Source of the DNA: Eledone cirrhosa
Taxonomy: Eukaryota
Direction: 5' to 3'
Length of the DNA: 64,000 nucleotides
NCBI GenBank assembly: GCA_964016885.1
Contig: OZ024743.1
Span: 167,338,001-167,402,000, forward strand
The translations under genes and the position numbers were made by a program. Below the pieces are notes generated by a model. It was not told the DNA's origin and searched no databases. It worked only from the letters and a program-made list of their open reading frames with translations. Positions 1 through 64,000 of this stretch are shown piece by piece. Positions within the stretch are counted from its first letter, which is position 1. Each line of letters starts with the position of its first letter.

Positions 1-17626: not shown

Positions 17627-17686
17627 TTTTATAGCTCTGACGAATCCTACGGTTACGTAAGGAAGAAACATTGTAAGCCAATAAAA
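17627..17686 (+). ncRNA. Type I hammerhead ribozyme in a ~160-bp orphan fragment (17566-17723)
   Basis: TTTTATAGCT-CTGACGA-ATCCTACG(GTTA)CGTAAGGAA-GAAA-CATTG-TA-AGCCAATAAAA; A-A opposition at base of stem II. Confidence 0.6.
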
Positions 17687-17835
17687 ATCTTTTGATGTTG
17701 TAGACGCTCTTGTGTTCTTTATCATATACACACATATATATATATCTCCACATATATATATATATACACACATATATATATACACATATATATATATACA
17801 CATATATATATATATACACACACATATATATATAT

Positions 17836-17875
<40 letters not shown>

Positions 17876-17877
<2 letters not shown>

Positions 17878-18057
17878 CCCCGACAGCTGAGCTCAAGCCG
17901 TTTCGACGGCTAATTCTGGAAACCAGAATTAGCCGTCGAAACAGCTTGAGCTTAGCCGTCGGGTCCTACTCGTTCCTATTACCCACTCTACTACCCTAAG
18001 TATTGAGTGCTTTGGTGCGTTATGGTCCATCTGGTTCCTTACCACATTTCCTTTGTT
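17876..18057 (+). mobile_element. Short PLE-type terminal fragment starting with a ~43-bp fold-back hairpin
   Basis: 17876-17919 pairs with 17923-17965 (AAA loop); downstream sequence matches 58609-58708. Confidence 0.6.
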
Positions 18058-18068
18058 ATATATATATA

Positions 18069-18550
18069 TCATCATCATCATCATCGTTTAACGTCCGTGT
18101 TCCACGCTTGCATGGGTTTGGACGGGAGTTTTCCCACTTGAGGCAAGAGTGATTGTCTTGCTCGCATAGGACCGTCTGGCAGGTTTTCTACAGCTGGATG
18201 CCCTTCCTAACACCAACCACATTTACAGTGTGGGTCTGGGAGGTTTTTACCGTGTTGCCTACACGGCCACATTACAGCGTGGACTGTGTTTTTTTGTCGT
18301 GACACCTACACGATCTCATTTGTTTCGGCCTGGATGTTGTGGCACCAACATAACTTTACATTGAAAGGGGCGGTGTGGATGGGTGGGGTGGTGAGACGGG
18401 GGTGTATTTTGTTAGAGATGCCTACTGACTGTAGTAGGTTTTACTTTGTATTTAGGTAAGGCGGGTCTTCTCTATTACTGAGTACCGCCAAAGGTCTCGG
18501 TCCAGTGACGTTGTCTTGGAGAGGTGTAAGTGTGTGAGGTCGGAATTTAT
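18069..18550 (-). mobile_element. RTE 3' fragment
   Basis: Reverse complement of ~6915-7400; (CAT)n at left end. Confidence 0.9.
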
Positions 18551-19029
18551 ATACACATATATATAGAGAAAATTGAGGTTGGTAATGGCACATGGAATAT
18601 ATAAGAGACAGAATACTTTTTTGTGAAAAAACATGTAATTTTATAAGGTAAGGAAAGAATAAAGGGTATAAAAAATGACCGGTTCCGATGGGTCTGCAAA
18701 AGCCATCTTTTCAAATGTTGATTAATATTAAGAAAAATTAATAATAAGAAGAGTTAAAATTTGAGATTTGAAAATTCAAGTATAAAATTCAGTGTGGGAT
18801 TTCATAGTAGTTTTCATCTTGGTAGCAGCAAGTTGACTGCTGTGTGTCTCTTTCTGGTAGTGAATGAGGAATTAAGGTCAGATTTAGCAATGGCCAGATG
18901 GCCAGGTGCTGGTCAGTGAGGGGGTGGAAGCAATATACATACATATATCTCCCCATGTGGTCGGTAGGAGAGGGGAGAGTGATAGAAAGGGATTTAGTGC
19001 ACTTACACCTATATATACACATACCCTCA

Positions 19030-19052
19030 TCCACACACACATACAAATACAT

Positions 19053-19093
<41 letters not shown>

Positions 19094-19116
19094 TACATAC
19101 ACACACACATACATAT

Positions 19117-19157
<41 letters not shown>

Positions 19158-19267
19158 TACACACACATATATATACACACACACACATATATACATACAC
19201 ATACATCCAGATACACACATACATACACAACACACACACATATATATATATATATATGTACATACAC

Positions 19268-19308
<41 letters not shown>

Positions 19309-19530
19309 TACATACACACACACATATATACATACACACATACAAACACACACACACATATATACACATATACACACACATATATATATACACACACACA
19401 CATATATACATACATATACATCCAGATACACACATACATACACACACACACACACACACATATACATACACATACATACATGCACACACATACACACACA
19501 CACACATACACATACATACACCCACACACA
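19030..19530. repeat. Mixed (CA)n/(TA)n microsatellite
   Basis: Direct reading. Confidence 0.95.
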
Positions 19531-19899
19531 TAGAGAAATGGCCTCCAAATATATATATATACATACATACAAATATTTTTTCCATAATATAAGAAGTTAG
19601 AACAGTGAAATTAAAATACAAGTCATTCTGATCACATTGAGTTCTTCATGTAGATTGGGCCCCGCAACCGACAGTGGTGAATTCTGTGTGCGCATATATA
19701 TATATAGATATATGTGTGTGCACGTGCAGGGTTTAACATGGATGTGTTGGTCACACAAAGGCATGGTCTGTCAACGAATAAACCTGATTCTACAGAATTG
19801 GTCTCTGGTCTTTAATAGTAGTGATAATTATATACATGCACACATACACACACATATCTGTCACTCCGTGCGTATGTGTGTTTATATTTTATGACAATT

Positions 19900-20440
19900 C
19901 TATTGGGGTGATAACCCGTTTAGTTTTGGTTTAAATTTGTTAAGGAATAGATTTTCTTTGTTTATTCTTTGTTGCTGTGTGAACGAATCTGAGCACTTGT
20001 AGAAGGGGAAGATTTTAAAGTTAGGTAGTGTCATTCCTGCGCAGTTCGCAATAAGGCTGCTCAAGGGGATTTTTCTTGTGTTAGCGTCCCGGATTTGTTG
20101 GCGGTGGATGGTCATTCTTTTGCGTAATGAGGTGCCCGTCTGTCCTATGTAGTTTGCACCCACCGCAAGTTATTGCGTAAATCAAGTTCTTGTTTTTTAC
20201 TGTAAATGTTTGGCCATCTTTAAATGTAAATTTTTGTCCTTCAGTGAGGTAGAGGCACGTTCCACAGTTTGTTCTACCACATTTGGTAACTGTAGGGTTG
20301 AGGATTGGTTTGGGTATATTTGGTCCAGTGAGAATGCGTTTTAGTGATTTGGGTTGTCTTTTACTTTTAAGGATCTTGTGTGTTTCAAGAATAGACTTCA
20401 TTTTTACATCTTTAAGTAGGATGGGGAGGTTTTTGTGTAG
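19900..20440 (-). mobile_element. PLE GIY-YIG endonuclease fragment
   Basis: KRQPKSLKRIL, CGRTNCGTC, NLIYAITC, then NYIGQT..LRKRMTIHRQQI...KPKLN after a frameshift. Confidence 0.82.
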
Positions 20441-20445
20441 GTGAT

Positions 20446-20785
20446 ATCATCATCATTTCATTTTACGTCTGCCTTTTCCCTGCTTGCAAGGGTGGGATGG
20501 GAACTGATTTTGGCTTGATTTCTATAGCTGGATGCCCTTCCTAACACCAACCTCATTTACAGTGAGTGCTGGGTGCTTTTTTGCCGTGGCACCTCCACAA
20601 CCACTTTGGAGTGGAACGATATGGACCCCAGTCCCTATCATCTCATTTCTACAGCTGAGTAAACTCGAACAATGTGAAATAAAGTGTCTTGCTCAAGGAA
20701 ACAACACATCACCCGGTTCTGAGAATTGAACTCACAACCTTTCGATTGCAAGGCCAATGCTCTAACCACTAAGCCATGTGCCTCA
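20446..20785 (-). mobile_element. tRNA-headed SINE with RTE-type 3' tail
   Basis: Minus strand A box TGGCTTAGTGG, B box GAGTTCAATTC, then TTGAGCAAGACAC; tail AGGAAGGGCATCCAGC...CCCTTGCAAGCAGGGAAAAG matches RTE tails; truncated copy at 40686-40938. Confidence 0.75.
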
Positions 20786-20844
<59 letters not shown>

Positions 20845-20940
20845 TATATATATATACACATATATATATATACATATATATATATATACACATATATATA
20901 TATGTATATATATATATGTTTTTCCGATTCTCGATTATTC

Positions 20941-20983
<43 letters not shown>

Positions 20984-21197
20984 TAAAAATATTAAAAAAA
21001 TATAAAAAAAATAATGAATAAAACAAAGAAACAGTTCCTTATATTAAACAAAAAAAGTTCATTATTTTACGATCGTTTCTAGGACATATATGTGTTAGAA
21101 TTGGTATGCATATTCAAAAGATCTATGTACAAAATTATACAAACTATCAAGGAGAATATACATACCATCACATATATATGCTGTCTTCAGAAATAAT

Positions 21198-21382
21198 TGT
21201 TTCTACTTTAGGCACAAGGCCAGCAATTACCCAGTGCATTACTGGTACTTTATTTTATCGACCCCGTAAGGATGAAAGGCAAAGTTAACCTCGGCGGGAT
21301 TTGAACTCAGACTGTAAAGGGACGTAACTATGCTGGAAAGCATGGCGTCTGACCCTCTACCGATACTGCCAATTCACCGCCC
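21198..21382 (-). mobile_element. Octopus-type tRNA-derived SINE with target-site duplication
   Basis: Reverse complement of 46052-46237; flanking direct repeat CTGTCTTCAGAAATAAT at 21181 and 21383. Confidence 0.85.
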
Positions 21383-21492
21383 CTGTCTTCAGAAATAATG
21401 ATGTATATTTATTGATAATAACAACAATTCAAAATTACAGGTCTGTTTGGGAACAGATTTTAAATAGACCAATGAAATACATAAAAATTCAT

Positions 21493-22553
21493 CAAGTCGA
21501 CAAAAGCTAAGTATAGGGGTTTACTTTTAGCTAGGTACTTCTCCTCTAGTTGTCGTACAATGAAAAGAGCGTCTGTGGTACTTTTACCTGACACAAACCC
21601 GAACTGCATTTCATCTAGATCAATTCTCTCTCTGATTAGTTGCGCTATTACTTTTTCTGTGACCTTCATGACCTGGTCGATTAATTTAATTTAATGCTTG
21701 GTTTACTATCCGGGTGACCATGGTGTGTCTCACCGTTCCAGAAGCTTTCAGCATTTCAGCAACTATTTCCGAAGGCCCAGCCGCCTTACCCGTCTTCATG
21801 TCTTTGATTGCCTTATTTATTATACTACCTTCGACTAACACTGCTGGTCCCTCTATTGGGTCGATGTGGAGGAGACTGTCTTTCTCCCATTTATTCTCCT
21901 CATTTAGTAGCCTTTCGTAGTGACACATCCAAGCTACCTTCTTATCAGCGTCAGTGATGGCAAGTACACCATCATCATTAAGGACACACTTCTCCTCGAC
22001 AATATCACGGTTTTCCTTGATACATTGCCTAGCAATCCTGAACACCTCACGTTTTTGGTCCTCGCGTTGTAGAACATGCTTGAACTTTCTTTCCTCTGCT
22101 TCCCTTCTTGGGAAGTTCACTTGTCTCCTAGCTTCCCTCCTGGCCACTTGATAGTCTTCTCTACTTCCCCCCATCCCGCCATACTTTCCAAGCCTGCTTT
22201 TTGGCCTTAATTGACTCCTCCACCTTACTGTTCCACCACCATGTTACTCTCCTCCTGCCTATAGGCCTGCTCCAGCCACAGACTTCGTCTGAAGCCATCA
22301 GCAGGTTTGCTTTCAGGAATTCCCACTGTTCCTCTATATTGTACGACTCTAAATGCTCTTTCTTACTGTCGAAAGCATCAAGTAATATGCTTTGGAATTT
22401 ATTTCTGGCTGTGGGGTCCTTTAGCTTCCATATTTTTCTCCTGAGGATAGTCCTCTTCTGCTGTCGAGTACGTCTCGTCGTTACTATGAGGTCGCTAATT
22501 ATCAGTCTATGTTGGGAGGTGCATTCTTCATGGGGGAGGGATTTACTGTTTAC
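21493..22553 (-). mobile_element. Internal RTE fragment with deletion
   Basis: Matches 54358-55510. Confidence 0.9.
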
Positions 22554-23525
22554 AACAGATTATAGACATGATAATTAAAAATATAAATTAAAGCATAAAT
22601 AAATACCTCTGTAACTATATAACACATGTACAAATCCAAAGAGATGTTTCGCCAGTAATTTGTTGACAAAAATGGAATAACCTCGGTTCATCAGCGTGTG
22701 TAAGGCTATACATTTCAGAGAACACTAAGAGAATTTTAAAAGTGACTTTCCAGCTACACGTGGGAGAGAGAAGTCACATCTCTTTGGATTTGTACGTGTG
22801 TTATATAGTTATAGAGGTATTTATTTACGCTTTAATTTATATTTTTAATTATCATATCTATAGTCTGCCTTTCATAGGTTATAGATTCCATACACTGGTC
22901 GTTTTTTCCCTGTTTTATTGATAGCGCACTGTACATCTCTCTCTGGTGTGTTACCTTTTCAACATATTGTATTTTAAAGAGCTCAGGATTTCTTCTCCTT
23001 TGAGCACATTATTTACAGGGAATGGCGACGGCCTATGGCTCCGTTAATTTATCGTGATATTTCGCTCCTTATAACAGTCATTCTTATCTCTCTGTTTGGT
23101 TGAGCACACTTCTCTGAGTGGTTTTGGGCTGCCCTTTCTAACAGTTCGTCCCTCAGAGGCCACTGGTTCACTGCCCTTAAACAAGCTGTGACTTCTCTCT
23201 CCCATGTGTAGCTGGACAGTCACTTTTAAAATTCTCTTAGTGTTGTCTGAAATGTATAGCCTTACACGCGCTGATGAACCGAGGTTATTCTATTTCTGTC
23301 AACAAATTACTGGCGAAACATCTCTTTGGATTTGTACGTGTGTTATATAGTTATAGAGGTATTTATTTACGCTTTAATTTATATTTTTAATTATCGTGTC
23401 TATAGTCTGCCTTACACTGGTGGTTTTTTTCCCTGTTTTATTGATAGCGCACTGTATATCTCTCTCTGGTGTGTTACCTTTTCAACATATTGTATTTTAA
23501 AGAGCTCAGGATTTCTTAGCTGTTG
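22554..23525 (+). mobile_element. pLTR-like repeat: inverted copy plus partial tandem duplication
   Basis: 22554-22778 is the reverse complement of 23187-23409; 22779-22993 repeats at 23320-23516; decayed CTGATGA...GAAACATCTC motif at 23271-23325. Confidence 0.6.
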
Positions 23526-23715
23526 AATAATGACTATCACTGAAATATATATAGCAGCGAATATGAATGAATGAAGCTAATTTTACCCTGTTGACTTACA
23601 TTTCTTGTTTTTACATTACTCGGGAGTAAACAGACCAACCTGTGCACTTCATTGAGTGGTCCAACCTGCATACTAAGGTGTCAGTAAACAACCAACCCAT
23701 ACTCAAAATTATATA

Positions 23716-26700
23716 TCTCTATATATATAAAACTGATGATGATGATGTGTGTGTGTATTTCCGTACCCACATTCTACAGTTTGCAACAGATTTTCTTCAA
23801 ATTGGGAACAAACCTGCCTTAGATAATGCCTCCAAGGAAGAGACCTGCCATTGGTCGAAAAACGCCGAAAGCTGGGAGAGGGAAAAGAAGAAAAGCAAAT
23901 GAATTATCAATGGAGGCTGTAATTAGACGATTGCAAGATGCTGATCATAAAGCTACTGCAAGAACATTAGAAAATTACGAGCAGTGTTGTGTTCGCCTAG
24001 CAAGGACTGCTGCTCGAGCTGCAGAGAATGGAGCGCAGTGTGTCCTCTGCCATACCAGGAATGCTGCAACGACCACTACTGCTCGAGCTGCAGAGAATGA
24101 GGCACAGCGTGTACTCCGCCAGACCTGGAATGCTGCCACAACTGCTGCTGCATGAGCTGCAGGGACCTCAGAAGACCGAAATAATCATCTGGAGATTAAT
24201 GTTCATCGAAGAGCTACTGGGCAGGGTATTTCAAGACCAAGCTGTTCACAATGGTTATTAAAAGCATTTGACTATAACCCTCACCTTAATTATGCTAACC
24301 ACCCTGACATGAACATTGGCAATATGTCTACCACTTGCCCATTTTGCAATGCCAAAAAGTAGTCAAGAGAAACACCTGGTATGTGTTGAGCAAATGGGAG
24401 GGTCACATTACACCGCCTGGAGGATCCACCACATCCATTGAAGCATCTTCTTACAGGCACAACAGCAGAGTCAAAACATTTCCTGGATAAGATCCGAAAG
24501 TACAATTGTGCCTTTCAAATGACCTCTTTTGGGGCAAATATTGTGAAGGAAGGTGGATTTATGCCCACTTTTAAAGTGCAGGAGCAAATCAAGATCCCCA
24601 ATTTCTTCAATTGTACTTTGTTGACAACTTCCAAGGACAAGCAGTTAGGAGGAACTCCATTTTGCTTGGTATTAACTTTGAGCTGACAATGAAACTGCAA
24701 GAGATGTTGCCCACGAAAAATAGCTATGTCATCAGCTTCAAATATGCCTTGGCAACAGTGACTGCATCAAATTTTAATGTGGTGATTGATGCTGCAAAAA
24801 GGCCATCTTGGGAACATGCAGGTCGCTGGCAAAAAAGGGGCCTTCCACATGCTCACATTCTGATTTGGCTATCAAAGATCAATTCCAATAACATTGACAA
24901 GATTATCTCTGCAGAGGTTCCAGATCCATCTAAAGACAAAGACCTCTATGATATAGTGAAGGCAAACATGGTGCATGGTCCATGTGGACGTGGCTTCAAT
25001 CTAAACTCGCCATGTTTGAAAGACAATGGGTCCACCAAAAAGTTTCCCAAGAAGTTCCTTCAAGAAACCCAGACTGGTAATGGTGGATATCCATCATACA
25101 GACGAAGGAAACCAGAAGATAGAGGATTTACAGCAAAGATTGGACAACTCGAGGTTGACAACAGATGGATTATTCTGTACTGCCCACTTCTGTCCAAGAT
25201 ATTCAACGCCCATATCAATGGTGAGTTTTGCAACTCCATAAATCCATCATGTACATATGTAAGTATGTAAATAAAGGTTCCGATGCTGCCATGTTTGGCC
25301 TTCAACAACTAAACAGCCGTGATGAGGTAACGCAGTATCAGGTCAGATGATACATCAGCAGCAACGAGGTCTTCTGGCACATTTTTGGCTTTCCACTACA
25401 CCAAAGGCACCCTGCCATTGAACAGCTTGCAGTGCACCTGCAAAATGGCCAAAGGGTGTACTTCACCAATGCTAATGCTGCTCAATTGTCAGAGGAACCA
25501 AGGGACACCACCCTCACTGCATTCTTCAAACTTTGTCAAGAAGATCCATTTGCTCAAACCTTGCTGTATCCCCAGGTGCCGTCCTACTATACCTGGGATA
25601 AAAAGAAATGGGCACGAAGAAAGGCAGGTCCAGCTGTTGATGGATACCCTGTATGAAGTTTGACAATTGTCTTGGGAGAGTTCACTCAGTGCATTCCAGC
25701 CAACATGAGTGTTTTTATCTCCGTCTACTACTGCATGAGGTCAGAGAACCAAGATTTTTCCAAGACCTAAAAACTGTTAATGGATATGTGTGTGTTACAT
25801 ACAAGGAAGCCTGCTTTAAGACTGTTAGAAGATGGTGCACTTTGGCAGAGGCTGCTTTATCACAATCACCTAAAAATCTCGGCACTATTTGCAGTATTGT
25901 TGCAACATGTAAACTGTGTAATCCTACCTCTTTGTGGCTCAAGTATAGAGATGACCTTTCTGAGGACGTCGAGCACAATTGCAGTACCCTGGCATGGAAG
26001 GTATCAGTGATGAGGTCTACAACAGAGCATTGATTGACATGGAAGACAGGATTGTTTCACTGGGTGGAAATCATTTGCTCACATGGCCTGCCCCAATCAT
26101 TCCAGACAAGGTCAAATACCGTTCCCACAGCTATCCTACGAGAAACATCCTATGACATTGATGCTCTTGCCCAATATGTTATTGAAACTGAACCACAACT
26201 GCTTCCAGACCAATAACGGGCCTACAGCACTATTGTTGACCATGTGCACCACCGAAAAAGAGGTATCTTCCTTGATGAAGCTGGAGGTTACAGGAAAAAC
26301 ATTTGTAACAAAGCTCCTCCTTGCAAAAGTGAGGCAGCACAAGGATATCGCGGTAGCTGTGGCCTCATCTGGGATTGCTGCAACTTTGTTGCCCGGTGGC
26401 AAGACAGCACACTCAACCTTTAAGCTCCCCCTGAATATAGCAACATCAGCAAGAGCTCAGATCAGGGGGAAGTCTTCAGAAGGTGTCATCTTATTATGTA
26501 GGATTAATACACCATTGCTCACAAAGGAGCTCTGGAAGCAGTAGATAGAGCCCTAAAAGATATCAGAGACTGTCAGGGTCCAATGGGAGGTGTAAGGCTT
26601 CTATTGTCTGGTGATTTCAGGGAGACTCTTCCCATCATTCCCAAAGGCACCAAGTCTTCTCCATTGTGGCAACAAGTTACAAAACTGACTCTTACCACTA

Positions 26701-27969
26701 ACATGAGAGCTTAACTGCACGGCAACCAACTGTCAGCCAAATTTGCAAAGGACATTTTGACACTTGGCGATGGCAAGGTGCATCGAGATGCTGGTGGAGA
26801 AATGACAGTCAGTCCAGTTTGTACCATTGTTAATACTGTGAATGATCTCAAAGACCAAGTGTTTCCAAATTTAAAGGAAAATTATGAAAACCACAATTCG
26901 CTGTGTCAAAGAGCAATACTGGCTCCAAAAAACAATGCTGTTTGTAAACTTAACGAACAGCTGATGCAGTCCCTTCCTGGTAGTCTTCACACTTATAAGT
27001 CAGTTGTTACAATCCCAGATCAAAATGAAATGGTAAATTATCCTCCTGAATTTCTCATTTTGTTGGAGCCTCCAAGACTACCTCCCCACATATTAGGACT
27101 TAAAGAAGGAACTTCGGTAATGCTGCTTCGGAATCTGGATCCGCCAAGACTCTGCAATGAGACATGCCTGGTGGTAAAGAATGTGATGTCACATGTTATC
27201 AAGGCCACCATTCTTTCTGGATGTGGAAAAGGTGATGATGTATTCATTCCAAGAATTCCTATCATTCCATCAGGAACAGAAATTCCATTTTCCTTTAGAA
27301 GACTGCAATTTCTAATTTGTGTCAGCTTTGCTGTGTCCATTAATAAATCTCAGGGTCAGACATTATTTGTGGCAGGACTTCACTTGGAAGAGTCATGTTT
27401 CTCACACGGATAATGGTATGTTGGCTGTTCTAGAGTGGGAAGCAAAAGAAATCTATTTGCATATGCTCGACAAGGAAAAACAAGGAACATTGTTTACAAA
27501 GAGGTCTTATAATCGCAATAACAAGGAGGTAGGTACGTAAGCACCTTTTCTTGAACAAATTTTACAGAATTTTTTTTCATTTTTTAACCAAAATCAGTTC
27601 ATTTTGTCTTAGGTAAATGCCAACAAAGAAGAGATCCTCCATTGATTGACAAATGGCGAGAGAAATAACCCCTTTTAACTGCTTCCTTCGAGCCGATTGA
27701 AGCACTGCAGTGCAATGCAACAAAACATCATAACTTCTGGAGTTCACAATCGATTTTCACCTAACTTGGCTATGTATATTCTACAGATAAATTTGAACAC
27801 TCAGAATTGGCACATATTGAGTAGGGGACCTCTGGGGGCAGGAACCCATTTTTGGAAAAAGCTGATGATTTTGTACAAGTATAGTTTTCGAAGAAGCACT
27901 GAAGTTTCGACATGAATGCTATACATGACTGCTATTCAATACCCGAGCAACACCGGGTACCTCTGCTAG
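23716..27969 (+). mobile_element. Helitron, decayed RepHel (HUH Rep + Pif1 helicase)
   Basis: 5' A|TCTCTATATATATAAAA; 3' hairpin CCCG-agcaacac-CGGG then CTAG|T; WQKRGLPHAHILIW, TGKTF, VASSGIAATLLPGGKTAHSTFKLP, SINKSQGQTL; many stops and frameshifts. Confidence 0.93.
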
Positions 27970-28149
27970 TATACAATATATTGTATATTCTCTCAGATAT
28001 ATGGTCCTTTCTCTCTATATATATATACATCCAAAATTAAATTAAGGGTGTCATGTCAGAGAGACATGCGCCATATCCACTGTAGAATATATATACATAT
28101 ATCTTTTACATTTAGATTATTATGGGTCTGAACAAAGTCTGTTGAGCTT

Positions 28150-30650
28150 GTTTAATGAGGAGCCCCAAAAAATCAAGCATACAAAAATACACATACTCAC
28201 CACAACCACTCCAGATCACAACTCGCTACCCTAAGCAACCTCAGATCAAAGAACCTTGTATACCTCCGATCGGACAAGGAATAAGAGTTTTGTGTTATGA
28301 CCAGAGTGGCCTACAACAACCTAGCTCACGAACATGTCAACGACGGCACTCTACTTGGAAGTCACTGGAATTACACCCATGCTAATAGAGAACCGGATCA
28401 ACACCACCTGCACCAACATCTGCAACCGACGAAGGCTCCTAAAGAGATTTCGGTGCGATTATATAACGAGAAACAGCAGGCTGGCCAACTTCTACCACCT
28501 GATCAAAACCCACAAAGAAGGACCCGACCTGAAAATTAGACCTATTGTTTCCAGTGTTGAAGGACCATCTTATAACATTTCTTGGCTTCTGTCCAAGATT
28601 CTAAAGCCCCCATTGACAACCATCCCGGGCCACGTCTACAGCTTGGAGGAACTTGAAACTCTCAGATCCAACAAGTACGCCTTCAGCCCATGTGTAGTAT
28701 CCCTCTACACATCGGTACCTGCACTCCCAGCTATGGACATACTCACTGAATGTGTCGGTTCCAGCGATCTGGATTGTTTCGGCCTCACCACCACCGACAT
28801 CCACCAGCTCCTATCCATCATTGTCAACAATATCTTCAACTTCCTGGGACAAACCTGCCGACAGACCTCTGGACTACCCATGAGATCCAGCCTCTCGGGT
28901 TTACTGGCCATTTCATGTATGATGATACCAGAATACCAAGTATTCAGCTCCTGCGACACTTGCGCTTTCTTCACTAGAAGAATGTACACAATGCAGATCT
29001 TGGGTACACAAGAGGTGTAGTGTGATAGCAGACAAACTAACAGGAAGGGAAAACTTCATATGCAATAGATGTTCGGGGAAATTTGATAGTAGAAGTATCA
29101 GTGATAGGCAAATTTTTCAAAGGCAGGAAGGATCTATAGAGGTGGGTGATAGCTTCCGATACCTAGGTGATCAGATTAGCAAGGGAGGAAGATGCTCCAA
29201 GGCCATAGTGTATATAATAAGGACATGATGGAAGAAGTTTAGGAAGCTGCTTCCTCTATTGACAACAAAGGGTTTCTCCCTACGAACGAAAGGTCGGTTA
29301 TATGATGCAGCATAGTAGTGAGACATGGGCGACAACTGCAGAGGATATGTGACAGTTGGAGAGAAATAAAACAAGCATGCTCCAATGAATGTGCAATGTC
29401 AATGTGCATGAACGATCAAGCATAGGCGAGTTGAGAGTGAAACTGTGTGTAAGAGGGATAAACTGTAGTGTGTGGGAGAGGAGACTACGTTGGTATGGAT
29501 ATGTGATGTGCATGGAAGATGACCGCTGGGTGAAGAAGTGCTAAGAAATCTCAGTGCAAAGAAGACGTAGCAGAGGAAGACCACAAAAAACATGGGCAGA
29601 GGTAGTGAGAGCTGACCTCAGATTGCTGAAGCTCACAGAGGAGATGACGAAGGACCATGACAAGTGGAGAGATGCTGTGCTGAAAAGGACCCATCCCACC
29701 CTTGCAAGCAGGAGAAAGCGGACGTAAAATGACAATGATGATGATATGTGGATGATATCCTCACATCCACCAAGGAGAATACCAACAAGATTTTCGAATC
29801 TTTCAACAATGCTGACAATAACATCAAATTCAGCATCACAAATCCCACTGACTCCAGGTCCCTCACCCTACTTGATTTCCGACTGAACATCTCTGATAGT
29901 GGTGAAATCCACACCAATTTCTACTGCAAAGCAGCCAGCAGGGACCTGTTTGTTCTATAAATCTGCCATCCCCAGCAGCTCTAAAAGAGGGTACATCTTC
30001 AATGAAATCGCTCGCATATGCAACCGATGCAGCGAAGCTGCTAATAGAGCCACCCATATCAGACAATTCCACAGAATGTTAGAGATTAGTGGCTACCCAG
30101 CTTCCTATTCCACTCCACAAGAAAATCCCAGGCCCAGAAACCAGACCAACACAAACAACAGTTGCTTCTTCACGATCCCACATCCCAGTGAGGAAACCAC
30201 CAACGCCATACGCAAAACCATCAGGAGAGAGGGCCTCAGTATCAAACTAGCTCACTCTGAACCTTCCCTGTGAAGATGCCTCTCCACAAGACAACCCCTC
30301 AACGAGGATAACGGATGCATCCTAGCCAATTGCCATATCCACAACACCAATTGTTGCCTACGTACCTACGTAGTATACAGGCTAGAATGTAACAGGTGCA
30401 ATCTATTGTACATAGGCAGCACTATTCGACCGTTACGTCTCCGTATTAAAGACCATGTTAACACCAACTCTTCTTCCTTCCACAAACACATCATCAAATG
30501 CAGAAGCCGGGACAACAACATTACCACCACAGTTTAGTTACCGAACGCAGTATAGGCACGCTGAGAATTAAGGAAACACTCTTGATCAAGTAATTAAAAC
30601 CTAGGGTCAATAATCGAATAGAAAGAAGTGCACCAGAATGGTTAATTTAA
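28150..30650 (+). mobile_element. Decayed Penelope-like element split by an RTE insertion
   Basis: FYHLIKTHK..KIRPIVS, SLYTSVP, QTSGLPM; resumes with VDDI near 29748, LTLLD, then VVYRLEC..C..LYIGST.R near 30370. Confidence 0.82.
28995..29743 (+). mobile_element. Decayed RTE 3' part inserted in the PLE
   Basis: FICNRC...IEVGDSFRYLGD; homologous to 10321-10853; (GAT)n tail. Confidence 0.85.
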
Positions 30651-30789
30651 AGCCTGTATTCCATCATCCCAGTTGCCTGTATCATTCTTTCTTTCAAATT
30701 AAATCTATGTCCTCACTAGGCATACACACTTAGAATCACACTAACACACATATATCGCACACATATTTTTCCCTTTTTATTATATATGT

Positions 30790-31957
30790 GAGAAGAAATT
30801 CCAAACTTGGAAGCAGGGACTAGAAAGAAAGGGTCTCAGTCAACCTGACAAAGACTAAGGTTCTTGTAAGTAGACGAGAAAACAGAACCCAGATCCCCTC
30901 AGGGAAATGGCCTTGCTCAGTATGTAGGAAAGGTGTAGGTAGGAACTCTATTCTCTACCCCAAATGCAAACAATGGGTACACAAGAGATGTAGCGGGATC
31001 TCAGGAAGCTTAATTAAGAATGTAGGCTTCACATGTAGCAGCTGTGCTAGGACACCAAACAGCCACAGGAAACAAGTACCACCAATCTCTGGGAGGGCTC
31101 TGTAGAAACAGTAGACGGCTTCTGCTACCTAGGTGACCGAATTAGCAGCGGAGGTGGGTGTTCAGAAAGTACAATAACTAGGGTGAGAACGGGATGGAAG
31201 AAGTTCAGGGAGTTACTGCCACTGCTAGCTGCAAAAGGCTTTTCCCTCAAAATGAAAGGCAGACTGTATGATGCGTGTATCCGAACAGCAATGTTACATG
31301 GTAGTGAGACCTGGGCGCTGAATGTGGAAGACTTGCGTAGATTAGAAAGAAACGAAGCCTGCATGCTCCAATGGATGTGTAATAGTAATATACGCGAGCA
31401 GCAAAGCATAAATGAATTGAGAGAGAGACTGAGCATAAGAGGAATCAAATGCTGTGTGCAGGAGAGGCGGTTGCGTTGGTATGGACATGTGATGCATATG
31501 AAGGATGCATAAAAAGGTGCAGAGTTCTAGAAGTTGATGGAAACTGCGGAGTGGGGAGACCCAAGAAGACCTGGGATGAGGTGATAAAAGCCGACCTTAC
31601 CCAATTAAACCGCTGGCGTCGCGCAGTAATACAGAATACCTGACCCCCCACGGGTACAAGCTGAAGCATATAGACAATATTCCCCCCCACCCGCCCACTG
31701 CAAAGTGGTCGTGGAAGGGCCACGGCAAAAAAGCACCCAGCCCACACTGTAAAGTGGACATGTAGGCGCCACGTAAAAAGCACCCAGCACTCACTGTAAA
31801 TGAGGTTGGTGTTAGGAAGGGCATCCAGCTGTAGAAATCAAGCCAGATCAGTTCCTGTATGAGCAAGGCATGGTCAGCCGACCGGACACTGCCCACAACA
31901 GGACAACCCGTCTAACCCATGCTAGCGTGGAAGAACGGACGTAAAACGATAATGATG
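30790..31957 (+). mobile_element. 5'-truncated RTE copy (third subfamily)
   Basis: [37 protein letters not shown]; 3' UTR with AGGAAGGGCATCCAGC. Confidence 0.88.
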
Positions 31958-32499
31958 TATTCGCACACGCCTTTCAATACATAAACTTTCATTCATGCAC
32001 ACACATACATACATCCCATTAAGCACACTTACATTCATGCACACACATGCATATATCGTACACTTTTTCCCAGACATTTCACAATACACACACTTGAAAT
32101 TTTAATGTCTTTTCATTACATTTAACTTAAATCTGCCATCCTAACAACTCATCTCCGATCGATCTTTTAAGACCTTCACAGGGATACTGGACCGGACACT
32201 GCCCACAACAGGACAACCCGTCTAACCCATGCTAGCGTGGAAGAACGGACGTAAAACGATAATGATGTATTCGCACACGCCTTTCAATACATAAACTTTC
32301 ATTCATGCACACACATACATACATCCCATTAAGCACACTTACATTCATGCACACACATGCATATATCGTACACTTTTTCCCAGACATTTCACAATACACA
32401 CACTTGAAATTTTAATGTCTTTTCATTACATTTAACTTAAATCTGCCATCCTAACAACTCATCTCCGATCGATCTTTTAAGACCTTCACAGGGATACTG
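31880..32499. repeat. Exact tandem duplication, 2 x 310 bp
   Basis: 31880-32189 equals 32190-32499; spans RTE tail plus flank. Confidence 0.92.
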
Positions 32500-32838
32500 C
32501 CTTGATAATGGTTTTTTAAACCTGAAAATATTTGGGATTATTAAATTTGCTACGGTAAGATTCTATTGTTATCTTGGCACCGTTAATTTTCTAATGCATT
32601 GTATGGTTTTAAAAATTATTTAAATTTATATATCCTATTCAACAATACTTCAAGCAAACTACAACACTCTGATATATATATATATATATATGAATGTATA
32701 TATATATATATATATGAATATAGACATAGAATATTCGAAAATATTCTGTATGTTTATAATAAACATTTTGAAGACCTAATCGCTATAGAATAGAATACGT
32801 CACGTATTACAATTAGATTCTCGATAAAAGCAAGGGAA

Positions 32839-34431
32839 GTAATCTACGCGTTTCATTCTTGTTAGAAATCATCAGGACTACATATCCAGTGCTTTTATCG
32901 AGAATGACACAGCTAGAGACTTATAGAATACTTAGCTGTGTACAGTAACTGGTTTGAAAGAGCGGTTGCCGGTCCGGCAGAAATTAGAAATTGGAATAAA
33001 TGCTCTGAAATAGCGATATATATGTGAATATAGACATAGAATATTCGAAAATATTCTGTATGTTTATAATAAACATTTTGAAGACCTAATCGCTATAGAA
33101 TAGAATACGTCACGTATTACAATTAGATTCTCGATAAAAGCAAGGGAAGTAATCTACGCGTTTCATTCTTGTTAGAAATCATCAGGACTACATATCCAGT
33201 GCTTTTATCGAGAATGACACAGCTAGAGACTTATAGAATACTTAGCTGTGTACAGTAACTGGTTTGAAAGAGCGGTTGCCGGTCCGGCAGAAATTAGAAA
33301 TTGGAATAAATGCTCTGAAATAGCGATATATATGTGAATATAGACATAGAATATTCGAAAATATTCTGTATGTTTATAATAAACATTTTGAAGACCTAAT
33401 CGCTATAGAATAGAATACGTCACGTATTACAATTAGATTCTCGATAAAAGCAAGGGAAGTAATCTACGCGTTTCATTCTTGTTAGAAATCATCAGGACTA
33501 CATATCCAGTGCTTTTATCGAGAATGACACAGCTAGAGACTTATAGAATACTTAGCTGTGTACAGTAACTGGTTTGAAAGAGCGGTTGCCGGTCCGGCAG
33601 AAATTAGAAATTGGAATAAATGCTCTGAAATAGCGATATATATGTGAATATAGACATAGAATATTCGAAAATATTCTGTATGTTTATAATAAACATTTTG
33701 AAGACCTAATCGCTATAGAATAGAATACGTCACGTATTACAATTAGATTCTCGATAAAAGCAAGGGAAGTAATCTACGCGTTTCATTCTTGTTAGAAATC
33801 ATCAGGACTACATATCCAGTGCTTTTATCGAGAATGACACAGCTAGAGACTTATAGAATACTTAGCTGTGTACAGTAACTGGTTTGAAAGAGCGGTTGCC
33901 GGTCCGGCAGAAATTAGAAATTGGAATAAATGCTCTGAAATAGCGATATATATGTGAATATAGACATAGAATATTCGAAAATATTCTGTATGTTTATAAT
34001 AAACATTTTGAAGACCTAATCGCTATAGAATAGAATACGTCACGTATTACAATTAGATTCTCGATAAAAGCAAGGGAAGTAATCTACGCGTTTCATTCTT
34101 GTTAGAAATCATCAGGACTACATATCCAGTGCTTTTATCGAGAATGACACAGCTAGAGACTTATAGAATACTTAGCTGTGTACAGTAACTGGTTTGAAAG
34201 AGCGGTTGCCGGTCCGGCAGAAATTAGAAATTGGAATAAATGCTCTGAAATAGCGATATATATGTGAATATAGACATAGAATATTCGAAAATATTCTGTA
34301 TGTTTATAATAAACATTTTGAAGACCTAATCGCTATAGAATAGAATACGTCACGTATTACAATTAGATTCTCGATAAAAGCAAGGGAAGTAATCTACGCG
34401 TTTCATTCTTGTTAGAAATCATCAGGACTAC
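32839..34431 (-). ncRNA. Six type I hammerhead ribozymes (left coordinates 32839, 33149, 33459, 33769, 34079, 34389; 43 nt each)
   Basis: Reverse complement of the motif at 34550-34592. Confidence 0.9.
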
Positions 34432-34549
34432 ATATCCAGTGCTTTTATCGAGAATGACACAGCTAGAGACTTATAGAATACTTAGCTGTACACAGCTAAG
34501 TATTCTATAAGTCTCTAGCTGTGTCATTCTCGATAAAAGCACTGGATAT

Positions 34550-36452
34550 GTAGTCCTGATGATTTCTAACAAGAATGAAACGCGTAGATTACTTCCCTTG
34601 CTTTTATCGAGAATCTAATTGTAATACGTGACGTATTCTATTCTATAGCGATTAGGTCTTCAAAATGTTTATTATAAACATACAGAATATTTTCGAATAT
34701 TCTATGTCTATATTCACATATATATCGCTATTTCAGAGCATTTATTCCAATTTCTAATTTCTGCCGGACCGGCAACCGCTCTTTCAAACCAGTTACTGTA
34801 CACAGCTAAGTATTCTATAAGTCTCTAGCTGTGTCATTCTCGATAAAAGCACTGGATATGTAGTCCTGATGATTTCTAACAAGAATGAAACGCGTAGATT
34901 ACTTCCCTTGCTTTTATCGAGAATCTAATTGTAATACGTGACGTATTCTATTCTATAGCGATTAGGTCTTCAAAATGTTTATTATAAACATACAGAATAT
35001 TTTCGAATATTCTATGTCTATATTCACATATATATCGCTATTTCAGAGCATTTATTCCAATTTCTAATTTCTGCCGGACCGGCAACCGCTCTTTCAAACC
35101 AGTTACTGTACACAGCTAAGTATTCTATAAGTCTCTAGCTGTGTCATTCTCGATAAAAGCACTGGATATGTAGTCCTGATGATTTCTAACAAGAATGAAA
35201 CGCGTAGATTACTTCCCTTGCTTTTATCGAGAATCTAATTGTAATACGTGACGTATTCTATTCTATAGCGATTAGGTCTTCAAAATGTTTATTATAAACA
35301 TACAGAATATTTTCGAATATTCTATGTCTATATTCACATATATATCGCTATTTCAGAGCATTTATTCCAATTTCTAATTTCTGCCGGACCGGCAACCGCT
35401 CTTTCAAACCAGTTACTGTACACAGCTAAGTATTCTATAAGTCTCTAGCTGTGTCATTCTCGATAAAAGCACTGGATATGTAGTCCTGATGATTTCTAAC
35501 AAGAATGAAACGCGTAGATTACTTCCCTTGCTTTTATCGAGAATCTAATTGTAATACGTGACGTATTCTATTCTATAGCGATTAGGTCTTCAAAATGTTT
35601 ATTATAAACATACAGAATATTTTCGAATATTCTATGTCTATATTCACATATATATCGCTATTTCAGAGCATTTATTCCAATTTCTAATTTCTGCCGGACC
35701 GGCAACCGCTCTTTCAAACCAGTTACTGTACACAGCTAAGTATTCTATAAGTCTCTAGCTGTGTCATTCTCGATAAAAGCACTGGATATGTAGTCCTGAT
35801 GATTTCTAACAAGAATGAAACGCGTAGATTACTTCCCTTGCTTTTATCGAGAATCTAATTGTAATACGTGACGTATTCTATTCTATAGCGATTAGGTCTT
35901 CAAAATGTTTATTATAAACATACAGAATATTTTCGAATATTCTATGTCTATATTCACATATATATCGCTATTTCAGAGCATTTATTCCAATTTCTAATTT
36001 CTGCCGGACCGGCAACCGCTCTTTCAAACCAGTTACTGTACACAGCTAAGTATTCTATAAGTCTCTAGCTGTGTCATTCTCGATAAAAGCACTGGATATG
36101 TAGTCCTGATGATTTCTAACAAGAATGAAACGCGTAGATTACTTCCCTTGCTTTTATCGAGAATCTAATTGTAATACGTGACGTATTCTATTCTATAGCG
36201 ATTAGGTCTTCAAAATGTTTATTATAAACATACAGAATATTTTCGAATATTCTATGTCTATATTCACATATATATCGCTATTTCAGAGCATTTATTCCAA
36301 TTTCTAATTTCTGCCGGACCGGCAACCGCTCTTTCAAACCAGTTACTGTACACAGCTAAGTATTCTATAAGTCTCTAGCTGTGTCATTCTCGATAAAAGC
36401 ACTGGATATGTAGTCCTGATGATTTCTAACAAGAATGAAACGCGTAGATTAC
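34550..36452 (+). ncRNA. Seven type I hammerhead ribozymes (starts 34550, 34860, 35170, 35480, 35790, 36100, 36410)
   Basis: GTAGTC-CTGATGA-TTTCT(AACA)AGAAT-GAAA-CGCG-TA-GATTAC; stem I extended by a 16-bp helix ATTCTCGATAAAAGCA/TGCTTTTATCGAGAAT; predicted cleavage after GUA (34586). Confidence 0.92.
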
Positions 36453-36631
36453 TTCCCTTGCTTTTATCGAGAATCTAATTGTAATACGTGACGTATTCTA
36501 TTCTATAGCGATTAGGTCTTCAAAATGTTTATTATAAACATACAGAATATTTTCGAATATTCTATGTCTATATTCACATATATATCGCTATTTCAGAGCA
36601 TTTATTCCAATTTATATATATATATATATAT

Positions 36632-37037
36632 GAATGTATATATAGTATATTTGGCAATATACTGTATGCTTAATTAAAAGCATTTTGAAGACCTTGTGTT
36701 ATTATTTTAAAGTAGTGACTATGTCACTTCTTTTTTCAACAAACAAAGGGAGATAAGCTGACAGATCTGTTTCACACTGTTGGTGATCATCAGAGCTATA
36801 AGAATCCAACATTTATAATTTTCAACAGACAAAGCGAGTGCTAAGCTCTGATGATTACCAACAGTATGAAACAGATCTGTCAGCTTATCTCTCCCTTTGT
36901 TTGTTGAAAAAAGAAGTAAGTGACATAGTCACTACTTTAAAATAATAGCGCAAGGTCTTCAAAATGCTTTAAATTAAGCATACAGTATATTGCCAAATAT
37001 ACTATGTATACATCGCTATTTCAGAGCACCAATTCTA
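36632..37037 (+). mobile_element. Sister retrozyme-like fold-back element with two hammerheads (36842-36887 +, 36754-36797 -)
   Basis: TAAGCT-CTGATGA-TTAC(CAACA)GTAT-GAAA-CAGATCTG-TC-AGCTTA; 36632-36797 is an inverted copy of ~36844-37012; 3' tail homologous to the 310-mer. Confidence 0.85.
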
Positions 37038-37058
37038 ATATATATATATATATATATA

Positions 37059-37245
37059 TCATCATCATCATCATCATTTAACGTTAATCTTTCATGCTAG
37101 CATGGGTTAGCGAATTGTCTTATTGTGAGACAAGTCAGATCAGATGACCATGTTTTGCTCATACAGAACTATTTCTGACTTGGTTTCTATGGCTTGATGC
37201 CCTTCCTAAGGCCAACCACATTACAGCATGGACTGGGTGCTTTCT
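37059..37245 (-). mobile_element. Decayed RTE/SINE 3' tail
   Basis: (CAT)n, TTTAACGT...CATGCTAGCATGGGTT, GATGCCCTTCCTAA. Confidence 0.6.
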
Positions 37246-38447
37246 ATCATGACATCAGCTTTATCATATCACCAGCACAAGCACCTTACATGGTGGACTA
37301 GGAGCTTCTGTTGTCCTCAGCATGATCACCTTACAGGGTGGACAAAGAGCTTTATATATATGTGTGTGTGATCAAGCAGGTTCATATGTCATAGTGAATA
37401 TAATGAATATAGAGTTAATATGTATATGTTTGCCAATTATGGAATCCTTGTCATACTATGTTACAGTTCGTTCTAAATACTCAAACACTGATTGAGTATT
37501 TATCGTCAGACATTGGTTGACAACTCACCACCCAAACAAAGTAACCTTTATTTTCATTTGCACTCTGAGCACTCTGGAAAATCATGTTTTCCTTAACTAT
37601 AACTCTTTATCATTTAAACCGGCTGTAGCTGGCCAGAATTCTCTATCTGTTCAAACAGGCCATAACTGGCCACTCATACTGATGTTAAGGTATTGTTCTC
37701 AAAATAAATAATACCAAAATCTCATAGATTCGATATTATGTTAGATAATTATGAGATAAAGCCTTTACTGTGAAAATACAATAGTAAATGTAGAGTAATG
37801 GGTATGCTAAAGGGTTAAACCATAAAATTGTGGTTAGGGTGAAATGAACTGAAATGGTTAACTCCCTTTAGAATGTGCCTATTGATTTGTATTGAAAACA
37901 ATAAAAAAACATTTTTTATAAGAAAACCTTTTTTTAGGTTGTTAAAAACAACACAAGGAGAATTTTAAACCATTTCTCCAGGTAAAGCAAGAGATGTTAC
38001 CAGAGTATAATGGAACTTACCCTTGTGGGTAATATGTCAGACCTGAAACTCATCATGGGATACTTCTGGAGGTAATGTTTTGCAGTTAGATGCCTCTCCT
38101 AGTGTCAACCCTTTTAGTCTCCTCTTATCACACACAGGGATACCATGTACTATGTACTTATTCTAAACCAGATACATATGGTTATTAAAGAGAACTCTAA
38201 AAAAGCCCTGATATTCTGTGACAAGATAAAAACCTCTACCCACAGCTGCTCAATAATAGGATGACACAAAATTATTGGAGCTTCCTCACACTCCTATAAC
38301 ATTAACCCATTTGACACCAGAATGACCCTGGTTTTATGATACAAAACTGTTTATTTTAAAATGTTGCTGTGAAGGTTTCCTATATATTTTCATGCTTATT
38401 TTTTCCCTTCTATCTCATCTTTATTTCTAACCATTTTCTGATTCCAG

Positions 38448-38636
38448 AAAGCCATGTTGCAATTTTTGTGTTCCACTAGGAAAATTCTTCAGGTTGTCAG
38501 TGAAACTTCCCTTATTGACAATTCCAAGGAACTAAAGTTCCATTATAATCTGGTAACATCTCTGACTGATCTTTATGAAGGCACACTTCCTGTTAGAACC
38601 CCAAAAGCTGTCTCCTGTAAATTATCACCTACAAAT
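38448..38636 (+). CDS. PARPBP: Probable PARPBP exon (KAMLQFLCST...KLSPTN)
   Basis: Pyrimidine tract + CAG acceptor, GTAAGT donor, 189 nt open, phase 0/0 fits the next exon; no homology recognised. Confidence 0.6.
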
Positions 38637-40265
38637 GTAAGTAATGAAAGTTTATATTCTTGTTATTACCAGAACTATGATAGGGCATGGATGGTATGAT
38701 TAATAGTGCCAAACATAATACCTTGAGGTATTTAGTTAAATGTGGTTCAGATCCAGTAGGGTCAACTTTCTCTTTCATCCTTCTAGAAATGATACCAGTA
38801 ATATACTGAGTTTATATTCAATCAGTTGTGTCAATGGCACAAGAACCTCTTTCTTTTGTTGATGACACAATAAAACAAATCCAGTACACCTTGTAAAATG
38901 GTGATATGAAGGCCATCCAGCCATAGAGACATTGCCAAACAAAGTTGCATCAAAGACATGACAACCTTCGTTATACACCAGTTGAGTACTGACCTGGTCT
39001 GTGAGGACCCATCCAAACCTTGCTAACTGGGAGAACAGCCATTAAATGATGATGATAATGGCAATTACTGCTTCCTCCTAAAATTGGTCCTTTGTGCCAG
39101 TGTAAGGAAATTATCAACACCATATTATTACACTGAACAGGAATATATATTTGAGTTTGTAGGCTCAAAGTGGGTGCAGTAAGAATCATGAATGTCTCTA
39201 GCTAAATTTGATAAGTATGGAACCACGAGTAAATGCACCCAGTCCATTCTGTTTAGTGGTAATGCTGGTGTCACGATAAAGTGCATCCAGTCCACTCTGT
39301 AAAGTGGTAGTGCTGATTTATTTACATAAGCTCCTGTCACATATACATACAAGCTCCTTCTCTTACATACATACAAGTTATAACTCTCTTACATATGCAT
39401 GCTCACAATTCTTTCTTGTGAACATGAACCATACACATAGTCTCTCACTATTGCACAAGCATATATAACGGCTTTCCCGCTTCTGGGACAAGCCGTGGTT
39501 AGTTGTTTACGCCCGGCAGACCAACCCCTTGGGAGATGCTAACCACAGGTCAGATGACGGTTGTTTACGCCGAGCAGAAAAGAGGTCAGATGATATATCC
39601 AGCCTTCTAACTTCAACCGTTATAAATACAAGGGTTGTTTACGCCCGGCAGACCAACCCCTTGGGAGATGCTAACCACAGGTCAGATAATATATCTATGC
39701 TTCTAACTTCAACCCTTATAAATACAAGGATTTGTTTATGCCGAGCAGAAAAAATGAGACCACAGACAAGACAGGACGTACTTCACCAACGCTGTCAATA
39801 CTCCCTTCACGAAAAACAGTCTGTCCACTAATTTCTCACACGCCATTCCCGCCTGGCTGATTGAATCCTACTACTGCTAAGACAAGAAAGTATACTAATA
39901 CACACACACGCACACATAGTAAGTTCACACTGTTGGAATTTTACACGTACCATTTCTGTCTGTCATATTGTATCTTTCAGATACAATACAAATTCTATTA
40001 TAATCATATTCTGTGATATTTGTATTTACGTGGCTCGAAGAACCACCAACTCATTGTACGAATATTTCATGTTATAGATTTTATCATTCAATATTCAAAT
40101 TGAATATTGTTATAATAAAATAAACATTGTAACAACACAATCCTGGTATTATTCTTTGCATTGAAATCATCATACCAACAATTCCATTTAAACGTTACAC
40201 ATATATACCATACTCCTCCCACGTTTCTGTTAAGAAATCTAAATCTTTTACTATCTTTCTACCAG

Positions 40266-40430
40266 AGGTATATTTACCAAGTGTTCTATGCTTACCTTGA
40301 TCTGTTGGTCAATTCCCGCAGCCAAATAAGTCTGGCCCGTATCCTCAATGTTCCTGACCGAGGACTTGACCATCAAGCTTTCACTGACCTCAAGCGTGAA
40401 GCAAAAAAAAGTGGATTGTCCATGTATCAG
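40266..40430 (+). CDS. PARPBP: PCNA-interacting partner (PARI) exon
   Basis: YAYLDLLVNSRSQISLARILNVPDRGLDHQAFTDLK resembles vertebrate PARI as recalled (YLNLLVNSK...LNIPDRGL...AFTDLK); CAG|...|GTAAAC, 165 nt. Confidence 0.88.
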
Positions 40431-40685
40431 GTAAACTAACTTGTTATATTGTTTTATCTTACCTTTTGTCTGAAAATAGATATATACAAGTAAATTCAGT
40501 GAAATTTAAAATTAATTTCTGTTTAAATATCACCATATAAAATGAGTTATTAAACAATATTCAACTAGAATATATAACAGAATTTTAACAGAAGAAAGTT
40601 GTACATTATTGGATTTCAAATGAACTTGGGTGCATATAAAACAAGTATACCATAAAGGTAAAATAGTCTGAACTACTGGAATTTA

Positions 40686-40938
40686 TCATCATCATCATCA
40701 TCATCATTTTACGTCCGCTTTTCCCTGCTTGCAAGGGTGGGACGGGAACTGATTCTGGCTTGATTTCTATAGCTGGATGCCCTTCCTAACACCAACCTCA
40801 TTTACAGTGAGTGCTGGGTGCATTTTTGCCTTGGCACCTATACGTCCACTTTACAGTGTTGGCTGGCTGCTTTTTTGCCGTGGCACCTCCACGACCACTT
40901 TGCAGTGGAATGATAGGAACCCCAGTCCTATCATCTCA
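40686..40938 (-). mobile_element. Truncated SINE with RTE-type tail
   Basis: Matches 20446-20645. Confidence 0.75.
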
Positions 40939-41420
40939 TGTAATATTGTAGGTTTGATTGCTGAATGGTTTTGGTGGTACTGTGTAAGTTGGTAATGACA
41001 GGGTTTAGTTCTTATAGTTCTCTTTAACATCACTATTATTCTCTCCTGTAATTCCATTCAATACTTCTTTGTTCACTTATCCCTGGAAGGGTCATTGGGG
41101 CAGAGTCCTCAAACATGCTATCCAGCAGGTCTTGGCAGAAGTAACCGTCTACAATTGATTCCCAAGTAAGACTAGCCGAGCTCATGAATGTTATCCAACC
41201 ATCTTGCTCGGGGTCTACCCTTGGGTCTCCCGCCAGCTGATTTCGTCCATAAAATCTATCCAGTGTTTCTTTCCTGAGACATTCTAACCACATGCTCATA
41301 ATATTGGAGTTGTGATCTCTCAATTCAGAAAAGTAGTGCCTCCTGCTGGAATGACTTTCTGATCTCCGAGCTATGGACTGCATTCAATACTATTTATTTC
41401 TTTGTTTTCTATATATACAG

Positions 41421-41575
41421 CAAGCTGTTTCTTTTATAACGAAACTGAGACTTGGGGGTAAAGGCTATGCCCCTGATCCTGACAGCCATCTAAGGATGCA
41501 TATGAAGGGTTTGTCATTGTTTATCAACCTCCTTCATAAACTTCAGACCATTATTGAAGAGGATCAAGATATCAG
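41421..41575 (+). CDS. PARPBP: PARI exon
   Basis: QAVSFITKLRLGGKGYAPDPDSHLRMHMKGLSLFINLLHKL resembles PARI SFIRTIELGGKGYAP...LRTHVKGLSNFINF; CAG|...|GTAGT, phase 0/2. Confidence 0.9.
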
Positions 41576-41624
41576 GTAGTAACTGAAACAATTTTTTCAC
41601 CTTAACCTATAATTAATTACTGCG

Positions 41625-42230
41625 CATCGGCGTTTCCCTGAGGCTCTGCCTCCGGATCTGCCAGCCACACCAATGTTGCTGCAGTTCCACCGTGGACTCT
41701 TTCGGCCTCCACCCGCTTTCCTGTTGCCACAGTGCCGACCGCATTCCACGCCATGCTGCCCTCAACGAGGTCAATAAGCATGGCTTGGATGTTGCAGGCT
41801 TCCCTTCCTAGCTCGAGCTGGTGGGGCTGGATCGAGGGAACGGCAAAAGGCCAGATGGCATGACCATCTTCCCATTCCGCGGTGGCAAACCCCTCGTCTG
41901 GGATGCCACTTGCACCGACACTTTCTGCAGCTGCAACCTGGTGCAGTCTGCAACTGACCCAGGTTCTGCTTCACGTTGAGCTGAAGGGGCCAAACTCCTC
42001 AAATACCGGTCTCTCTCTGACAGGTTTGCGGTCGTACCCCTGGCAGTGGAGACTTCTGGTGTCCTCGGCCCCAGAGCTACTTCCTGACTCACCACCATAG
42101 GCTCTGAGCTGGCCAGCCGCAGGTGTGAGGCCTGCGAGTTGGAGTGGTTTTTCCTGTGCGTCTCCCTTGCCATCCTCCGGGGAAACGCCTTCTTCATTCT
42201 GGGCCCCATCGCGTACCGCTGTAGTTGTAG
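41625..42230 (+). mobile_element. CRE-like non-LTR retrotransposon 3' fragment (Zn knuckle + restriction-like endonuclease)
   Basis: [10 protein letters not shown]...RHAALN, GKRPDGMTIFPF..GKPLVWDATC.DT, KY...VPLAVETSGVLG, VSLAILRGNA. Confidence 0.82.
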
Positions 42231-42307
42231 AAGAAACAGGAAGACAACAACTGGAAAGTTTGATTTTCTACTTTATCATTTACTTCTGCATTAATTATTT
42301 GTAGTTA

Positions 42308-42527
42308 GGGCAGTGTGTTGCAGTATCGGTAGATGGTCGGACAATATGCTTTGTTGTATATAGTTACGGATCTTTACATTCTGAATTAAATCCTACTGAG
42401 GTTAGCTTTGACTTTCATCCTTACGGAGTTAACAGAATAAAGTACCAGTAACACACTGGGGTCGATTACATCGATTTTCCCCCCTTCCAAACTTGTTGAC
42501 TTGGTGCCTAAATCAGAAACCATTATT
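42308..42527 (+). mobile_element. Octopus-type SINE (decayed)
   Basis: Homologous to 46052-46237; further decayed copies near 38730, 44740-44930 (-), 45225 and 47945. Confidence 0.7.
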
Positions 42528-42713
42528 GCTGCTATTAAAGTCAGTAGGAGGTAGTAGTATTTAACTCCATTACCCAACACTGAGTTCACATCCAGCTACG
42601 ATAGCATTTCACAAAATAAATAACTAATATTTTCTAAAATTAACTAGATAGACACCAGCTCCCTCCCCTTTTATATGAGTTAGCCATAGGAAATAGATGC
42701 AGCATTAGGTCAC

Positions 42714-59519: not shown

Positions 59520-60836
59520 TAAGAGGGATCAGATGTTGTTTACTCGAGAGAAGGCTACGTTGGTATGGTCACGTGATGCGCATGAAAGACGATAGCTGTA
59601 TAAAAAAGTGCAGGGCAATAAAGATAGACGGTAGCCACGGAGTAGGCAGACCCAGAAAAACCTGGGACGACCTGATAAATTCCGACCTCACACACTTACA
59701 CCTCTCCAAGACAATGTCACTGGAGCGAGATCTTTGGCGGTACTCAGTAATAGAGAAGACCCGCCTTACCTAAATACAAAGTAAAACCTACTACAGTCAG
59801 TAGGCATATCTAACACAATACACCCCCGTCACACCACCCCCACCCCATCCACACCGCCCCTCTCAATGTAAAGTTATGTTGATGCCACAACATCCAGGCC
59901 GAAACAAATGAGATCGTGTAGGTGTCACGACAAAAAAAACACACAGTCCACGCTGTAATGTGGCCGTGTAGGCAACACGGTAAAAACCTCCCAGCCCCAC
60001 ACTGTAAATGTGGTTGGTGTTAGGAAGGGCATCCAGCTGTAGAAAATCCGCCAGCCAGTCCTATGCGAGCAAGACAACCACTCTTGCCTCAAGTGGGAAA
60101 ACTCCCGTCCAAACCCATGCAGGTGTGGAACATGGACGTTAAACGATGATGATGATGATGTATATCTCTGTATATGTATATATATATACATATGTATGTA
60201 TATATATATGTATGTATATATATATATATATGTATATATATATGTACTACTGGTAACATGTATCCCAGTACAACCTGGCTAATGGTCGGGTCGTTGGCGA
60301 CTAAACTGGCAACCCCACCAAGGTTTCTTGGTGAGGAGGGTGACTTTGGACATCCTGCAGGACTAAAAACAAAACCTGTCAAAGGGCAAAGGAGCTTTTA
60401 AGAGTCAATGGCCATCCAAAATCACCGGGAGAGATGACCCCTTAGCCTTTGTCAAGGCAGAATTCTAGGAGAAGGAAAACTCTGATATAACACCTGCAAC
60501 CCTGATGGTAACCAATGATGTTGACTTGTTCTTCTTTTTGGTAAATATCATCTTGGTTAAGAGAGTGGGACTGGCTTTGTGCAGTGCTTTTGCTCACTAT
60601 AAAAGCTTCACGGCACAGGCATTGCTTTATATCTGGAGATCTCTCTGCACTTTTCATCACAGGGTACAATGGGCCCAGCACTATGTGTCAGTAATTGTCA
60701 CAAGTGTAGTGTTTGTGCCAGAGTTTTCAAGTCACTGGCTGGACTAAAAAGTCACACTCGTTCAGCGCATCGGTCGGGGTTCTCCTACATGGATATAAAG
60801 TAGTGGCCGTACTCGAAAACGAGTTGGCAGCCACCA
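57378..60836 (+). repeat. Tandem composite: family A element / (TA)n / RTE 3' fragment, ~2.5 units
   Basis: Family A at 57378-57707, 58793-59382, 60243-60836; RTE fragments 57930-58563 and 59512-60160 begin at the same base. Confidence 0.85.
58589..58708 (+). mobile_element. Short PLE-type fragment with a perfect 19-bp fold-back
   Basis: TAGGAACCAGTAAGACCCC-T-GGGGTCTTACTGGTTCCTA; same family as 17876-18057. Confidence 0.6.
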
Positions 60837-60838
60837 TG

Positions 60839-60876
<38 letters not shown>

Positions 60877-60970
60877 TATGTATATATATATGTATATATA
60901 TATATGTATATATATGTATATATATATATGTATATGTATATATATATATGTATATATATATATATGTATG

Positions 60971-61024
<54 letters not shown>

Positions 61025-61138
61025 AGTATATATATGTATATATATATAAGTATATATATGTATATCTATATATATATATATATATATATGTGTATATATA
61101 TATGTATATCTATATATCTCTATATATATATGTATATC

Positions 61139-61171
<33 letters not shown>

Positions 61172-61226
61172 GTATATATATGTATATATATATATGTATA
61201 TATATGTATATATATATATGTATATC

Positions 61227-61257
<31 letters not shown>

Positions 61258-61308
61258 GTATATCTATATATATATCTATATATATATATGTATATATATA
61301 TGTATATC

Positions 61309-61339
<31 letters not shown>

Positions 61340-61346
61340 GTATATC

Positions 61347-61377
<31 letters not shown>

Positions 61378-61384
61378 GTATATC

Positions 61385-61417
<33 letters not shown>

Positions 61418-61480
61418 GTATATCTATATATATATATGTATATATATATGTATATATATATATATATGTATATATATATG

Positions 61481-61511
<31 letters not shown>

Positions 61512-61629
61512 GTATATATGTATATATATGTGTATGTATATATGTATATGTATATATGTATATGTATATGTGTATATATATATGTATATGTATATATATA
61601 TATATGTATATATATGTATATGTATATAT

Positions 61630-61663
<34 letters not shown>

Positions 61664-61670
61664 GTATATG

Positions 61671-61701
<31 letters not shown>

Positions 61702-61748
61702 GTATATATATGTATATGTATATATATATATATGTATATATATATATG

Positions 61749-61779
<31 letters not shown>

Positions 61780-61844
61780 GTATATATATATATGTATATA
61801 TATATATGTATATATATATATGTATATATGTATATATATATATG

Positions 61845-61876
<32 letters not shown>

Positions 61877-61940
61877 TGTATATATATGTATATATATGTA
61901 TATATATATAGGTATATATATATAGGTATATATATATAGG

Positions 61941-61971
<31 letters not shown>

Positions 61972-62180
61972 GTATATATATATGTATATATATATATGTA
62001 TATATATATATGTATATATATATATATGTATATATATATATGTATATATATATATGTATATATATATATGTATATATATATATATAGGTATATATATATA
62101 TAGGTATATATATATAGGTATATATATATAGGTATATATATATATGTATATATATATATGTATATGTATATATATATATG

Positions 62181-62211
<31 letters not shown>

Positions 62212-62300
62212 GTATATATATATGTATATATATATATGTATATATATATATATGTATATATATATGTATATATATGTATATGTATATATGTATATATATA
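60837..62300. repeat. Interrupted (TA)n array
   Basis: Direct reading. Confidence 0.98.
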
Positions 62301-63878
62301 TTCCTATTATTCCTATCGCAAACAACTTCTCCAATCCAATTCCTTCTATAGATAACACTAGATCACTCATTAATAATCTCTCTAATTGCAACTGCCGCAT
62401 TAAAAATAAATGTCCTCTCAACACCATTGCCTCGATAAAAACTTAATTTATGAATGTAAAATTATAACTAGCACCAATTCCTTCACCTACTTCGGCTCCA
62501 CTTCCACCTCTTTTAAAGCTCGTCTTTATAATCATCATTCATCTTTCAAATACAAACTTAAAAGAACTAACACTGCTCTCTCAGAACTCATATGGTCCTT
62601 AAAAGACAAAAACATTAAATATAACATCTTTTGGAAAAAGATTTCTTCTGCATCCTCATACTTGAACAGCTCTCTATCTAAAATCTGTAATCTCTGCCTA
62701 AATGAAAAAATTACCATTATCTCTAACCTAGAATCTATAATAAATAGACGCTCAGATTTGTTTTCTATCTGCCTGCATAAATTCCATAGAACTTTTCACA
62801 AAGTATACAGTTAATATTCAATTCTTTATCAATTTATAATCTTTTCTCAAAGGCACATATACATACACCTCTTTAAAATATACCCATCTACCTTACTTTA
62901 AAGGGCATTATACACTCTATAATACTCGTTTACTCATTACCCTCATTCTATCTTCTCGTAAAATAATATTTGTTTTTGACATTTTGAATATTCATCCGCA
63001 ATCATTATTATTTTTTCTCTCTATCATAAATCTTTTTAATCTCAATTTCATCCTTAATTTATTATTATTTTTTTCTCCCCATCAACGAACTCATTATTAA
63101 TACAAATCAATTCAATATACAAACTTTAACTTCACATTATTTTTCTCAAATCCACACAAACCTTAACAATTTTTCTCTTCGCTAATTTTGAAATTGCCAC
63201 AATACATACATTTCTTCTTTTGACGTTAGAATATTTACCCACAATTATTATTTTTTTCTCTCTATCTTCATACATAATTTCCCTTCGTTAATTTTCAAAT
63301 TCCTTTAATTTATACATTATCTTCCAACGGTTCCCAACCTCTCTATATTAAAACAATATATCTTTTTCTCAGTTATAAAAACTATCTCTTTCTCTCTATC
63401 ACCCATCTCTCCCTCTCCACCTTCACTCTCATCTCCTCCCCCCTTTTTTTCATCCTTTCCACCCCCCCTCCCTAAATAAAATATTTTTTCCTCGCACATA
63501 TCCTCCCTTCGTTAATTTTCAAAATTTTTAATTTATACAGTATCTTCCAACGGTTTTCAACCCCTCTATGTAAAAAATATATCTCCTCTCAGTTATAAAA
63601 ACTATCTCTTTCTCTCCCTCTCATCTCCTTCCCTTTTCATCCTCCCCCCCCCCCCTCTCTAAATAAAATATTTTTCCCAATATCACACATCAATCTAAAA
63701 CCACTTTTCATATGTTGATTTAAAACTGCACTATCAACAAGTGTTTTTTTAGCCTTCATATCATGTTCTCCTGTTTTATCTGATGAAAACACAAATATTA
63801 TTGCTTGATGATGTTTGTTTTTGAAATGCGCATAATAAAATATATGGAACTCCTTTAACCATCTTTTGATCTTATATT
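62301..63878 (+). mobile_element. PLE 3' part: Cys-rich GIY-YIG endonuclease, long 3' region, hammerhead
   Basis: [11 protein letters not shown] / NLIYECKI...YFGST...FKARLYNH...LSELIWSLK...CNLCLNEK; frameshift near 62420; internal ~230-bp tandem duplication ~63275-63680. Confidence 0.8.
63774..63840 (+). ncRNA. Type I hammerhead with long stem II
   Basis: TTTTAT-CTGATGA-[16-bp stem, one mismatch, GCTT loop]-GAAA-TGCGCA-TA-ATAAAA; palindromic stem III. Confidence 0.75.
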
Positions 63879-63929
63879 ATATATATATATATATATATAG
63901 AAAAACCACAGACCCTCCATCTCAACTCA

Positions 63930-63967
63930 CCTCTTGAAAAGCAGAAGAACTGCGAAACCGGTAAAGG
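63930..63967 (+). ncRNA. Decayed hammerhead (core mutated)
   Basis: CCTC-TTGAAAA-GCAG(AAGAA)CTGC-GAAA-CCGG-TA-AAGG. Confidence 0.4.
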
Positions 63968-64000
63968 AACCAAATAAATATATATATTTAGAAAAAAAAT

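Follow-up and report, generated by a model that had tools for sequence, protein, structure and literature searches.

The window, by which we mean the whole stretch of 64,000 nucleotides of Eledone cirrhosa DNA analysed here, contains a 3.9-kb element composed of 310-bp units with a period of 310, distributed over two arms of opposite orientation. The left arm (32715..34489, minus strand) comprises 5.73 units with the RNA-sense 3′ end leftward and stops at unit position 130, in a region referred to as site A, where TATATTCA is followed by TATATA. The right arm (34486..36613, plus strand) comprises 6.86 units with the RNA-sense 3′ end rightward and stops at unit position 167, in site B, where ATTCCAATTT is followed by ATATAT; this B end lies 37 nt past A and corresponds to a PLE-type tail. 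Unit positions are counted from the predicted hammerhead cut after 34586, position 1 being 34587, and the unit delimited by two successive predicted cuts, which is also the predicted circle, spans 34587..34896 on the plus strand. The arms meet at a head-to-head junction (34486..34491) made up of a 4-nt microhomology, CTGT (34486-34489), and an apparent 2-nt axis, AC (34490-34491), on either side of which 32715-34489 and 34492-36266 form a perfect palindrome with arms of 1,775 bp (~3.55 kb palindromic), which the right arm outruns by 347 nt. A preliminary description of this DNA had reported identical 310-bp monomers, six on the minus and seven on the plus strand around the 2-nt axis. Both points were borne out: neighbouring units are free of mismatches within each arm, and 13 type I hammerhead cores were found, six minus and seven plus, with CTGATGA at 34556+310n on the plus strand (7 copies) and in 6 copies on the minus strand. 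The element is non-coding, with no frame of 150 aa or more and ~33% GC; no PLE protein matches were found over it, nor the ORF with RT and GIY-YIG that marks an autonomous PLE.

The first plus-strand type I hammerhead (34526..34614) has its CUGAUGA core at 34556, a 16-bp stem I extension and a predicted cut after 34586 (GUA), and recurs every 310 nt. The predicted fold pairs GUAGUC with GAUUAC in stem I and UUCU with AGAA in stem II, with a U-U at the base of stem II, and the 16-bp extension helix is predicted as well (z -5.68), so that the complete type I hammerhead earlier proposed for each unit was confirmed computationally. Additional hairpins suggested for the monomer were also recovered, the 310-nt monomer folding more stably than shuffles (z -4.60) with GCCGG and UACGU hairpins included. 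Stem III (AC-GC-GU, with a 2-nt loop) forms between two molecules in cofold, and hammerheads with such a short stem III are reported to cut as dimers. No Rfam family matched the window element at gathering score; the match to Hammerhead_HH9 was weak (E 0.066), and matches to miRNA families, below gathering score, were rejected as generic long-hairpin hits. Each unit is predicted to carry a self-cutting RNA.

Several features surrounding the array had been overlooked in the preliminary description, as had its family context. A target-site duplication frames the element, with a left copy at 32674..32704 (plus strand), reading (AT)9-GAATG-(TA)4 and separated from the element by 10 extra nt of TA, and a right copy at 36614..36644 (plus strand), which overlaps the A end of an older neighbour. 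This neighbour (36631..37039) is a head-to-head element of a sister family, with one hammerhead per arm (36793 minus, 36848 plus) and its own A and B ends. The (AT)9-GAATG-(TA)4 sequence is the end of this sister element, into which the window element was inserted. On the left side, unrelated, repeat-derived sequence at 31880..32499 (plus strand) forms a perfect 310-bp tandem duplication of the same period as the array, a possible assembly artefact. Elsewhere in the window, another inverted repeat was noticed at ~22600-23520, with hammerhead-like cores at 22694 (minus) and 23271 (plus), and further hammerhead-like cores within TA-flanked elements at 2334-2980, 17048 and 17637. PLE-like protein fragments lie at 19912-20440, 28325-30623 and 14864-16798, LINE-like RT frames at 3368-5971 and 53651-56365, and a 53-bp tandem array of 37.8 copies with 94% matches at 42717-44719.

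A genome search with the 310-bp unit, one of the checks that had been proposed, recovered at least 13 loci at 99-100% identity (14 candidates scored). Exact end patterns matched 1,232 times genome-wide for one end type and 1,049 times for the other (reversed controls 0), the first 100 of the 1,232 matches corresponding to 78 loci, and exact core matches numbered 4,584 (reversed control 0). From these pattern counts and the exact B165 end found in 23 of 40 closed loci, the family is estimated at ~2,000 loci. The palindromic layout was counted in a sample of 73 loci, made up of the 13 unit-search loci, 2 loci picked by their core and, from contig C1, the first 40 additional A-end loci and 18 further B-end loci, and therefore ordered by contig, mostly C1, rather than random. 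In this sample 64 loci run minus-then-plus, that is head-to-head with the 3′ ends outward, while seven are single-armed and two unresolved; L066 was assigned from the strands of its core matches. The preliminary description knew of no whole retrozyme concatemer reported as a giant hairpin; a unique hairpin is not supported, inversion being the family norm. Copies are dispersed, with target duplications longer than 4 bp (11 bp at L161, up to 31 bp in the window). Units of non-LTR retrozymes are tandem, 150-450 bp long, low in GC and non-coding, and the 310-bp unit at ~33% GC agrees with this description. By these sequence features, and as first suggested from its 13 hammerhead cores, the window element is a young member of the metazoan non-LTR retrozymes. 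In a group of subfamilies (L055, L061, L088, L091, L086), a one-base insertion 2-3 nt past the predicted cut is fixed in all units of both arms. The two arms of L067 are separated by 272 nt of unrelated sequence (1449-1720), which may have been captured where the arms joined.

The outer ends of the arms fall either at site A (unit positions 125-139) or at site B (157-172, with 165 the commonest), ~35 nt apart, in bins that were set by the analyst. All 54 closed inverted loci have one A and one B end, and neither AA nor BB pairs were found. Of these loci, 31 had been chosen by their A end, 12 by their B end and 11 irrespective of ends, so that in 43 of the 54, where sampling fixed one end, only the other end tests the rule. 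The window locus is ordinary within its family, and what stands out is this family-wide A/B rule. The flanks are nearly always (TA)n, and within pure (TA)n most target duplications cannot be made out. One could be read in 3 of the 54 loci, namely the window, L161 (11 bp) and L057 (TA-rich), while mismatched flank pairs, used as control, gave 2 in 2,862; the L057 case may be due to chance, given its TA-richness. The layout is that of a non-autonomous PLE, tandem and inverted, with a one-sided tail of 30-40 bp and a microsatellite target. The combination of one A and one B end with an inverted 5′-truncated copy and a one-sided tail is a PLE signature, and the PLE-type insertion suggested earlier is supported, the (TA)n targets and the target duplication being PLE features as well.

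The same genome has autonomous elements that combine RT, a CxxC linker and GIY-YIG, and these too (L097, L109, L100, L035) have inverted ends, a tail on one side and flanks of (TA)n. Long open frames encoding these three features lie at L097:1354-6664, L109:2769-6016 and L100:989-4737 and in L095; L109 and L100 are palindromes of 3.2-3.8 kb, and the tail of L097 ends in CATTTTCCAAT, like site B of the 310-bp family. The GIY-YIG search returned 10,597 candidates, and 38 loci of the 150 listed were examined, whose C-terminal sequences suggest at least seven families. None of these 38 loci held an autonomous PLE with the A-B region, an A-B match at L036 being a separate sister-family insertion and not shared PLE sequence, and no PLE ORF was attached to a sister-family element in 30 loci; no sequence link of the 310-bp family to an autonomous PLE family was found across these two sets. 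The sister family (window 36631-37039 and L113-L142) is older, with copies ~90% alike, and has the same A/B ends and head-to-head layout. It matches the A-B region at 73-81%, and its stem I and stem III sequences differ, the fold being kept. A third small hammerhead family (L103:7076-7202, L108:5198-5326, L100:183, L097:9245), ~74% like unit positions 226-305, forms 130-bp palindromes that are extended on one side and lie in (TA)n, and the hammerhead-like type at window position 2794 recurs in L044, L097, L108 and L109.

The reading that we favour, and hold to be reasonably probable, is that a Penelope-like RT/endonuclease primes from both nicked target strands on the predicted 310-nt circular RNA. 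Hammerheads would cut a read-through RNA, probably as dimers, into monomers, which would circularise. A PLE protein dimer would then bind the A-B region and nick both (TA)n strands, one 3′-OH starting at B and the other at A, and each RT would go round the template with strand displacement and come to a stop independently of the other, both on one RNA molecule or on one each. The cDNA 3′ ends would finally anneal via a few bases or be joined with filler, and the gaps would be filled. The outward position of the 3′ ends means that an arm can be read as a cDNA extended towards the junction from one strand of the target; under double priming, in which both strands prime, each arm would be a first-strand cDNA.

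That the inversion in the window is a read fold-back or an assembly artefact appears very improbable. Long palindromes assemble poorly, and no sequence bridged the axis among the short contigs and RAD reads from 4 runs overlaid on 31500-35100. The perfect flank duplication, moreover, lies 215 bp from the array; contig depth is not doubled there, with 8.0, 8.0 and 7.9 in three records inside it versus 7.05 in one record across its end, summed depths not being copy numbers. This duplication is absent from 54 other stretches, which rejects it as a family trait, and is a probable one-unit mis-join, in which case the unit count of the window may be off by one. However, a fold-back chimera is made unlikely by the target duplication that frames the element, by flanks that are not mirror images, by arms that stop at different fixed sites and by the 63 other loci that show the layout with other junctions. 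Quite unlikely, in our view, is a snap-back in which one target-primed cDNA folds back and copies itself, the other fixed site then capturing its end. In the accessible text of PMC3846280 the inverted layout is attributed to self-priming with an antisense template, and snap-back had also been proposed in the preliminary description. The earlier proposal stands insofar as the window junction fits exactly a plus-arm cDNA folded back at CTGT-GT-ACAG, but this junction fits the annealing of two cDNAs through CTGT equally and cannot tell the two apart. The exact junction sequence of the window occurs once in the genome, and a snap-back hotspot at CTGT-AC-ACAG was rejected on this ground; near-perfect axes, at 4 of 45 junctions versus 3.0 expected, are at chance level, with no excess of short loops. 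Snap-back further requires a second arm no longer than the first, yet in 54 loci (the complex L027 left out, L151 included) the A arm was longer by >310 nt in 21 and the B arm by >350 nt in 18 (rho 0.10), and equal arms were not in excess. This test is weakened by L030, L024 and L031, where a variant recurs at regular unit spacing in one arm, which shows that some arms were lengthened later or mis-assembled, and the window arms could themselves be symmetric if the flank duplication marks a one-unit mis-join. Filler was found at 15 of 45 junctions, and among the 30 filler-free ones 10 have microhomology of at least 3 nt versus 6.8% expected (p 2e-5), an enrichment that also fits snap-back. Both arms carry the same haplotype in 33 of the 36 loci with both arms of at least 330 nt (15 haplotypes; permutation mean 5.1, maximum 14), which traces them to a single RNA or a single clonal pool and is likewise expected under snap-back. 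L083 and the symmetric L070 fit it as well; against it, the left arms of L072 and L094 are mosaic and the right arms are without the mirrored pattern. Because junction phase is uniform (Rayleigh p ~0.6, n=45), either arm may be the longer, haplotypes are shared and the window axis is unique, snap-back is not the family rule, and the earlier proposal is not supported as a general mechanism.

The same loci bear on the nature of the template. Rare variants (22A, 259G, 158G and one-base insertions) are fixed in every unit of both arms, none of the 90 inner ends lies within 5 nt of the predicted cut versus 2.9 expected, the 658 cut-site junctions include 4 minority forms, and in outer-end register the other arm lacks 30 of the 32 sporadic bases. 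Taken together, these results point to a template of one unit, most simply a circle, and support the one-unit intermediate put forward earlier as an inference; judged from these genomic copies, the template was probably a small circular RNA. RT jumping between cleaved linear monomers is disfavoured by the lack of pile-up or scars at the cut site. Double priming might also have used linear multimer transcripts that had not been cleaved, unequal exchange having lengthened the arrays afterwards and no circle being needed, a possibility that we consider unlikely. Hammerhead cleavage is dispensable in vitro for PLE insertion, according to the accessible text of PMC11167929, and 8 of 9 Xenopus retrozyme dimers failed to cleave in that of 10.64898/2026.07.22.740005. 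The periodic variants of L030, L024 and L031 agree with such transcripts, as does L083, whose identical sporadic base in the corresponding unit of both arms is more easily explained by a linear multimer or by snap-back than by a circle. In contrast, the fixation of rare variants in all units of both arms needs a one-unit bottleneck, sporadic bases are for the most part not common to both arms, and 72 of 80 arms exceed one unit, in copies that are 99-100% identical. Arm lengths that deviate from a pure exponential (p 0.03) speak against the favoured reading, as does the failure to find an autonomous PLE with the A-B region among the 38 GIY-YIG and 30 sister-family loci.

As described in the accessible portions of PMC7229834 and 10.64898/2026.07.22.740005, metazoan non-LTR retrozymes similarly consist of non-coding ~300-nt tandem units of low GC, with one type I hammerhead each and a self-paired fold, in genomes that also contain PLEs. 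They differ in that head-to-tail arrays are described and circRNA is demonstrated there, whereas the present family is known from genome sequence; a word search of the available text of both found neither inverted arrays nor tails nor fixed ends described. Endonuclease-positive PLEs, in the available parts of PMC8557442, PMC3846280 and PMC11167929, share an inverted 5′-truncated head-to-head copy, a tail at one end (30-40 bp), (TA)n, a target duplication and internal RT starts, and the first two of these sources already describe the tandem/inverted layout for autonomous PLEs. Unlike them, the 310-bp family is without an ORF, has two multi-unit arms (up to 19.6 units), is inverted in about nine of ten loci and shows a strict A/B pairing that could be quantified. 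Non-autonomous Chlamys elements such as MRC1, in the same accessible text of PMC8557442, are likewise non-autonomous PLE derivatives with multicopy insertions, but they are head-to-tail, resemble an autonomous family at the 3′ end and belong to a clade without canonical hammerheads. LINE-1 twin priming is another parallel, in which both target nicks prime cDNA and a head-to-head microhomology junction and a target duplication result. It is reportedly a minority event, with the second primer at variable internal sites and arms that barely overlap. In the 310-bp family, by contrast, each of the two start sites is fixed and the overlap of the arms extends over kilobases. Our literature search found no description of inverted retrozyme arrays or of PLE twin priming, which subscription papers and supplements may contain.

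The retrozyme kind is thus known, as is the inverted layout for autonomous PLEs, and the family amounts to a natural experiment, on a large scale, on the formation of PLE inversions. How PLEs come to insert in tandem/inverted form with a tail at one end is, according to the accessible text of PMC8557442, undefined. A PLE studied in vitro cleaves both strands as well as extending them, with two internal starts bounding the tail, and is predicted to be dimeric, later steps being open (PMC11167929, available text). The chances seem to us evenly balanced that near-obligate double priming yields inverted PLE insertions in general, a protein dimer using both target nicks, one at each of the two fixed RNA start sites on either side of the tail, which on a retrozyme circle would give two independent rolling-circle cDNAs placed head-to-head. 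PLE mobilisation of retrozymes has rested on co-occurrence and on pLTR similarity. Some 2,000 (an estimate) near-identical young insertions of one short RNA offer a large sample for separating self-priming from double priming, and the family suggests a defined RNA and target for in vitro work. Each of the many kilobase palindromes in this single genome may also be a source of dsRNA and of instability. If true, double priming would account for the PLE tail and the inversion in one step and would give direct genomic evidence of retrozyme circles as PLE substrates.

What the first reader, a model, noticed from the sequence alone, without database searches (positions are those of the whole stretch)
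36632..37037. Divergent sister hammerhead element sharing architecture and a conserved 3' tail with the 310-mer
Seen: different stem sequences but the same fold (6-bp stem I, internal loop, 16-bp extension TTTTCAACAGACAAAG/CTTTGTTTGTTGAAAA, U-U closing stem II, AACA-containing loop, palindromic stem III ACAGAUCUGU, GUC site). Downstream both elements share AGGTCTTCAAAATG...CATACAG.ATATT...ATCGCTATTTCAGAGCA...CCAATT and both insertions end there. Stem II differs between the two arms by a paired change (TAC/GTA vs CAC/GTG). Inference: a family with structural covariation whose conserved tail is the cis signal where a partner RT initiates, internal to the monomer rather than at the cleavage site. 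Its diverged arms argue that fold-back insertion is biological and not an assembly artefact.
Basis: partly seen in the sequence, partly recalled or inferred. Interest (0 to 1): 0.78.

Follow-up and report, generated by a model that had tools for sequence, protein, structure and literature searches.

The report
Two-armed sister retrozyme with Penelope footprint
This 400-base fold-back is two partial, mirror-image copies of a small non-coding repeat with a predicted self-cutting RNA motif, related to the 310-base repeat beside it; it is a known kind of element (an animal retrozyme), likely pasted in by Penelope-type jumping-gene enzymes, and a predicted RNA fold shared by both repeats may mark where copying starts.

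Summary
Real, and of a known kind. 36632-37039 is a head-to-head fold-back of two sub-unit-length arms of a ~300-320-nt type I hammerhead repeat, homologous to the adjacent 310-mer. Of 46 hand-aligned base pairs, 13 changed on both sides and none broke.

- Only the right arm has the full fold.
- Only the right arms of both elements carry the tail; both left arms stop 24-28 nt earlier.
- The U-U pair varies within the family.

An inverted truncated copy plus a one-sided tail is the published Penelope-like element (PLE) footprint, and two internal start sites were shown in vitro for a PLE (PMC11167929).

New here: a predicted shared 3' RNA domain at the short end; a 31-32-nt duplication showing the 310 array landed later, in the sister's left end; and arm differences matching family variants, hinting at two template RNAs. 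No partner PLE was found. This copy is probably inert, since the arms pair over the ribozyme. The scan noted such two-armed retrozymes many times before in this (likely octopus) genome.

The parts
36632..36797 (-). Left arm, about 0.55 monomer. 5' end cut inside stem I; 3' end at the 'short' end point, merging into (AT)9; no tail
   Evidence: fold z +1.05
36796..37039 (+). Right arm, about 0.8 monomer: complete hammerhead domain, 3' domain and tail; ends at the 'long' end point (37037-37039, last two bases shared with the (AT)n target)
36796..36797 (.). Head-to-head inversion junction with 2-nt microhomology
   Evidence: X4 record 10 and loose ends before 36796 in X1, X4 and X5 show where the unit's own sequence starts; left arm match ends at 36797
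36819..36910 (+). Type I hammerhead with extended helix I: extension, internal loop, stem I, core 36848-36854, stem II 36856-36866, stem III 36871-36880, predicted cut after 36881
   Evidence: activity not tested
36760..36797 (-). Second hammerhead core (left arm), stem II variant CAC/GTG, only 4 bp of stem I, predicted cut after 36760
   Evidence: Rfam HH9 13.5 bits, E 4.6
36945..37019 (+). Predicted 3' RNA domain shared with the 310-mer: basal helix 36945-50/37014-19 enclosing a conserved single-stranded run and two hairpins (36964-36981, 36984-37003); the short end point sits at the 5' edge of the basal helix's 3' strand
   Evidence: 20 pairs, 18 same, 2 changed on both sides, 0 broken; z -2.55 and -1.96
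37014..37039 (+). One-sided tail, 24-26 nt (28 nt in the 310 array, 36586-36613)
   Evidence: same end recurs as a loose end of 14 X1 contigs
36614..36631 (.). (AT)9 target tract at the left end
37038..37059 (.). (AT)11 target tract at the right end, followed by the 3' end of an unrelated repeat
32706..36613 (.). Neighbouring two-armed 310-mer array (5.8 units on minus, 6.9 on plus), same short-left and long-right ends; inferred to be the later insertion
36613..36644 (+). Right copy of a 31-32-nt duplication flanking the 310 array (left copy 32673-32704); it includes the first 13 nt of the sister's left arm. Read as a target-site duplication

Best explanation
This is a two-armed, sub-unit-length insertion of a non-coding type I hammerhead repeat related to the adjacent 310-mer, likely a non-LTR retrozyme of about 300-320 nt that was likely copied into an (AT)n tract by a Penelope-like (PLE) reverse transcriptase/GIY-YIG protein acting in trans.

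Proposed steps:
(1) Source copies elsewhere are transcribed, and their hammerheads cut the RNA into monomers or circles (inferred from other animals).
(2) The PLE protein binds the RNA, probably at the conserved 3' domain (inferred).
(3) It nicks both strands of (AT)n about 30 nt apart (inferred from the 31-32-nt duplication around the 310 array).
(4) Each 3'-OH primes cDNA at one of two internal sites about 25 nt apart, giving one short-ended and one tailed arm (the ends are shown; the priming is inferred from in vitro PLE work).
(5) The two cDNAs stop early and join head-to-head by microhomology (junction shown).

The sister's two arms probably came from two different family RNAs (about even odds). 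The 310 array later inserted into the sister's left end. This copy itself is probably inert: neither arm is a full unit, and a read-through transcript would pair arm to arm over the ribozyme.
For: Anatomy.

Covariation with the 310-mer: of 46 hand-aligned pairs, 31 are the same, 13 changed on both sides, 2 on one side, 0 broken.

Family: 3334 X1 contigs were laid on 36304-37100, with up to 106 contigs showing a given variant on the sister's right arm; sister-type pieces also occur in X4 and X5. Loose ends after 36331/36332 carry the same letters as loose ends before 36796, which closes the unit at about 300-320 nt with no room for an ORF.

Recurrent ends in X1: short end, 10 contigs at 36275/36585; sister-type long end, 14 contigs at 36290; 310-type long end, 1 contig at 36306.

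Literature: an inverted 5'-truncated copy, a 30-40-bp one-sided tail and (TA)n targeting are PLE traits (PMC8557442; PMC3846280). A purified PLE cuts and extends both strands at AT-rich DNA and starts at two internal sites bounding the tail (PMC11167929). PLE-type RT/GIY-YIG remnants occur in the window.

Inert copy: the whole insertion folds arm to arm at -260 kcal/mol against -60 for the right arm alone.
Against: No partner was found. The window's PLE ends show no significant similarity to either 3' region (6 of 6 comparisons at shuffle level), and the tail 17-mer occurs only in the two retrozymes.

Cleavage, circles and transcription were not shown.

The unit length is stitched from separate loose ends, not read in one contig. 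The end tally is partial: 180 and 41 loose-end rows were not shown, and two consensus rows had agreement of only 0.66-0.67.

The covariation count uses two sequences and helices I chose by hand. One hairpin of the 3' domain has pair probability of only about 0.33 in the 310-mer.

The duplication (31-32 nt) is longer than the 8-10 bp reported for rotifer PLEs, and the tail (24-28 nt) is shorter than the usual 30-40.
Confidence: 0.8

Rival explanations
1. The fold-back is only the 3' end (pseudo-LTR) of an autonomous coding PLE, truncated on both arms, and not a self-contained retrozyme unit.
For: Both arms are shorter than a unit. Short two-armed PLE end-pieces with hammerheads on opposite strands are described (PMC4209133), and one sits in this window at 2331-3034. 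Retrozymes resemble pLTRs (preprint).
Against: It is collinear with the non-coding 310-mer from the motif upstream of the hammerhead to the tail. Loose ends link the tail back to the sequence upstream of 36796 within about 70 nt. Its hammerhead has a canonical short stem II, not the long bulged stem II seen in the window's PLE ends.
Confidence: 0.11
2. Sub-question on step 4: both sister arms were copied from one RNA (one circle primed twice), and their differences arose later by mutation or by gene conversion of one arm.
For: The 310 array fits one template lineage: all compared full units of both arms are identical and share A at 36345-equivalent sites, where runs X1, X4, X5, X8 and X10 show only C. 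At least two sister differences look private (36699, 36971), so the locus has aged. Short indels in repeated letters can recur.
Against: Several arm differences are multi-copy family variants in X1: 36856 C (847 depth units, 15 contigs), the 2-nt indel at 36888 (568, 20 contigs; also X4 and X5) and the 4-nt indel (89, 3 contigs; also X5), against depths of 4-13 for the long single contigs listed. A pair-keeping double change among 6 random substitutions has p = 0.016-0.034.
Confidence: 0.4
3. A DNA-level element: a MITE-like fold-back with long terminal inverted repeats, or a local inverted duplication, that happens to contain hammerhead letters.
For: About 165-bp inverted arms and an AT target.
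Against: The ends are asymmetric by a 24-26-nt tail, inversion points differ between copies, and the 310 relative forms multi-unit arms with the same two ends.
Confidence: 0.05
4. An assembly or library artefact (fold-back chimera).
For: The neighbouring 310 array has identical arms, and an unexplained exact 310-bp duplication lies at 31880-32499. No laid contig spans the stretch.
Against: The sister's arms differ at 8 places that partly match family variants. An artefact would not make unequal ends at the same two points in two elements, or a flanking duplication.
Confidence: 0.03

Closest known systems
Metazoan non-LTR retrozymes (Cervera and de la Pena 2020, PMC7229834: passages and sections 14 and 17 read; Li, Clavereau and Pollet 2026, bioRxiv 10.64898/2026.07.22.740005: parts 1-3 of 5 read)
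   Same: Non-coding 150-450-bp low-GC unit with a type I hammerhead; 6-bp helix I and palindromic helix III; axolotl HHR_Amex2 also has a U-U at the base of helix II; long duplications at insertion; PLEs proposed as the mobiliser.
   Different: This locus is not a tandem: two partial arms on opposite strands. In what I read, neither paper describes two-armed insertions, a one-sided tail or a structured 3' domain, and neither names an octopus family. Cleavage and circles were shown there, not here.
Inverted-pLTR insertions of EN+ Penelope-like elements (Pen2a_Av, PMC3846280, passages; Naiad and Hydra, PMC8557442, passages and section 11)
   Same: Inverted 5'-truncated copy, head-to-head junction, tail on one end only, (TA)n targets, hammerhead in the repeat.
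   Different: No ORF; tail 24-28 nt against 30-40; duplication 31-32 nt against 8-10 in the rotifer.
PAc, Poseidon element of Anolis (Frangieh et al. 2024, PMC11167929, parts 1-2 of 4 read)
   Same: Two internal end points downstream of the hammerhead, bounding the tail; AT-rich target; both strands used.
   Different: PAc starts in an AC-rich stem loop inside its ORF, at a site not homologous to the target. Here the short end lies in a UA tract that could pair with the (AT)n target, next to a predicted multi-helix domain.

Membership tests
Type I hammerhead ribozyme | Core CUGANGA ... GAAA ... UH with helices I-III (consensus recalled; helix sizes from PMC4209133) | tested here: met
   Right arm has all of them; the left arm has the core but only 4 bp of helix I
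Type I hammerhead ribozyme | Reaches an Rfam hammerhead gathering score | tested here: not met
   0 matches at gathering; HH9 19.2 and 13.5 bits against 52, right arm not listed
Type I hammerhead ribozyme | Self-cleavage | not testable with these tools
   No assay. 8 of 9 predicted Xenopus elements did not cut in the preprint, so a motif is no proof
Non-LTR retrozyme | Non-coding 150-450-bp unit, GC below 50% | tested here: met
   No ORF of 90 aa between 31911 and 39469; GC 0.33; unit about 300-320 nt from loose ends
Non-LTR retrozyme | Tandem units, each with a hammerhead | tested here: inconclusive
   Met for the 310-mer. This sister locus has under one unit per arm; tandem or circular continuity of the sister unit is inferred from separate loose ends only
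Non-LTR retrozyme | Multi-copy dispersed family | tested here: met
   Many distinct variant contigs on the sister in X1; pieces in X4 and X5
Non-LTR retrozyme | Expressed as linear and circular monomer RNA | not testable with these tools
   Only contigs could be laid; they cannot show RNA ends or circles
EN+ PLE insertion footprint | Inverted 5'-truncated copy joined head-to-head | tested here: met
EN+ PLE insertion footprint | Tail at one end only | tested here: met
   24-26 nt in the sister, 28 nt in the 310 array; shorter than the 30-40 bp quoted in PMC8557442
EN+ PLE insertion footprint | AT-rich or (TA)n target with duplication | tested here: met
   (AT)n on both sides; 31-32-nt duplication visible for the 310 array; invisible for the sister
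Autonomous PLE | RT plus GIY-YIG ORF | tested here: not met
   No ORF in the element
Non-autonomous partner of a named PLE family | 3' sequence shared with a coding PLE | tested here: inconclusive
   Not shared with the 3 PLE-type ends in the window; host genome not held

The most novel reading that the evidence does not exclude
The two subfamilies expose the RNA element that recruits a Penelope-type reverse transcriptase in trans: a conserved basal helix with two hairpins, whose 3' strand fixes the short start site beside a UA tract that pairs with the (AT)n target. The sister's mismatched arms show that a PLE dimer can copy two different RNA molecules, one from each side of a ~30-nt staggered cut, so two-armed insertions need not come from one circle.
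Probability: 0.3. Interest if true: 0.62.

Novelty: new member of a known kind. Interest (0 to 1): 0.36.

Why it matters
That PLE proteins mobilise animal retrozymes has been proposed (PMC7229834) and supported by distribution and pLTR similarity (2026 preprint), but the RNA signal and the copying route are untested. A diverged pair with different stems but the same two end points narrows the candidate cis element to about 95 nt with a predicted fold, which can be mutated in the existing in vitro PLE assay. The nested insertion also makes a target duplication visible that pure (AT)n normally hides. The element class and the footprint are both known, so the gain is a handle on mechanism, not a new system.

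Tried and rejected
- Host genome: not held, so genomic copies could not be collected and 3' junctions could not be plotted in full.
- Two-motif pattern from the 3' region: 0 matches in metagenome contigs and 0 in viral contigs.
- Tail 17-mer in metagenome contigs: 61 loci, all read as chance. The longest alignment to either element was 28 nt, none had a hammerhead core upstream, and none had a tblastn match to the window's PLE proteins.
- Window PLE ends as partner: the same AT-then-CG step opens the long end of the PLE-type piece at 2331-3034, but I defined that motif after seeing it and the alignments were at shuffle level. Not counted.
- Rfam miRNA hits: only the fold-back hairpin, all far below gathering score.
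- Runs: no RNA holder listed.
- 'Ruler' idea, that the long end is set by distance and not sequence: the two window ends differ by 3-5 homologous bases, but one X1 310-type contig ends at the sister's position. Undecided.
- Covariance model: not built. Only two complete hammerheads were in hand, and MAFFT misaligned stem III and the 3' strand of stem I, so pairs were counted by hand.
- The double-change test had one helix mis-set; it was corrected, and I cite that one.
- Earlier-finding look-ups by sequence, near and relatives were blank.
- PLE clade of the 14521-17285 remnant: not determined.

Full report
What is there. The window is animal DNA rich in (AT)n tracts and retroelement remnants. 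The best hit of a PLE-like reading frame at 14864-16237 is an Octopus vulgaris protein at 71% identity, so the host is likely an octopus. The finding, 36632-37039, is a fold-back. A left arm on the minus strand (36632-36797) and a right arm on the plus strand (36796-37039) meet at their 5' ends and point their 3' ends outward into (AT)9 and (AT)11. Contigs of public runs show where the unit's own sequence starts, which puts the junction at 36796-36797 with 2 nt of microhomology. Just to the left lies a two-armed array of the 310-mer: 5.8 units on minus and 6.9 on plus.

The hammerhead. The right arm has every core letter of a type I hammerhead (consensus recalled), a 6-bp stem I, a 3-bp stem II on a U-U, a palindromic stem III, a GUC site and a 16-pair extension. 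It folds at z = -5.13, the 310-mer's at -6.31, with 0 of 200 shuffles as good in each case. I aligned seven helices by hand between the two elements. Of 46 pairs, 31 are the same, 13 changed on both sides, 2 on one side and none is broken; 11 of the 13 are in the hammerhead domain. This is two sequences with helices chosen by me, so it is descriptive and not a formal test. Rfam gives no match at gathering score and only weak HH9 matches below it, none for the right arm. The left arm starts inside stem I, lacks the extension and has no fold signal (z = +1.05). Stem III and the triplet differ between the two elements (10-nt palindrome with GUC; 6-nt with GUA). The U-U is variable: in run X1 the first U is A in 63% of depth on the sister and 21% on the 310-mer. 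The axolotl retrozyme HHR_Amex2 has the same U-U (PMC7229834).

The 3' region. Its similarity to the 310-mer is far beyond chance (score 72, shuffle maximum 34 of 1000). It is more than a string of motifs. Both elements can form a basal helix (36945-50 with 37014-19 in the sister) around a conserved unpaired run and two hairpins, each hairpin with one change on both sides. Support is moderate: z = -2.55 and -1.96, and the first hairpin has pair probability near 0.33 in the 310-mer against 0.7-0.98 in the sister. In X1 the two sides of that hairpin's changed pair vary at similar rates (36967 C>T 61%, 36978 G>A 67%), but these are not phased and may include 310-type contigs.

The ends. Both right arms run through the tail: 24-26 nt in the sister and 28 nt in the 310 array, counted from the CG. 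Both left arms stop at the TA tract just before that CG. These two points lie 132 and 156-158 nt (sister) or 139 and 167 nt (310-mer) downstream of the predicted cut. They recur elsewhere. Among the loose ends shown for X1, 10 contigs leave at the short point into (AT)n, 14 carry the sister's long end followed by AT-rich letters, and 1 leaves 3 nt past the 310 long end. Another 31 contigs leave at 37013, a mix of short ends and variants with about 12 more letters there. This is not a full tally: 180 and 41 rows were not shown. Loose ends after 36331/36332 carry the same letters as those before 36796, which closes the sister unit at about 300-320 nt. That is stitched from separate contigs.

Order of events. 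The 310 array is flanked by an identical 32-nt stretch (32673-32704 and 36613-36644; one base is ambiguous) that contains the first 13 nt of the sister's left arm. The simplest reading is a target-site duplication: the array landed later, in the sister's left end, through a stagger of about 31 nt. All compared full 310 units are identical (6 on the right arm, 4 on the left), including an A where five runs show only C, so the array is young and comes from one source lineage.

One template or two. The sister's arms differ at 6 substitutions and 2 indels over 164 shared columns. Three of these are multi-copy variants in X1: the stem II C (847 depth units, 15 contigs), the 2-nt indel (568, 20 contigs; also X4 and X5) and the 4-nt indel (89, 3 contigs; also X5), against depths of 4-13 for the long single contigs listed. 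A pair-keeping double change has p = 0.016-0.034 under random substitution. At least two differences look private. I put two template RNAs at about even odds; one RNA plus later mutation or conversion remains open. Several earlier notes of this scan favour one circle primed twice, and the 310 array here fits that.

How it likely works. Shown: anatomy, covariation, two end points, microhomology junction, duplication, multi-copy family. From the literature: EN+ PLEs leave an inverted 5'-truncated copy and a 30-40-bp tail at one end, and several clades target (TA)n (PMC8557442; PMC3846280). A purified PLE protein cuts and extends both strands at AT-rich DNA and starts at two internal RNA sites that bound the tail, without needing ribozyme cleavage (PMC11167929). 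Inferred: a PLE protein in trans binds the retrozyme RNA at the 3' domain, nicks both strands, primes one cDNA at each site, and the two are joined head-to-head. This copy is probably dead. Each arm is under one unit with one hammerhead, and a read-through transcript folds arm on arm at -260 kcal/mol, burying the core.

Partner. Not found. The window has a PLE-type remnant at 14521-17285 (relatives with RT and GIY-YIG domains) and end-pieces at 2331-3034 and 57139-57319, but none shares the 3' region (0 of 6 comparisons above shuffle level). Metagenome and viral scans gave nothing real. The host genome was not available.

What is known. The class is the metazoan non-LTR retrozyme (PMC7229834: passages and sections 14 and 17; the 2026 preprint: parts 1-3 of 5). 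The footprint is the PLE one. Five paper searches listed no paper whose title or abstract start describes octopus retrozymes or two-armed retrozyme insertions. The library lacks most subscription journals, I saw only the listed part of each result (for example 15 of 213), and I read no supplements; those of the preprint, PMC7229834 and PMC8557442 may bear on this. PMC4209133 was read as passages. The scan's own earlier notes describe the same two-armed, short- and long-ended pattern for many families in this genome, including a pair of diverged ~310-nt monomers. They are unchecked AI notes and I do not count them as support.

Verdict. A real element and a new member of a known kind. The internal-initiation idea fits but is the known PLE mechanism, with two sites and not one. 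The additions are the predicted 3' domain, the visible duplication and the two-template hint. Interest 0.36.

Noticed in passing
window 36170-36400, run X10: 14 changed sites that run X1 lacks or nearly lacks are all A>G or T>C (chance about 0.003 from base composition). This could be A-to-I editing of double-stranded RNA from fold-back copies, but the run's kind is not on record and it is another sample.
   Followed up: partly
window 31880-32499: Exact two-copy tandem duplication of unrelated sequence with a 310-bp period, the same as the retrozyme unit, ending about 170 bp left of the array. Coincidence, assembly effect or by-product; unexplained.
   Followed up: no
window 14521-17285: 5'-truncated PLE-type element between (AT)n tracts: RT frame with one stop, GIY-YIG-like C-terminus, hammerhead-like motif at 17048. 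Best hit an Octopus vulgaris protein, 71%.
   Followed up: partly
window 2331-3034 and 57139-57319: End-pieces of related PLEs. 2331-3034 is two-armed with a short left end and a longer right end that continues with CG after the same AT step as in the retrozymes; hammerhead-like motif at 2794.
   Followed up: partly
window 3368-5974 (+) and 53648-56365 (-): Two copies, 94% alike, of a LINE with AP endonuclease, RT and a C-terminal PHD finger; a further PHD fragment at 30824-31105.
   Followed up: no
window 26038-27413: PIF1 helicase fragments, possibly a Helitron remnant.
   Followed up: no
window 17589-17646: 27-bp tandem pair, each copy with a CTGACGA core-like word, between (AT)n tracts; possibly another PLE end-piece.
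   Followed up: no
window 42717-44719: 53-bp minisatellite, about 38 copies.
   Followed up: no
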